Shown piece by piece: positions 1 through 64,000 of a stretch of 64,000 bases of DNA. Location of the stretch: contig CAZHBA010000049.1 of assembly GCA_964530225.1 (NCBI GenBank), forward strand, positions 847 to 64,846. The letters are read 5' to 3'. The position numbers were made by a program, and so were the translations under genes. The notes below the pieces were generated by a model. It did no database searches. It was not told the origin of the DNA and saw only the letters and a program-made list of their open reading frames with translations. The stretch comes from an uncultured Rhodospirillaceae bacterium (GTDB taxonomy: Bacteria; Pseudomonadota; Alphaproteobacteria; UBA6615). Position 1 is the stretch's first letter; each line of letters opens with the position of its first letter.

Positions 1-743
1 TGGTCGACGTCTTTGAGTTGTACCCGGGCCGGGCCCCCAGGCTCGAACATGCGTTCGACCATGCGCCCACCGTGGAGGTCAAGGACCCGCGATTCCGCAA
101 ATCCGCCCTGCAACGCTTCGCGCACCTTGCTGGGATCGACGCCGGAACGTTGAGCCAAGGTCAGGCCTTCGGCGACGGCGGCAAGCGTCACCGCGACGAT
201 CGCCTGATTGGCTGTTTTCGCCACCTGTCCGGCGCCTATATCGCCAATATGGGTGATGTTGCGGCCCAGCACTTCGAATATGGGTCGCACCCGCTCTAGT
301 TCCTCGGCGGTGCATCCGGCCATGATCGACAGTGATGCCTGTTCGGCCCCCACTTGGCCGCCGGAGACCGGCGCGTCGATATAGGTACAGCCGGTGTCGC
401 CAACCTCCCCGGCCCATTTGCGGGTTTCGCGTACCTTAGTGGTCCCCATATCGATGACGGTCTTACCGGGCGATAAGCCGGCGATGACGCTATCGGGGCC
501 GTGCAACACATTGTCCACTGCCACAGTATCGGTCACCATGATGATGATGGTGTCGGCGGTACTGGCGACCTTGCGCGGATTATCGGCGGGGGTCAAACCT
601 TCTCCGGCCAGTTCGTCGACCGGGCCGGGACTGCGGCTAGCCACCGTGACGGACGCACCTGCCTTGTACAGATTGCGGGCCATCGGCTTACCCATATGGC
701 CGAGGCCGATCAGACCGATTTTCCATCTGTTCACGTTCACCAT
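1..743 (-). CDS. 3-hydroxyisobutyrate dehydrogenase / 2-hydroxy-3-oxopropionate reductase family NAD-binding oxidoreductase. C-terminus lies beyond the window start.
   Basis: Manual minus-strand translation from ATG at 743-741: MVNVNRWKIGLIGLGHMGKPMARNL (Rossmann GxGxxG), DAPVSGG, GDIGAGQVAKTANQ motifs typical of the MmsB/GarR 6PGDH-like family. RBS-like GGAGA lies upstream. The frame stays open to position 1, which is why it is absent from the ORF track. Confidence 0.8.
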   Translation of the reverse strand, partial: MVNVNRWKIGLIGLGHMGKPMARNLYKAGASVTVASRSPGPVDELAGEGLTPADNPRKVASTADTIIIMVTDTVAVDNVLHGPDSVIAGLSPGKTVIDMGTTKVRETRKWAGEVGDTGCTYIDAPVSGGQVGAEQASLSIMAGCTAEELERVRPIFEVLGRNITHIGDIGAGQVAKTANQAIVAVTLAAVAEGLTLAQRSGVDPSKVREALQGGFAESRVLDLHGGRMVERMFEPGGPARVQLKDVD

Positions 744-770
744 GTTCGTAGTCTCCGGCGTAGCGGGGTT

Positions 771-1175
771 TTAGGGAACGGCGAAGCGCGCCGCCGCGCC
801 GCGCTCGATGGCGGCGGCGTTGAGGCGGTCGATATCGAGCGAAAAGCGCATCATCTCGAGCAGGCGTAATTCTTCTTGCGTTGCTGTTCCGTCAGAGGCA
901 ATCACGTCACAGGCCAACGCGTAGGCGGTTTCGCGCAAGCGGTCGGGTAGCGTCTCGTGCATCTCATCGAACGCTTTTTCCAAGCCATCTTCGTCGGCCA
1001 GAAGAGCGGCGCAGTCGTTCGTGATATTCGGTAATCGCCCAAGATCGAACGAGGCGAATACCGGCAACAGGCTGACGATTTCGCTAATCCGGGCCAATTC
1101 GGAATCGGTCATGTCGCTATCTGCCGCCGACGCTATAACCATGGCGTAGATGAGTGCCGCTTGGTGATCGATCAT
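771..1175 (-). CDS. TerB-family (tellurite-resistance-like) small protein
   Basis: 134-aa ORF with acidic D/E-rich TerB-like helices (DSDMTDSELARISEIV, DEDGLEKAFDE). High GC3 coding signature. Confidence 0.5.
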   Translation of the reverse strand: MIDHQAALIYAMVIASAADSDMTDSELARISEIVSLLPVFASFDLGRLPNITNDCAALLADEDGLEKAFDEMHETLPDRLRETAYALACDVIASDGTATQEELRLLEMMRFSLDIDRLNAAAIERGAAARFAVP

Positions 1176-1249
1176 TTTGATTTCCTTGGCTTGAGTGCCG
1201 GGGGGATAAAGCCGCCTCGTGGCCCCACCGTCAAGCGATGGCGAAAAAT

Positions 1250-4021
1250 TTAGCCTGCACTGGCGAAAAACGCCGTTGTCTCTTCGATCGCCTCGACCAA
1301 ACCGATACGCTGCGCCTCGACGCCGTCTGGAAATGCGCCCAGGAGGCGCGACGGTATGGCGCTATCGAGGATGACGAAAATACCCCGATCGCTGTCGCGG
1401 CGAATTAGGCGCCCGTAGGCCTGCGACAGGCGTAAGCGGGTTTGCATGTCGTCGTAGACGCGGCCGCCGAATTCTTCGCGCCTTGCCTTATGGAGAATGG
1501 TCGGGCGCGGCCACGGGACGCGGTCGAACGCCAGCAAGCGTAGCGAAGCTCCGGGCACATCGACGCCGTCGCGCACCGCATCGGTACCCAGCAGGCAGGA
1601 GTCTGCTTCGGCACGGAAGATATCGATTAGGGTCGCCACGTTCAGGGCGTCGACGTGCTGGGCATAGAGCTGTAAGCCGGCATCGTCCAGCGGCGTGGCG
1701 ATGCTGGCGTGTACCTGACGTAGCCGCACGATCGAGGTGAATAGTCCCAGGCCGCCGCCGCCGGATGCCAAGAACAACTCGCGCAGCGCCGCGGCCACCT
1801 GGTCGGGTTCGTTGCGTTGGACGTCGGTGACGATCAAAGCCCGTGTTTGTTTGGCGTAATCGAACGGCGAGGCGACACGGGCACGGATCGCTGGCGCCGG
1901 TAGGTGGATCGCCCCGGTTTGGCGCTTGGCGGTGTGCCAGTCTTGCTCCACGTCGCCGCTGCGCCCGGTCAGGGTGGCCGAGGTGACCAGGACGCCGTGC
2001 GCCCGGCTGGCGATCGATTCGGCGAACGGAATCGTCGGGTCGACCCAGTGACGGAACATGCCGGCGTCGAAATCGTGGCCGTCGATGCGGTCGACGGCAA
2101 ACCAGTCGACGAAAATCTCAGGTGTTGACCCATCCAGCGTGCCGAGCATGCTGATCCAACCAGAGATGAGTATTTCGCCGCGCCGCGCCAGCGCTCGGCA
2201 GATCGCCTCGATGCGTGTTCGCGTGGCGCTGTCGAGTTCGTCGGCGTCCACATCGAGGCGGTGGCGTAAGCGGTCGCGCAGCTGTAGCAGCGGGTGCACC
2301 AGCCGCGCCAAGCTATCGGCCAGTTCGTGTCCAGCCTCGCTGACCGCGTGTTCCAGCGGATGCACGTTGGTCTCTAGGCTATAGAAACTGTGCTGCGTGC
2401 TGGTGCGGGCGTAGACTTGTTGACGCAACGCGCTCAAAAACGCCTCCGCTGGGCCCTGGGGATTGGATTCGCCGAGCCGCGTCGCCCAACCCGGTGCGGG
2501 TAGGTTACCGGCCTCGGTCAGGGCGGTAGCAAGGGCCTCGTGGGCGGTGTCGTCGTCGGCAGCGATCAGGTCGCTGGCGCGTTCGCGCAGGCCACGGGCG
2601 CGGCCGCCGGAACGCTGGCGGCTGCCCTCCGGCCCCAGCAACCAGCGCCGCAATTCGGCGGTCTCCTGACCCGACAAGTGGCCGCCGAAGGCCGAGTCGG
2701 CAGCGTCGAACAGATGGTGGCCCTCGTCGAAGACGTAGCGGGTGGGCAGGCGGTCGTCATCGTCGCCGAGCGCGGCCTGGATCATCACTAGCGCATGGTT
2801 GGCGACCACCAAATCGGCGCGCTGGGCCCGGCGCACGCTGTGTTCGATATAGCATTTCGAATAGTGCGGGCAGGCGGAATAAATGCACTCGCCGCGCCGG
2901 TCGGACAGCGACAACGTTGCTTCTGATCCCACCAGATCGACGAGCCAGGCGGGAAAATCGCCGCCGAAATCACCGTCGCGGGTTGCCGCCGCCCAGCGGG
3001 CCAGCAAGCCGAGCCCGATTGCGTCGCGCGGCCGCAAGGCGAGATAGCACCCCACCGCTTCCTCCATGTTGAGCAGGCACAAATAGTTTTCGCGGCCCTT
3101 ACGGATGACCACCTTGGCCGCCTTCAACTGAGGATCAGGATAGAGGTGGTCGAGTTCCTGGTCGATCTGGCGCTGCAAGTTGCGGGTGTATGTGCTGATC
3201 CAGACGGGCCCGCCATTACGCTCAGCCCACAGGCTCGCCGGGGCGATGTAACCCAGGGTCTTACCGGTGCCGGTGCCGGCCTCGGCGAGGACGAAGTTTG
3301 GTGTTTCAGGTGCCGGCCGGGGTGCAAACATGGCGCTAACCGCGGATGCGTAGTCGGCCTGCATGGGACGGGGCTCGGCGTCGGCACCAAGCAGCTCGGC
3401 GAGGCGCTGGCGGGCCTCGCCGGATTCAACCGGTTCGTCACCCGTTGGCGTTTCCGGCGCCATCTCGGCCCATTTGGGAAGCTTGCGCCAAACCGCCAAG
3501 GTGCCCGAGGTGCCAGCGGCGTCCTTGGGCAGGGCATCCGCCTTAAGTGTTTGCAACATGATCGGACCCCATAACCATCCGGCACGCGTCATGTCGCGAG
3601 CGACCGCTACGGCGTCGTCGTAGCCGCTGGCGTCACTGGCGATCTCCGTCAGTAGTTGGCCCGCCACTGTGTGCAGCAAGGGTGTCGGCGCCTGGTCTGC
3701 GGCGAGGCCCAGCGTGCGGGCGACCCCTTGTAAGGTGGGCAGGGTGAACTGCGCCGGTCGCACGAAGGCGAACAGCTCCAATATGTCGTAGCAGGCCAGA
3801 TGATCGCAGTCTAACCGGCGCGCCACCGAGGGCGCGTGGCATAGCAGCGGCGGCACCGCCTTGATGCGCCGCGCTACCTCGTCGAAAGCGAGGGTTTCCG
3901 GCGCATCATCCGCTGCCGCCCAAATAGCGTTGGTGCGCGAAATATGGACGGCCGCCAGCGGCAGCAGCATTGCCGGGGTATCAGGCATAACTGGCGCCAA
4001 AGTGGGGGAATCTTGGCTCAT
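1250..4021 (-). CDS. dinG: ATP-dependent DNA helicase, DinG/Rad3 family (Fe-S helicase) with ~230-aa N-terminal extension
   Basis: 923 aa. Walker A AEAGTGTGKTLGYI, DEAH-like box FDEGHHL, and a Cys cluster CIYSACPHYSKCY typical of the Rad3/DinG Fe-S domain. Confidence 0.8.
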   Translation of the reverse strand: MSQDSPTLAPVMPDTPAMLLPLAAVHISRTNAIWAAADDAPETLAFDEVARRIKAVPPLLCHAPSVARRLDCDHLACYDILELFAFVRPAQFTLPTLQGVARTLGLAADQAPTPLLHTVAGQLLTEIASDASGYDDAVAVARDMTRAGWLWGPIMLQTLKADALPKDAAGTSGTLAVWRKLPKWAEMAPETPTGDEPVESGEARQRLAELLGADAEPRPMQADYASAVSAMFAPRPAPETPNFVLAEAGTGTGKTLGYIAPASLWAERNGGPVWISTYTRNLQRQIDQELDHLYPDPQLKAAKVVIRKGRENYLCLLNMEEAVGCYLALRPRDAIGLGLLARWAAATRDGDFGGDFPAWLVDLVGSEATLSLSDRRGECIYSACPHYSKCYIEHSVRRAQRADLVVANHALVMIQAALGDDDDRLPTRYVFDEGHHLFDAADSAFGGHLSGQETAELRRWLLGPEGSRQRSGGRARGLRERASDLIAADDDTAHEALATALTEAGNLPAPGWATRLGESNPQGPAEAFLSALRQQVYARTSTQHSFYSLETNVHPLEHAVSEAGHELADSLARLVHPLLQLRDRLRHRLDVDADELDSATRTRIEAICRALARRGEILISGWISMLGTLDGSTPEIFVDWFAVDRIDGHDFDAGMFRHWVDPTIPFAESIASRAHGVLVTSATLTGRSGDVEQDWHTAKRQTGAIHLPAPAIRARVASPFDYAKQTRALIVTDVQRNEPDQVAAALRELFLASGGGGLGLFTSIVRLRQVHASIATPLDDAGLQLYAQHVDALNVATLIDIFRAEADSCLLGTDAVRDGVDVPGASLRLLAFDRVPWPRPTILHKARREEFGGRVYDDMQTRLRLSQAYGRLIRRDSDRGIFVILDSAIPSRLLGAFPDGVEAQRIGLVEAIEETTAFFASAG

Positions 4022-4607
4022 GGCCCAACCTTAGCGGGGATGCACGATTAGTCGCTAAAACTTTCGTCAAGTTTTGGCCAATCAAGGGCAAAAGTCTAAG
4101 CGATCCTGCGTGACTTTCCCCCTATGGCCGGTATCCTCTGTGCTGTAAAAGTTTATTCAGGTATGTACGGACAGGCGTGGAGGCTTGCTAGTACTCGGCC
4201 AGTTTTCATGCTGTTTTTCGGGTAGGAGTACCTATTTATGGCTGTAATACCTAGTGGTCCCGTATCAACCTTCGTTCTCGATGCGTCACCGTGGCCGACG
4301 CCTGAACCACCAACCGCAATGCAAGCGGATAACCCGAGCGAGGCGGTAACGCCACCTTCGACGGGTACTGCTGTGTTGCCGGAACAGCCGCGCGACCAGC
4401 ACGTCGATATATCGGTCTAATCGGGTCCGCCCGGCATTTGCCGGGCAATATATAAATACAGATCAACCGCTACGTGGTTGCCCGCGCGTACGGTTGATTC
4501 TGTTTTGCGCCCCGCCAATTTGACTGGCGGCAACAGAATTTATTCCAATTTACCGCAATAGGCTCTAGGGTCCGCCCGCATTCAAACTGACTGGTGATTT
4601 GGGGTAG

Positions 4608-6209
4608 ATGACGGTGGAACGCGAATTGGCGGGTGAGGCCCGGGCGTGGCCATTCGAGGAGGCGCGCGCGATTATCAAACGCATTGGTGGCGCCGAAACG
4701 AACCAGGTGCCCGACAAGGGTTACGTGCTGTTCGAGACTGGCTACGGGCCGTCTGGCCTGCCCCATATCGGCACCTTCGGCGAGGTGGCGCGTACCACCA
4801 TGGTGCGCCGCGCGTTCGCTACGCTGTCGGATATTCCGACCCGCCTGATCGCCTTTTCTGACGATTACGACGGGTTGCGCAAGGTGCCCGACAACATACC
4901 CAACGGTGAAGCACTGGAACCGCATTTGGGTAAGCCACTGACCGCAGTACCCGATCCGTTTGACACTCATGATAGCTTCGGCGCCCACAACAATGCGCGC
5001 CTGCAGGCGTTCCTCGACCAGTTCGAGTTTGACTATGAATTTTTCAGTTCGACCAAGTGCTACAGCGACGGCCTGTTCGACGAGACGCTGTTGAGCCTGC
5101 TGGCTCACTACGACTCGGTGATGGAGGTAGTTCTACCGACCCTGGGCCAGGAGCGGCAGGCGACCTATAGCCCGTTCCTGCCGATCTGTCCGCGCACCGG
5201 TGTTGTGCTGCAGGTGCCGATGGAGGAGGTCAAGCCGGGTGACGGCACTGTCGTCTACCGCGACCCAGGGACCGATGCGTTCACCGAAACCCCGGTCACA
5301 GGAGGGCATTGCAAGCTGCAATGGAAAGCCGACTGGGCGATGCGCTGGACGGCGCTCGCCGTCGACTACGAAATGTCGGGCAAGGATTTGATCGAGTCGG
5401 TGAAGCTGTCGAGTAAGATTGCGCGCATCCTTGGCGCGCGGCCGCCCGAGGGGCTGACCTACGAGCTATTCCTTGACGAAAATGCAGAAAAGATATCCAA
5501 GTCACGCGGTAACGGCCTGACCATCGACGAGTGGCTGACCTACGGCCCGCCGGAGAGCCTGTCGCAGTTTATGTTCAACAAGCCGAAGACCGCCAAGCGG
5601 CTCTATTTCGACGTCATTCCCAAGTCGGTCGACGAATATCTCGGCAATGTGGCGCGTTTCCATAAACAGGAACCCGCCGACCGCCTGCAGAACTCGGTGT
5701 GGCACATCCATGGCGGTGCGGTGCCGAAGATCGAGATCGATATTTCCTTCGGCGTGCTGCTAAATCTCGCCTGCGCCTGCAATACCGAGGATCCGGCGGT
5801 GCTGTGGGGCTTCATCGCCCGCTATGCGCCGGGCGCCACACCGGCCAGCGATCCGCTACTCGACCGCTTAGTCGTCCACGCGCTGGCCTTCTACCGCGAT
5901 TTCGTCAAGTCGGCGAAGAACTATCGTGACCTCGACGACCGCGAACGCGTGGCGATGGCAGAGCTTGCCGACCGCATCGACGCGCTCGCTGCCAATCCCG
6001 ACGCGGAGACCATTCAGAACGAGGTCTATGCCGTCGGCAAGGCGCACGAGTTCGAGCCGTTGCGCGATTGGTTCAAGGCGCTCTACGAAGTGCTATTCGG
6101 TGAAAGTCAAGGTCCGCGCTTCGGTTCCTTCGCCGCGCTTTATGGTGCGCCCGAGACGGTCGCCCTGATCCGCCGTGCGCTGGCCGGTGAGGACCTGGCG
6201 GCGGGGTAG
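4608..6209 (+). CDS. lysK: lysine--tRNA ligase, class I
   Basis: 533 aa with class I signatures PHIGTF (HIGH motif) and KISKSRGNG (KMSKS motif). The length matches class I LysRS as found in alphaproteobacteria, spirochaetes and archaea. Confidence 0.9.
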   Translation: MTVERELAGEARAWPFEEARAIIKRIGGAETNQVPDKGYVLFETGYGPSGLPHIGTFGEVARTTMVRRAFATLSDIPTRLIAFSDDYDGLRKVPDNIPNGEALEPHLGKPLTAVPDPFDTHDSFGAHNNARLQAFLDQFEFDYEFFSSTKCYSDGLFDETLLSLLAHYDSVMEVVLPTLGQERQATYSPFLPICPRTGVVLQVPMEEVKPGDGTVVYRDPGTDAFTETPVTGGHCKLQWKADWAMRWTALAVDYEMSGKDLIESVKLSSKIARILGARPPEGLTYELFLDENAEKISKSRGNGLTIDEWLTYGPPESLSQFMFNKPKTAKRLYFDVIPKSVDEYLGNVARFHKQEPADRLQNSVWHIHGGAVPKIEIDISFGVLLNLACACNTEDPAVLWGFIARYAPGATPASDPLLDRLVVHALAFYRDFVKSAKNYRDLDDRERVAMAELADRIDALAANPDAETIQNEVYAVGKAHEFEPLRDWFKALYEVLFGESQGPRFGSFAALYGAPETVALIRRALAGEDLAAG

Positions 6210-6213
6210 TCGC

Positions 6214-7068
6214 CTATGATTTCGAGTGCGCGAAATCCCAGTAGAGATCGCGGGTACGCCGGTAGACTGGCCCTGGTTGCAGGTCGCGGTCCTCGTAGCG
6301 GATTACCGGCTGTACCTTGCCGTAATTGCCGGTATTGAATATCTCGGCGGCCTCGAGAAGTTCCTCGGTACGCACTGTACGCTCGATGACTGACATGCCG
6401 TCGGCACGCATTAGTTCGATTAACCGCTGCCGAGTGATCCCGTTCAAAAAAGAACCGTTCGGTACCGGCGTGATGGCAACGCCGTCCCTGACGATCCAAA
6501 TGTTAGAGGTGGCGAACTCGGCGACGTGGCCCAGCCCGTCGCGCATCACCGGGTTCTGGTAACCGCGGTTGCGCGCTTCGATCAGGGCGCGCGAGCTGTT
6601 AGGGTAGTGGCACGACGCCTTGGCGCCGGTTGGCGCGGTTTCCGGACCGGGCCGCCGGTAGCTGCTGAGACAGCATGAAAACCCGGAGCCGGTTGGCATC
6701 GCCGCTTCGAAAATGGTCAGCGCGAACTTAGTACTTTCGGGGTCGGGCACCAGCACGTCGAGCGCGGCATCGGCCCAGAACATTGGCCGGATATAAAGCG
6801 CGCTGTCCGGCGCGAACCGTTTGATCCCGTCGAGGGCGATTTCCTCAATCTCACCGGTGCTCAGCACTGGCTCCATGTTCATGACCTTGGTCGAGTCGAT
6901 AACGCGCTGGCAGTGACGGTCGAGATCGGGGGTGACCCCCTCGAAGGCACGGGCGCCATCGAAGGCGATCGAGCCGAGCCAGATGGCGTGGGAATCGGCA
7001 CCAATCAGCGGCACGTTACCCTCTACCCAATCTCCGTCGACATATGTCTTTGAAGCCATCGTCTGCAA
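6214..7068 (-). CDS. ilvE: branched-chain/D-amino-acid aminotransferase (class IV PLP fold)
   Basis: 284 aa with class IV aminotransferase-like architecture (ALYIRPMFWADAA, NIWIVRDGVAITPV, GITRQRLIEL). Confidence 0.75.
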   Translation of the reverse strand: MQTMASKTYVDGDWVEGNVPLIGADSHAIWLGSIAFDGARAFEGVTPDLDRHCQRVIDSTKVMNMEPVLSTGEIEEIALDGIKRFAPDSALYIRPMFWADAALDVLVPDPESTKFALTIFEAAMPTGSGFSCCLSSYRRPGPETAPTGAKASCHYPNSSRALIEARNRGYQNPVMRDGLGHVAEFATSNIWIVRDGVAITPVPNGSFLNGITRQRLIELMRADGMSVIERTVRTEELLEAAEIFNTGNYGKVQPVIRYEDRDLQPGPVYRRTRDLYWDFAHSKS

Positions 7069-7173
7069 ATGTCCTTCGATTCTGACGTCGGTGATTCTGC
7101 TGCAAGCATAGCGTTAAGTCGGGGTGCCAGTCTGCCCCTTTACCAACCCCGGTGCGAACCTCATATTGCCGGT

Positions 7174-7788
7174 ATGCCAATTTTGAAAATTGCCCGTATG
7201 GGCCATTACATTTTGAACCAAAGAGCCGACGAGGTTGCCGACCCGACGGTGCCCGATGTGGCCCGGTTGGTTGCCGCCATGGTCGAGACCATGGAAGACG
7301 CCGACGGCACTGGATTAGCGGCGCCGCAGGTACACATGCCGTGGCGGATTGTGGTCTACAAGGTGATAGCGGAACGCGCCAGGGCCGAGATCGGCGCTGA
7401 GGCTAATGACTGGGACGATGAAGGTGCTGCGAGCCGCGAGGTGCCGACGACGGCTATGATCAATCCGGTGGTCGAGCCGTTGGGCGAGGACACAAATATG
7501 GGCTTCGAGGCCTGCCTCTCGGTGCCCGATATGGTGGGGCCGGTGCGCCGCTTCAACAAAGTTCGCGTGACCTACCAGACTCTCGACGGTGAAACCGTGG
7601 AGTGCGAGGCTGAAAGTTTCCACGCCCGGGTCATCCAGCACGAATGCGATCATCTGGACGGTATTCTCTATCCCATGCGCATCGAGGACATGTCGCAATT
7701 CGGTTATGTTGACGAGCTGCGCAAGCGCACCGGTGCGGCGGAGGGCGAGGACGAAGAAGAGGTGAGCAATGCGGCGGCAGATGACTGA
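7174..7788 (+). CDS. def: peptide deformylase
   Basis: All three PDF motifs are present: GLAAPQV, EACLSVPD (EGCLS) and QHECDHLDG (HEXXH). The ORF track starts at 7069, abutting ilvE. The internal ATG at 7174 (MPILKIARMGH) matches the canonical PDF N-terminus. Acidic C-terminal tail. Confidence 0.85.
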   Translation: MPILKIARMGHYILNQRADEVADPTVPDVARLVAAMVETMEDADGTGLAAPQVHMPWRIVVYKVIAERARAEIGAEANDWDDEGAASREVPTTAMINPVVEPLGEDTNMGFEACLSVPDMVGPVRRFNKVRVTYQTLDGETVECEAESFHARVIQHECDHLDGILYPMRIEDMSQFGYVDELRKRTGAAEGEDEEEVSNAAADD

Positions 7789-8443
7789 GTATCTGGTGAC
7801 CGAACGTCGGGCGATTCTCGACAAGGCGCTCGCCCATGTGCCGTTCGACGGCTGGACCGACCGTTCGTTGCGCCAGGGCGCTGCCGAGGCGGGCCTTGAT
7901 GACATGATGTTGCAGCGCGCCTTTCCGTGCGGTGCAGCCGACGCTATCGTATTCTGGAGCACCGAAAGCGACTGCGCGCTGGCTGCCGCGCTGGCTGCGC
8001 AGAATATCGACGAGCTTAAGGTGCGGGAACGCATCGCTGCCGCAGTGCGCTGGCGGTTGGAACATCTGGCGCCGCACCGCGAAGCTGTACGCCGGGCGCT
8101 AAGCTATTTTGTGCAGCCGCAGCATGTACGCCTGGGCACGCGCTGTCTCTACAACACCGTCGACAAGATGTGGCACGCCGCCGGCGACACCGCGACCGAT
8201 TTCAACTTCTACACCAAGCGCGGCCTGTTAGCGGGCGTCTACACCAGCACTCTGCTGTTTTGGCTCGACGACGAGTCGGAAAACTATGCGGCGACCTGGG
8301 CGTTCCTAGACCGCCGTATCGCGGACGTCCTGCGCATCCCGCAAGTGTCGGAGCGGCTAGGCAAACTTTCCTCGGGCATCCCCCGGCCGCGTCGCTTCGT
8401 GCAGCGCGTGCGCGAAAATCTGCGCGAGGGCGACCGTGTCTAG
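7769..8443 (+). CDS. COQ9-family protein (rpsU-divergently-transcribed-protein type, ubiquinone biosynthesis-associated)
   Basis: 224 aa. The C-terminal segment FYTKRGLLAGVYTSTLLFWLDDESENYAATWAFLDRRI resembles the COQ9 lipid-binding domain. Overlaps the def stop by 20 nt; an alternative in-frame ATG at 7781 gives an ATGACTGA-type overlap. Confidence 0.5.
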   Translation: MRRQMTEYLVTERRAILDKALAHVPFDGWTDRSLRQGAAEAGLDDMMLQRAFPCGAADAIVFWSTESDCALAAALAAQNIDELKVRERIAAAVRWRLEHLAPHREAVRRALSYFVQPQHVRLGTRCLYNTVDKMWHAAGDTATDFNFYTKRGLLAGVYTSTLLFWLDDESENYAATWAFLDRRIADVLRIPQVSERLGKLSSGIPRPRRFVQRVRENLREGDRV

Positions 8444-8450
8444 GTTGGCG

Positions 8451-9653
8451 TTATGCCGGCGCGGCCTGCCGAATGACGCGCCCAGCAACCTTCAGGCTTT
8501 GCACGGAATCGCTGGCCAGGTGGCTCCAGATGTAGGTGTCGCGTGCTAGCTTTTCGGCTAGAGGGTCCATGGGTGCGCCAGCGTAGTCATGGATTTCCAT
8601 ATTGAGCTCGGCCACCTCCTGGATTAAGCCGGTCGACAGATTCATCGCCAAACCGGCGTTGGTCGAATGGACCTTCTGATCGTGTTCCCACGCCACGCGC
8701 ATTACAAATGAGCGCAGCGCCTCAGTGAGCATTTTCATACGCCCAATTTTTAGTTGGATAAGCTGTTGGTCCATCAGCGGTTTACCCCCCGAGATGTGAG
8801 TGTGGGCAAGGGCAATCGCTTGCTCGCAGGCGGCATCGCAGATGCCTAACCCGTTGGCGGTAAGCTCGAGGTCGCCAAACATGTCGCCCGATGATTCGCC
8901 CTCACTTCTGGCCAGGGCGCCGTTGGTCTCGCCGATCTGGTTGGCGACGGGCACGCGCGCGTTCTGGAAAACCATTTCGCCGTTCTGATAGAAGCGCCAA
9001 CCGCTTTTGTTATACACCTTGCCACTGCTGAAGCCGGGCGTGTCGGCGGATACCAGCAGCATCGTGCAGCCCTTGGTGAAATGCACCGAGGGGTCGGTTC
9101 GCACGATCAAAAAGAACGCTTTGGCGATATGGGCGTTGGCGATGAACTGCTTCTCACCGTTGAGCATCCAGTGGTCGCCATCGAGTTCGGCGCGCAGGCG
9201 CGTGCCCACCTTGGGGTCGTCGCCCGGTGGCGGTAGGCGGGTGTCGGAGCCGCTGTTGGCCTCGGTCTGGCCGGAACCCAGCACGAACGTATCGTCGGCA
9301 AGGAACGGCTTGAGGAAACGGTCGCGCTGATCCTCGGTGCAGGCGGCGGCGATCAGGTGGCTCCACTTCCAGCACTGGCTGAAGGTTTTCGACGTGGCGC
9401 TGTCGGCCTTGGCCAGTTCCGCCATCACTAGGGCCTGGGTGACGAAGTCGATGCCGTGCCCACCCCTATCTTTGGCCACCACGGCGGTACGGAAGCCCAG
9501 CTTCGAGCCTTTCTTGATCAACTCCCAGTCTATGGTATCAGCCGGGTTGGCGATACGATCTCGCTTCAGAGAGACTGGTTTAATTTCCTCATCAGCGAAC
9601 CTCCGCGCCTTCATCTGCCAGGCACTTTGTTCTTCGTTCAGCGAAAAATCCAT
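8451..9653 (-). CDS. acyl-CoA dehydrogenase family protein (partner 2 of a tandem pair)
   Basis: 400 aa with the ACAD N-terminal, middle beta-barrel and C-terminal helical domains recognisable. The position equivalent to the MCAD catalytic Glu (YEG) reads LAS (Ala). Confidence 0.8.
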   Translation of the reverse strand: MDFSLNEEQSAWQMKARRFADEEIKPVSLKRDRIANPADTIDWELIKKGSKLGFRTAVVAKDRGGHGIDFVTQALVMAELAKADSATSKTFSQCWKWSHLIAAACTEDQRDRFLKPFLADDTFVLGSGQTEANSGSDTRLPPPGDDPKVGTRLRAELDGDHWMLNGEKQFIANAHIAKAFFLIVRTDPSVHFTKGCTMLLVSADTPGFSSGKVYNKSGWRFYQNGEMVFQNARVPVANQIGETNGALARSEGESSGDMFGDLELTANGLGICDAACEQAIALAHTHISGGKPLMDQQLIQLKIGRMKMLTEALRSFVMRVAWEHDQKVHSTNAGLAMNLSTGLIQEVAELNMEIHDYAGAPMDPLAEKLARDTYIWSHLASDSVQSLKVAGRVIRQAAPA

Positions 9654-9689
9654 AGTGACTTCCTTATCGTCTTATTTTTTGGGCCGGAA

Positions 9690-10892
9690 TTAGCTCTGGT
9701 AGTAGCCCGCCAGAGCCTCGGCAATTCGTAGTTTGGCGTCAGTGCTGCCGTCGCCGGTGTGCAGGAACATCCGCGTGTCGTGTATGTATTTCTGCGGCGG
9801 CATGTCGCGCATAACACCCATGGCGCCGAAGCATTCGGCGGCATCCTTGGTCGCCCGATAGAGCTGCTGGGCGGTTGCCACCTGAGCGATCCTGGTCAGC
9901 GGCAGGTTGGACAGGCTACCGTCGGCCTGTGCTTCGGGGTGGTCGCTGGCCCACGCTGCCTGCCAGATGGCGCTGCGCGCGGTTTCCAAGCTGACGGCGA
10001 CACCGGCTAGCTTAGCGCCAATCGCCTGGTGTTCGATGATTGGCCGGCCGCCTTGGATTCTGATTTTGGCGTAGTCCACAGCCGCTTCGAAGGCGGCTCT
10101 GGTGACGCCAAGATTAATCGCTTGGGCAATCGGTGAGCCGCCGACGGCACCGATACCCAACCCGGTGCCGTTGGCCTCGAGCAAATTCTCAGCCTGTACC
10201 TGGCAGTCGCCAAGCGTTACCTCCCCGCATGCGCCGTGGTACCAGCCGCCGTCACGGTCAATCTCGTCCACCAAAAGTCCGGGCGCGTCGTGCGGCACCA
10301 GAAACAGGCCGGTGCCGGAGCCGGTCGTCGCCTCGACGACAAACAGCTTGGCAATGGGCGCGTTAGCGATACGGTGCTTAGTCCCGTTCAACACCCAGCC
10401 GCCGTTGGGTGCGTTCGCTGCGGTGGTTTCGAAGGTTCTCTCTTCGGAAACCGGGCGGTGGTAGTTAATGCCCAGCGCAGTGTCAGTACCCAGCTCGTGG
10501 CTGGCTATTGCCAGGTGAAAGCTGTTGTCGTCAAGGAGCGCGGGCAGGAAGCGTTCACGCTGCTCGTCGCTCATCAACCGGCCGAACAACTGGCCGCCCA
10601 ATGTGGCGGTTTCCATCAGCACCGAGGCCACATCGACATCGCCGGCAGCCAGTTCCTCGGCGACTAGGCAACAGGTCAGCGTATCGGCACCGGCACCGCC
10701 CACCTCCTCAGTCAGCGCCAATGTGCGCAGACCAAGCTCGGCGGCGCTGTCGATCATCTCAACTGGCAAGGGCGGGTCGAAGGGTTCAAGCCGATCCGGG
10801 TGGATCGCGGCAGGGGTTATTTCCTGGGTGACAAAGTCACGGACGGTGTCGCGGATTGCGAGCTGTTCCTCGCTTAGATGAAGATCGTACAT
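9690..10892 (-). CDS. acyl-CoA dehydrogenase family protein (partner 1 of a tandem pair)
   Basis: 400 aa ACAD fold. The YEG-equivalent region reads HTGDGS. It sits 36 nt upstream of the second ACAD on the same strand. Confidence 0.8.
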   Translation of the reverse strand: MYDLHLSEEQLAIRDTVRDFVTQEITPAAIHPDRLEPFDPPLPVEMIDSAAELGLRTLALTEEVGGAGADTLTCCLVAEELAAGDVDVASVLMETATLGGQLFGRLMSDEQRERFLPALLDDNSFHLAIASHELGTDTALGINYHRPVSEERTFETTAANAPNGGWVLNGTKHRIANAPIAKLFVVEATTGSGTGLFLVPHDAPGLLVDEIDRDGGWYHGACGEVTLGDCQVQAENLLEANGTGLGIGAVGGSPIAQAINLGVTRAAFEAAVDYAKIRIQGGRPIIEHQAIGAKLAGVAVSLETARSAIWQAAWASDHPEAQADGSLSNLPLTRIAQVATAQQLYRATKDAAECFGAMGVMRDMPPQKYIHDTRMFLHTGDGSTDAKLRIAEALAGYYQS

Positions 10893-11029
10893 CGTTTTTT
10901 TTGCTCTTAATTAATCGGGCCTGGAGGGACCGGGCGGGAACGGTCGGCTCGCGCCGGCCAGCACATCGCCAATGATAGATGAAAAGCCGGCCAGAGTAGA
11001 GTCGCCGACAATATTTTCTGGATATGTCC

Positions 11030-12103
11030 CTATGCCGCGGCATCCTTAGCCAAATCGTCGCGGACCCGTGGCATCACCTCCTCGGCGAACAGTCGCATCG
11101 AGCGCATGGTCTGGTCGTGGCTCAGCCCGCCGAAGCGCATCTCCGCCATCCAGTGGTTGGTACCGCCTTTGCGCGCATAGGTCAGGACCCGTTGCGCCAC
11201 GGTGTCGGGATCGCCGAAGGCGCTGCCCCAATTAGACAGATCGTCATAGCCCACTCGGGCGTGCGCCTTGCGGATCGTGTCATAAACTTCATAACCGGGA
11301 TGGACTGGCTGGTCGGGTGCGCCCGGCAGAACCTTTTGGAACAAATCGTGATACCACATGGCATGTTCCTCAGCTTCTGCCTTGGCGGTAGCGTCGTCTT
11401 CGGCGACATAGGTCTGCATCAGCAGCGGCTGGTCGAACGCCATCGGGTCGTGTCCGGCGGTGCGCATAAGTTCGCTGTAAAGATCCCATTGCTCTTCGAC
11501 CGTGTCGATGCTGGTGAAACGGGGTGCGCGCAGGATCGACAGGCCCTTTTCCGCCGCCAGTTGATAGGACGGCGACGATACCGCGGCCATATAGATTGGC
11601 GGGTAGGGCTGCTGCACTGGCTTGGGAAACAACGTGACGTCATTACACGACCAGAACTTACCCTCATAATTGAAATTTTCTTGGGTGAAGGTGCCGAGCA
11701 GCATCTCTAGGCCTTCGTTGAAGCGGTCGCGGGACTCTTCCGGGTCCATGCCGAAGCCGGCAAATTCCTTCGGCTGGTAGGCACGTCCCAACCCGAGAAG
11801 CAAACGGCCGTTGCTCAACATGTCGACCAGTGCCGCTTGTTCGGCAACCCGCACCGGATGTTGCAGCGGCAGCAATACCACCGAGGTGCCGATCTTGATC
11901 CGCTTGGTGCGTTGCGCGATGGCGGCGGCCAGCGTCAGCGTATCGCCCAGAATGCCGTAGATGGAGAAATGGTGCTCGGGTAGCCAGATGGAGTCGAACT
12001 CCAATTCTTCGGCGAGTTCGATTTCTTCCAGGAACTCGCTGAACACCTGCGCCTGGGGTACGTTGCCGTACTCGCTGAATAGGTACATCAGACCGAATTG
12101 CAT
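11030..12103 (-). CDS. LLM-class (luciferase-like) flavin-dependent oxidoreductase
   Basis: 357 aa. TIM-barrel LLM signatures: FDSIWLPEHH, GTSVVLLPLQHPVRVAEQAA, RLLLGLGRAY. Confidence 0.8.
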   Translation of the reverse strand: MQFGLMYLFSEYGNVPQAQVFSEFLEEIELAEELEFDSIWLPEHHFSIYGILGDTLTLAAAIAQRTKRIKIGTSVVLLPLQHPVRVAEQAALVDMLSNGRLLLGLGRAYQPKEFAGFGMDPEESRDRFNEGLEMLLGTFTQENFNYEGKFWSCNDVTLFPKPVQQPYPPIYMAAVSSPSYQLAAEKGLSILRAPRFTSIDTVEEQWDLYSELMRTAGHDPMAFDQPLLMQTYVAEDDATAKAEAEEHAMWYHDLFQKVLPGAPDQPVHPGYEVYDTIRKAHARVGYDDLSNWGSAFGDPDTVAQRVLTYARKGGTNHWMAEMRFGGLSHDQTMRSMRLFAEEVMPRVRDDLAKDAAA

Positions 12104-12301
12104 AACGGTTCCCTTCTGTTGTTTGTCGCGGCGTTATTCAGACTGCCGCTTATATTGCCCGATGAATAATATTCGCCATTTCCGCGGAATGACACCTCGG
12201 CGGGGATAAAGTTCTCTCTATCAAATCTCCCATTTCTGGCCAGGAGTGGGCTTTAGCGCTAAATATCTTCTCCGACCGGCAATCTCAACCTGGGTAAATC
12301 C

Positions 12302-12949
12302 GTGCCGAACGCCGCCGTTACTACCTCGCAGCTCGTGCTCGACCATATAGCCGTTGCCGCCGCTTCGTTGGCCGAGGGCATCGCCCATGTCGAGGCAGCG
12401 CTCGGCGTGGAAATGCCGGTCGGCGGCAAGCACCGTGAGATGGGAACGCATAACCAGCTTCTGCGTTTGGGTGACGGACTGTACCTTGAGGTTATCACCA
12501 TCGATCCCGATGCGCCGCCGCCGGCGCGTGCACGGTGGTTCGCCCTCGATTACTTCGGCTCCGCGCCGCCACGCTTAGCGACATGGATCGCGCGAACCGG
12601 CGATCTCGGTGCGGCACTCGCCACCGCACCCAAGGCGTCGGGCCCGCCGATACAGGTCAGCCGGGGTGAGCTGACTTGGCATATCTCGGTGCCCGAGGAC
12701 GGCTCCATGCCCTTCGACGGTGCCTATCCGACCTTGATCGAGTGGCCGCTTGGCCCCCATCTGACCTCGTGCATGCCTGATCTTGGCTGCAGCCTCGAGC
12801 AACTACAAATCGAGCACCCGGATGCTGAAGCCATCCGTGGCTATATAGATCCCGTTTTCGACGACGCCCGTGTCGACATTGAGACAGGTCCGCAGGTCCG
12901 GCTAACAGTGCGCATAGCGACACCGCGGGGTGTCTGCACTCTCAGCTAA
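12302..12949 (+). CDS. VOC/glyoxalase-like domain protein
   Basis: 215 aa from a GTG start. Glyoxalase-like-domain protein (LDHIAVAA...LYLEVITID). Transcribed divergently from the LLM gene. Confidence 0.55.
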   Translation: MPNAAVTTSQLVLDHIAVAAASLAEGIAHVEAALGVEMPVGGKHREMGTHNQLLRLGDGLYLEVITIDPDAPPPARARWFALDYFGSAPPRLATWIARTGDLGAALATAPKASGPPIQVSRGELTWHISVPEDGSMPFDGAYPTLIEWPLGPHLTSCMPDLGCSLEQLQIEHPDAEAIRGYIDPVFDDARVDIETGPQVRLTVRIATPRGVCTLS

Positions 12950-12985
12950 AACCGGTTCGGGTGCACCCAACCCCGTCACCGCTGG

Positions 12986-13168
12986 TCATCGCGACATGCT
13001 GCCGTCAGACGTGAAGAATTCCCTCCCCCTCAGTGAATAGGCTATCATGAGCAGCTCTTCCTGCTCGCGCTGGCCAACACCGTTTTTTTCGAGTGCGGTG
13101 AGAATATTGTCGAGCACAGCGACATATTCCTGTTCACCGATATTCATGCCCTTGTGCGCCTCAAGCAT
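12986..13168 (-). pseudogene. 3' fragment of a group-I truncated haemoglobin (trHbN) gene
   Basis: [44 protein letters not shown] aligns with the G/H-helix region of GlbN-type trHbs (MREAHKELV..HGLN.EHFDAV...L.E.GV). An in-frame stop lies 6 codons upstream of the Met. About 65 N-terminal residues are missing. Confidence 0.45.
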
Positions 13169-13184
13169 ATCCTTGCCGCGATAG

Positions 13185-13374
13185 GTCTACGGTCCGAAAC
13201 TAGCGGCCAAGGCCAAAGACCATTATCCAAAACTGAAGCTGGTGTTCATGTCAGGCTATGCCGCCGATCTCTACACCCACGACAAGATACCTAGCTTTGT
13301 CGAGATGTTGTTGAATAAGCCGTTTCGGCTGGCCGAACTTTCCAAGGCCGTGCAAGGCACGCTAGTGGCATAAA
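13185..13374 (+). pseudogene. 3' fragment of a response-regulator receiver-domain gene
   Basis: In-frame translation ...HYPKLKLVFMSGYAADLYTHDKIPSFVEMLLNKPFRLAELSKAVQGTLVA* matches the beta4-alpha5 end of CheY-like receiver domains (PxLKVLFMSGY...LxKPF). There is no start codon, and a stop lies immediately upstream at 13182. Confidence 0.4.
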
Positions 13375-13400
13375 TACGCCAGCGGCGCAAAAGCCATATC

Positions 13401-14519
13401 TCAGGGCTGCGCGCGCGGGATTAGCCAGGTCACGTGGCCCATTTTACGTCCTGGCCGGGTTTCGGCCTTGCCATAGAGATGCAGCCGTGTCGCCGGATCG
13501 GCGAGATACGTCTGCCAATTGTCCACATCATCACCGATGAGGTTTTTCATCGTCGCGTCGGCGTGGCGTTCGGTCGAACCCAGCGGCAGGCCGCAAACCG
13601 TGCGCACCAGTAATTCGAATTGACTGATTGCGCAGGCGTCGATGGTCCAATGCCCCGAATTATGCGGTCGCGGCGCGATTTCGTTGACCAAAACACTTCC
13701 GTTCCGCGCCACGAACATCTCGACCGTAAGCAGGCCGACGATTTCAAGGTTTTCGATCAACCGCCGCGCAACGTTGGTCGCGGCGGCGGCAGTGTCGCCA
13801 GAGATTGGGGCCGGCACAGTGGTTTCAGCAAGAATGTGATTGGCGTGGCGGTTCTCGACCGGAACGTAACTGGCTTGGGCGCCGTCGGTTGCGCGCGCAG
13901 CAATGACCGAGATTTCCCGCTCGAACTCGATGAAACCTTCGAGAATGGCGCCGCCAGTGGATATCCCGGCGCCGGAGTTGGCCCAGGCCGCATCCAGATC
14001 GGTGCTGGGCTCGATGCGAACCTGTCCTTTGCCGTCGTAGCCCAGGCGCGCTGTTTTCAATATTGCGGGGGTGCCCAGGTTGGCGACCGCACTGGCCAAT
14101 TCGCAACTGTCGGTAATAGCGTGGTAAGGCGCCGTGGCAATGCCGGCAGCAGTAACAAAATCCTTTTCCTTGACCCGGTCTTGGGCGATCGCCAACGCAC
14201 CAGAGTTCGGCCGCACGGCAATACGCGCTTCGAGATATTCGACGCTTTCCAGTGGGATATTTTCGAACTCCAGTGTCGCCACATCGATGTCAGCGGCGAA
14301 TCGGTCAAGGGCGCCGGTATTCTCGAATGTCGCGATGGTAGTTTGGTGCGCGACCTGCGCCGCCGGTTCATCGGGCGATTGGCAAAAAACGTGGCTGCGG
14401 TAACCGAGCTGGGCTGCCGCGGTCGCCGTCATGCGGCCGAGTTGGCCACCGCCGATAATGCCGATAGTGGCACCCGGCGCGAACACTGCTGGCGTATCAC
14501 TACCGGGCATAACGGTCAC
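13401..14519 (-). CDS. purK: N5-carboxyaminoimidazole ribonucleotide synthase
   Basis: 372 aa ATP-grasp. [12 protein letters not shown] start and PurK-type C-terminus. Overlaps purE by ATGA. Confidence 0.9.
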
Positions 14520-15007
14520 GCGTTGTCGGCAGGCACTTCAGCGACGCCGTCTGTTTGCTGGGCACGCCAATCGTCGAGGGCCTGCGCCACCGTGGCGTTC
14601 TCCCCGGCAATAATCGCGGCGGCCAGCAGGGCGGCGTTGATGGCCCCAGCGCGTCCGATGGCCAGGGTGCCGACCGGAATGCCCGCCGGCATCTGAACGA
14701 TCGACAGCAGGCTATCCATGCCGCTCAGCGCCTTGCTCTCGATCGGTACGCCAAGCACCGGCACGGGTGTCATCGATGCGGTCATACCAGGTAGGTGGGC
14801 GGCGCCGCCAGCGCCGGCAATAATTGCCTTGAGGCCGCGCGAGCGGGCGGACTTCGCATAATCTGCCAGGCGGTCGGGTGTTCGATGGGCCGAAACGATA
14901 CGCACCTCGTGCTCGACACTCAGAGCTTCGAGGGTCTCTACGGCATGCTGCATGGTCTGCCAGTCCGACTGGCTACCCATGATAATTCCGACGGCGGGGC
15001 TCGCCAT
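14516..15007 (-). CDS. purE: N5-carboxyaminoimidazole ribonucleotide mutase
   Basis: [16 protein letters not shown]...GGAAHLPGM class I PurE motifs. Start chosen at the internal ATG (15007) with a GGAGA RBS 8 nt upstream; the ORF track extends it 9 codons further. Confidence 0.9.
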
Positions 15008-15198
15008 GGTTAACGTCTCCAGTTGGGCGCACAAGGGGCCGGAAAAGGCGTGGATTATAGGTTTGCATACCTTTAGCGCAAGTTACTCACACACAATATT
15101 ACCATGAATATTTTACATACAATTGTTGCCATGACGAATTATTAACGTTCTGGAGCGAGGAAAGGTCATATGAAAGTCGGGCTCATCAAGACTACAGG

Positions 15199-15956
15199 GT
15201 CCGTCCGGTAGTACCCGCGAGCAACGCCCGCGCTGCGGGCCGTGCCTACGCCGCGCGCTTCACCGCTAATACCACCGCTTCGGCTCCCACGACTGATGTT
15301 GCGACGATTGCCGGTATTCCCGGTGATGAACTGACCGCCAAAGCCTGCGACGCTATTGAGCTGTTGATGCACGAAGTGCAGCGCATGCGTCCGGAGCTTG
15401 AGAAAGCGGAAAACATGTTATTTATCTCGAAAAATTAGCTGACGAAGGTTTTTTGGTTCCGGTCGCTAACCGGCGTGCTTTCGTGCGCGAGCTGACCCGT
15501 ATTGTGGCTTACTCCGAACGTTACAATTCGGTGTCCAGCATTTTGTATTTCGACATCGACGGCTTTAAAGAAATTAACGACCAATACGGCCATGTCGCCG
15601 GTGATGCGGCACTACAGCATATCAGCGAGATTTTTGTACTCAATGTTCGTGAATCCGATGTCGTCGACCGTCTGGGCGACGATGAATTTGGTGTCATATT
15701 AGCGTAGTCCGATACCGAAACGGCAGCAGAAAAGGCGGTGCGATTGGCCTAGGTGATCGAATCCACGCGGCTCATTTGGGAGAATTTGGGGCTTAAGGTA
15801 CGCGTGTCGTATGGGGTCTATACGTTTTTTGGTAAAGAAAATACTGGTGAAGCACTGCAACGCGCTAACCGCGCATGTATCAACAGAAGCTGGTCCGGGC
15901 TGCAGCCGCAAGCTAACGAGTCACGGGTTACTGATTCAGGCGATGATGTCGGGTAG
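15199..15956 (+). pseudogene. decayed GGDEF-domain (diguanylate cyclase) gene
   Basis: GGDEF-domain sequence is spread over three frames. The first segment ends ...LEKAENMLFISKN*. A frameshift follows into VANRRAFVRELTRIVAYSERYNSVSSILYFDIDGFKEINDQYGHVAGDAAL...RLGDDEFGVILA*, which ends at a TAG (15705-15707). A second TAG (15750-15752) precedes IESTRLIWENLGLKVRVSYGVYTFF...ALQRANRACI. The GG(D/E)EF motif has degenerated to GDDEF. Lies in a low-GC islet. Confidence 0.55.
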
Positions 15957-16211
15957 TAGAAGATCTTCCAGCCGCGTAATTTCGTCCCTCAATACCAGTT
16001 TGCGTTTTTTTAACCGCTGTATTTGTAGCTGGTCGAAAGGCGCTTCGTCAGAGATTTGGTCGATGACGTCGTTCAGGTCGCGGTGCTCGCTTTGAAGCGC
16101 TTCCAGACGTTGCCGCAGTTCTTCTTTATCGGGTGTGTTTTTGGCCGCCACGTTTATTCCTGTCGAACGCGTATTCCCACCTTTTATTGCCGTATATCGA
16201 CTCATCGCCAT
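15936..16211 (-). CDS. DUF465 (YdcH-like) small protein
   Basis: C-terminal LQIQRLKKRKLVLRDEITRLEDLL matches the DUF465 signature (KKxKLxLKDEI). The true start may be internal to the 91-aa ORF. Confidence 0.5.
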   Translation of the reverse strand: MAMSRYTAIKGGNTRSTGINVAAKNTPDKEELRQRLEALQSEHRDLNDVIDQISDEAPFDQLQIQRLKKRKLVLRDEITRLEDLLLPDIIA

Positions 16212-16396
16212 ATATCGACGGCATCGAAAAGTATAGCAAAAAAGGCACGAACAGGTTGCACCATTCTACCCTTTTTTGGCAATTAACTATGGTGCGAGGT
16301 GATGCAAAAATTGTTATTGCGTTGCAGCAAGGTACTTTGCAAATCAAGCGAATCTGAACTAGAATTATCCCATTACAGAAGATCCAAAAGGAGGTG

Positions 16397-16570
16397 ATGT
16401 TGGTGTCGATGGAAACCAGTGTTGACGAGTTGAAACTAAAGCACGCAAATCTAGATCATCAGCTCGACGAAGAAAGACAGCGACCTCAACCAGACCAATT
16501 CGTTATTTTGCAGCTCAAACGGGAAAAATTAAAACTCAAAGACGCGATCGCACATTTGGGAGTCGCGTGA
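16397..16570 (+). CDS. DUF465 (YdcH-like) small protein, second paralog
   Basis: Manually translated 57-aa ORF (below the ORF-track cutoff): MLVSMETSVDELKLKHANLDHQLDEERQRPQPDQFVILQLKREKLKLKDAIAHLGVA. AAAGGAGG RBS upstream. Followed by a bidirectional hairpin plus T-run. Confidence 0.5.
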   Translation: MLVSMETSVDELKLKHANLDHQLDEERQRPQPDQFVILQLKREKLKLKDAIAHLGVA

Positions 16571-16602
16571 GCCCGATGACCTTACGAAGAGTATGATTAG
16601 AG

Positions 16603-16637
16603 CGGACGGCCGATAAGGCCGCCCGTTTTTGTTTTTG
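16603..16637. terminator. intrinsic terminator hairpin between convergent DUF465 (+) and acyl-CoA synthetase (-) genes
   Basis: GGACGGCC-GATAA-GGCCGCCC stem-loop followed by GTTTTTGTTTTTG. Confidence 0.5.
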
Positions 16638-16663
16638 CGGTTTATACTACCGCGACCGAAGCG

Positions 16664-18310
16664 TTATTTGGTGGCGGCTTCTGCGGTTGCCAATTCGTTG
16701 GCCTGTTCGCGCAGAATGAATTTCTGAATCTTACCGGTAGAGGTTTTTGGTAAGGCGCCGAAGACGATGTGGCGCGGACATTTATAGTGGGCGATCGTGT
16801 CCCGGCAATGTTGAATCAACTCGTCCTCGGTCGCGGTGGCGTCCAGCGCTAACTCGATGAACGCGCAGGGCGTCTCTCCCCACTTTTCGTCCGGTCGTGC
16901 GACCACGGCAGCGGCTGAAACGGCGGGGTGTTTGTACAGCGCGTCCTCGACTTCGATCGACGAAATATTTTCGCCACCAGAGATAATGATGTCCTTTGAG
17001 CGGTCCTTGAGCTCTATGTAGTTATCCGGGTGCCACACCCCCAAATCGCCGGTGTGGAACCAGCCACCACCGAAGGCATCGGCAGTAGCCTCTGGATTTT
17101 TCAGGTAACCCTTCATGGTGACGTTGCCGCGGGTAAATACTTCGCCCATCGTCTCGCCGTCTTGGGGTACCGGTTCCAGTGTCTCAGGGTCGCCAACCAT
17201 GAGGTCTTCCAGCACTTCGTAGGGCACGCCCTGGCGGGACTGTAGCTGTGCCTGTTGGTCGGGTGGTAATGCGTCCCACTCGTCCTGCCAGGCGCAGATA
17301 ATGGCCGGACCGTAAATTTCCGTCAGGCCGTAGACATGGGTCACGCGAATACCTTGCTCAGCCATGCGTGCCAGTACGGCCGCCGGTGGCGGCGCCGCTG
17401 CGGTCATGAACTCGATATCTTGGTCGAAAGGTTGCCGGTCTTCTTCGCTGGCGTTGGTGATCATCTGCATGACAATCGGTGCGCCGCACAGGTGGGTCAC
17501 TCCATGTGCGGCAAAGGCGGCATAGATGTTCTTTGCTACCACCTGCCGCAGGCAGACGTTCGTCCCGGCGACCAAAGCAACGCCCCAGGTAAAGCACCAA
17601 CCGTTGCAATGGAACATCGGCAGCGTCCACAAATAGATGGGGTGGCCGGTGGCTCCCCAGGTGAAAACGTTACCCATCGCATTTAGATAGGAGCCACGAT
17701 GGTGATAGACGACGCCCTTCGGATTGCCGGTGGTGCCGGACGTGTAGTTCAGGGCAATGGCACGCCACTCGTCGTCGGGCAGTGACCATTCGAATTTTGG
17801 ATCACCGTCAGCGATAAATGTCTCGTAATCCATTTCACCCAATTGTTTGCCGCCGGGACCTTCGGTGTCACAGATGTCGATAACGACCGGCTTGTTCTTG
17901 ACCAGTTTTAGGGCTTCTTTGATGGTCGGCGAAAATTCGGTGTCGGTGAGCAATATTTTGGCTTCGCCATGGTCGAGGATGAAGGCGATGGTCGAAGCAT
18001 CGAGGCGGGTGTTGAGGGCGTTTATTACGCCGCCGGTCATGGGGATGCCAAAATGGGCTTCCATCATTTCCGGGATATTCGGTGACATCACGGCGACGCA
18101 GTCGCCAACGCCAATGCCCCGTTGCGACAGCGCCGACGCTAATTGTCTGGTGCGGGCATAAGTTTCCGACCAGTTGCGTCTGATTTTGCCGTGAATCACG
18201 GCGGCGCGGTTCGGGTAGGCCGATGCCGTTCGCCTGATGAAGCTCAGCGGCGACAATGGTGTGAAGTTCGCCTCATTTTTGTCGAGGTTGGTTTCATACG
18301 GATTGGTCAT
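16664..18310 (-). CDS. AMP-dependent acyl-CoA synthetase/ligase (medium-chain / AAE-like)
   Basis: 548 aa. AMP-binding motif YTSGTTGNPKGV, TGDLG hinge, C-terminal PKTSTGKIQK lysine motif. Confidence 0.85.
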   Translation of the reverse strand: MTNPYETNLDKNEANFTPLSPLSFIRRTASAYPNRAAVIHGKIRRNWSETYARTRQLASALSQRGIGVGDCVAVMSPNIPEMMEAHFGIPMTGGVINALNTRLDASTIAFILDHGEAKILLTDTEFSPTIKEALKLVKNKPVVIDICDTEGPGGKQLGEMDYETFIADGDPKFEWSLPDDEWRAIALNYTSGTTGNPKGVVYHHRGSYLNAMGNVFTWGATGHPIYLWTLPMFHCNGWCFTWGVALVAGTNVCLRQVVAKNIYAAFAAHGVTHLCGAPIVMQMITNASEEDRQPFDQDIEFMTAAAPPPAAVLARMAEQGIRVTHVYGLTEIYGPAIICAWQDEWDALPPDQQAQLQSRQGVPYEVLEDLMVGDPETLEPVPQDGETMGEVFTRGNVTMKGYLKNPEATADAFGGGWFHTGDLGVWHPDNYIELKDRSKDIIISGGENISSIEVEDALYKHPAVSAAAVVARPDEKWGETPCAFIELALDATATEDELIQHCRDTIAHYKCPRHIVFGALPKTSTGKIQKFILREQANELATAEAATK

Positions 18311-18332
18311 GTGCCTCTCCCAAACTCAGCAT

Positions 18333-18530
18333 CTAGTCTTTGAACAGCAAGTCCGCATCGCCCCGTAGCGCTTTCCGGCTCTTAATTTCCGCTTCGGCGC
18401 GCAAGATTTCCTTTTTTGCGTGCTCGATATACTCCTTCATTTCTTCAACCGACAAGGCCTCGATATTTACTTCTTCGAATGCCTTTGGTTTTACCGGATG
18501 TTGTGGTTCCAGTTCTTCATCGAAGCTCAT
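18333..18530 (-). CDS. DUF1192 small protein
   Basis: MSFDEELEPQHPVKPKAFEEVNIEALSVEEMKEYIEHAKKEILRAEAEIKSRKALRGDADLLFKD fits the ~65-aa alphaproteobacterial DUF1192 pattern. The ORF-track entry extends 88 codons upstream through GC-rich non-coding sequence. Confidence 0.6.
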   Translation of the reverse strand: MSFDEELEPQHPVKPKAFEEVNIEALSVEEMKEYIEHAKKEILRAEAEIKSRKALRGDADLLFKD

Positions 18531-18657
18531 ATTCTCTGCCCTACATCTGAGGATCGCGCAAATCAAGCATGATCGTTGTGTGCAAAGTTTGACCTGCCTA
18601 AAGTGCACCCGCAAGGCCCTTTGAAACCCGATAATAATACCGTGGAGAGTATGTGAG

Positions 18658-19656
18658 ATGAGCCTGCCTGCGACAATGACCGCTATCGAGATTACAGAGT
18701 TCGGCGGGCCGGAAGTTCTGCGGCCGGCCGAGCGCCCAGTTCCGGCGCCGGCGACCGGTGAAATTCTGATCGCCGTCGCTGCCGCCGGGGTCAATCGGCC
18801 CGATGTGGTGCAACGGCTGGGCCTCTATCCACCGCCGCCGGAGGCATCTGATCTTCCCGGGCTTGAGGTCGCCGGCACGGTCGCCGCCATTGGCGAGGGG
18901 GTGACCCAATGGATAGAAGGCGATGCCGTGTGTGCACTGATCGCTGGCGGGGGATACGCCGAATATGTGAGTGCTCCCGCGCCCCAGGCTCTACCCGTGC
19001 CGGTTGGTTTCGACATGATCCAGGCGGCGGGCATTCCGGAAACTTTTTTTACCGTATGGACCAACATATTCGACCGCGGTCATCTGACGGAAGGGGAATC
19101 GATCCTGATCCATGGCGGCTCGAGCGGCATTGGCACCACTGCCATACAGTTAGCGCGCGAGTTTGGCGCTAGGCCCTATGTCACAGTCGGTACGGCTGAA
19201 AAGGCTACTTTCTGCGAAGAACTCGGCGCGGCGAAAGCGATCAATTACCGTGAGCAAGACTTCGTCGAGGAGATCAAGGCGATCACCGACGGCGCCGGGG
19301 TCAATGTCATCCTCGACATGATCGGCGGCGAATATTTGCTGCGCAATATCCGCGTTTTGCGCCCCGACGGGCGCATCCTTCAGATTGCCTTGATGGGTGG
19401 GGCGAAGGGAGAACTCGACCTGGGCCGGGTGATGACCCGGCGGTTAATGGTGACCGGTTCCACTCTGCGCCCGCGCTCCGTGGAAATAAAGGGCGCAATC
19501 GCCGGTTCGCTTCGCGAGCATGTCTGGCCGCTGTTCGAAGCCGGTAAAATTGGCCCGGTAATCCATCAATCCTTTCCCCTGGCTGAGGCCGCAAAGGCCC
19601 ACGAGCTCATGGAAACAAGCGCCCATATCGGTAAAATCATATTAACTGTTGAATAG
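18658..19656 (+). CDS. qor: NAD(P)H:quinone oxidoreductase (MDR superfamily, zeta-crystallin/PIG3 type)
   Basis: 332 aa. GGSSGIGTTAIQLA nucleotide-binding motif. Zinc-free MDR pattern. Confidence 0.85.
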   Translation: MSLPATMTAIEITEFGGPEVLRPAERPVPAPATGEILIAVAAAGVNRPDVVQRLGLYPPPPEASDLPGLEVAGTVAAIGEGVTQWIEGDAVCALIAGGGYAEYVSAPAPQALPVPVGFDMIQAAGIPETFFTVWTNIFDRGHLTEGESILIHGGSSGIGTTAIQLAREFGARPYVTVGTAEKATFCEELGAAKAINYREQDFVEEIKAITDGAGVNVILDMIGGEYLLRNIRVLRPDGRILQIALMGGAKGELDLGRVMTRRLMVTGSTLRPRSVEIKGAIAGSLREHVWPLFEAGKIGPVIHQSFPLAEAAKAHELMETSAHIGKIILTVE

Positions 19657-19781
19657 TCGCACTTTGCTTTTTTCGGGCTTCGCGCTTATATAGGGGTTAA
19701 CTCTAATACCTTGAAATTTAACATGCACTTTAGCCGATGCGGGTTTCAGCATACCCGCCCGGGGTGTAACGAGGAGGTTCG

Positions 19782-20438
19782 ATGGCAGAACCATTGATGC
19801 CGAAAGGGACCGCCGTTTGGCTGGTCGAAAACACGGCCCTGACGTTCGATCAGATCGCCGAATTTTGCGGTATGCATAAGCTCGAAATTCAGGGGATCGC
19901 CGACGGCGAGGTCGGCATTGGCATGCTCGGCCTTGATCCGGTCGCCAATGGCCAGCTCGAGTGGGATGAGATCGAGCGATGCAGCAAGGATCCGTCATTG
20001 CGCTTGGGGATTAAGCCGACCGAAAACCCGGAGCCGGTGCGGCGCACCAAGGGCCCGCGCTATGTGCCGTTGTCAAAGCGCCAGGACAAGCCTGACGGAA
20101 TCGCTTATCTGCTTCGCTATTATCCAGAACTTAGCGATGCGCAGATTTCAAAACTGATCGGTACAACGAAGCCGACAATCAATGCGATCCGCGACCGCAC
20201 GCACTGGAATTCGTCGCAAATCCAACCGCGCGACCCGGTGACCATCGGTCTGTGCCGGCAAATGGATCTCGACGAAGCCATCGAGAAAGGCCGTAAAGCG
20301 GGCCGTAAACCGGCAGAAAATACATCTACACCGATTAGCGCTGATCTGATTCCCCAGGAGGAACCGGCGGTTCCCAGTCGAATTCCAGACTGGATGGCGG
20401 ATGTCCGTGTTGGTGGTTCAGGCAGTAATGACACATAA
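19782..20438 (+). CDS. DUF1013-family protein (TrcR-like putative cell-cycle transcriptional regulator)
   Basis: 218 aa. N-terminal AVWLVENTALTFDQIAEFCGMHKLEIQGIADGEV is characteristic of the alphaproteobacteria-restricted DUF1013. Confidence 0.6.
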   Translation: MAEPLMPKGTAVWLVENTALTFDQIAEFCGMHKLEIQGIADGEVGIGMLGLDPVANGQLEWDEIERCSKDPSLRLGIKPTENPEPVRRTKGPRYVPLSKRQDKPDGIAYLLRYYPELSDAQISKLIGTTKPTINAIRDRTHWNSSQIQPRDPVTIGLCRQMDLDEAIEKGRKAGRKPAENTSTPISADLIPQEEPAVPSRIPDWMADVRVGGSGSNDT

Positions 20439-20471
20439 AACATAATAAAAACAGATAGTTATGTAAAAATA

Positions 20472-20500
20472 GGTCCAAATTTTTTGGGCCTGTTTTTTTT
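20472..20500 (+). terminator. intrinsic terminator of the DUF1013 gene
   Basis: GGTCCAAA-TTT-TTTGGGCC hairpin followed by TGTTTTTTTT. Confidence 0.6.
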
Positions 20501-20699
20501 GTTAACTTTTGGCAAGATTTTGTTAACGAACTTGTCCGACATTAGGCGGTGATAGTTCTATTATGAACCTGTTAATGGGATTTCCCCTAGATCCTCTCTT
20601 GATGTCTCCCTGTTGACTCGCCACCCCGAAGGCCCCCCTTTCGGAGCGATTTTTCCTTGTATCATTAACAGCGTGAGTGCTGTTCAAGCCACGAAGCAG

Positions 20700-20773
20700 A
20701 TAGGCTATGGTCCGCCAATTGGACGCCAAAATGGGCGTTTGTGCATTGATCTCTTTTTGGCAGGACTGGCACC
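20700..20773 (+). promoter_or_regulatory. structured metY leader; candidate SAM-responsive (SAM-II/SAM-V-like) translational riboswitch
   Basis: Hairpin ACGCC-AAAAUG-GGCGU. Loop/5' arm GCCAAAA can alternatively pair with UUUUGGC, which immediately abuts the RBS GGCAGGA 8 nt before the metY ATG. This gives a pseudoknot-capable arrangement like SD-sequestering SAM-II/V aptamers. Not verified against a covariance model. Confidence 0.25.
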
Positions 20774-22078
20774 ATGGTCGAGGCAAAATTTCTGAAATTC
20801 GGTACGTTGAGCTTGCATGCTGGCCAGCAACCGGACCCGGTCACCGGGGCCCGGGCAGCGCCTATTTATCAGACCACGTCCTATGTGTTTCCCGATGTCG
20901 ATCACGCCGCCAGCTTGTTTAACCTCGAGCGCGTCGGCTACATCTATTCGCGCATTTCAAACCCAACTGTCGCCGTGTTCGAGGAACGCATGGCCGCCCT
21001 CGAAGGCGGGGTCGGCGCTATCGCTACCGCCAGCGGTCAGGCGGCTCTGACGCTCGCCGTTATTACGCTGATGGACACTGGCGGCCATATCGTCGCTTCG
21101 CGCAATATTTATGGCGGTAGCCATAATCTGTTTCTCCACACGCTACCCCGCTTCGGTATCACCACAACGCTAGTCGACCCGCGCCATCCGCAGGAATTTG
21201 CCGATGCCATTCGGCCCGAAACCCGGCTGCTGTTTGCCGAGACAATCGGTAATCCGGGACTGGAGATCCTCGATATTCCGGTGGTCTCGACCATTGCTCA
21301 TGATGCTGGCATTCCCTTGATGGTCGATTCGACCTTCTCGACACCCTATTTGATGCGGCCGTTCGAACACGACGCCGACCTGATCATGCATTCCGCCACC
21401 AAATGGATTGGTGGCCACGGCGTCGCCATCGGCGGCGTTTTGGTCGATGGCGGAACCTTCGATTGGGAAGGATCGGGCAAGTATCCCACGATGACCGAGC
21501 CTTATGCCGGCTATCATGGCCTCGATTTTGCCGAGGAGTTCGGCCCGGCCGCTTTTATCATGCGCGCGCGCGCCGAGGGGCTGCGCGACTTCGGCGCCTG
21601 CATGTCGCCGCAGAACGCGTTTTATCTGTTACAGGGGTTAGAGACCCTGCCGATGCGCATGGCGCGCCACGTCGAAAATGCACGAACCATCGCGAAATAT
21701 CTTGACGGAGCCAAGGAAGTCGCCTGGGTACGTTACCCTGAGCTCGACAGCCACCCCGATCAGGTGCTGGCCGCCAAACTGTTGCCCGACGGCGCTGGTT
21801 CGATTGTCACCTTCGGCGTTAACGCCGGTCTGGACGGCCCGCGCAAGTCCGGTGCCAAGTTCATCGAGGCCCTAGAATTGTTCTCACACCTGGCCAATGT
21901 GGGCGACGCCAAGTCGCTGGTTATTCATCCGGCCAGTACGACCCACCAGCAAATGGACGCCGTTGAACTGGTGGCGGCGGGTGTCGGCGAAGAAATGATC
22001 CGGCTGTCGGTCGGTCTGGAAGATCCGGAAGATCTAATCGGTGATTTGCACCAGGCGCTGCGTGCGTCGCAGAAATAG
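20774..22078 (+). CDS. metY: O-acetylhomoserine aminocarboxypropyltransferase (O-acetylhomoserine sulfhydrylase)
   Basis: 434 aa Cys/Met-metabolism PLP enzyme. N-terminal FGTLSLHAGQ, PLP-lysine region MHSATKWIGGHG, and MetY length. Confidence 0.9.
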   Translation: MVEAKFLKFGTLSLHAGQQPDPVTGARAAPIYQTTSYVFPDVDHAASLFNLERVGYIYSRISNPTVAVFEERMAALEGGVGAIATASGQAALTLAVITLMDTGGHIVASRNIYGGSHNLFLHTLPRFGITTTLVDPRHPQEFADAIRPETRLLFAETIGNPGLEILDIPVVSTIAHDAGIPLMVDSTFSTPYLMRPFEHDADLIMHSATKWIGGHGVAIGGVLVDGGTFDWEGSGKYPTMTEPYAGYHGLDFAEEFGPAAFIMRARAEGLRDFGACMSPQNAFYLLQGLETLPMRMARHVENARTIAKYLDGAKEVAWVRYPELDSHPDQVLAAKLLPDGAGSIVTFGVNAGLDGPRKSGAKFIEALELFSHLANVGDAKSLVIHPASTTHQQMDAVELVAAGVGEEMIRLSVGLEDPEDLIGDLHQALRASQK

Positions 22079-22089
22079 GAGCGCTGGTA

Positions 22090-22893
22090 ATGGACATACG
22101 GGTAAATGGCGCGACCGTTTTTGCCCACACCGGCGGCAAGCCCTTCGATCCAGCACAACCGGTCCTGATGTTAATCCACGGTGCGGGCACCGACCATACG
22201 TTTTGGGGCCTGCAGACGCGATTTTTTTCCCACCATGGGTATTCGGTTTTCGCCGTCGATTTGCCCGGCCATGGCCGTTCCGACGGGTCGGCGCTGGAAA
22301 CGATCGACGCCCTCGGCGACTGGGTGTGGCAGGTGCTCGACGCGGTTGGTGCTAAACAGGCGACGCTGGCAGGCCATTCCATGGGATCGATAATCGCGCT
22401 GGTAGCGGGGGCCAAGCGGCCGAAAGACACCAATGCGTTGGTTCTTGTTGGCACGGCGGAGAAGATCGCAGTGCACGAAGACCTATTAGCAGCGGGCGAA
22501 AGCAATGATCCCAGGGCGTTCGACATGATTACCGACTGGGGCTTCGGCAAACCCTCCCATCTGGGTGGCCATCAGGCGCCGGGGCTATGGATGCAGGGTA
22601 GCGGACTGGCTTTGCTACGCTCGGGCACACCAGGTGTCCTGGGGACCGATCTCGCCTGTTGCAACGCCTACGAAGGTGCAGTTGAGGCGGCGAAAAAGAT
22701 TACTTGTCCAGTGTTGTTACTACTCGGAGCTGGCGATCGTATGACGCCGCCGCGCATGACCAAGGCGCTGACCGAGGTATTGCCGGAAGTCGAAACCGAA
22801 ATTTTACCCGCGACCGGCCACATGATCATGGTCGAGCGGCCGAACGAAACCATCGATGCTATCGACAGTTTCTTGCAGCGGGTCGCCGTATGA
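22090..22893 (+). CDS. alpha/beta-fold hydrolase
   Basis: 267 aa. Nucleophile elbow GHSMGS, HGAGTD oxyanion region, C-terminal catalytic His (ATGHMIMVERP). At ~270 aa it is too short to be MetX. Confidence 0.8.
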   Translation: MDIRVNGATVFAHTGGKPFDPAQPVLMLIHGAGTDHTFWGLQTRFFSHHGYSVFAVDLPGHGRSDGSALETIDALGDWVWQVLDAVGAKQATLAGHSMGSIIALVAGAKRPKDTNALVLVGTAEKIAVHEDLLAAGESNDPRAFDMITDWGFGKPSHLGGHQAPGLWMQGSGLALLRSGTPGVLGTDLACCNAYEGAVEAAKKITCPVLLLLGAGDRMTPPRMTKALTEVLPEVETEILPATGHMIMVERPNETIDAIDSFLQRVAV

Positions 22894-23333
22894 GCCGGGC
22901 GGGGCGCGACGAGCGCCGGGAGAACTACCGGGAGTTCATGGAAATTTCGACCCGCTGGATGGACAACGACGTCTATGGTCACGTCAACAATGTCGTCTAC
23001 TATTCCTACTTCGACACCGCGGTGAACGGGTTTCTTATGCGCGAGGCCGGGCTGGACTACCGCTCATCGGACGCCGTTGGTGTGGTTGCCGAAACCGGCT
23101 GCAGCTTCCACGGCGAAATCGCCTTTCCAGATATCCTTGATATCGGCTTCCGGGTCAGTCGGCTTGGCAATTCGTCGGTGACCTACGAGATCGGTATTTT
23201 CCGCCAAGGAAGCGAAGCGCCGGCGGCGACCGGCTATTTTGTTCATGTCTATGTGTGTCACGGGAAAATGACGCCGGTGCCGATCCCTGATAAGGCGCGC
23301 GCGGCGCTGGAGAAGCTAGTGGTCGAAGCCTAG
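22890..23333 (+). CDS. hotdog-fold acyl-CoA thioesterase (4HBT/YbgC-like)
   Basis: ATG at 22890 overlaps the hydrolase stop (ATGA). MEISTRWMDNDVYGHVNNVVYYSYFD is the hotdog-thioesterase catalytic region. The ORF-track 209-aa entry begins upstream in hydrolase-overlapping sequence. Confidence 0.75.
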   Translation: MSRAGRDERRENYREFMEISTRWMDNDVYGHVNNVVYYSYFDTAVNGFLMREAGLDYRSSDAVGVVAETGCSFHGEIAFPDILDIGFRVSRLGNSSVTYEIGIFRQGSEAPAATGYFVHVYVCHGKMTPVPIPDKARAALEKLVVEA

Positions 23334-23414
23334 CGGCTCCCCCCTAACCTACCTCCCCCTTGAGGGGGGGGGTCGCGCTGTGATAGCGGCGCTGGAAAAA
23401 TTGATCCTTGAGAG

Positions 23415-24563
23415 CTAGCCGTTCCATAATCTCTTCGAAGCGATATTGGCGCCCTCGGTCAGGGCCTTGAATTTCTCGATGGCGATTTTGGCATCGACCG
23501 CACCCATGCCAGCGAAGGTAGCGAACCCGCAATCGGTGCCAGCGATAACCCGCTCGCGGCCGACGATATCGGCGTATTTACAAATGCGTTGAGCCACCAG
23601 TTCGGGGTGTTCGATATAGTTGGTCACGCTGTCGATGACGCCGGGGATCAGCACCTTGTCGTCGGGTAAGTCACGTTTGGCAAAAACGCTCCATTCGTGC
23701 TCGTGGCGCGGGTTCGAGGCCTCGATCAGAAGACCCATCGGTTTTGCCTTCATCACCTCGTCGAAGATCGCTGCTAGGGGGATATCGCAATGGTGCGGTC
23801 CCTCGTAGTTGCCCCAGCAGATGTGCATGCGCACCCGGTTGGCCGGGACGTTATCCAGCGCGCTGTTAAGGGCTTCGACCTGCATCGCCGCATGGGTGAG
23901 GAACTCGCCATCGCTTAATTCGCGGCACGCCGTGTGGCGGCCCATCGCCAGGTCGGGACAGTCGATCTGCAGGATAAAGCCGGCCTCGATGATGGCCTCG
24001 TATTCTTCTTTCATCACATTGGCCAGGGCCTGCAGATAGGCCTCGTCCGACGGGTAGTACTGATTGTCCTGAAAGACCGTGATCACCCCCGGCGAGGCGG
24101 CGTTCATGAACACGTCGCTGGCGCCGGCATCGGCCGTCACCGCCTTCAGGTTCTCGATGTCGCGCTCCAGCGGTGCGCGGTCGCGGACCGTCACCGCGCC
24201 AGTACAGCAGGGCCGGTTGAGCCGCCTTGTTCCTGCCGCCTTTGCCTGCTCGCGGCGGTATTCGGGAAAGTTTGTCATATCGTCAAAGCGAATCGATTCG
24301 CTTTCGCCAGAAAAACCGGCGAGGCGCTGCTGGATATAGGTGGCGTAACCGGTTTTCCCCATCTCGCCGTCGTTGATGATGTCGAGGCCCCACTCGCGCT
24401 GCTTAGCGACGATATTAGTGACCGCCCCGCGCACCGAGCGTTCGAATTCGTCCTGGTCGTAGGGCTCGCCAAACTCGACCTTGAGTAGCAGATCGGTGAG
24501 GTCCTCGGGCCGCGGCATGCTGCCCACATGGGTGGTCAATATCCGGTCGGTACTGGTCTGCAT
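23415..24563 (-). CDS. cobalamin-independent methionine synthase family protein (MetE C-terminal-domain-like, short form)
   Basis: 382 aa UROD/MetE-like barrel. HVGSMPRP start and Zn-ligand region HICWGNYEGPHH...C are typical of MetE catalytic-domain-only homologs. Confidence 0.8.
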   Translation of the reverse strand: MQTSTDRILTTHVGSMPRPEDLTDLLLKVEFGEPYDQDEFERSVRGAVTNIVAKQREWGLDIINDGEMGKTGYATYIQQRLAGFSGESESIRFDDMTNFPEYRREQAKAAGTRRLNRPCCTGAVTVRDRAPLERDIENLKAVTADAGASDVFMNAASPGVITVFQDNQYYPSDEAYLQALANVMKEEYEAIIEAGFILQIDCPDLAMGRHTACRELSDGEFLTHAAMQVEALNSALDNVPANRVRMHICWGNYEGPHHCDIPLAAIFDEVMKAKPMGLLIEASNPRHEHEWSVFAKRDLPDDKVLIPGVIDSVTNYIEHPELVAQRICKYADIVGRERVIAGTDCGFATFAGMGAVDAKIAIEKFKALTEGANIASKRLWNG

Positions 24564-24708
24564 TTCGTGCTCCCCCTTCGAATACCGCCAGATACTCTCC
24601 GATCCCTATCGCCTCATCTACCGGGTGATCGAAGATCAGGTAATCGTTTACCTCATCGCCGACGGAAGGCGGATTATGCAGAGTTTATTGGCTCGCCGGT
24701 TGTTTTAA
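24561..24708 (+). pseudogene. possible remnant of a RelE/ParE-family toxin gene (C-terminal ~45 codons)
   Basis: Frame-1 translation ...FEYRQILSDPYRLIYRVIEDQVIVYLIADGRRIMQSLLARRLF* matches the ParE/RelE C-terminal signature (GxYRiIYRvxddxvxIlrixHRR). Upstream codons overlap the MetE-like start region in antisense and show no toxin N-terminal similarity. Confidence 0.3.
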
Positions 24709-24741
24709 AACTCATATCCACTCCTCGGCACCTATGATAAA

Positions 24742-24766
24742 GGCCCGCCGGCGGAACCGGCGGGCC
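24742..24766 (-). terminator. hairpin terminator downstream of hsp20
   Basis: Perfect 10-bp GC stem GGCCCGCCGG/CCGGCGGGCC with a 5-nt loop. On the minus strand it is followed by UUUAUCAU. It separates hsp20 from the MetE-like leader. Confidence 0.45.
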
Positions 24767-24792
24767 TGATATACGTGAACTTTAGATTGAGG

Positions 24793-25245
24793 TTAGGCGG
24801 CTTTCTGCTCGACCGTTGTCTTTGAACCGCCGTTCGAAATGGCAATCCTGCGTGGTTTTAGGGCCTCGGGTACCTCGCGCTTGAGGTCGACGACCAGAAT
24901 ACCGTTTTCGACGCTGGCGTTGACTACGTTGACGTGTTCGGCCAGGGCGAATCGGCGCTCGAACGCACGTGCCGCGATACCGCGATGCAGGTAGGTCGCA
25001 CCCTCGCCGTTGGCCTTGGCATTACCCTTGATAAACAGCGCATTGTCTTTCTGGGTAATTTCCAGATCGTCGGTGCCGAAACCGGCGACCGCCATGGTCA
25101 CGCGATAGTCGTAATCGCTCAGCTTTTCGATGTTGTAGGGTGGATAAGACGGCACGTCGGTATTGAACGCATTATCGAATAACCGGTTCATACGGTCGAA
25201 ACCGACGGTCGAACGAAATAGGGGAGATAAGTCGTAGTTACGCAT
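24793..25245 (-). CDS. ibpA: Hsp20/alpha-crystallin family small heat-shock protein (IbpA-like)
   Basis: MRNYDLSPLFRSTVGFDRMNRLFD N-terminus and alpha-crystallin domain. Start set at the internal ATG (25245), which has a perfect AAGGAGGA RBS. The ORF-track version adds 28 spurious codons. Confidence 0.9.
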   Translation of the reverse strand: MRNYDLSPLFRSTVGFDRMNRLFDNAFNTDVPSYPPYNIEKLSDYDYRVTMAVAGFGTDDLEITQKDNALFIKGNAKANGEGATYLHRGIAARAFERRFALAEHVNVVNASVENGILVVDLKREVPEALKPRRIAISNGGSKTTVEQKAA

Positions 25246-25360
25246 TTCACTTGTCCTCCTTAGTGAAGCAACACAGTCGTCGGTGCGGAATTCACCACCA
25301 TGGCTGAAACCCACCGGATTAAGCGCCATTGAGACCCTTATTGGCGTCCCGGCACAATCA

Positions 25361-25394
25361 CTATTTGGGGATAGAGAGCTGATATTTCAAGGGG
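25361..25394 (-). promoter_or_regulatory. sigma32 (RpoH)-type heat-shock promoter for hsp20
   Basis: Minus strand reads CCCTTGAAA-N14-CCCCAAATAG about 105 nt upstream of the hsp20 ATG. Compare the sigma32 consensus CTTGAAA-N13-15-CCCCATNT. Confidence 0.5.
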
Positions 25395-25922
25395 TTATGG
25401 TTAACGTGGGGAGAACTTTAGGGGCCTTTCGAAGCCCTTGTGCGGAATGCTAATAAACCACTCGTGGAACACAGGAGTGTTCACTTGGCTGCAGGTAAGT
25501 AACGGTTTGGCTAATCTTCGATAAGGCGCAAGGAGGAGCGCTCGCGCTGACTGAAGAAACGCATGCTACCTCTCTAAAATTCAGGGAAATGTTATCGATT
25601 TAGCATCCCCGATTGAGGATTTGTGCTCGCGCTGAGTAGCGTTTCGGCTTACCACCCGCCTGATGCAGGTCGTGGCCTGGTTTCTTACCCAGCACGCGAT
25701 CTATGCCGGCGTATTGAGTGCTTCCGAGGTCGCCGATAGCCGCCAATACCGGTTGGGCACCACGACCGTATGCTGGGATGATAGCCACCACCGCCACCCG
25801 GCGATAGCGCCCACATTGACCGACACGCTTGACCTCAGCCTGAACCTGTACGTTCGAATCAAACGGCTGGATGAGCTGATGTACCGTAGCGTTCACTAAT
25901 CATATTTCCGGGGAAACGACAG

Positions 25923-25956
25923 CGGGCGCGCCATTGGGCACGCCCGTTTTGTGTTT
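25923..25956 (+). terminator. plus-strand-oriented intrinsic terminator (also inverted-orientation hairpin for rpmE)
   Basis: CGGGCG-N12-CGCCCG stem followed on the plus strand by TTTTGTGTTT. On the minus strand the same hairpin follows rpmE but with only a weak U-tract. Confidence 0.4.
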
Positions 25957-25974
25957 CTGCACTCCGAAACCGCG

Positions 25975-26199
25975 TTATTTCAGGCCGATATCCGCATACC
26001 GTTTGTTGAATTTGGCGACTTGGCCGCCGGTATCGACCAGCCTATGCTGCCCGGTCCATGCTGGATGGGTCTTCGGATCGATGTCGAGGCGCAGCGTGTC
26101 GCCGGCCTCACCCCACGTCGAGCGGGTGACAAAGGTCGTGCCATCCGTCATCTGGACGGTAATTTCATGGTAGTCGGGGTGAATTTCTTTTTTCATCAT
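25975..26199 (-). CDS. rpmE: 50S ribosomal protein L31
   Basis: [30 protein letters not shown]...HPAWTG...KFNKRY. Start at the ATG with a GAAAGG RBS. Confidence 0.9.
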
Positions 26200-26368
26200 A
26201 GTGCCTTTCAAGCGCGGCGTGGGTTATAACCAAGCTGAACCCGAGCCGCAAGCATTACTACCGCGTATTAGCCATATTTGGCAGTCCATTGTTGTGGCCG
26301 CCCGGCGCTGATAAAGGACTTCCCGGCTTAATGTCAGAGTTGCAACCAACAGGCCGGAATCCCCGGGA

Positions 26369-28165
26369 ATGTCCGATACCGAAGTAGGCGCGCCACCGCG
26401 TCGCGATATACGCTTGTTGCGGCGGCTCGGCAGATTTTTACGGCCCTACCGATGGCAGGCCGTGGCGGCGCTGGTTGCTTTGACCGTAGCGGCGGCCACG
26501 GTGCTGGCTGTGGGCGAGGGCATTCGGCGTTTAGTCGACGAAGGATTTGCCGCCGGCAATTCGGAATTACTCAATGACGCGTTGCTGGTCTTGCTTGTGT
26601 TCATCATATTTTTGGCGTGCGCGACCTATGCGCGGTTTTTTATCGTTTCGTGGATCGGCGAGCGCGTCGTTGCCGATATCCGTAAGGCGGTATTCGATCA
26701 TGTGCTAACCCTCAGTCCTGGATTTTATGAAACCACCCGGGTCGCCGAGGTAATGTCACGGCTAACCGCAGATACGACACTTTTGCAGACGGTCGTTGGA
26801 TCGTCGGCGTCGATGGCGTTGCGCAACCTGCTGCTGTTTTTCGGTGGTTCGGTCATGTTGACGGTTACCAGCCCGCGGTTGAGCGGGCTTGCGGTATTGG
26901 TGGTACCCTTGGTGCTGGTACCGATCATCGTTTATGGCCGCCGTGTGCGACGGCTTAGCCGGGCCAGCCAGGACCGGGTTGCTGATGTCGGTGCGTATGT
27001 CGACGAAAGCGTCGCCCATATCCGCACGGTTCAGGCCTTCGTTCACGAAGCTGTCGATAGGATGCGGTTTGCCGATCGGGTTGAGGATGCGTTCGTGACC
27101 GCGGTGCACCGTATTCGCGCGCGCGCCTTGTTGACTGCGGTTGTCATCATGTTGGTTTTCGGCGCTGTCGGAATCATCATGTGGTATGGTGGCCACGATG
27201 TTATTACCGGGCGTCTCAGCGTCGGCGAGTTGTCGGCGTTTATCTTCTACGCGATCATTGTTGCCGGTTCGATGGGCGCTATTTCCGAAGTCATCGGCGA
27301 CCTGCAACGCGCAGCGGGCGCTACCGAGCGGCTGTTCGAGTTGCTCGACATGACGACCGATATTGCCGTTTCGGTTCATCCGGTGGCGTTACCGGTGCGC
27401 GTGGAGGGCCGCGTGAGCCTGGTTGACGTGTCGTTTTGCTACCCCTCGCGGCCGAACCGGCCGGCCCTCGACAGTTTTTCGCTAGATGTGGCGCCGGGCG
27501 AGAGATTGGCTTTGGTGGGGCCGTCGGGTGCTGGCAAGACCACTGTATTCCAATTATTGTTGCGCTACTACGATCCTCAGAGTGGGACGCTGGCGCTCGA
27601 CAATATAGACCTGCGAGATCTTGACCCGACGGAATTACGCAGCCAAATCGGCGTCGTGCCTCAGGAACCGGTTATCTTTTCCGCCGATGCGTGGGAGAAC
27701 ATTCGCTATGGCCGGCCCAACGCCTCGGACGACGATGTCCGTGCGGCCGCCGAGGCGGCGGCAGTGACCGAATTTCTTGACCGTTTACCCGAGGGCTTTG
27801 CGACATTCTTGGGCGAAAAGGGTGTGCGCCTGTCGGGTGGGCAACGCCAGCGCGTTGCCATCGCGCGTGCCGTTTTGCGCGACCCGAAAGTCTTGTTGCT
27901 CGATGAGGCTACAAGTGCGCTCGATGCCGAAAGCGAGCAGTTGGTGCAGGGCGCCCTCGACAGGCTGATGAAAGACCGGACGACGATTGTTGTCGCTCAC
28001 CGGCTGGCTACCGTCGTTGCTGCCGACCGAATTTCTGTGCTCGACCAGGGCCGCCACGTTGGTTCCGGCACCCACGAGGAGCTAATAGGGCAGGGTGGAG
28101 TTTATGCGCGCCTGGCGGCGCTGCAATTCGGCATCAACGGTACCGCCGACGCGGCCGCACAGTAG
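26369..28165 (+). CDS. ABC transporter permease/ATP-binding fusion protein (MsbA-like exporter)
   Basis: 598 aa. Six-TM N-terminal domain. Walker A GPSGAGKTT, ABC signature LSGGQRQR, Walker B LLLDEATSALD, H-loop. Confidence 0.9.
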   Translation: MSDTEVGAPPRRDIRLLRRLGRFLRPYRWQAVAALVALTVAAATVLAVGEGIRRLVDEGFAAGNSELLNDALLVLLVFIIFLACATYARFFIVSWIGERVVADIRKAVFDHVLTLSPGFYETTRVAEVMSRLTADTTLLQTVVGSSASMALRNLLLFFGGSVMLTVTSPRLSGLAVLVVPLVLVPIIVYGRRVRRLSRASQDRVADVGAYVDESVAHIRTVQAFVHEAVDRMRFADRVEDAFVTAVHRIRARALLTAVVIMLVFGAVGIIMWYGGHDVITGRLSVGELSAFIFYAIIVAGSMGAISEVIGDLQRAAGATERLFELLDMTTDIAVSVHPVALPVRVEGRVSLVDVSFCYPSRPNRPALDSFSLDVAPGERLALVGPSGAGKTTVFQLLLRYYDPQSGTLALDNIDLRDLDPTELRSQIGVVPQEPVIFSADAWENIRYGRPNASDDDVRAAAEAAAVTEFLDRLPEGFATFLGEKGVRLSGGQRQRVAIARAVLRDPKVLLLDEATSALDAESEQLVQGALDRLMKDRTTIVVAHRLATVVAADRISVLDQGRHVGSGTHEELIGQGGVYARLAALQFGINGTADAAAQ

Positions 28166-28177
28166 ATGGATATCGCT

Positions 28178-29509
28178 CTAGCGCTGCGTCAGTTTAAATT
28201 CGATGCGCCGGTTGCGCCGGTAGGCGATTTCGTCATCTCCCGCGTCCAAGGGCTGGTACTGGCCGAAGCCGGCGGCGACTAGGCGGTTCGGCGGAATACC
28301 CTGTTGGATAAGAAACTTCACGACCGAGGTCGCCCGCGCCGAAGATAACTCCCAGTTTGATGGGAACTGTGCGGTGCTGATTGGGCGTACATCGGTGTGG
28401 CCATCGACCCGCAAAACCCAATCGAGTTCGCCTGGGATATCGCGGGAAATTTGCACCAAGGTTTGCGCTAATTGTACCAGCTGCTGGCCACCGGCTTCGT
28501 TGAGCTCAGCCGCGCCCGAGGCGAACAGGACTTCTGATTGGAAGACAAAGCGATCGCCGACGATACGGATGTCGGAGCGGTTGCCGAGCACTTTGCGCAG
28601 GCGGCCGAAGAATTCAGAGCGATAGCGGGCGAGTTCTTGAACCCGCGTGGCCAAAGCCGCGTTGAGACGTTTGCCAAGGTTTACGATCTGGGTATTTTGC
28701 GCCTCGTTTTTCGATTCTGAAGCTTCCAGCGCCTCGTTCAACGCCGCGAGCTGGCGGCGTAACTCGCTTAGCTGGCGGCTGAGCAATGACACTTGGCGCT
28801 GGGCCTGTTCGGACAAGGAGCGTTCCTCAGTGAAAGACTTTTCAGCGGTTTCCGAGCGTTGCAGTAGTTCGGCGAGGCGAATATCACGCTCCTCAACTTC
28901 TTTTTGTGCCAGTACCGTACGCTCGCGTTCGTCGGCGAGTTTTGCTTCCAGCTCCTTAGCTCGGTCGCGAACCTGGCTGAGTTGTTGTTCGCTTTGGTGT
29001 AGCGACGACGCGAGGCCGGCGACTTTTTGCTCTAACTTGTCGCGCACGGTGCGCAGAGCGGCGATATCTCTATTGAGGCGTTCCAGGTCGCGCAGTTGCA
29101 GCTTAATCGACTCCTTGTCGGTGGATATAACTCGATTGAGGTCTGCCACTTCGGTCATCCGTCCGCGCCGCTCACTTTCTAATTCCTCTTCAACATCCGA
29201 TAGTTTGGCGACCAGCGCGTCGCGCTCCGAGACCGAAGTCTGGAGTTGCGACGACAATTGCGCGATCGAGATCCGCAGATCGGCATTAGCGCTACGCTCC
29301 AAATCGAGTATCTGCGCCAGCTCGTCGAGTTCGCTGGTTAGCCTCTCGAGCACGGTATCGCGGCCCGACAACGCCTCCGACAGAAAAACCTGGGCGAGTG
29401 CGAACACCATGATCAAGAAGACCACCACTACCAGCAATGCAGCTAGGGCGTCGACAAAACCAGGCCAGTAATTAACGGTACTGTATCGGCGAAAGGCGGT
29501 ACCAGGCAT
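28178..29509 (-). CDS. MotB/OmpA-family protein with conserved stator-type Asp in the TM segment, ~250-aa coiled-coil linker and C-terminal OmpA-like peptidoglycan-binding domain
   Basis: 443 aa. N-terminal TM NYWPGFVDALAALLVVVVF matches the MotB/TolR/ExbD plug motif, with Asp. Residues ~50-300 are heptad-rich (LERLTSELDELAQILDLER...). C-terminus VDGHTDVRPI...NWELSSARATSVVKFL...NRRIEF is a canonical OmpA_C motif. Confidence 0.8.
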   Translation of the reverse strand: MPGTAFRRYSTVNYWPGFVDALAALLVVVVFLIMVFALAQVFLSEALSGRDTVLERLTSELDELAQILDLERSANADLRISIAQLSSQLQTSVSERDALVAKLSDVEEELESERRGRMTEVADLNRVISTDKESIKLQLRDLERLNRDIAALRTVRDKLEQKVAGLASSLHQSEQQLSQVRDRAKELEAKLADERERTVLAQKEVEERDIRLAELLQRSETAEKSFTEERSLSEQAQRQVSLLSRQLSELRRQLAALNEALEASESKNEAQNTQIVNLGKRLNAALATRVQELARYRSEFFGRLRKVLGNRSDIRIVGDRFVFQSEVLFASGAAELNEAGGQQLVQLAQTLVQISRDIPGELDWVLRVDGHTDVRPISTAQFPSNWELSSARATSVVKFLIQQGIPPNRLVAAGFGQYQPLDAGDDEIAYRRNRRIEFKLTQR

Positions 29510-29524
29510 GGCTTGACCCGCGCG

Positions 29525-30670
29525 TTAGCGGCGGCCCTCGCCTTCATCGGAACTGGCCGCGATGGTACGCGCGAGCAGGCGAATTTCGGAGCGCAGTTCC
29601 TGAACCATTTGTGAGCGACCGCTTGCCGACTCTTCGACAAGGCGCGCCAAATAGATGTCGACGTTGCGAATATGGCTTCGGGTCGCGTCGTCGAAGCCGC
29701 CATCTGGACCGTCGGCGAGTTTTTGCAGAACTGGCTGCATGTCGGTCTGCGCTTGCGCTAGCCGTAGCATTAAATCCTGCTCGGTCCGCATCTGATCAGT
29801 CAGGGTGGTCAGACGGTCGGCGAGTACGGACAGCGCAGCATCGGTCTTGCCGCGGGTCGATTCGCCTTGCGCGATGGTGCGTTGCAAATTGTCTAGAGAA
29901 TCAGCGGTGGTCTCAAGCAGGGCCTGGATGTAGGTGGGCACGCTTTGGTCGCCCTCAGCGATGACGCTGGAGCCGCTCGATACCCGTGTCTGGCCGCTCA
30001 GCCACTCTTCCAATTCATTGTAGAACCGGTTCTGCGCTGAGCCCGCCTGCAGGTCGAGGAAGCCTAAAATTAGTGATCCAGCGAGGCCGAACAAAGATGA
30101 GCTGAAGGCCGTACCCATGCCCGCCAGGGGTGCGTTGAGGCCGGTCTTCAGAGAATCGAACACCTGGTTCAGGTCGCTGCCGGTGACTTGCAGGCTGGCA
30201 ATGACATCGGCGACTGAGCGCACTGTCTGCAGCAAGCCCCAGAACGTGCCGAGCAGGCCGAGAAAGATGAGCAAGCCGATGAGGTAGCGCGACAGGTCGC
30301 GTGACTCGTCGAGGCGGGTGCTGATGCCGTCCAGGATCGAGCGCATGGAAAGCGTCGTTAAACTGATCCGCCCACCGCTGCGGTCGCCGAACATCGTTGC
30401 CATTGGCGCCAATAATTTCGGTGTCGCCACAACCGACAGACCTGGCCGGTCGCTACGGTAGGTCTCGATCCAGTTAACCTCGACATTGAGCATCCAGACC
30501 TGGCGGAACACAAACAATATGCCCAACACCAGAACGAAAACGATAACACCGTTTATCGCCGGGTTGGCCATGAACGATTGGAACAGTTGGTTGTACAACG
30601 CGCCCACGGCAGCTGCGGCGATAAGTAGGGATATCGCCATGCGGGTCAGGTAACGTTGCGGGCTGGTCAT
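29525..30670 (-). CDS. MotA/TolQ/ExbB-family proton-channel protein with ~170-aa C-terminal cytoplasmic coiled-coil tail
   Basis: 381 aa. Four predicted TM helices, with the TM3/4 region LGLLGTFWGLLQTV / LAGMGTAFSSSLFGLAGSLILGF typical of the family. The C-terminal 170 aa are rich in heptad repeats. Stop lies 15 nt before the MotB-like start. Confidence 0.8.
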   Translation of the reverse strand: MTSPQRYLTRMAISLLIAAAAVGALYNQLFQSFMANPAINGVIVFVLVLGILFVFRQVWMLNVEVNWIETYRSDRPGLSVVATPKLLAPMATMFGDRSGGRISLTTLSMRSILDGISTRLDESRDLSRYLIGLLIFLGLLGTFWGLLQTVRSVADVIASLQVTGSDLNQVFDSLKTGLNAPLAGMGTAFSSSLFGLAGSLILGFLDLQAGSAQNRFYNELEEWLSGQTRVSSGSSVIAEGDQSVPTYIQALLETTADSLDNLQRTIAQGESTRGKTDAALSVLADRLTTLTDQMRTEQDLMLRLAQAQTDMQPVLQKLADGPDGGFDDATRSHIRNVDIYLARLVEESASGRSQMVQELRSEIRLLARTIAASSDEGEGRR

Positions 30671-30796
30671 GAACTGATCACCGAGGCGGTTGCGCCGAGG
30701 CCGGGGTTCGTTTTGGCGGCGTTGGGAAGTCGATACAGGTATGCGCTATCGTTGGACGGTACTGTGACGAATTTAAGGCAAGTTTAGTTAGCGAGG

Positions 30797-31792
30797 TCAC
30801 CGTTCGACAAGGACTGCGTCGACCCAGTCCGCTGGGCCGCTCTCGGCTTTGTTACCTAACGCGCGTACATCCATACGGGTACTTCGCACACCCTGATTGA
30901 TCAGGAAGGAACGCACCGCCAACGCCCGCGATAGCGATAGGCGCCGCGCTTGGCTGGCAGTCTCCGGCGTACCTTCCGCATATGCCAGCAACTGAACGCG
31001 CAGGTTTTCGCTTTCTTTCATCTTATTCGACAATTCCTGCAGCGGCGCGCGGGCAGAATCGGAAATCTTTGCCGATTTGTCATCGAACATTACCCTTAAC
31101 GATGGCTGGTCGGTGATCACAACGGGACGCGACGCTATTTGTACCGGTGGCGCCGCAACTGGTTTCGTCTCCGTAGGCGGTAGCGCGGCAGATTTAGCTG
31201 CCGCTCGGGGCGGTGGCCGTACGGCGACTGCCACCTTCTCTTGTGGTGCGGGTTCTGGCGCCGGCGCGATTTTCTCAACAGCAAGTGCAGGTTGCGGCAC
31301 GGGAACCGGCGGCACCGGTGTTGGCGCCACAACCGGCGCCGGCGTTCGCTCGGCGACCGGTGGAGGTGGCGCTATGGCCGGGGGGGGTGGTGCAACGGCG
31401 GCTGGCGGCAGTGGCGCAGCTGCTGGCACTGGCGGCGCGAGTACTTGACTGCGTGGTGCCGGAGCCGCGCTAAAACGCCGTTTGGTCAGCGGACCAACCA
31501 GGTTTGAGACCGGTATTGTGGATGGCGGGAACAAGACCGGCGGAGTGATGGCGATGTCACTCGTCACATGTTGTCCGGCCACCGTTGCCGGAAGCCCGAG
31601 CGCATCAAGCGCGCTCATGTTGACAGTAACATTGGTGTCACGCGCTAGAATGTAGCCAGATTGACTGTACGCCGAGGTTGCGGGCAATATGAACGCCAAC
31701 GCAACGCCTAGCGCTGCGGCATAACCATACGTCCGCGAAGTAATTGGTGTCCGCGATGCCATTTTCGCATGTGACGGAATATTGCGGATCAT
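30797..31792 (-). CDS. secreted proline-rich protein with degenerate C-terminal OmpA-like domain
   Basis: Start placed at the internal ATG (MIRNIPSHAKMASRT...), because the 446-aa ORF-track version overlaps suhB. An alternative ATG lies 30 nt downstream. Signal peptide AAALGVALAFILPATSAYSQ, long AP/PV-rich linker, C-terminal ...NLRVQLLAYAEG...RRLSLSRALAVRSFL (OmpA-like). Confidence 0.6.
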   Translation of the reverse strand: MIRNIPSHAKMASRTPITSRTYGYAAALGVALAFILPATSAYSQSGYILARDTNVTVNMSALDALGLPATVAGQHVTSDIAITPPVLFPPSTIPVSNLVGPLTKRRFSAAPAPRSQVLAPPVPAAAPLPPAAVAPPPPAIAPPPPVAERTPAPVVAPTPVPPVPVPQPALAVEKIAPAPEPAPQEKVAVAVRPPPRAAAKSAALPPTETKPVAAPPVQIASRPVVITDQPSLRVMFDDKSAKISDSARAPLQELSNKMKESENLRVQLLAYAEGTPETASQARRLSLSRALAVRSFLINQGVRSTRMDVRALGNKAESGPADWVDAVLVER

Positions 31793-31935
31793 AACCCCCG
31801 GTGTCCTGGAATCGTTTTTAACTGTGGGCGCCTTATTACTCGTGCCCGCCGCAATGGTAAACCCAAGCAGCGGAGCGTTGCACCATAACCTAGCCTTTGC
31901 ACGCGGAACAACTGATTCGAAAGACGGACGGTTTG

Positions 31936-32763
31936 CTAACCGTCTTCTGGTGTTGGGCCCGGGTCGGCGGTGCGAATGCAGCCGAGCAGTCTGTCGTGTA
32001 GCTGGTCGTTCGCTGCGACCACATCGCCGCCGGTCATCATGGTGTTGCGGCCCTCGAAGTCGGTGATAAAACCGCCGGCTTCGCGCACCATTAAAATGCC
32101 GGCGGCGATGTCCTGGGGCGGCAGGCCAAAATGCCAAAATCCATCGACGCGTCCGGCGGCGACATAGGCCAGATCGAGTGCCGGCGCGCCGAAGTCGCGG
32201 ATGCCGGCGGAATCGGCCATGACTGGCGCCAGCGTTGCCAGGTGGCGCGGATGGTCCCCGTGATCAAAGTGCGGCATGCCGGTCGCAATAACGCTGATGT
32301 TTAAATGTTGGCGTGCCGATACCCGCAGGCGCGTGTCGTTGAGGAACGCGCCGGTGTTGCGTATCGCCCAGAACAGTTCATCGCGCAGGGGATCGTAGAT
32401 GATGGCCTCTACCAGGTGACCGTCTTCCTCGTGGGCGATCGACATTGCGAATTGGGGTAGTCCGTGCAGGTAATTTGTTGTTCCGTCGAGGGGGCTGGCG
32501 ATCCAGTGGTGGTTTCCGTCCGGCTGATCGTTGGCGGGCGGGTCGGATGGGCCTTCCACGTCACCGTAAAAGCCGAATTGGGGCCGCGCCTCAGACAATT
32601 CGTAACGCAGGGTTTCCGATGCCTTGCGCGTTGCCGCACCGACAAAGTCCTTGGAGCCTTTTTTAGACACCTGCAATTGCTGCACTTCGCCAAAATCGCG
32701 TGCCATCGCCCGCCCGGCACGCCGCGCGGCGCGGTCCATTACATTGATGATTGGTGAACGCAT
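31936..32763 (-). CDS. suhB: inositol monophosphatase family protein
   Basis: 275 aa. IMPase motifs WIASPLDGTTNYLHG (DPIDGT-like) and a C-terminal WD-containing metal site. Confidence 0.85.
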   Translation of the reverse strand: MRSPIINVMDRAARRAGRAMARDFGEVQQLQVSKKGSKDFVGAATRKASETLRYELSEARPQFGFYGDVEGPSDPPANDQPDGNHHWIASPLDGTTNYLHGLPQFAMSIAHEEDGHLVEAIIYDPLRDELFWAIRNTGAFLNDTRLRVSARQHLNISVIATGMPHFDHGDHPRHLATLAPVMADSAGIRDFGAPALDLAYVAAGRVDGFWHFGLPPQDIAAGILMVREAGGFITDFEGRNTMMTGGDVVAANDQLHDRLLGCIRTADPGPTPEDG

Positions 32764-32771
32764 TTAGGCCG

Positions 32772-33341
32772 TTAGTCTTTGGCACGCTCGACGTAGGATG
32801 TGTCCTCGGTCGATACGACGATACGCGTGCCAGTTTCGATGTGCGGCGGCACGAGCACTTTCATGCCGTTTTCCATAACTGCCGGTTTATACGACGACGA
32901 TGCCGTTTGGCCTTTCACCACCGCGTCCGCTTCGACCACCTTGAGCGTAACCCTCTCGGGCAGGGCGAGCCCGATGGGCGAATCCTCGTAGGATTCGATG
33001 GTGACGATCATGCCATCCTGGAGAAACTGCGCTTGCTCCTCGCCCAGGATATCTCTGCCCAGTATTATCTGCTCATAATTTTCCTGATCCATGAACGTAT
33101 AGGTATCGCCGTCGGCAAACAGGAACTGATACTCTTTTTGGTCTAACCGAACCCGCTCGACGGTTTCTGCCGAACGGAAGCGCTCGTTGAGCTTGGTGCC
33201 ATCGCGCACGTTCCGCAGTTCGACCTGCAAATAGGCGCCGCCCTTGCCGGGTTTGACGTGCTGGATTTTGACTGTCCGCCAAAGCCGGTCTTGGTGCTCG
33301 ATGACGTTACCGGGACGGATTTCGTTACCGTCGATTTTCAT
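32772..33341 (-). CDS. efp: elongation factor P
   Basis: [16 protein letters not shown]...[15 protein letters not shown] carries the conserved Lys loop. Start at the internal ATG; the ORF-track version adds 21 codons. Confidence 0.9.
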
Positions 33342-33413
33342 ACTCTCGTACCTGTACCAGGGTGTGTGCGGCGCTGCTCTAACACCTGTTAGAGGCCAAC
33401 GCAACGGCGGCCG

Positions 33414-34133
33414 TTAATCGGCCGGCCGGGCCTCGATCATTGCTTTTAGAAATTCGGCTACCGCGGTACCCGGACCCTGCGGGTGGTGCCACACACCGGC
33501 GGAAACGGCAAGAAAATCTGCGCCGGCGGCGACCAGCGGCGTGCAGTTCTCCACTGTAATACCGCCGATCGCCACACACGGCACTTCCATCAGATCGCTC
33601 CACCAGTCCAATAGGCCGGGGCGCGCCGAGGCTTTCGGCAATTTCGTCGTCGTCGGGTAGAACGCCCCGAACGCCACGTAATCGGCCCCGGCCTCGGCGG
33701 CGGTGATCGCCAGATGGCGCGAATCATGACAGGTGACGCCGACAATGGCGTCGCCACCAACGACCCGCCGCGTGTCCTCATAGGGGGCGTCCTCCTGGCC
33801 CACATGAACGCCGCCGCACCCCAGTTCCGCCGCGAGATCGGGCCGGTCGTTCATGATTACCGCAACATCGTGCCCGTGAGCTACCGGCAACAGGGCCTCG
33901 GTGACGCGTCGGATGGCGTCATTTGGCACCGGCGTGTTGTCTGGATTCTTGAGGCGTATTTGCAGGCAGGCTACATCGCCGGCGCTGAGGGCCTCGGTCA
34001 GTGCGTCGATAAACACCGGCAGCGCATTGTCGTCGAGGTTCGCTGGCGTAATCAGGTAGAGCCGGCAGGCGTTACGTGGTTCCTTGGCCAATGAACTTGG
34101 CTCAGAATTTGCCTTGGTAAATCCGCACGACAT
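33414..34133 (-). CDS. thiE: thiamine-phosphate synthase
   Basis: RLYLITP..., VHVGQED, GGI... ThiE motifs. The annotated ATG overlaps the fbaB 3' end by 32 nt, so the start is uncertain. Confidence 0.75.
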
Positions 34134-35022
34134 CGTCCAGTAGCCTCAGTGCATCCTCGCGTGAGCGCTGGAAGCTGTTACGGCCGATGATCGAACCCGA
34201 CGCGCCGCCATCGCGAAGCTGACGAATTTCGTCGTAAATTGCTTCGGTACCCTTGGCCGCGCCGCCGGAGAAAACCACCAGGCGTCGTCCGTCAAACGTC
34301 GACTGCAGGACATGGGCAATGCGGGCTCTTAGGGTCGAGATATCGATGTTCTCTGTTTCATAGACCTTTTTGGCGTCGGCCTGCTCGATGAAGTCGGTCG
34401 GCGGTTTGACCTTGATGATGTGGGCGCCTAGCTGCGCCGCTAGGTGGGCGGCATAGGCGGTGACGTCGATCGCCGTTTCGCCTTCCTTGGACAAGTTGCC
34501 GCCGCGCGGATAGGACCACAGCACGACCGCTAAGCCGCACGACTTGGCTTCCAGCGCGATCTCGCGGAATTCCTCGACCATCTCGAACTGATTTTCGGAA
34601 CCGGGATACATGGTGAAGCCGACCGCCGTGCACCCCAGGCGCAGAGCGTCTTCGACCGACGCAGTAACCGCCTGGTCCTTGGTCACTGAATGCGAGTTGG
34701 CGTTATTGAGCTTCAAGATCATCGGCACCGAAGCGGCAAAGGAATCGGCACCGGCCTCGAGCTGGCCGAGCGGGGCGGCGTAGGCGTTCAAGCCCGCATC
34801 GATCGCCAGCTTGAAGAAATAATGCGGGTGATAGGCCGGTGGGTTGGGCGCGAAGCTGCGCGCCGGACCGTGTTCCCACCCCTGGTCGACCGGCAGGATA
34901 ACCATTTTGCCGGTGCCGGCCAGTTTGCCGGTCATCAGGATGCGGGCCAGATTACTTTTGCTGCCTGGGTTATCGCTCTCGTACCACGATAGGATCCTGC
35001 GGACTTTTTGGGAGACTCTCAT
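34102..35022 (-). CDS. fbaB: class I fructose-bisphosphate aldolase (FbaB/DhnA type)
   Basis: [16 protein letters not shown] matches E. coli FbaB RLAGTGYLSILPVDQG. Schiff-base Lys region IIKVKPP. Start at the internal ATG (MRVSQKV...). Confidence 0.85.
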
Positions 35023-35128
35023 GGTTTTGATCCCGTGCGTTGAGCTGATCGAATTCACCGCGTGAGGCCAAGCCGCAATCGGCATTCTGACTTAACCGAC
35101 ACGCCGCCTTTTTGCAATGCGAGAGCAA

Positions 35129-35599
35129 TTATTTGCCCGAATACTGGGCTAACCATTCGCGGCAGGTTGTTGACGCGTCGGTACATCGGTCGAGGTCCAG
35201 GGCGTGTTGGTAATCGATGTTGACGAGCGCGCAGCCGGCTTGGGCGGCGATGTCTTCGATCTTGCTGCGCACACCGTTGGGCCCGTCGAAACAGATTGCC
35301 TCGATACCGTCGCGGATCACCGCCAGCGCGAGCCCGGCTTCGTTAGCACAATCTAGCACGCTGTCGAACGCCACGTCGGGCATAGCATCGCGTGCTTGAC
35401 CCACCAGCTCGCGAAACCACCCCGGGCCGGCGAAGCCGGCTGCGCCGGCGGGGCTGACCAGGGTAACTTCGACATTTTGTTCGGCTGCTGCCTGTAATGC
35501 CGCGTACGCATCGGTCAAGGCGTAGACGACAATCTGTGGTCTCGCCATATCAGTCATGTTGGGACCAAATTTTTGTGCCTTTTGAGAGTGTACAGCCAT
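35129..35599 (-). CDS. hypothetical protein (no recognisable family) between fbaB and gap
   Basis: 156-aa ORF with strong GC3 bias on the same strand as its neighbours. Possible internal starts at 35557 and 35548. No RBS found. Confidence 0.4.
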   Translation of the reverse strand: MAVHSQKAQKFGPNMTDMARPQIVVYALTDAYAALQAAAEQNVEVTLVSPAGAAGFAGPGWFRELVGQARDAMPDVAFDSVLDCANEAGLALAVIRDGIEAICFDGPNGVRSKIEDIAAQAGCALVNIDYQHALDLDRCTDASTTCREWLAQYSGK

Positions 35600-35943
35600 T
35601 GGTCACTTGGAAAAAATATACGAAATATGAGCCATTAGGGAATAAATGGGAGAGATATGGGCACACTGACTTCGATGGGTCTGTTCGTCAGAGCAGTCGA
35701 TACCAGCAGTTTTTCCGCAACCGTCCTCCATATAAGTCTGGCCCTATCCGCGGTGAGTAAACAGATCTCGCGCCTGGAGGACCGGCTCGGCGTGCGACCG
35801 CCGAACTGCGCTAAACAGGCATGGAATGGTTCGATCTCGGTGGCGCCGGTGCGGAAACGGCCCCCGGTATCGCCCGCTTTAAACTGGGGTTTGGCGGCGA
35901 AATGCTGACAACGACCGAGACGTACCTGTAGGCGAAGGCACCC

Positions 35944-36966
35944 CTACAGCCGACCCATCTGCACGGCGGTGTCGCTCATGCGCGACGAGAAGCCCCATTC
36001 GTTGTCGTACCAGCTCAACACTCGCACCATGCGCTTGTTGGTAACTTGCGTCTGGGTCGCATCGAACACCGAGCTCGCCGCATTGTGGTTGAAGTCTGAC
36101 GAGACCAGTGGTTCGTCGTTGACGGTGAGAATACCCTTGAAGTTCTTGCTCGTCGCCGCCTTGGCGATGGCGGCGTTCACTTCCTCGGCCGTGGTGTTGC
36201 GCTTGGCCTCGACCACCAGATCGATCATCGACACGTTGGGGGTTGGCACCCGCACCGAGGTGCCGTCGAGCTTGCCGGCGAGGTGTGGCAGCACTAGGCC
36301 GACGGCGCGCGCCGCCCCGGTCGAGGTAGGGATCATCGAGGTGGCGGCGCCGCGCGCGCGATGCAAATCCTTATGCAAGGTATCGAGCACCGGTTGGTCG
36401 CCGGTATAGCTGTGCACCGTGGTCATGAAGCCGTGCTTGATGCCGACGGCCTTGTCGAGTACCGCGGCGACCGGCGCCAGGCAATTGGTGGTGCACGAGG
36501 CGTTGGAGACCACTTTGTGGGACTTGCGCAGCTTGTTGTCGTTGACGCCCTGCACGACAGTAAGGTCGGCGCCCGTCGCCGGGGCTGAGATCAAGACTTT
36601 TTTGGCGCCGCCAGCGATATGTTTACTAGCCGCTTCTTTGGAGGTGAAAATGCCGGTGCATTCCAGCACCACATCGATCTTCAAGTCGCCCCACGGCAGA
36701 TTGGCAGGGTCGCGCTCGGCGAAAACCTTGATGCGTTTGCCGATCTTCGACTTGGCGCCTAGGTCGATCCAATCCTTGCCGCTGCGAATGGTGCCCGGGA
36801 ACGCGCCGTGGATCGTGTCATGGCGCAGCAAATGGGCGTTGGCCTCGACCGAGCCCAGGTCGTTGATGGCGACGAAAGTGATGTCGCGGCGGCCTTGCTC
36901 GTAGGCGGCGCGTAAAATCAATCGGCCAATCCGGCCAAATCCGTTGATCGCAACACGTACTGCCAT
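35944..36966 (-). CDS. gap: glyceraldehyde-3-phosphate dehydrogenase
   Basis: [19 protein letters not shown] active-site Cys motif, WYDNEWG C-terminus. Confidence 0.95.
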
Positions 36967-36993
36967 GAAGTCTCTCCGTAAGTGTTCTGTTGT

Positions 36994-38997
36994 TTATAGT
37001 TCTGCCCGCACGGCGTCGGCGACTGCCTGCGGCGTGATGCCAAAATGGTCGTAGAGACCGGCGATGGGGGCCGAGGCGCCAAAACTGCGCATGCCGATAA
37101 CCTTGGCCTCGCTGACGCCATAGCGCGCCCAGCCGAAACACGCCGCCGCCTCGACCGCCACGCGGGTTCCAGCTTTGCCTAATACCTCGGCCCGATAGGC
37201 TTCCGGCTGCTGGTCGAACAGTTCCCAGCACGGCATAGTGACTACGGCGGTAGCGATGCCGTCGGCCTGCAACAGCTCGCGCGCCGCCAGGGCGATTTCC
37301 ACCTCCGAGCCGGTCGCCAGAATAGTCGCTTGCCGGGCGCCGTCGGCATCGGCGATCACATAGGCGCCGCGCGCGCTTAAGTTTTCGTCGGTGTGCTCGG
37401 TACGGATGGTCGGCACACCCTGGCGGGTCAGCACCAGCACTGACGGGGTGGTGATGTTCTCCAGCGCTAGCAGCCAGCACTCGGCAGTCTCGACGGCGTC
37501 GGCCGGACGGAACACGTTCAAATTAGGAATAGCTCGCAGGGACGCAATATGTTCGACCGGCTGATGGGTTGGGCCATCTTCTCCTAAGCCGATGGAATCA
37601 TGGGTCATCACATAGACTACCCGCAGCCCCATCAGCGCCGACAGGCGGATCGATGGGCGGCAGTAGTCGGTGAAGGTCAGGAACGTACCGCCGTAAGGCA
37701 TAAATCCGCCGTGCAGCGCCATGCCGTTCATGACTGCCGCCATGGCGTGTTCGCGCACTCCGTAATAAATGTAGCGTCCGCCAAAATCATCGACCGAGAT
37801 TGGTACGGTTGCCGCGGTTTTGGTGTTGTTTGATCCGGTCAGATCGGCCGAGCCGCCGATCATCGCTGGGACCTGCTCGGTCAAGACTTCGAGCGCTTCC
37901 TGGCTCGACTTGCGCGTTGCCCATTTCGGCGCATCGGCTGAAATCTGGCTCTTATGCGCGTTTAGAGCGACCACAGTATTTGCCGGCAAATCGCCGGACA
38001 AAATCGCTTCGAAGCTCTCTCGGGTTGCTCCTTCGAGCGCCGCCAGTTTTTCTTTCCACGCTGCGTGCGCCTTTCCGCCGGCTTGTCCAGCTGTGCGCCA
38101 CGCGCCGAGGATCGCTTCGGGAATCTCGAACGGCGGGTGCGGCCAGTCGAGTTTCTCCCGCGCGGCGGAAATCTCGTCGTCGCCCAGCGGTGCGCCATGG
38201 GTTGCCGAGGTACCCTGTTTATTAGGCGCGCCAAAACCGATCACCGTCCGGCAGGCGATCAGCGAAGGCCGACCAGTTTTTTTGGCGGCCGTGATTGCGC
38301 TATCTATGGCGTCGGGGTCGTGGCCATCGGCACTACTGACGTTCCAGCCGCTGGCGGCGAACCGCGCGATCTGGTCGTCGGTCACCGTCAGGTCGGTGCC
38401 GCCGTCGATGGAGATGCCGTTATCGTCGAACAACACGATCAGCTTCGATAGCCCTAGGTGCCCGGCCAGCGAAATCGCCTCGTGACTAATACCTTCCATC
38501 AGGCAGCCATCGCCGGCGAACACATAGGTGTAGTGATCGACCACGCTGTCACCGAAACGCGCGTTCATCATGCGCTCGGCCAGCGCCATGCCGACGGCGT
38601 TGGCCAGACCTTGACCGAGTGGGCCGGTGGTCGTTTCGATTCCTGACGCGTGACCATATTCGGGATGGCCGGCAGTGCGGCTACCGAGCTGGCGGAAGTT
38701 CTTAATCTCGTCGATCGTCATGTCGCGATAGCCGGCCAAATAGAGGACGGCGTAGAGCAACATCGAGGCGTGGCCGTTGGACAGCACGAAGCGGTCGCGA
38801 TCGGGCCACTGCGGGTTGGTGGGATCGAACTTCAGGTGCCGGGTGAACAGTACGGTGGTGATATCGGCCATGCCCATGGGGGCTCCGGGATGGCCGGAAT
38901 TTGCGACTTGTACCGCGTCCATCGACAAGGCCCGAATGGCGTTCGCCATATCGTTATGGCTGACGGTGCCGGCTTTCGTTGGTGACTCGCTATTCAT
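36994..38997 (-). CDS. tkt: transketolase
   Basis: [31 protein letters not shown]-binding N-terminus; [13 protein letters not shown] motif. Start at the internal ATG (MNSESPT...), giving 667 aa. The ORF-track version adds 114 spurious codons. Confidence 0.9.
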
Positions 38998-39312
38998 GGG
39001 GTGACGACACGGCTTTCGATGGCTGGGAGCATCCGTCGCGGTGATGCAACGGCCACTGGTGAGCGTCGGCAACATGCCGTCCCCGTAAGTCGCCGTCAAC
39101 GGGTTCGTCGGTGGGTTATTTATGTATCGCCTGCGTAAAGTTTTTTTGCGGCCACGCACCATCTGTGGCGGCATCGGTTGACCCTTCAAGTCGCACGGAA
39201 GTACGATATGCACGGTGCACAAACACGTGGTATGTGCGTCGAACGAGCAATGGCCACGCGGCCGAAACTGGCTGATGTTTGTCGTTCGCATACCGCACAG
39301 GGGAGGTTGCCC

Positions 39313-39540
39313 ATGTCTGCTGCCGATGAAGCAAATCAACGCCTTGATGCCGCGCTATCACGCCTCCAAACGTCGCTGCAGGCGCGTTTGGCTTCTCAAG
39401 GTGGCGCCGGGCAGGCGCAACTCGAAGACGAAATGACGACGGTGCGCAACGAGGTTGATAGCCTAAAAGAAACCTCTGCCGCAGTATCGCAACGCCTCGA
39501 TGCGGCAATCGGCCAGATAAAGGGCATTCTCGCCGAATAA
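39313..39540 (+). CDS. small coiled-coil protein (DUF4164 / ZauP-like ZapA partner)
   Basis: 75 aa, [23 protein letters not shown]... Perfect GGGAGG RBS 6 nt upstream. Lies immediately upstream of zapA, as the DUF4164/zauP gene does in alphaproteobacteria. Confidence 0.55.
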
Positions 39541-39572
39541 TTCGCGGCGTATAACTGGCGTATAACTAACGA

Positions 39573-39893
39573 GTGGGAAATTCAGTGTCGCAAGTGGAAA
39601 TCACCATCAACGGCCGTCAGTATCGCGTCGCCTGCGAGGATGGGCAGGAAGCCCATCTTACCAATCTCGCCAGCTATTTTGATGGCAAAATGTCCTCGCT
39701 GATCGAAGAGGTCGGTCAGATTGGCGACACCAGCCTGATGGTTATGGCCGGTTTGTTGATCGCCGACGAATTAAGCGATGTAAACCAGGAATTGGTCGAT
39801 GTGCGCCGCGCCAACGAAGTGGATTACGCCAACAAGGTCAGCGCCTTGGCCGAGCAAATTGAGACACTGGCCGATACTCTGAGCCCGGAATAA
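39573..39893 (+). CDS. zapA: cell division protein ZapA
   Basis: VSQVEITINGRQYRVACEDGQEAHLTNLA matches the ZapA N-terminal signature. GTG start; an alternative GTG at 39585 has better RBS spacing. Confidence 0.75.
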   Translation: MGNSVSQVEITINGRQYRVACEDGQEAHLTNLASYFDGKMSSLIEEVGQIGDTSLMVMAGLLIADELSDVNQELVDVRRANEVDYANKVSALAEQIETLADTLSPE

Positions 39894-39904
39894 GTGGCTA
39901 AGTA

Positions 39905-40122
39905 GCGGCGGATGGCCCTACTTGCGGCTAGCGGTACGGGCACTTACGTTGAGCGCGGGCGGTCTCTGGTCGGTGCGTTTGGTACATCTTGTCCCGGGGA
40001 CCTTAATCATCGAATAGGGAGCTGTCCCTACTGGGATCGAGGTCTCGGATATATGGCACCCACCTGCTTGAAGCAGGTCTCGGTGGACTCGTCTTGCCGA
40101 CGGCCGCATCGGGGCCGCCCAC
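39905..40122 (+). ncRNA. ssrS: candidate 6S RNA (SsrS)
   Basis: A ~300-nt non-coding gap sits exactly between zapA and 5-formyl-THF cyclo-ligase (ygfA), the conserved ssrS locus. 5' GGCGG-AU-GGCCCUACUUGCGGC can pair with 3' GCCGCAUCGGGGCCGCC as an interrupted closing stem. GC-rich internal helices surround a central unpaired region. Not checked against a covariance model. Confidence 0.45.
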
Positions 40123-40195
40123 TCTAGTTTTGCCATAGAAAGCGCAGGGCCCCATCGCCCCAACGTCCGACGCCGAAATTCGAGACCGGAAAGCC

Positions 40196-40792
40196 GTGCT
40201 ACGCAGCGTGGCGCGGGCCAATCGGGATGCGCTGCAATCGGGCCTGGGCGCAGCGTCGGCGACCGGTCTGGTGGCGCGATTTCACAACACGCCGACGCTA
40301 CACTTCCTGGTATCGCCGTCCAATGTTTTCGCCGGTTATATGCCGATCGGCAGCGAGCTCGATTGCCTGCCCCTGTTGAATAGGCTGGCGGCGGCCGGTG
40401 TTCCGCTCTGCCTGCCCGTGGTCACTGCACCCGGCCAGCCGCTTATTTTTCGCCGATGGCAGCTGGACGACCCGCTGGTACCGGGATCCTTTGGAATTTC
40501 CGAGCCAACCGCTACGGCGCAGGAAGTGTCGCCGCAGGTCTTGCTGGTGCCGATGCTGGCCTTCGACCGGCAGGGTCACCGGCTCGGTTATGGCGGCGGT
40601 TACTACGACCGCACCCTCACGGCGTTGCGTGAAGTAAGCGATCAGGGCGGTGAGATCGTCGCTATAGGGGTTGCATTTGCCGGGCAGCTTCGGGACAAGT
40701 TGCCTGTCTCCGAGAGCGACGAGCCTCTCGACTGGATCCTGACCGAAATGAGCGCCACTTGCGTTGCCGATGGATCCGCCAACCCGCGTTGA
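40196..40792 (+). CDS. ygfA: 5-formyltetrahydrofolate cyclo-ligase
   Basis: GYGGGYYDR motif, ~198 aa. Confidence 0.8.
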   Translation: MLRSVARANRDALQSGLGAASATGLVARFHNTPTLHFLVSPSNVFAGYMPIGSELDCLPLLNRLAAAGVPLCLPVVTAPGQPLIFRRWQLDDPLVPGSFGISEPTATAQEVSPQVLLVPMLAFDRQGHRLGYGGGYYDRTLTALREVSDQGGEIVAIGVAFAGQLRDKLPVSESDEPLDWILTEMSATCVADGSANPR

Positions 40793-40808
40793 TATTAGGA
40801 ATGCTTGC

Positions 40809-41654
40809 ATGAATATTCTGTTTTGTGGAGACGTGGTTGGCCGGGCTGGGCGCGATGTTGTCGTCGAACACTTGCCAGACTTGCGGCGCCGGCTGGTGCT
40901 CGATTTCGTCATCGTCAATGGCGAGAACGCGGCCCACGGTTTTGGTATCACCGACAAGATTTGTGCTGATCTCTACGATGCCGGCGCCGACGTGATTACC
41001 ACCGGCAACCACGTTTGGGACCAGCGCGAGATCATCGGCCAAATCGATAACGATCCGCGTCTGTTGCGGCCGGTAAATTATCCCGCCGGTACGCCGGGGC
41101 GCGGTGTTAGCGTCTACGAGGCGACGCGCGGACGCCGCGTTTTGGTCGTCAACGTTATGTGCCGACTGTTCATGGACCCGCTCGACGATCCGTTCCAGGC
41201 GATCGAAGAAGTCCTGAGCGATTACCCGCTTGGCGGCGCGGTCGACGCTGTCGTCATCGACGTTCACGGCGAAGCCTCGTCGGAAAAAATGGCAATGGGC
41301 CATGTCTTCGACGGCCGCGCTAGCTTGATTGTCGGTACCCACACCCATGTACCCACCGCCGATGCACAAATTCTCGGCGGCGGCACTGCCTACCAGACCG
41401 ATGCCGGCATGTGCGGCGATTACGATTCGGTCATCGGTATGCAGAAAGAGGCAGCGATCGAACGGTTTTGCCGCAAAATGCCGGGGGAGCGCTTGAACCC
41501 GGCGAACGGCGATGGCGATCTTTGCGCCGTTTATGTCGAAACCGACGACAGCAGTGGATTGGCGCGTTACGTGGCGCCGTTGCGGTTGGGCGGCCGGTTG
41601 GCGCCGGCGTGGCCGGTCGAAGCTAGCGGCCAATGCGACGATGCCGCGGAATAG
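40809..41654 (+). CDS. TIGR00282-family metallophosphoesterase (YmdB-like)
   Basis: MNILFCGDVVGRAGR...VIVNGENAAHGFG...TTGNHVWD calcineurin-like motifs. Start at the ATG with an AGGAA RBS. Confidence 0.8.
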   Translation: MNILFCGDVVGRAGRDVVVEHLPDLRRRLVLDFVIVNGENAAHGFGITDKICADLYDAGADVITTGNHVWDQREIIGQIDNDPRLLRPVNYPAGTPGRGVSVYEATRGRRVLVVNVMCRLFMDPLDDPFQAIEEVLSDYPLGGAVDAVVIDVHGEASSEKMAMGHVFDGRASLIVGTHTHVPTADAQILGGGTAYQTDAGMCGDYDSVIGMQKEAAIERFCRKMPGERLNPANGDGDLCAVYVETDDSSGLARYVAPLRLGGRLAPAWPVEASGQCDDAAE

Positions 41655-41748
41655 CGGCGAAATGACCTTTTGCCGCCCTTATTGGTATGGCTACTAGATA
41701 TGGTATAAACGCGTACGAAATGCGCATAAATTAGGGAGCAGATGGGCC

Positions 41749-42498
41749 ATGGCGGGCCATTCCCAATTTAAGAACATCATGCATCGCAAAGGTGCGCAGG
41801 ATAAAAAGCGCGCCAAGCTGTTTGCCAAGTTGGCGCGTGAAATCGAGGTCTCGGCCCGCATGGGCGCGCCCGATCCAGCACAAAATCCGCGTTTACGTTC
41901 GGCGGTAGCGGCGGGGCGTAGCGCCAACATGCCGAAGGATCGTATCGAGCGTGCGATCAACAAAGCGGCCAGTGGCGACGATGGTGCCAACTACGAAGAA
42001 ATTCGCTACGAGGGCTACGGCCCGGCGGGTGTCGCGCTGATCGTCGACGCCCTGACCGATAACCGCAACCGTACGGCGTCGGAAGTGCGCTCGGCATTTT
42101 CGAAGTTCGGTGGCAATCTTGGCGAGACCAACAGCGTTGCGTTCCTGTTCGACCGGGTCGGCCAGATCGCCTATGGGCCGGATGCGGCCGACGCCGATTC
42201 CATGTTCGAAGCGGCGCTCGAAGCCGGTGCCCAGGACGTTAACAGTTGGGCAAGCGGCCACGAAATAAGTTGCGACCCCAACGATTTTGGCCAGGTTGTC
42301 GAGACCCTGGAAGCTAAGTTCGGGGCGCCACAATCGGCGAGTCTGACCTGGCAGCCGCAGACGACGGTCAACGTGGATGCCGATGCGGCGCAAACGCTGA
42401 TTAAACTAATAGATATGCTGGAGGACGGCGACGATGTGCAGAACGTGTCGGCGAATTTCGAGATGAGCAATGAGGCGATGGCGCAACTCGCCGACTAG
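41749..42498 (+). CDS. yebC: YebC/PmpR-family DNA-binding transcriptional regulator
   Basis: [28 protein letters not shown] signature N-terminus. Confidence 0.9.
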
Positions 42499-42543
42499 CC
42501 GTCGGCGGCAAACACCGTGCGCAAGCACGGCGGAGACAGACTA

Positions 42544-43038
42544 ATGCTATTGCTGGGGTTGGACCCGGGCCTGCGCACCACGGGCTGGGGTGTTATCGAA
42601 ACCGACGCCAACCGGTTGCGCCATGTCGCCAACGGCGTAGTGCAGTCCGGTAATGGCCCACTAGCTGACCGGCTGTTGCGGTTGCACGAAGGTTTAACGA
42701 AAGTCATCGGCAAATATTGCCTCGACAGCGCGGCAGTCGAAGAGACATTCGTAAACATGGACGGAAAGGCGACGCTGAAATTGGGTCAGGCACGCGGTAT
42801 TGTCATGTTGGTTCCGGCGCAAGCGGGCCTGCTGGTTGCTGAATATCCGGCCAATACAGTCAAAAAAAGTGTCGTCGGCTACGGTCACGCGGATAAAGCG
42901 CAAATCGGCCACATGATCTCGTTATTGCTACCGGGCGCCGATGCGCAAACACCCGACGCCGCCGACGCGCTGGCCGTGGCGGTGTGCCATGCGCACCACA
43001 TGCCAACGTCGCAACACCTCAAGGCCGCTGCCTTATGA
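42544..43038 (+). CDS. ruvC: crossover junction endodeoxyribonuclease RuvC
   Basis: [19 protein letters not shown]... with catalytic acidic residues. Start at the internal ATG. Confidence 0.9.
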
Positions 43039-43670
43039 TTGCCCGCTTGAAAGGCACCATCGACGAAATAGGGCCCGACTGGCTGGTGATCGACGTGTCG
43101 GGGGTCGGCTATCTAGTGTACTGCCCGGCTCGGACCATAAACACCCTGCCAGACCAAGGCATGCCCGCTGAACTACACATTGAAACTCATGTGCGCGAAT
43201 CTCAAATCTCGCTGTACGGCTTCGCCGAAGTGCGCGAGCGCGAATGCTTTCGCCTGTTGACGACGGTGCAGGGCGTCGGCGCCAAGGTAGCGTTGGCAAT
43301 CCTGGACGCTTTGTCGCCGGATCAATTGGCCGAGGCCATCATTGCCCAGGACAAAGCGCAGTTGTCGCGCGCCGACGGTGTCGGTCCGCGGCTGGCGGCC
43401 CGCCTGCTGACCGAATTGAAAGAGAAAATCCTGACCGTCGCTGGTAGCCTCCATATCGTCTCCGCCGACCAGCAAACACCAGCGGCCGCGCCAGTGGGTA
43501 GCGCTGCGGAACCGGACGGTGTCACTGCCGATGCGATTTCCGCGTTGGTCAATCTGGGTTACGGCCGGGCGGAGGCCTTTGGCGCGGTGTCGCAGGTCAT
43601 GCGTTCGCTGGGTGAGGGTGGCTCGCTCGAAGCGCTCATTCCGGCGGCGCTGAGGGAGCTTGGCCAATGA
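43035..43670 (+). CDS. ruvA: Holliday junction branch-migration protein RuvA
   Basis: [11 protein letters not shown]...VSGVGYLV... Overlaps the ruvC stop (ATGA). Confidence 0.9.
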
Positions 43671-44770
43671 CCGATGCCGCTGCCGACGGTGGTGCGGGCC
43701 GGTTGGTCGACGCTGCGGCTAAGCCCGACGACGGCGCTGAAATTGGTCTACGCCCGCAGACCTTGGCCGAGTTCGTCGGCCAGCGCACACTGTGCGATAA
43801 TCTGGCGGTGTTCGTCGCAGCGGCACGACAGCGCGGCGAACCTATTGACCATGTATTGCTGCACGGCCCGCCAGGTCTTGGAAAAACCACGCTGGCGCGC
43901 ATCGTCGCGCAAGAGCTCGGCGTTGGCTTTCGCGCCACCTCGGGACCGATCATCACCAAGGCCGGTGACCTGGCGGCGGTCCTGACCAATCTGCAGCCCC
44001 GCGACGTTCTGTTCATCGACGAAATTCATCGCCTTAATCCGGCCGTCGAAGAGGTACTGTATCCGGCGATGGAGGATGGCGAGCTCGACCTCATAATCGG
44101 CGAGGGGCCGGCGGCGCGTTCGGTGCGCATTGAATTACAGCCCTTCACCCTGGTCGGCGCGACCACCCGCCTGGGCTTGCTGTCGACGCCGCTACGCGAG
44201 CGTTTTGGCATTGGTATGCGGCTGGAATTTTATGCGCCCGACGAACTGATCGCGATTATCCAGCGCAATGCCGCGCTGCTCGACCTACCAATAACCGACG
44301 ATGGTGCCGCCGAAATCGCCACCCGGGCGCGCGGAACGCCGCGCGTGGCCGGCCGGTTGCTGCGCCGGGTGCGCGATTTTGCCGTGGTCGAAGCCAGCCT
44401 GCCGGTAAATGTAGCGGTAGCCGACGGGGCGCTGACGCGCCTCGATGTCGACGCGCGTGGCCTCGATTCCATGGACCGGCGCTACCTGCGCTATATTATT
44501 GAAAATTACAGCGGCGGCCCGGTTGGTATCGAGACCATCGCCGCCGCCCTGTCGGAAGAACGCGACACAGTCGAAGATGTCGTTGAGCCGTTCCTGATGC
44601 AGCAGGGTTTCCTGCAACGTTCGCCACGCGGACGCATTGTAACCGCGGGCGCTTACCGGCATCTCGGCTTGGAACCCCCGAACCGTCCCCAAGGCGAACT
44701 GTTAGACGGCCACACCGTTGCCACAAATGATTCTCATAATTTCACCACAGACGACGATGGCGTCGGCTGA
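43667..44770 (+). CDS. ruvB: Holliday junction branch-migration helicase RuvB (with ~35-aa C-terminal tail)
   Basis: [14 protein letters not shown] Walker A, DEIHRL Walker B, and arginine-finger region. Overlaps the ruvA stop. Confidence 0.9.
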
Positions 44771-44799
44771 CGGCCGAAATACAGTGGCGGACTAATACG

Positions 44800-45288
44800 G
44801 TGGCGGATGGGGCGAATGCAGTCCAGCAAATGGCTCGGGGGAGAAGCCCGCGCGGATGGTTCGAGGACGGTGAACACGTTTTTCCGGTGCGGGTCTATTA
44901 CGAAGACACCGACGCTGCGGGAATCGTCTACTACGCCAATTACCTCAAGTTTGCCGAACGGGCGCGTACCGAGATGATTCGTTGTCTGGGATTTGAACAC
45001 CGGCGATCGATAGCCGAGGACGGGGTGGCCTTTGCAGTGCGCAGTTGCACAGCCGAATATTCGTTGCTAGCCCGTCTCGATGATGAGATTGCCGTGCGCA
45101 CGCGCATCGACGCGGTCGGCGGCGCTAGTCTCAAAGCGACACAGCGGGTCGTGCAACGGGATGGCGGCGGCAATCACATCGAACTCGTCAATTTAAAGAT
45201 TCGTTTAGGCTGTATCGATAATTCTCAGCGGGCGGCGCGTATGCCGCCCGATATTCGTGGTGCCCTTGCCACGCTCATGGTGAACTAA
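44800..45288 (+). CDS. ybgC: tol-pal-associated acyl-CoA thioesterase YbgC
   Basis: [24 protein letters not shown] matches E. coli YbgC [21 protein letters not shown]. The likely true start is the ATG at 44830. Confidence 0.8.
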   Translation: [162 protein letters not shown]

Positions 45289-45346
45289 CTGGCATTTACC
45301 GGGTGCGGATCGCCAGCCCGAATTCAGCAAAGGACTAAGTCTTAGG

Positions 45347-46078
45347 ATGGAAGCCAATATTATTGAATCAGTCGCGATAACGGGGGGCGCCAGTATCACC
45401 GATTTTTCGGTCTGGGCGCTGTTTCTGCGGTCGGACAATATCATCAAGTTAGTCATGGTGGTGCTGTTTCTCGCATCGTTCTGGTCGTGGACGATCATCA
45501 TCGACAAGTGGTTACGGGTGCGCCGCCTCGACCGCGAAGCTCGCCGGTTCGAGGAAAGTTTCTGGTCGGGTGGATCGCTGGACGAGTTGTACGAAATCTA
45601 TGGTGCCCGTCCGGTCGACCCCATGTCGGCGGTATTTGCCGCGGCCATGACCGAATGGCGACGATCGACCGAGCGCGGATTGTCGAAGACCGTGGCGCTA
45701 CACGCCAATCTGCAAGACCGCATCGAGCGGGTCATGGACGTGACCCTAAGCCGCGAGATGGAGCGTATTGAGCGCTATTTGGTGTTTCTCGCTTCTGCTG
45801 GGGCGACGGCGCCGTTCATCGGCCTATTTGGAACGGTGTGGGGCATCATGAACAGTTTTCAGGCGATCGCTGTGGCCAAGGACACTAGCCTCGCCGTTAT
45901 CGCGCCAGGCTTGGCGGAAGCCCTGTTCACCACCGCCATGGGCCTCATCGTCGCGATACCGGCGGTCGCCGCCTACAACAAGTTCAGCACTGATATGAAC
46001 CGCTACGCCCAGCGCCTCGATGGGTTCGCTGCCGAGTTCACCGCCATCTTGTCGCGTCAGCTCGAAGAGGCGAAATAG
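45347..46078 (+). CDS. tolQ: Tol-Pal system protein TolQ
   Basis: MotA/TolQ/ExbB family. Three TM segments. LASAGATAPFIGLFGTVWGIM motif. Confidence 0.9.
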   Translation: MEANIIESVAITGGASITDFSVWALFLRSDNIIKLVMVVLFLASFWSWTIIIDKWLRVRRLDREARRFEESFWSGGSLDELYEIYGARPVDPMSAVFAAAMTEWRRSTERGLSKTVALHANLQDRIERVMDVTLSREMERIERYLVFLASAGATAPFIGLFGTVWGIMNSFQAIAVAKDTSLAVIAPGLAEALFTTAMGLIVAIPAVAAYNKFSTDMNRYAQRLDGFAAEFTAILSRQLEEAK

Positions 46079-46081
46079 GCG

Positions 46082-46525
46082 ATGGCGCGCAGACACGTCA
46101 GATCCAACCTGCGCCGGCCGGGCGGTGGGCCGGTGACCGACATCAACGTGGCGCCGTTCGTTGATGTCATGTTGGTGCTGGTGATCATTTTTATGGTTGC
46201 TGCGCCGTTGCTGAATATTGGCGTGCCGGTCGATCTACCCAAAGCCACCCTTAAGCCGCTCAACGAAAGCCAGGATCCGCTGGTTGTCACCGTCGACGGC
46301 GAGGGAAATATTTTCATCCAAGAAGCGGCAGTTCCGGAACAAGCCTTGGTGCCAAGGCTTAGAGCTTTGTCGAACGTCAACAAAGATTTGCGCATTTTCG
46401 TTCGCGGCGACCGCGCCATTAATTATGGCCGGGTCATGCAGGTCATGGGGATGGTTTCCCGGGCTGGATTTTCGAAAGTCGCGCTGATCGCCGAGGCTCC
46501 CCTGCCCGGCGAAACCGTCAAATGA
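46082..46525 (+). CDS. tolR: Tol-Pal system protein TolR
   Basis: ExbD/TolR. DINVAPFVDVMLVLVIIFMV TM segment with Asp. Confidence 0.9.
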   Translation: MARRHVRSNLRRPGGGPVTDINVAPFVDVMLVLVIIFMVAAPLLNIGVPVDLPKATLKPLNESQDPLVVTVDGEGNIFIQEAAVPEQALVPRLRALSNVNKDLRIFVRGDRAINYGRVMQVMGMVSRAGFSKVALIAEAPLPGETVK

Positions 46526-46546
46526 GTTGAGGCGGACGGCTTTGCA

Positions 46547-47422
46547 ATGATGGGTTCTTCCAACATGCGCAACGGTGTTTCTATGTCCATTAGCGCCCAT
46601 CTGCTATTGGTGCTGTTTGCACAGTATGGGTTACCCAACCTGTTCACGCCGCGCGATGTATCAGTGGTCACCATCCCCGTCGAAATTGTTACTGACGAGC
46701 AACTCAATGCGCCACCGCCGCCGGCTACGCCGGAACCCAAGCCGGAACCAAAACCCGAAGCCGCGCTACCGCCACCCCCACCTGAGCCGGAAGTGGTAGA
46801 GGCGCCGCCACCCCCGCCTGAGCCGAAATCCAAGCCGGAAGTGGTAGAGGCGCCGCCCCCGCCGCCAGTCGAAAAACCCAAACCGCCGAAAAAGAAAGAA
46901 CCGCTAAAACCGAAACCGACCCCCCCGGCGAAAGCGGAGCCGCAGTCAAAACCCAAACCGCCGAAAAAGCCGAAAAGTTTTGCCTCGGTATTGAAAGATC
47001 TCGACAAGCTGGAGAAAAAATCGACGCCGAAAGTAAAAAAAGAGGCGGCACCGAAGGACAATAATAAACCGGCGCCCGATCGACAGATTCCCGAGCAGGC
47101 GTCGATTACGGAAATCGAACGTCTGAAGCAGATAATCCGCCGGCAGATCGAGCCCTGTTGGAGCCCGCCGGTCGGGGCGGCGGAGGCTGAAAACCTGGCG
47201 ATTACCATTTTTATCCGTGTTGACCGAAAGGGCTTTGTACGTGAAGCGCGTGTGATTGATGCGCCGGCGATGGCGCTGAATACTTATGTCCAAGCGGCGG
47301 CCGACGCCGCGCGGCGGGCGGTGCTCAATCCGCGGTGCCAGCCCTTCCAGTTACCGATTAAACGTTATGATTTGTGGAAAGAAATAAGGTTTAATTTCGA
47401 CCCCAGGGAGATGTTGAGTTAG
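46547..47422 (+). CDS. tolA: cell-envelope integrity protein TolA
   Basis: N-terminal TM, PEPKPE/PPPP repeat linker with 27-nt direct repeats, and a C-terminal TolA-III-like domain. Confidence 0.75.
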   Translation: MMGSSNMRNGVSMSISAHLLLVLFAQYGLPNLFTPRDVSVVTIPVEIVTDEQLNAPPPPATPEPKPEPKPEAALPPPPPEPEVVEAPPPPPEPKSKPEVVEAPPPPPVEKPKPPKKKEPLKPKPTPPAKAEPQSKPKPPKKPKSFASVLKDLDKLEKKSTPKVKKEAAPKDNNKPAPDRQIPEQASITEIERLKQIIRRQIEPCWSPPVGAAEAENLAITIFIRVDRKGFVREARVIDAPAMALNTYVQAAADAARRAVLNPRCQPFQLPIKRYDLWKEIRFNFDPREMLS

Positions 47423-47424
47423 CC

Positions 47425-48777
47425 ATGCTGTCACAAACTAAGAAATTCCTACGCCGGTCAGCGAGTGCACTGGTGGTCGTTGCCGTGTTCGCACTGCCCA
47501 CAGCCGCTGCTGCGCAGCTGACGATCGACGTGACTTCGGGTACGGTCGAGCCGCTGCCGATCGCGGTTCCTGATTTCATTGCCCAAAGCCCCGACGCGCG
47601 GCAAGTTGCTACCGACATCACTTCGGTGATCGCCGGTGATTTAGAGCGCTCAGGCTTGTTCGCGCCGATCGACAAGGGCGCCTTTTTGTCTCGGCCGGCG
47701 GCGCTGGCGGTGCGGCCCAACTTCGTCAATTGGAAGCCGCTGAACGCCCAGGCCCTGATTATCGGCGAAACGAAGCTATTACCCGGCGGCCAACTGCGCA
47801 CCGATTTTCGCTTGTGGGATGTGTTCGCCGAACAGCCGATGACAGGGCTCAGCCTGTCGACTTCTCCATCCAATTGGCGCCGTGTGGCGCACATTATCGC
47901 CGATGCAATTTACGAGCGCATCACTGGCGAGCGCGGCTATTTTGATACTAGGATCGTTTATATTTCCGAGACTGGCCCGCTCGAACGGCGGGTCAAGCGG
48001 CTGTCGATAATGGACCAGGACGGGGCCAATCACCGGTTCCTGTCCGACGGTGGTACGCTGGTCCTAACGCCGCGATTTTCGCCGACCCAACAAGAGATTA
48101 CCTACCTCGCCTACTTCAACGACCAACCGCGGGTGTACCTGTTCAATATCGATACCGGTGAACAGGAAGTGCTCGGTGATTTTCCCGGCATGACCTTTGC
48201 ACCACGGTTTTCGCCCGACGGTAACCAAGTGATTATGAGCTTGGCTGAAAACGGCAACTCGGATGTTCACGTCATGGATTTGCGTACGCGACGGGTTCGG
48301 CAGTTGACCAAGCATCCGGCAATCGACACCGCACCGAGTTTCTCGCCTGACGGCCGCCACATAGTGTTCGAATCGGACCGCGGCGGCAGCCAGCAACTCT
48401 ATGTCATGGATTCCGACGGCGGCAACCAGCATCGCATCAGCTTTAAATCGGGTGGCCGTTACGGTACGCCGGTGTGGTCGCCGCGCGGCGACCTGATTGC
48501 CTTCACCAAAATACAAAGCGGTCTGTTTCATATTGGTGTAATGCGGCCAGATGGCAGCGGAGAACGCCTGTTGACAAGGGGTTTTCTGGTGGAGAGTCCC
48601 ACTTGGTCGCCCAATGGCCGGGTGCTAATGTTCTTCAAGCAGGATAAATCGGACGATAAGGGACGAGGGCGTAATTCGCGGCTCTATTCGATCGATCTGA
48701 CCGGCCATAACAAACGTGAAATAATTACGCCGGTCGAGGCATCAGACCCGGCTTGGTCGCCGGCGAGTTCACGTTAG
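47425..48777 (+). CDS. tolB: Tol-Pal system beta-propeller protein TolB
   Basis: 450 aa. Signal peptide, and WD40-like repeats FSPDG...FxSDRxG. Confidence 0.9.
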   Translation: MLSQTKKFLRRSASALVVVAVFALPTAAAAQLTIDVTSGTVEPLPIAVPDFIAQSPDARQVATDITSVIAGDLERSGLFAPIDKGAFLSRPAALAVRPNFVNWKPLNAQALIIGETKLLPGGQLRTDFRLWDVFAEQPMTGLSLSTSPSNWRRVAHIIADAIYERITGERGYFDTRIVYISETGPLERRVKRLSIMDQDGANHRFLSDGGTLVLTPRFSPTQQEITYLAYFNDQPRVYLFNIDTGEQEVLGDFPGMTFAPRFSPDGNQVIMSLAENGNSDVHVMDLRTRRVRQLTKHPAIDTAPSFSPDGRHIVFESDRGGSQQLYVMDSDGGNQHRISFKSGGRYGTPVWSPRGDLIAFTKIQSGLFHIGVMRPDGSGERLLTRGFLVESPTWSPNGRVLMFFKQDKSDDKGRGRNSRLYSIDLTGHNKREIITPVEASDPAWSPASSR

Positions 48778-49020
48778 AATTAGAAACAAACTTCAAATAA
48801 AGACGCTGATAATGCTGCCAATTTCCTATGCTTGGCCGGACTTTTTTTTTGCTTCGAATCATCGCCTACAGTATAGTTCCTGCGCAATTAAGCGGTCGGA
48901 GATTGTGAGTTGGGGTGGTGTGCGCTCAATTCGGTGCTGTACAGTACAGTCTCGCTTGAAATTAAGTGATGTGTCCGAACACAAAAGCATCGGACAGCAA
49001 CGGCTTTTAAGGAGTCTGCG

Positions 49021-49545
49021 ATGAGATTAAATCTTCCAGTGGTTGTCGCGGCCGCGTTTCTTCTAGCAGCGTGTTCGACCGCATCGGACGAAGGGGCGGA
49101 CTCGGGTAGCTCGGGTAGTAGTGGTGCTTCAACGTTTTCAGCGCCATTCCAAGAGCAGGTGGCTACACCATCGGGGCCAAAGCCTGGCACGTCACTCGAT
49201 CTCGAGGTTAACGTCGGTGATCGGGTATTTTTCGATTTTGATAAGTCGACACTTAGGCCTAACGGGCGTACCACGATAGAACGCTGGGCGGCTTGGCTTA
49301 AGACCTACCCAGCCAACAAGCTCATGATCGAAGGCCATGCTGATGAGCGTGGCACCCGCGAATATAACTTGGCGCTGGGTGAGCGTCGGGCGAACGCATC
49401 GCGCGAGTATCTGATCTCATTGGGGGTCGACCCCAACCGGGTGAAGACAATCAGCTATGGCAAGGAACGGCCGGCTATTCCGGGCTCGAATGTGAACGCT
49501 TGGGCCCAGAACCGCCGTAGCGTAGCTGTCCTCGATAGTAATTAG
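49021..49545 (+). CDS. pal: peptidoglycan-associated lipoprotein Pal
   Basis: Lipobox LLAAC. OmpA_C motif EGHADERGTREYNLALGERRA. Confidence 0.9.
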   Translation: MRLNLPVVVAAAFLLAACSTASDEGADSGSSGSSGASTFSAPFQEQVATPSGPKPGTSLDLEVNVGDRVFFDFDKSTLRPNGRTTIERWAAWLKTYPANKLMIEGHADERGTREYNLALGERRANASREYLISLGVDPNRVKTISYGKERPAIPGSNVNAWAQNRRSVAVLDSN

Positions 49546-49603
49546 ATTGGTTGCGGCGCCCCGGTTCACCGGGACGACCGCCTTTCAAAGCGTGCGTTGA
49601 CAC

Positions 49604-49641
49604 CCTCGGCTGTATCCACCAGCCGGGGCCGTTTTGTTTTG
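49604..49641 (+). terminator. intrinsic terminator after pal
   Basis: CCTCGGCTG-N7-CAGCCGGGG 9-bp stem (one G-U pair) followed by CCGTTTTGTTTTG. Confidence 0.55.
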
Positions 49642-49752
49642 ATTGCCATAGTTTTGCCGAATTACCTGAGCAGATTACGCACGCATGATTGACGTTGGCG
49701 TTGAACTTGCGCATATCGGGAATCTGAAAACGAACTATCTAAGGACGGTGCC

Positions 49753-50883
49753 ATGATTGCACCTCTATGCCAGCCCATTTCTGTACTAAATCGCCGATGG
49801 TTGGGTCCGGCGCTCGCGATCGCCATCGTTGCCGCCACACCGATGCTAAGTGCGGCACCAGCAGGGGCGCAGTCGAACGATGTACAGTCACTGGTGAATA
49901 CGATCGAACGCCTGGCGCGGCAGTTACAGACGCTCGAACGCAGAGTATATCGCGGTGGAACGCCGCCTGCCGGGTCTGCTACGAACCCGTCCGTTAGCGG
50001 CTCGCCGCCGCCGGCTGCGGTATCGCAGCTGCAATTGAAATTCAGTCAACTCGAAGAGCAAATGCGTAGCATGACTGGGCAGATTGAGGAATTGGGCTTC
50101 AAAGTCAATCAGATCTCAACCCGGCTAGATCGTCTGGTCGCTGATGTGGACTTCCGTTTGCACGCGTTGGAAGGGTCTGGGGGACGGCCCAATACGGTCC
50201 AGGGCGTCACCCCAAGTGCCGTTCCGGGCGCACCCGCGCCGTCGGTACGCGTGCCATCGGGTCCGCCGGTTGCACCGCGCCGGGCGCCGCAGGTTGGTGG
50301 CGTTGTCGTCAATCCCGAGGGCGCACCGGGCCCGTCGCTAAGAATCGGCACACTGACCGAGAGCCAAATCAAGGCAGCTGGCATCACGCCTTCTGACCCC
50401 GGAACAGGCGCTATGGCTAGCGCAAGTTCGGGAATTGATCAGACTACTCCCCAACAGGCGACACCGGGCGCTGGCGACGCCTCGGGTTTGCCCCCGGGTA
50501 CGGCACAAGAACGCTACAATTATGCCAGGGGGTTTCTGCTTCGGCGTGACTTCGCCGGCGCTGAGAAATCGTTGCGGGCGTTCGTCGAAACCTATCCGGA
50601 TGACGTGCTGGCGGGTAATGCGCAATACTGGCTTGGCGAAACATTTTATGTCCGCGGCGATTTCGGCACTGCCGCTCGTGCCTTCGCTATCGGCTTTCAA
50701 CGCTATCCCAACAGCAGCAAGGCGCCCGACAATCTGCTCAAGCTCGGCATGTCCCTGGCCGCGCTCGAGCGCACCGAGGATGCTTGCATTATCCTGAAGA
50801 AGTTGTCGAAAGAGTATCCCAAGGCGCCGACCAATATAATGAAGCGCGCGGAAACGAAACGCATCCGCCTCAAATGCAAGTGA
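49753..50883 (+). CDS. cpoB: Tol-Pal-associated cell-division coordinator CpoB/YbgF (TPR)
   Basis: Signal peptide, coiled coil and C-terminal TPR repeats (NAQYWLGETFYVRGDF...). Confidence 0.8.
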   Translation: MIAPLCQPISVLNRRWLGPALAIAIVAATPMLSAAPAGAQSNDVQSLVNTIERLARQLQTLERRVYRGGTPPAGSATNPSVSGSPPPAAVSQLQLKFSQLEEQMRSMTGQIEELGFKVNQISTRLDRLVADVDFRLHALEGSGGRPNTVQGVTPSAVPGAPAPSVRVPSGPPVAPRRAPQVGGVVVNPEGAPGPSLRIGTLTESQIKAAGITPSDPGTGAMASASSGIDQTTPQQATPGAGDASGLPPGTAQERYNYARGFLLRRDFAGAEKSLRAFVETYPDDVLAGNAQYWLGETFYVRGDFGTAARAFAIGFQRYPNSSKAPDNLLKLGMSLAALERTEDACIILKKLSKEYPKAPTNIMKRAETKRIRLKCK

Positions 50884-52229
50884 TGGCGCGGCGTGTTGCC
50901 GCGCCGTCCGCGTGTCCACCGTCTGCAACACCAGTGACTAACGATGAATTCGCGGTATGGATGGAGCGTTTTTCACCGTTTGAAAACGCGTTGACGATTG
51001 CCGCCGCGGTGTCGGGGGGGCGCGACAGCATGAGCCTCGCATTGTTGGCGTCTCGCTGGGCGGCGGTTCAGGGCGGTGAATTTATCGCCTTAACCGTTGA
51101 TCATGGATTGCGCCCGGAATCTGCATCCGAAGCGCGACAGGTTGGTGATTGGCTGAATCAGCTTGGCATTTGCCATCGCATTTTGCGCTGGCAGGGTCCT
51201 TATCCGAAAACCGGTATTCAAGCCGCTGCTCGCCAGGCGCGCTACCGCCTGCTGATGGACTATTGCCGCGACCACTCGATCTTGCACTTGCTGGTCGGCC
51301 ATCACCGCGAAGATCAGGCGGAAACTGTTTTGATTCGCCGCGCGCGCGCCAGCGGTAGCGATGGTTTGGCGGCCATGGCGGCGGTTAGCGAACGGACGTA
51401 TCTGCGGCTATTGCGTCCCTTATTGGATGTGCCGCGCGAGCGTCTGACCGCTACCCTCGTCGGCGCCAGACAGAACTGGATCGACGACCCGAGCAATGAC
51501 AACACGAAAATGGCCCGGGGGCGTCTACGTGCCCAGGGGGATCCATCGTCACTGACGGACGCGCTGGTAACAGCGCATGCGAACGCCGGCGAGCGCATTT
51601 TGGCCGAGCGCGCGACCGCTGGTCTGGCGGCGCGGGCTCTGCGGTTCCATCCGGCTGGGTTTGCGACCATCGATAGAAACGTGCTGGCGAAGGCAGCGCC
51701 CATTATCGTCGAGCGGCTGTTGGCGCGAACAGTGATGGCCGTCGCTGGCCTCACCTATCCGCCGCGCAGCGATCGTATTCGCCGCTTGCGCGAAGCCATG
51801 GCAAATACCGGCCCAATTACCGGCCGCACATTGGGGGGATGCCGGCTGATCGGGCGGAAAAATCTGACCTATGTGTGCCGCGAAGCGGCCAGAATCGGCC
51901 CGCCGGTGCGCCTGGTCGCGGGGACCGAAACAGTCTGGGATGGCCGGTTTACGGTCTCGGTCACGAAGAATTTAGCAGAAGAGGCCCGCCTGGAAGCCCT
52001 AACGGCGGCCGGTTGGAGCCAAATCGCCGCTGTCGATCCTGGACTCCGAACCACATCCGTGCCCCATGCCGTGCGCACAGTGTTGCCCGCCGTCTGGCGC
52101 GGTGATCAAGTGGCTGCTGTGCCCCATCTGGGATTCGTTAACGAAGCCAATGCGTTGGTCACCAACGGGTTGCGGCTGATTTGGCTACCCCCATTGGCGG
52201 TTGCGCCAGCTTTGTTCGGTAAGGTCTGA
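50883..52229 (+). CDS. tilS: tRNA(Ile)-lysidine synthetase
   Basis: PP-loop SGGRDSMSL, ~448 aa. The ATG overlaps the cpoB stop (ATGA); the ORF-track start at 50784 lies inside cpoB. Confidence 0.8.
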   Translation: MARRVAAPSACPPSATPVTNDEFAVWMERFSPFENALTIAAAVSGGRDSMSLALLASRWAAVQGGEFIALTVDHGLRPESASEARQVGDWLNQLGICHRILRWQGPYPKTGIQAAARQARYRLLMDYCRDHSILHLLVGHHREDQAETVLIRRARASGSDGLAAMAAVSERTYLRLLRPLLDVPRERLTATLVGARQNWIDDPSNDNTKMARGRLRAQGDPSSLTDALVTAHANAGERILAERATAGLAARALRFHPAGFATIDRNVLAKAAPIIVERLLARTVMAVAGLTYPPRSDRIRRLREAMANTGPITGRTLGGCRLIGRKNLTYVCREAARIGPPVRLVAGTETVWDGRFTVSVTKNLAEEARLEALTAAGWSQIAAVDPGLRTTSVPHAVRTVLPAVWRGDQVAAVPHLGFVNEANALVTNGLRLIWLPPLAVAPALFGKV

Positions 52230-52393
52230 TTATGGAATTAGGCCTATTATATGGCTTGTAGGCCATTGCCTCGGCTGTGTTCGGACCCCATGTGTTAATT
52301 AGGGCCGCGTCGCGCCGGTGTGGTGCGCCGTCAAACGTGCATTGGTGCCGCCACGAGTCTAATATATAACGTTTAGATCAACGGAGTAGGCTG

Positions 52394-54325
<1,932 letters not shown>

Positions 54326-54346
54326 CGCTAAGCTCAGTGCCTGGCG

Positions 54347-55429
54347 TTGCTGGCGCCAATGATCCAATCTGACGAAACAATCTATATCCGCCCGCTCGGC
54401 CTAGTTTCCGGCGCTACCGCCCGATTGATGTGTGCGGATGGCCAGGCGGTACCGCTGGCCGGCGGCCCGTTCGCGTTCACCCATGGTGAAGTAAATTCCC
54501 GCGATAATTCAGGTAATGCGCAGCGATCAGTACGTTCCGTTGCGGATCTCGGTGATGGCTTGGCGCGTCTAAGCGAACCCAGAGGGTCGTTCGCCGGCAT
54601 ACCGTTGCCGGATGTGGGCGGGCAGCCGCTGGTGATGGGCATATTGAATGTAACGCCCGACAGCTTTTTCGATGGTGGTAGACATGCCGACGCGGACGCT
54701 GCGATAGGTCACGGCCGGGCACTGCGTGCGGCGGGCGCTGATCTGATCGATATCGGTGGTGAGTCGACCCGGCCCGGTGCCAAACCGGTATCCGTCGAGG
54801 AAGAGCTTGAACGGGTCATGCCGGTGGTCGCGGCGCTGGCGGGTGAGGATGTGCCGGTTTCCATCGATACCAGGCGTGCGCCGGTCATGCGTGAAGCAAT
54901 CGCCGCCGGTGCGCGCATCGTCAACGACGTCGCAGCGCTGCAGGGCGATTCTGCTTCGCTCGATGCCGTCGCCACCAGCGATGCTGGTGTCATTCTAATG
55001 CACATGCAGGGTTCGCCCGGCACCATGCAAAATGCGCCGCGTTACGACGATGTGGTGTTCGACGTTTACGACGCGTTGGCGGCGCGGGTAGCGGTCTACG
55101 AGACCGCTGGCATCACGCCCGCGCGTATCTGCGTCGACCCCGGCATCGGCTTTGGCAAAACAGCCACCCACAATCTGGAACTGATTTCTTCGCTGGCAAT
55201 TTTTCATGGACTCGGCTGCGCTCTCGCCATCGGTGTGTCGCGCAAGAGCTTTATCGACGCACTAGTGGGGCCGGTGCGGGCCGAGGACAGGCTGCCGGGC
55301 TCGCTCGCCGCGATGGTAATGGCGATCGGCCAGGGTGCGCAAATTGTGCGCGTGCACGACGTTGGCGAAACCGTGCAGGCGATTTCCCTGTGGCGCCAAA
55401 CTGGGGCGGTTTTAACGCCTCTGACATAG
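54347..55429 (+). CDS. folP: dihydropteroate synthase (with ~85-aa N-terminal extension)
   Basis: GILNVTPDSFFDGG and ...DIGGESTRPG pterin-binding motifs. The canonical DHPS fold begins near residue 90 of the ORF. Confidence 0.85.
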   Translation: MLAPMIQSDETIYIRPLGLVSGATARLMCADGQAVPLAGGPFAFTHGEVNSRDNSGNAQRSVRSVADLGDGLARLSEPRGSFAGIPLPDVGGQPLVMGILNVTPDSFFDGGRHADADAAIGHGRALRAAGADLIDIGGESTRPGAKPVSVEEELERVMPVVAALAGEDVPVSIDTRRAPVMREAIAAGARIVNDVAALQGDSASLDAVATSDAGVILMHMQGSPGTMQNAPRYDDVVFDVYDALAARVAVYETAGITPARICVDPGIGFGKTATHNLELISSLAIFHGLGCALAIGVSRKSFIDALVGPVRAEDRLPGSLAAMVMAIGQGAQIVRVHDVGETVQAISLWRQTGAVLTPLT

Positions 55430-55486
55430 AAATGAATTATTAGCGTCACTTTGCTATAAGGCGGTGACGCGACTCGGGTAGGAAGA

Positions 55487-56839
55487 ATGATGCGCAAATT
55501 CTTTGGCACCGATGGTATTCGGGGAAAAACCAACGTTGAGCCCATGACGGCGGAGATGGCGCTACGCGTCGCCATGGCCGCGGGGCGGCATTTTACCCGT
55601 GGCGACCATCGTCACCTGGCGGTTATCGGAAAGGATACGCGGCTCAGCAACTATATGCTCGAACCGGCCATGCAGTCGGGTTTTATTTCCATGGGCATGG
55701 ATGTTGTCCTCGTCGGCCCGATGCCAACGCCGGCTGTCGCCATGCTGACGCGCTCGCTGCGCGCCGATGTCGGGGTTATGATTTCGGCCTCCCATAACCT
55801 TTATGAGGACAACGGCATCAAGTTATTCGGCCCGGACGGCTACAAACTGTCCGACGAAGTCGAAGCGAAGATTGAAAGCTTGATGGCGAATGGCCTCGTC
55901 GATCACCTCGCCGGCTCGCATCATCTCGGCCGCGCCCGTCGGCTCGAAGACGCGCCTGGCCGCTACATCGAATTCGTCAAGCATACCTTCCCGCGCGGGC
56001 TCAGCCTTGAGGGGCTGAAGATCGTCGTCGATTGCGCCCATGGCGCCGCCTACAAGGTGGCGCCCCGCGTGTTGCACGAATTGGGAGCCGATGTCGTGCC
56101 CATAGCGGTCGATCCCGACGGCACCAATATTAACCGCGACTGCGGCGCGACTTCGCCGGTGGCGATGCAAGAGCAGGTGGAAGCCCACAAGGCCGACCTC
56201 GGTATCGCGCTCGACGGCGACGCCGACCGCGTTATCATTGCCGACGAAATTGGTGCCATTCTCGACGGCGATCAGGTGATGGCGCTGGTGGCGCGTACCT
56301 GGCACACGCGCCAGCAATTGACAGGTGGCGGCGTGGTTGCCACGGTGATGTCAAACCTGGGCCTCGAGCGCTATCTCGAAGGCATCGGCCTCGATCTGGT
56401 ACGTACTCAGGTTGGCGACCGCTACGTTTTGGAACACATGCGCAAGCACGGCTACAATGTCGGCGGCGAACAATCGGGTCACATTATTTTAAGTGAGTAC
56501 GCCACCACCGGAGATGGCCTGATCGCCGCGCTGCAGGTATTGGCGACGCGCGTCGACAGTGGTGCTCCCTTGAGCGAGATCGGCCGCGCGTTTACCCCCT
56601 ATCCACAGATCCTGCGCAATGTGGCGGTGAATGGCGGTGCGCCACTGGAAACCGATGGCGTCAAACAGGCAATTTCTGATGGCGAGGCTAGCCTCGGCAA
56701 CGAGGGGCGGGTGCTAATCCGGCCGTCGGGGACCGAACCGGTAATCCGGGTCATGGCCGAAGGCCGTGACGAAGCTCAAGTTGGCGCTGTCGTTGATACC
56801 ATTGTTGGTGCCATCGAAAACGCTGGTGCAGCACATTAA
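55487..56839 (+). CDS. glmM: phosphoglucosamine mutase
   Basis: [13 protein letters not shown]...[14 protein letters not shown] phosphoserine loop. Confidence 0.9.
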
Positions 56840-56871
56840 CGTCGGTCCTCTTATCTGATACACCTAGTTCC

Positions 56872-57681
56872 ATGAACGGACGGGTTTTGATCATCGCTGG
56901 CTCCGATTCTGGCGGCGGGGCCGGCATTCAGGCTGACATCAAATCAGTTAGCGCGCTTGGCGGCTTCGCCATGACCGCGATTACCGCGCTGACGGCGCAG
57001 AGCACGTTAGGTGTTCACGCTATCCATTCGGTCGACACCGAATTTATAGCCAAGCAGATGCGCGTGGTGTTCGACGATATCGGTGCCGACTGCCTGAAAA
57101 CCGGTATGCTGCACAATGAAGAGGTCATCGGCGTGGTCGCCGGCATGATTGCTGAGAAGGCCGCCGGCATCCCGTTGGTTGCCGACCCGGTAATGGTAGC
57201 CAAGGGTGGCGCCAGCCTGCTCGACGATGCTGCCCATGCGGCGCTGGCCGAGCAGGTCGTGCCGCTGGCTACGGTGTTAACTCCCAATGCGCCCGAGGCA
57301 GCTATACTTACCGGCATCGAGGTTACCGGCGAAGCCAGCCAAAAGGCGGCGGGCGAGGCGCTACGGGACATGGGGGCGGGCGCTGTTCTGGTCAAAGGCG
57401 GCCATATCGATGGGCCGCGGATCGTCGATCTACTAGTCACCGGTGATGGGGCCGTGCGCTTTGAGAGCCCGCGCATCGACACCTCCCATACCCATGGCAC
57501 TGGTTGCACGCTCGCCTCGGCAACCGCCGCGGGCTTGGCCCAGGGCATGGACCTGCCGGCGGCGGTTGCCCGCGCGCGCAACTACGTCATGGCGGCAATA
57601 GCTGCGGCGCCGGGCTATGGCGGTGGCCACGGTCCCATCGACCATACGGTAACCGTCGATCCTGGACGTATAGGCACCTGA
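56872..57681 (+). CDS. thiD: hydroxymethylpyrimidine/phosphomethylpyrimidine kinase
   Basis: VLIIAGSDSGGGAGIQADIK and GTGCTLAS motifs. Confidence 0.85.
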   Translation: MNGRVLIIAGSDSGGGAGIQADIKSVSALGGFAMTAITALTAQSTLGVHAIHSVDTEFIAKQMRVVFDDIGADCLKTGMLHNEEVIGVVAGMIAEKAAGIPLVADPVMVAKGGASLLDDAAHAALAEQVVPLATVLTPNAPEAAILTGIEVTGEASQKAAGEALRDMGAGAVLVKGGHIDGPRIVDLLVTGDGAVRFESPRIDTSHTHGTGCTLASATAAGLAQGMDLPAAVARARNYVMAAIAAAPGYGGGHGPIDHTVTVDPGRIGT

Positions 57682-57689
57682 CCCCGCGC

Positions 57690-58613
57690 ATGGCCGACGC
57701 CACATCAAAAAATCCCGGTGCGCAGCCGGCTGAGACTACCGGTCTGATTTCGCTTGCCACCACCGCTGCCTTGTTCACCGTCTTGATGTGGGGCGGATCG
57801 TCGATGGCGACTAAGATCGGCACCAGTGCGATGGACGGCTTCACTCTGGCGCTAATGCGCATCATCGCGGCCGGACCGTTTGCCCTCTTGCTCATTGTAT
57901 TTATGCGCTTGCGGCTGCCGTGGTACGCGGGCGACAGGTTCTATTTTGCCATCGTTGTGGTCACCGGCATGGCCCTGGCGCCATTGCTGTTTACGCTTGG
58001 CGTGCAATACACCACGGCCGGTCATGCCGCCGTTGCCAGCGCCTCGACTTCCATCTTTACCGGCCTGATTGACGCCGCCGCTCGCCGCCAATGGCCACGG
58101 ACGCGATGGTGGATCGGTGTCGCCATCGCCTTTTCCGGCGCCCTGATCCTCATCGCCGAGGCCGTTGGTTTGGGCTCAACCGACGCTACCTGGCAGGGTG
58201 ATTTGCTGGTGATTTCTGCCGCCATCGCCGGCTCGACAGGGTTTTATCTCGGTAGTCGATTGTCCATGCGCCATGGCGCGCTGGCGATAACCTTATGGAC
58301 GGTCGTTGCCGCGAGCGTTCTTTTGCTTCCCATCCTGTTTGTCACCACCTCGCTGGCCGAATTGTCCCGGGTCTCGGCGCTGAGTTGGGTGGTTATCTTT
58401 TACCTCGCCGCCGGCGCGTCGGTATTCGCCACTATCGCCTGGTACTACGCGTTAACCCGCGGCGGTATCGGCCGCATGGCGGTCTGGCAGTTCGCACTGC
58501 CGATCGTCGGTGTTGGATTGGCGGCGATCGTTCTGGGAGAGCCCATCACCCTACTGCTGGCCGTGTCTGTCGCCGTCATCTTGTCGGGTATCGCACTCGT
58601 GCAACGGTGCTGA
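57690..58613 (+). CDS. DMT-superfamily (EamA-like) transporter, copy 1
   Basis: 10-TM duplicated EamA architecture. Start at the ATG 9 nt after the thiD stop; the ORF-track start at 57504 is inside thiD. Confidence 0.8.
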   Translation: MADATSKNPGAQPAETTGLISLATTAALFTVLMWGGSSMATKIGTSAMDGFTLALMRIIAAGPFALLLIVFMRLRLPWYAGDRFYFAIVVVTGMALAPLLFTLGVQYTTAGHAAVASASTSIFTGLIDAAARRQWPRTRWWIGVAIAFSGALILIAEAVGLGSTDATWQGDLLVISAAIAGSTGFYLGSRLSMRHGALAITLWTVVAASVLLLPILFVTTSLAELSRVSALSWVVIFYLAAGASVFATIAWYYALTRGGIGRMAVWQFALPIVGVGLAAIVLGEPITLLLAVSVAVILSGIALVQRC

Positions 58614-58628
58614 TCGGGTAGCGGCGAT

Positions 58629-59510
58629 ATGCAAACTGATAAAACCTTCCGCCTTTACACCATCGCGCTCGCCGCGATCCTGCTGTATGGCCTGACGCCG
58701 CTGTTCACCAAGATCGCGGTCGGGTCGACTGACGGCATCACCGTTGGCGCGCTGCGCGCTATTGTGGCGCTGCCGCTGGCAATTGCCGCGATCGTCACGA
58801 TGCGGATGCGCTTGTCTCTGCACGGTAACGACAAGTGGCTAATTATCGTCTCGGGGGCCGGAAGCCTCGCCGTGTTTCCGTTGCTGTTCAGCTGGGGCGT
58901 ACAACTGACCACCGCCGGCCACGCCGCCGCAGGCACTGCGTCTGGCGCGGTCATGGCCGGGGTGTTGAGCGCCTGCATCGACCGACGCTGGCCGAGCCTC
59001 AATTGGTGGCTCGGCATCGCGGTAGGCTCCGCCGGTGCGTTATTATTGATTTGGGAGGCGGTCGGCCTCGGTGTCGAGGGAGTGACGTGGCAAGGCGATG
59101 CGTTAGTATTCGCCGGTATGTTCGCCGGCGTCATCGGCTATATCGCCGGTGCGCGGGTGACCCATGCGATGGGTGCGACAGTGGTGACCATGTGGAGCGT
59201 TGTCGTTGCGGCGTTGCTGCTGTTGCCGGTTGCCGTGTTCTGGTCGGGTAAAGCGGCATTCGCGAGCATTGATTTGACGAGTTGGGCCGCGATTTTTACA
59301 TTGGCCTGGGGCACCACTATTGGCGCCTATATCCTATGGAACCGCGCCGTGGCCGACGGCGGTGTGGCGCGTATTGGCTCGTTGCAACTGTTGCAACCGG
59401 TTATCGGTATCGGCGTGGCACCGGTATTTCTCGCCGAGCCGTTTACGGTGCCGCTCGCCCTGGCGACGGTGATCACGCTGGTTGGGGTCGTACTGGTGCA
59501 GCGGGGATAA
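58629..59510 (+). CDS. DMT-superfamily (EamA-like) transporter, copy 2
   Basis: Paralog of the preceding gene (TTAGHAA, WQGD and LVQR motifs shared). Confidence 0.8.
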   Translation: MQTDKTFRLYTIALAAILLYGLTPLFTKIAVGSTDGITVGALRAIVALPLAIAAIVTMRMRLSLHGNDKWLIIVSGAGSLAVFPLLFSWGVQLTTAGHAAAGTASGAVMAGVLSACIDRRWPSLNWWLGIAVGSAGALLLIWEAVGLGVEGVTWQGDALVFAGMFAGVIGYIAGARVTHAMGATVVTMWSVVVAALLLLPVAVFWSGKAAFASIDLTSWAAIFTLAWGTTIGAYILWNRAVADGGVARIGSLQLLQPVIGIGVAPVFLAEPFTVPLALATVITLVGVVLVQRG

Positions 59511-59516
59511 TTGGCG

Positions 59517-60119
59517 CTAGAGCCAGGGCGGCGAGCTGATCCACAGCGCTTCCGCCGGTTCTGCGTCGCCATTGCGCCAGCGGTGCGGGATTTCACTGCT
59601 GAAGCGGATACTGTCGCCGGTCTGGATCTTGTGCCACAGCCCGCCGACCTCGACCATCAAGGCTCCACGTTGGACAACGACAATATCCTCGCCGGGATGG
59701 GTGAAGGTATCGCCGCCCTCCGCGCCTGGTGGAACGCTCAAGGCTATCACCGAAACGCGGCCCTGGATGTCGGGTGTCAAAAGTTCGTAGGCGATATTGG
59801 TGTCGGCAAAGGCGACGCGTTTTCGTGCTTCGCGCCGCACGATAGCAACGCTTGCCTTGCCGCGGCGCGACCCGGCAGCGAATGCCAGGGTGCCGGCGGG
59901 AATGTCGACGGCGCCGGCGATCCGCCGCAGGGCTTCGACCGAGGGCGTCAGCAAATCACGCTCGATCTGGCTCAGATAACTGATCGACAGGCCGGTCGCC
60001 ACCGCCACCTCGCGTAGCTTCAGCCCAACCTCGCGCCGGGCAGTGCGGATGCTGGCTCCAAGGCTCACCATTTCCTCACCGGTTTCGGCAGTGGGGCGCT
60101 GTGCGGTCGCTGTTGTCAT
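59517..60119 (-). CDS. XRE-family HTH + cupin transcriptional regulator (PuuR-like)
   Basis: HTH VGLKLREVAVATGLSISYLSQIERD followed by a cupin barrel (GEDIVVVQRGALMVEVGG). The ATG overlaps the hyuB stop (ATGA). The ORF-track version adds 53 codons inside hyuB. Confidence 0.8.
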   Translation of the reverse strand: MTTATAQRPTAETGEEMVSLGASIRTARREVGLKLREVAVATGLSISYLSQIERDLLTPSVEALRRIAGAVDIPAGTLAFAAGSRRGKASVAIVRREARKRVAFADTNIAYELLTPDIQGRVSVIALSVPPGAEGGDTFTHPGEDIVVVQRGALMVEVGGLWHKIQTGDSIRFSSEIPHRWRNGDAEPAEALWISSPPWL

Positions 60120-62305
60120 GGGGTGCCGATCTGCATGAACGGCCGTGGCGCACCGTCGAGCGCCACCTGCACATCGACCAGGGTGCCGCAATTGGTGCAG
60201 CAAAGTTGGCGCAGGTGAAACCGCCCGACATCGTAATCCTCGCCGCGCACGGGTCCGGCTGCGCTGAGTGGCGCGCACACCTCGCGCAAATGGTCAAGCA
60301 AATTGTCGCTAGCACCGCAATGGCGCTGTCCGCATTGTCCGCAAGCGACCGAATCGGCGTTGCTATCCACCACCAGCACATCGCCGAATGTGAGCTGCCC
60401 AGCACCGGGGAACGACACCACCGCGTCGCCCGGATCGATGGCGACCGCAGCGGCCAGTCTTTCTTGCCTTATTACTTTGCGGCGCGCCTCGGTCGCCGCG
60501 TTATCGGCAGCGCCGTCACCGATCAGCACCAGGCCGTAGATATTGTGCGCGGCTTCGCGCGACACCGCGCCACGCGCCACGTCACGGGCGCAGGCCGTGC
60601 TGTCGCGCAGCAGCGGATCGCCGTAGCCACCGCCCGCCTGCCAGCAATGGTACCACACGTCGCCGGTGTTAATCGGTTCGCGTTCGTGTTTGCTCGCCAT
60701 AATTTTGTGACGGCCACCGATATCCTCCAGCCGGTCGGCCAGCGGCACACCGTTGGCTAGACGCTTGGGCAGGTCGGTATCGAGAAAGCGTCCGATGCGG
60801 ATGGCGTTGCCCGGCATGCCACCGGCGACGCCGATGCCGTTCGGCATTTCTGCACCTGTACCGGCGAACAGACCGACCAGATCGTCGTTGGGTGCATCGT
60901 AGACGGTGTAGGCCAGCTCGCCGGAGCGGCCGCCGCGGAACCGTCCCGGCCCACCTGAATCGCGCAGATGATGGCGATAGAGATAGAGCACCGGATATTC
61001 GCTTTCCTGATCTTCGATGTTCGGCATGTTTGGTGTGGTGTTGAACACGATGCCTGAGGTGTCGACGCCGTCGGCATAGGTACGTGCGCCGCCGCCACCG
61101 CCGAAATGGCTCATCTCGGTGGCGGCGAAGGGGAAGCCGTGTTGGCTGGTGCCGGCGAAAATCGGCGCCAGCGACGTGCCCGACCACACCGCCATCGCTT
61201 CGCCGCGGTAGGTCTCGCTCGCCAGCAGCATTTGTGACAGGCAGCGCCAGGCCGAATCTATGGTGACGATAACGCCCGAGATGGTAGCCATGGCGCAGGG
61301 AGCCGGATAGGCGCAGTTATTGACCGTGCCCTCTTCGGAAATAATATCAATACAGTCACGCACGCCACGGTTCCACGGGATGTCCCAGCACAAGTTGATG
61401 TAGATCGACGACAGGACTGCGGCCTGTAGGCCGGAATAGGTGCAGTTGATGAGGCCCGGCGCATTGGCGCTGGTGCCAGTGAAATCGAAGGTCAGGTTTT
61501 GCCCGCGCTTGGTCAGGGTGCAGACAATCTGGTAGATACGCGATTCATGGCCGTCATGGTCGATATACTGCACCTCGCGCCACTTGCCGTCGGGCAACTC
61601 GTCGAGGCGGTCGCGCAGCTTGCTGGCGGTAAATTCGATCGAGTGCACCATCGCCCCTTTGAACGTTTTGACGCCCCAGTTTTCGATTAATTCGCCGATA
61701 CGATCGCGCCCGGTCATCAGGCAGGCGATTTGGCCTTTGACGTCGAGACCGACTAACGGGTCGCGCACCTGGTTGATGATCCAGTTGAGGATGTCGTCGC
61801 GTACAGCGCCGCGCTCGACCAGCTTGACCGGCGGCATGCGTAACCCTTCTTGGTGAATATCTACGGCCTTGACTGAGAAACCGCCGGGATCCATACCGCC
61901 GGTATCGAGCTGGTGGCCCGACGCGCCGACCCAGGCGACCAGCTCGCCTTCGTGAAAAATTGGTGCCACTGTGGCGAAGTCAGGTGCGTGGATGGCACCC
62001 AGATAGGGGTCGTTACAGATGAATATGTCGCCATCCTCAAAGCTGCCATGGCGCGCCGTGGCGTCGATTGTCGCCTGCACGATCAGCGGTAGCACGTTAC
62101 CCTGGGTGACAATGTAGGGACCGACGGCGACTAGATTGCCATCGGCATCCATGATCGCCGAAGCGGCATCGTTGCCGGTGATCAATACGTTTGAGCCGGA
62201 ACAGCGCATGTAGTGGATGCCCATTTCCTCGGAAATGCTCAGCAGGCGGTGGTTTAGAACCTCGAAGGAAACGGGATCGAGCACGGTTGGTGATGTATCA
62301 GGCAT
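60116..62305 (-). CDS. hyuB: hydantoinase B/oxoprolinase-family protein with Cys-rich C-terminal extension
   Basis: 729 aa. The N-terminal ~570 aa form a HyuB fold. The C-terminal ~120 aa carry CGQCGQRHCG and CCTNCG motifs (a putative Zn ribbon). Confidence 0.85.
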   Translation of the reverse strand: MPDTSPTVLDPVSFEVLNHRLLSISEEMGIHYMRCSGSNVLITGNDAASAIMDADGNLVAVGPYIVTQGNVLPLIVQATIDATARHGSFEDGDIFICNDPYLGAIHAPDFATVAPIFHEGELVAWVGASGHQLDTGGMDPGGFSVKAVDIHQEGLRMPPVKLVERGAVRDDILNWIINQVRDPLVGLDVKGQIACLMTGRDRIGELIENWGVKTFKGAMVHSIEFTASKLRDRLDELPDGKWREVQYIDHDGHESRIYQIVCTLTKRGQNLTFDFTGTSANAPGLINCTYSGLQAAVLSSIYINLCWDIPWNRGVRDCIDIISEEGTVNNCAYPAPCAMATISGVIVTIDSAWRCLSQMLLASETYRGEAMAVWSGTSLAPIFAGTSQHGFPFAATEMSHFGGGGGARTYADGVDTSGIVFNTTPNMPNIEDQESEYPVLYLYRHHLRDSGGPGRFRGGRSGELAYTVYDAPNDDLVGLFAGTGAEMPNGIGVAGGMPGNAIRIGRFLDTDLPKRLANGVPLADRLEDIGGRHKIMASKHEREPINTGDVWYHCWQAGGGYGDPLLRDSTACARDVARGAVSREAAHNIYGLVLIGDGAADNAATEARRKVIRQERLAAAVAIDPGDAVVSFPGAGQLTFGDVLVVDSNADSVACGQCGQRHCGASDNLLDHLREVCAPLSAAGPVRGEDYDVGRFHLRQLCCTNCGTLVDVQVALDGAPRPFMQIGTP

Positions 62306-64000
62306 GGCGATGGCCTTCCACGCTGTCGCCGGCGATATGGAGGTGGCCGAATTCGTCGACCCGCGCTGCTTGGCCGGTCTGCAGGACGACGGTGGTGCCC
62401 GGCTGTTCGATAATCGCGGGCCCGTCTATGGTGGCGCCGGCGCCCAGCTTGGTGCCTTCGTAGACCGGTGTGTTGACCGTCGTTCCTTGAACCGCGCAAT
62501 AGGCCGCCCGGTGCAGGCGCGGCTGCGGCGTACCATCATGCACAACCAACCGGTGCGGCTCGTGCTTGCGTACCTGCCCCACTGCATCGACGCCGTAATT
62601 GATGAGTTCGATACCGGCGTCGGTCAGCCCTGTGCCGACGCCGAACAGGCGCTCGTATTCGCGGTGGAACGCCTCGGCGATCCCCTCGATACCGGCCTCG
62701 CCGATCGAACCTGGCGCGCGAACTCGCACCGTGTGCACCTGACGGCGGTAGCGTGCCTCGACCCAGCGGTGGAACACCGTATCGGAGTCGGATATCTCAG
62801 CGCCGCGCAGCAAATCGCCGCCTTGCGTTTCCATGTCGGCGTAGAATTTTTCTAGCTTGGCGGCGGGTACCGGCAGCACTAGTGGGTCGGAATAGCGCAG
62901 GCTAAAGCGCACATCGGTGATCGCTGCGCCGAAGGCCGAATGCACCGTTGCCACTGCCGGAATGATGATCTCACCACACCCGGACTCGGGCCCGTAGGAA
63001 CAGGCATGGGTTGGCCCGGCGCCACCATAGGCCATCAGTACGAAGTCGCGGGTATCGTGGCCGCGTTCCAGCGTCGTCTTGCGGATCAGATCAGCCATCT
63101 GGCTGTCTACCACGCGCCGGATACCCGCCGCTGCTGTCAGTACGTCGCCGCCGAACAACGGGTCTGCAATGTGCTCGGCGATGGCGTTGTGTGCGCGCGC
63201 GGCATCGAGCTGCATCGCGCCATCGAGAAAGTGGTTGGGCGAAATGTAGCCGAGCACCACGTCGGCATCAGTGACCGTCGCTTCGGTGCCGCCGAGGCCG
63301 TAGCATGCCGGTCCCGGGTCGGCGTTGGCACTGCGCGGCCCGACGCGCAAGCGCCCACGATCGATCCAGGCGATGGAGCCACCGCCGGCGCCGATCGAGG
63401 CGATGTCGATCATCGGCAGACGCAATTGGTACTGGTTGAGCACCGTCTCGCGGCTATAGGACCAGTTATTGTCGGCGATCACAGCGACCTTGAATGTGGT
63501 GCCGCCTACATCGGTAGCGATTACGTTGGGATAGTCCAATTGTTTGGCCAGCCGCGCTGCGCCGACGACGCCGGCGGCGGGCCCCGACTCCACTGTCATG
63601 ATAGGCACCGTCTGCGCCGCTGTGGCGATGCCACCATTGGCCTGCACGATCAACAGGTTTTGCGCCAGTCCCTTGTCGGCGAGCGAGCTTTCGAGGCGCG
63701 ACAGATAGCCCTCGATGAGGGTGCCCACATAGGCGTTAAACAATGCCGTGGCCGAGCGTTCGTATTCGCCGATGACCGGCGCGACTTGCGCCGACAGCGA
63801 TATGAAACAATTGGGCAGTTCATCGCGCAGAATTTCGCTGGCGCGAACCTCGTGGACGGGATTTTTGTGGGAGAACAGCAGACAGACGGCGACGGCCTCG
63901 TAGCCGGCTGCACCTATCTCTTTGGCGATAGTCCGTATCTTGGTCTCGTCCAACGGTACCAGCACCGAACCCTTGTAATCGATGCGCTCGCCGACCTCGA
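62298..64000 (-). CDS. hyuA: hydantoinase A/oxoprolinase-family protein. N-terminus lies beyond the window end.
   Basis: Shows the HyuA middle and C-terminal regions (...DVGGTTFKVAV..., IDIASIGAGGGS). The frame stays open upstream of the listed Met to the window edge. Overlaps hyuB by 8 nt. Confidence 0.85.
   Translation of the reverse strand, partial: EVGERIDYKGSVLVPLDETKIRTIAKEIGAAGYEAVAVCLLFSHKNPVHEVRASEILRDELPNCFISLSAQVAPVIGEYERSATALFNAYVGTLIEGYLSRLESSLADKGLAQNLLIVQANGGIATAAQTVPIMTVESGPAAGVVGAARLAKQLDYPNVIATDVGGTTFKVAVIADNNWSYSRETVLNQYQLRLPMIDIASIGAGGGSIAWIDRGRLRVGPRSANADPGPACYGLGGTEATVTDADVVLGYISPNHFLDGAMQLDAARAHNAIAEHIADPLFGGDVLTAAAGIRRVVDSQMADLIRKTTLERGHDTRDFVLMAYGGAGPTHACSYGPESGCGEIIIPAVATVHSAFGAAITDVRFSLRYSDPLVLPVPAAKLEKFYADMETQGGDLLRGAEISDSDTVFHRWVEARYRRQVHTVRVRAPGSIGEAGIEGIAEAFHREYERLFGVGTGLTDAGIELINYGVDAVGQVRKHEPHRLVVHDGTPQPRLHRAAYCAVQGTTVNTPVYEGTKLGAGATIDGPAIIEQPGTTVVLQTGQAARVDEFGHLHIAGDSVEGHRHA

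Follow-up and report, generated by a model that had tools for sequence, protein, structure and literature searches.

We describe a pair of adjacent genes, A and B, that is a core-genome feature of many alphaproteobacteria and whose products, we think it somewhat probable, constitute a motor of the 5:2 ion-driven superfamily, chromosomally encoded, of housekeeping type and distinct from flagellar stators, Tol/Ton and Zorya. Observed at the base of this reading are the domain architecture, the fold relationships, invariant catalytic-type residues and a continuous heptad-phased rod, together with core-genome synteny and the absence of defence or flagellar context; conservation and context in turn suggest coupling to the proton-motive force, a 5:2 stoichiometry and independence of the flagellum. 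The ORFs of B, A and a third gene, C, all lie on the minus strand of the 64-kb stretch of DNA that was analysed (the window), with spacings of 15 nt between A and B and 126 nt between C and A (Table 1), in agreement with the three co-directional genes and the A-B gap of the initial annotation.

Table 1. Positions in the window of the A, B and C genes and of the features of their products
Feature	Position	Strand	Basis
Gene B, MotB/ZorB-like axle subunit, 443 aa	28178..29509	-	ORF, NF006543, PADLOC ZorB3, synteny
B residues 15-43, lone TM helix, W-P-G-F-V-D motif (Asp20)	29381..29467	-	hydropathy 3.21
B residues 44-308, periplasmic coiled-coil rod (~265 aa)	28586..29380	-	AF2, periodicity, heptad indels
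B residues 309-443, MotB-type OmpA-like peptidoglycan-binding domain	28181..28585	-	Pfam OmpA, Foldseek, invariant residues
Gene A, MotA/TolQ/ExbB/ZorA-fold channel subunit, 381 aa	29525..30670	-	ORF
A residues 7-207, four TM helices and short cytoplasmic loop (62-125)	30050..30652	-	hydropathy, AF2
A residues 208-381, cytoplasmic helical tail	29528..30049	-	AF2 secondary structure, periodicity
Gene C, secreted accessory protein, 331 aa from Met at 31792	30797..31792	-	ORF, start candidates
C residues 1-43, putative Sec signal peptide	31664..31792	-	read from sequence
C residues 55-63, motif V-T-V-N-M-S-A-L-D (consensus V.V[ND].SVLD)	31604..31630	-	
C residues 235-315, OmpA-like domain	30848..31090	-	Pfam OmpA E 4.6e-12

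Fold and profile evidence clearly assigns the predicted A protein to the MotA/TolQ/ExbB/ZorA superfamily. Its Pfam MotA_ExbB match of 22.2 bits narrowly misses the gathering cutoff (22.9), and hhalign against the TolQ of the window gives 91.6% probability with the GLLGTFWG motif aligned. The top Foldseek matches are solely ExbB, TolQ, ZorA and MotA, at modest TM-scores of 0.4-0.54 (normalised to target) and from a model of moderate confidence (mean pLDDT 62.4); no PDB chain was found by sequence with the A profile. Hydrophobic helices span residues of about 7-30, 37-60, 126-150 and 184-207, the TM2-TM3 loop of ~64 residues containing one short helix in a low-confidence loop model. When A is aligned to TM1/TM2 of TolQ its first TM helix is extra, and the 4-TM channel initially proposed is better read, from this alignment, as a 3-TM TolQ/ExbB/ZorA core plus one additional N-terminal TM helix. 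TM3 has LGLLGTFWGLLQT (T142) and TM4 has P181 followed by GMGTAFSSSLFGL; G141, T142, W144, G145, T149, P181, M185, F189 and G195 show no substitution among 35 sequences that are 35-57% identical. The cytoplasmic tail of ~170 aa that had been noted is present (174 aa) and comprises two long helices (244-320 and 328-378), the first with coiled-coil-type periodicity (power 15.0 at 3.5 residues); across orthologues the tail has a median length of 157 aa (5-95% range 132-172).

B scores 442.6 bits against NF006543 (cutoff 305), and so belongs to PRK09039 (NF006542-NF006546), 'peptidoglycan-binding protein', the product name also given to its orthologue in Sinorhizobium meliloti. The likeness is one of family membership, PRK09039 being a naming model that carries no function, partner or mechanism, and a literature search found no paper describing it. 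PADLOC ZorB3 matches B at E 3.3e-21. A short, Arg-rich cytoplasmic N-terminus precedes the single TM helix, which holds WPGFVDALAALL, including Asp20; W15, G17 and D20 are kept by every one of 75 orthologues, and S. meliloti B has the same W-P-G-F-V-D motif with its Asp kept. Of the plug/Asp motif first read here the Asp stands and the plug does not: Pfam MotB_plug finds no match in B, and neither plug nor flexible linker is evident, the Asp-TM motif alone being conserved. The C-terminal domain is a canonical OmpA domain, as had been claimed, with a Pfam OmpA match over residues 328-434 (E 5.7e-15) and with GHTD, N385, LS and R392 invariant among the 75 orthologues. Foldseek places it nearest to MotB-like 3khn (top match, TM 0.80), followed by MotS, PomB and H. 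pylori MotB.

The TM helix and this domain are joined by a rod that AF2 models as helices 16-205 and 222-308, continuous with the TM helix and followed by the OmpA fold. The 271 residues from 45 to 315 include 6 Gly and not a single Pro and are rich in Leu, Glu, Arg and Ala, with a periodicity of 3.5 residues whose register is constant across 120-270. Since the N-terminus of B is short and Arg-rich, only one TM helix follows and the C-terminal peptidoglycan-binding domain must be periplasmic, the rod lies in the periplasm and not the cytoplasm, and the long periplasmic coiled coil of the initial annotation is borne out. Conservation and occupancy profiles divide it into a conserved proximal part (44-100, with S48-G49-R50-D51), a middle of variable length (~100-225) and a conserved distal part (225-308). 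The length of the A tail is conserved; that of the rod ranges from 155 to 407 residues (~23-60 nm, ~2.6-fold) across species, and the spacing from the TM Asp to GHTD from 240 to 492 residues across orthologues. Rod indels are nonetheless heptad-quantised, with a 14-aa tandem unit present: 22/31 distinct Asp-GHTD lengths fall in one class modulo 7 (P~1e-11), the rest are offset by +3 or +4, and the S. meliloti spacing of 247 fits the heptad phase. In E. coli the wall is ~9 nm from the inner membrane (figure quoted in PMC11946911), and simple perpendicular anchoring to a wall so close is difficult to square with a rod length of 23-60 nm. Because the rod so exceeds the membrane-wall gap its anchoring geometry is unexplained, and the puzzle of a coiled coil longer than the periplasm is larger, given the variation between species, than was first remarked.

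A length free to evolve between conserved ends is what spacer or scaffold coiled coils typically show, and the module could instead be a static envelope scaffold. B would then be a strut that ties peptidoglycan to the inner membrane, or would build a lattice or ruler in the periplasm, and A would do no more than anchor it in the membrane or serve as a platform for its assembly, nothing being moved by ions; we consider this reading unlikely. Weak, composition-driven matches of the rod to intermediate-filament, crescentin and SMC models are in keeping with a scaffold, as is the lack of any evident cytoplasmic partner for a rotating A tail among the neighbouring genes. In S. meliloti, moreover, the inferred A-B locus tags are not in essential-gene tables, so that any role may be conditional. 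A passive anchor, however, would not be expected to keep proton-relay-type residues at the deepest divergence sampled, and these are invariant (Asp20 of B in 75/75; T142, P181 and GLLGTFWG of A in 35/35); to bury an acidic residue in a lone TM helix carries a cost that only a function would justify, and in both fold and A-B gene pairing the module agrees with all known motors of the class.

A-B is syntenic in 80/80 related genome loci and in S. meliloti, with B directly after A. It adjoins IMPase, efp, thiE and fba in the 80 loci, the housekeeping setting (thiE, suhB, efp) recurs at every locus examined, and the S. meliloti gene order is identical (thiE-suhB-A-B-ABC), core-genome synteny spanning Rhodospirillales-like genomes to Rhizobiales. 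Flanking genes encode an ABC exporter, IMPase, EF-P, ThiE and an aldolase. The family is large (592 representative clusters at E<=1e-30), and full-text literature searches found no study of it. Searches for phage copies gave no matches, and those of PLSDB no true-plasmid copies, the sole matches being 3.5-4.6 Mb chromosomes filed as plasmids. A-B is housekeeping rather than mobile.

The closest relative of A-B by HMM (PADLOC) is ZorAB (EcZorAB, PDB 8qyd; Shewanella, 8vvn), A matching ZorA1 and ZorA3 at E 1.6e-13 and 4.4e-12. ZorA subfamilies are the only NCBIfam matches of A, and ZorA is among its top fold matches, with the highest identity of them (18%), so that the loose resemblance to ZorAB remarked on at first is sustained. 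Like ZorA, A has a C-terminal cytoplasmic helical tail, and like ZorB, B has an invariant TM Asp, an OmpA-type peptidoglycan-binding domain and no MotB-like plug; the equivalent Asp in ZorAB lies in contact with a Thr of TM2 and a Ser of TM3 (PMC11946911). These likenesses could mark A-B as a minimal or degenerate Zorya anti-phage system, a sensor motor whose effectors are elsewhere or lost, which we judge very unlikely given scores of A far under the NCBIfam ZorA cutoffs (19.9 vs 500, 17.4 vs 100 and 12.4 vs 250) and several differences in build. The A tail is short, at ~157 aa against ~500 aa in EcZorA, long tails being reported for all Zorya types, and B has its rod whereas in ZorB the peptidoglycan-binding domain follows the TM helix directly, with no linker (PMC11946911). 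A also has the extra N-terminal TM helix, unlike ZorA, and its low-confidence loop model is devoid of a Zorya-type beta-hairpin domain. No ZorC/D/E/F/G-like gene is adjacent to A-B, a position fixed among housekeeping genes across orders is the opposite of defence-island behaviour, and phage and true-plasmid copies are lacking. Zorya membership accordingly failed on tail length, linkage of the peptidoglycan-binding domain, effector genes and context.

With flagellar stators (MotAB, PomAB, MotPS) the pair shares adjacent A-B genes, four TM helices in A, the TM Asp of B and a C-terminal B domain structurally nearest to the expanded peptidoglycan-binding domains of MotB, PomB and MotS; some automatic names even read 'flagellar motor protein MotA' and 'chemotaxis protein MotB'. 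That A-B is an auxiliary stator, a divergent MotAB/MotCD-type paralogue, is nevertheless the least credible of the alternatives weighed here. NCBIfam MotA gives no match at all for A, and B reaches 107 against the MotD cutoff of 283 and 93 against that of MotS (264), both through the OmpA domain only. The torque-generating TM2-TM3 domain of flagellar stators has at least 4 helices (PMC12505986), compared to the one short helix in the A loop, and B has neither the plug nor the flexible Gly/Pro-rich linker of those stators, from which the long cytoplasmic tail of A and the long periplasmic rod of B also set the pair apart. Its context is likewise not flagellar: scans of 33 ORFs, most of the larger ones of the window, revealed no fla, che, tonB or exbBD genes, as the initial annotation had stated for the first three, and the locus was never flagellar among the related loci examined.

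Gene C is directly upstream of A in 66/73 informative loci, but is not universal: it is missing in 7/73, in S. meliloti and in some marine lineages that keep A-B. Its mechanical ORF runs to 32137, overlapping the IMPase gene, and an alternative Met lies at 31762. The protein comprises a putative signal peptide, a conserved N-terminal motif (in 31/31 measurable orthologues), a spacer rich in Pro and Ala, and an OmpA-like domain that is degenerate, much as first described. Cleavage would fall at A-Y-S|Q, orthologues having comparable hydrophobic N-termini that end A-x-A|Q. In the OmpA-like domain the canonical GHTD Asp position reads AYAE and varies among orthologues, and the LS..RA Arg is conserved in an alignment with B, Pal and 14 orthologues.

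The A-B-C set is envelope-associated and non-flagellar like TolQR-TolA-Pal and ExbBD-TonB, and C, with its Pro-rich spacer and OmpA-like domain, loosely recalls TolA/TonB plus Pal. A-B might then be a TolQR/ExbBD-like energiser of an outer-envelope process with C as its force-transducing, periplasm-spanning partner, a possibility we likewise rate as unlikely. The placing of C beside A-B and its spacer of 176-379 residues between two conserved ends would fit, as would the MsbA-related lipid-type ABC exporter that is a conserved convergent neighbour, S. meliloti included. TonB and TolA, however, contact their motors via an N-terminal TM helix, whereas C is predicted to lose its signal peptide by cleavage, has no TM anchor and does not accompany A-B everywhere, and its spacer does not co-vary in length with the B rod (Spearman -0.30). 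B itself owns a MotB-type peptidoglycan-binding domain and a rod, both lacking in TolR and ExbD, and no TonB-dependent receptor is found near A-B-C. The genuine Tol-Pal cluster is encoded separately in the same window (45347-50883), ~14 kb off: its TolQ, TolB, Pal and CpoB exceed curated cutoffs, TolR scores 125.7 against a cutoff of 127.3, and TolA, a weak match, is assigned by position.

With A and B far under every NCBIfam cutoff for MotA/MotB/MotS/MotD, TolQ/TolR, ExbB/ExbD and ZorA, no orthology to a characterised system found and Tol-Pal encoded apart, the initial proposal of a third, distinct machine finds support. As general background, the gliding and type IX secretion motor GldLM/PorLM is of the 5:2 type, and its GldM/PorM dimer extends through the periplasm as a long shaft, so that a B2 axle of such reach would have a precedent. 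The GldM shaft consists of globular domains, not coiled coil, and is not known to carry an OmpA-type peptidoglycan-binding domain; this motor is known from Bacteroidota, not Alphaproteobacteria, and has no apparent sequence relationship to A-B.

In the housekeeping motor that we favour, five A subunits would surround two B TM helices, and protons would pass via Asp20 of B and polar residues of A TM3/TM4 (T142, S190-S192, P181), driving rotation of A5 relative to B2. From the B2 TM helices a parallel, dimeric coiled coil would follow on directly, with no intervening plug or flexible linker, and would end in a dimeric MotB-type peptidoglycan-binding domain, making B2 a wall-anchored rigid strut. 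What moves would then be the ring of A5 together with its cytoplasmic helical bundle, short and ZorA-like, which would act on some inner-membrane or cytoplasmic target, and C may be a lineage-restricted periplasmic accessory tether. New here is that the heptad phase of the Asp-GHTD spacing is kept despite the variation in rod length, and the process that this core alphaproteobacterial module serves is likeliest to be envelope maintenance or envelope sensing.

ORF calling found three genes at the positions proposed in the initial annotation, all on the minus strand: B, for a MotB/ZorB-like protein; A, for a channel protein of the MotA/TolQ/ExbB/ZorA fold; and, upstream of A, C, for a secreted Pro-rich protein with a degenerate OmpA-like domain. 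A and B are separated by 15 nt (2 nt in Sinorhizobium meliloti, with the adjacent A-then-B order kept in related loci) and C and A by 126 nt. Promoter- and terminator-like sites between 27900 and 32300 occurred at the numbers expected from shuffling in a consensus scan, and hence the boundaries of transcription units (operons) cannot be called. An MsbA-related ABC exporter gene converges on B, with 12 nt between the two stop codons; their S. meliloti equivalents overlap by 14 nt (exporter at 9056-10870 of L081, the locus on CP090106.1), and the adjacency is seen in ~30 of the 80 related genome loci compared for synteny. The arrangement may simply be ancestral synteny, or it may reflect a functional tie to lipid export in the envelope. 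The Tol-Pal cluster that had been reported in the same window is also real, its weakly matching third gene being a divergent alphaproteobacterial tolA. Other scanned ORFs of the 64-kb window belong to core metabolism or maintenance (lysS, ilvE, purK, metY, GAPDH, transketolase, ruvBC, ftsH, folP, glmM), and none is a flagellar, chemotaxis, TonB or ExbBD gene.

Positions, strands and supporting matches of the A, B and C genes, flanking ORFs and Tol-Pal genes in the window
Feature	Position (nt)	Strand	Remarks
ABC exporter, MsbA-related	26369-28165	+	TIGR02204, 861.6 bits compared to a cutoff of 780.4
Gene B	28178-29509	-	443 aa
ORF antisense to the B coiled coil	28647-29471	+	274 aa, Ser/Arg/Cys-rich
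Gene A	29525-30670	-	381 aa
Gene C	30797-31792	-	331 aa, counted from Met at 31792
C, mechanical ORF	30797-32137	-	TTG at 32137
IMPase gene	31936-32763		
TolQ	45347-46078		275 compared to a cutoff of 221
TolR	46082-46525	+	125.7 compared to a curated cutoff of 127.3; almost as good on ExbD models
TolA (presumed, weak)	46547-47422	+	18.7 bits to the TolA model
TolB	47425-48777		
Pal	49021-49545		
CpoB	49753-50883		

Two features of this layout concern gene calling. The mechanical ORF for C opens 345 nt before the probable start codon and overlaps the 3' end of the inositol monophosphatase (IMPase) gene, and C could be over-extended by automatic gene callers. The ORF antisense to the B coiled coil is most likely a shadow ORF rather than a gene, given the repetitive GAG/CTG/CGC-rich codon usage of that region.

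Protein A has four hydrophobic helices followed by a 174-residue C-terminal region, and Pfam MotA_ExbB matched it at 22.2 bits, slightly below the gathering score of 22.9. Searches of PDB sequences with A, as a single sequence or as a profile, returned coiled-coil noise only and no chain, and so fold searches were needed. Although the AF2 model is only moderately confident (mean pLDDT 62.4), its top Foldseek matches were exclusively ExbB, TolQ, ZorA and MotA, in keeping with a MotA/TolQ/ExbB transmembrane fold, and a profile of 35 diverse A-family members aligned to the TolQ of the window with 91.6% probability, superposing TM2/TM3 of A on TM1/TM2 of TolQ (FLGLLGTFWGLLQT versus FIGLFGTVWGIMNS). 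A is therefore a three-helix TolQ/ExbB/ZorA core with one extra N-terminal TM helix. Nine positions do not vary across sequences 35-57% identical to the window protein: G141, T142, W144, G145, T149, P181, M185, F189 and G195. Within ZorAB, ZorB places its catalytic Asp in contact with a Thr in TM2 and a Ser in TM3 of ZorA (PMC11946911); the obvious counterparts in A would be T142 and S190-S192. Two long helices, 244-320 and 328-378, make up the A tail; they show a strong hydrophobic periodicity of 3.5-3.67 residues, and the length of the tail is conserved (family median 157 aa, 5-95% range 132-172).

Protein B begins with a short Arg-containing segment and one very hydrophobic helix bearing W-P-G-F-V-D(20)-A-L. 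Asp20 of this motif is invariant in all 75 orthologues compared, and also in S. meliloti, as are W15, G17 and, in the peptidoglycan-binding signature, G-H-T-D, N385 and R392 across the 75. B thus has the single TM helix with a universally conserved Asp that typifies the superfamily of 5:2 ion-driven motors. Pfam assigns residues 328-434 to an OmpA domain (E 5.7e-15), and in Foldseek the last ~160 residues lie nearest to stator-type peptidoglycan-binding domains (the MotB-like DVU_2228, at a TM-score of 0.80, MotS, PomB and Helicobacter pylori MotB, aligned over 157-161 columns), which outrank Pal, OmpA and ZorB; B hence shares the expanded MotB-type OmpA-like domain of flagellar stators. It scores above the curated cutoffs of three NCBIfam models for PRK09039 (NF006543, 442.6 compared to 305; NF006544, 402.2 compared to 362; NF006545, 398.9 compared to 372), and the databases know it only under that generic family name, 'peptidoglycan-binding protein'. 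Our Pfam search, run to E<=10, did not recover PF24161 and PF23649, the accessions precomputed for B homologues. Altogether, the fold of A, the gene pairing, the invariant TM Asp of B and the invariant polar and proline positions in TM3/TM4 of A support the assignment of the A-B complex to the 5:2 superfamily. A static scaffold was considered as a rival; Asp20 and the invariant positions of A are the features that an ion-driven motor would use.

We next weighed A-B against the characterised motor classes. An auxiliary flagellar stator would account for the MotB-type domain of B. Flagellar ('FIT') stators, as defined in PMC12505986, possess a cytoplasmic torque-generating interface of at least four helices between TM2 and TM3, whereas the loop of A at 62-125 (64 aa) has one short helix (88-94) in a low-confidence part of the AF2 model (pLDDT 44-52). 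They also have a plug and a Gly/Pro-rich flexible linker after the TM helix of the B subunit; in B, the Pfam search gave no MotB_plug, and a continuous helix follows the membrane. Among the curated equivalog models, A matched no MotA, and B remained far below cutoff for MotD (107.2 compared to 283), MotS (93.3 compared to 264) and MotB (58.9 compared to 250). Flagellar stator genes associate with flagellar genes, unlike A-B in the 64-kb window, in the 80 loci and in S. meliloti. Lacking a torque-generating domain, plug and linker, falling below all curated cutoffs and occurring in a non-flagellar context, A-B is not a flagellar stator.

Judged by sequence, the nearest characterised relative of A-B is ZorAB, and a degenerate Zorya system was therefore a second candidate. 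PADLOC ZorA1 and ZorA3 matched A at E 1e-13 to 1e-12, as partial matches confined to the TM core, and ZorA subfamilies were its only NCBIfam matches, far below cutoff (ZorA_4, 19.9 compared to 500; ZorA_2, 17.4 compared to 100; ZorA_3, 12.4 compared to 250). The cytoplasmic tail is long in all Zorya subtypes, spanning residues 223-729 in EcZorA (PMC11946911), that is ~500 aa compared to the 174 aa of A in the window. Moreover, the peptidoglycan-binding domain of ZorB directly follows its TM helix, with no linker between them (PMC11946911), whereas B has a coiled coil of 155-407 residues there. Genes for the effectors ZorC/ZorD, ZorE or ZorF/ZorG are not adjacent, the flanks encoding the ABC exporter, C, IMPase, EF-P, ThiE and aldolase, and the position of the A-B locus is fixed across orders, in contrast to the defence-island setting of Zorya. 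With a tail of ~157 instead of ~500 aa, the rod in B, no effector genes, a fixed locus and the curated ZorA models failed, A-B is not Zorya.

A Tol/Ton-like energiser acting through C was the remaining rival. C has a signal-peptide-like N-terminus, with a cleavage site that we infer at A-Y-S|Q, then a short conserved motif, V.V[ND].SVLD, a Pro/Ala-rich spacer of 176-379 residues among orthologues, and a C-terminal OmpA-like domain (Pfam E 4.6e-12). In the latter, orthologues have E, D, Q, A, G or S where the canonical GHTD has its Asp, whereas the Arg of LS..RA is conserved, and this degenerate domain may lack peptidoglycan binding. C immediately precedes A in 66 of the 73 informative loci, is absent at the S. 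meliloti locus and has no PADLOC match. TolA and TonB are anchored in the inner membrane and span the periplasm, whereas C has no hydrophobic segment besides its signal-peptide-like region and is missing in S. meliloti. No TolQ or ExbB model in NCBIfam matched A at E<=0.1, and no TolR or ExbD model was among the best 25 of the 50 NCBIfam matches of B. Given the separate, genuine Tol-Pal system, the want of a membrane-anchored TolA/TonB-type partner and the MotB-type wall-binding domain of B, A-B is neither Tol nor Ton. According to a 2025 survey of MotAB homologues, B subunits other than the flagellar ones have no OmpA-homologous domain, and their periplasmic regions are short and constrained; coiled coils are not mentioned there (PMC12505986). 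The A-B family is a counter-example to this generalisation.

The most distinctive part of B is the rod, the helical coiled coil between its TM helix and OmpA-like domain. Residues 45-315 include no Pro and six Gly, and in the AF2 model (mean pLDDT 73.7) the TM helix runs unbroken to residue 205, followed by a low-confidence stretch (206-221), a helix (222-308) and the OmpA fold. The spacing between the TM Asp and GHTD ranges from 240 to 492 residues in 72 orthologues and is congruent to 2 modulo 7 in 58 of these proteins and in 22 of the 31 distinct values (binomial P ~1e-11, corrected for seven classes), with no enrichment for moduli 3-6 or 8-11. Every exception departs from this class by +3 or +4, the classic shifts known in coiled coils as stammer and stutter, and S. 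meliloti B (spacing 247) obeys the rule. Alignment-averaged hydrophobicity over residues 45-308 has one dominant peak, at 3.5 residues, and the best heptad register is constant over ~120-270, straight across the AF2 break. An antiparallel hairpin, hinted at by that break, is disfavoured by the unchanged register; in addition, the break region (171-220) is missing in ~40% of orthologues, which makes a conserved hairpin or turn unlikely. The simplest reading is that the rod is one continuous coiled coil without a flexible linker, presumably a parallel B2 dimer by analogy with all known motors of the class.

Rod indels are concentrated at ~100-225 of window B, with 1-100 and 225-443 conserved. 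Close homologues fall into discrete length classes (436/437, 443, 450, 457, 464, 471 and 485 aa) because a 14-residue unit (EQQLGQVRELAKER-like, 1-4 copies) and a 7-residue insertion vary within the helical region, unit copy number giving the lengths 443, 457, 471 and 485 aa. This indicates recent repeat expansion or contraction inside the coiled coil. The tandem unit, at ~170-190 of window B, is found in 1-4 copies among relatives of 66-100% identity (P0274-P0393). Overall the rod measures 155-407 residues, or ~23-60 nm at 0.148 nm per residue, a 2.6-fold variation over which heptad phase is preserved. The distance from the inner membrane to the wall in Escherichia coli is quoted as ~9 nm (PMC11946911), which even the shortest rod exceeds 2.5-fold. 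The puzzle raised by the initial annotation, of a periplasmic coiled coil longer than the space available, is thus real and larger than stated, and its wider proposal of a stator-like module distinct from Tol-Pal is supported, within the limits of in silico evidence. Just outside the membrane, S-G-R-D (S48-G49-R50-D51) is conserved (G49 in 68 and R50 in 72 of 75 orthologues) and is a candidate hinge. The possibility that the B rod and the C spacer act as rulers of one distance was rejected, as their lengths showed no positive co-variation (Spearman -0.30, p 0.10, n=31).

The A family is large, with at least 8000 matches in a word-indexed search. An exhaustive search of 50%-identity representatives with A gave full-length matches, to 592 clusters at E<=1e-30 and 2990 at E<=1e-3. 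The organisms named for the A and B families are almost always alphaproteobacterial (Rhodospirillales, Hyphomicrobiales, Magnetospirillum, Acetobacteraceae, Sneathiella, Nisaea), with few exceptions by label: a 'Comamonadaceae' MAG, 'Pseudomonadota'/'Proteobacteria' and a brown-algal record. The last is B homologue P0392, attributed to Discosporangium mesarthrocarpum; three MAG contigs bearing A (L055, L024 and L031) are labelled Comamonadaceae or 'uncultured Rhizobium' and have Rhodospirillales-like synteny. Such odd labels probably stem from contamination or mis-binning of public records.

In the 80 loci, where A is 53-89% identical to that of the window, B follows A (two short loci end before B) in a neighbourhood that is usually fba-thiE-efp-IMPase-(C)-A-B, and the neighbours there and in S. 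meliloti are housekeeping genes. In S. meliloti the order is thiE, a Sel1-repeat protein gene, inositol monophosphatase (suhB), A (46% identity; 368 aa, annotated 'MotA/TolQ/ExbB proton channel family protein'), B (342 aa, 'peptidoglycan-binding protein') and the convergent ABC transporter. This synteny indicates that the A-B pair and its position predate the split of Rhodospirillales-like lineages and Rhizobiales. The order purK/purE, thiE, suhB, A-B and ABC exporter is common to both genomes, the coordinates cited for the purK/purE-thiE block being 13401-14519 (-) and 33414-34133 (-) in the window and 244-1802 and 3767-4420 in L081; the block from purK/purE to the exporter is an unusually long-lived synteny across alphaproteobacterial orders. 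A search of 50,697 phage records gave zero matches, and PLSDB gave none on a true plasmid: its A orthologues, at the same 46% identity, are on Sinorhizobium chromosomes filed as plasmids. The five records (CP090106.1, NZ_CP104131.1, NZ_CP069303.1, NZ_CP104135.1 and NZ_CP104127.1) are 3.5-4.6 Mb long, carry ribosomal-protein and purine-biosynthesis genes and look like mislabelled chromosomes; CP090106.1 is titled pSymB, yet carries rpmE, purEK and suhB. A-B behaves as a vertically inherited core gene pair, not as a defence island or mobile module.

In the openly available full-text literature we found no functional study of the A-B family, and publications on PRK09039, stator-like proteins, Zorya homologues and MotB-like coiled coils contained nothing on it; a paper on the FtsZl1 operon was unrelated. 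The S. meliloti B orthologue is CAC47355/Q92JX6, annotated 'hypothetical protein signal peptide', and suhB is SMc03994, so that by gene order the A-B pair should be SMc03993 and SMc03992. ChvI is an envelope-stress response regulator. A gel-shift screen for DNA binding by ChvI recovered an intragenic SMc03993 fragment (F10, S. meliloti 1021 chromosome 2991422-2991677; PMC3687685), which, with the tag assigned by gene order, should lie in the A orthologue and is the only mention of the pair that we found. Both tags are missing from the Tn-seq essential-gene tables in the part of the PMC5929573 supplements covered, which weakly suggests non-essentiality, and they and NP_386881-NP_386884 are likewise absent from the Rgs pulldown tables. 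The Rgs polar-growth proteins were rejected as orthologues of the trio, since neither MotA nor OmpA domains occur in RgsB, RgsC, RgsD or RgsF. RgsF (SMc03995), an essential polar-growth factor and Sel1-repeat periplasmic protein (PMC7327166), is just encoded nearby: its gene (4430-5575 in L081, CP090106.1) lies two genes upstream of A-B, between thiE and suhB, a position taken by efp in the window.

How would such a complex most likely work? Proton flow via Asp20 would drive an A5 ring around a B2 axle, held through the rigid rod by its wall-bound peptidoglycan-binding dimer. What rotates would be the A ring together with its short helical bundle in the cytoplasm, which would act on some target. 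More speculatively, a long rod hinged at S-G-R-D and strongly inclined, at a shallow angle, could serve as an extended lever arm that resists rotation around the membrane normal, which would reconcile its length with wall anchoring. C would be a lineage-restricted accessory. A possible, if rather doubtful, reading is that A-B forms a fifth functional class of 5:2 motor, besides those of flagella, Tol/Ton, gliding/T9SS and Zorya. In this view it would be an ancient relative of Zorya with a housekeeping role, belonging to the alphaproteobacterial core genome, and its B2 axle might be a rigid, heptad-phased shaft or lever of 23-60 nm with a MotB-type wall anchor, coupling the proton-motive force to a mechanical envelope task. 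Sensing or setting envelope geometry, or aiding lipid export by the adjacent MsbA-like protein, would be examples of such a task. The signalling tail of Zorya would then have evolved from something like the short A5 tail, or the A5 tail would be a reduced version of it.

Ion-driven 5:2 motors are few, and each serves one of the main functions of the envelope, be it swimming, nutrient import, outer-membrane constriction, gliding/secretion or phage defence. Another widespread member, present in at least 592 representative clusters and vertically inherited from Rhodospirillales-like bacteria to Rhizobiales, would be a sign of an energy-dependent process in the envelope that has gone unrecognised, in a group that includes plant symbionts and the tractable models S. 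meliloti and Magnetospirillum. As a non-defence relative with a tail, A-B would also be relevant to how Zorya arose. Finally, with its anchor at the tip of a rigid rod that varies in length and keeps its heptad phase, B offers a natural experiment in motor mechanics.
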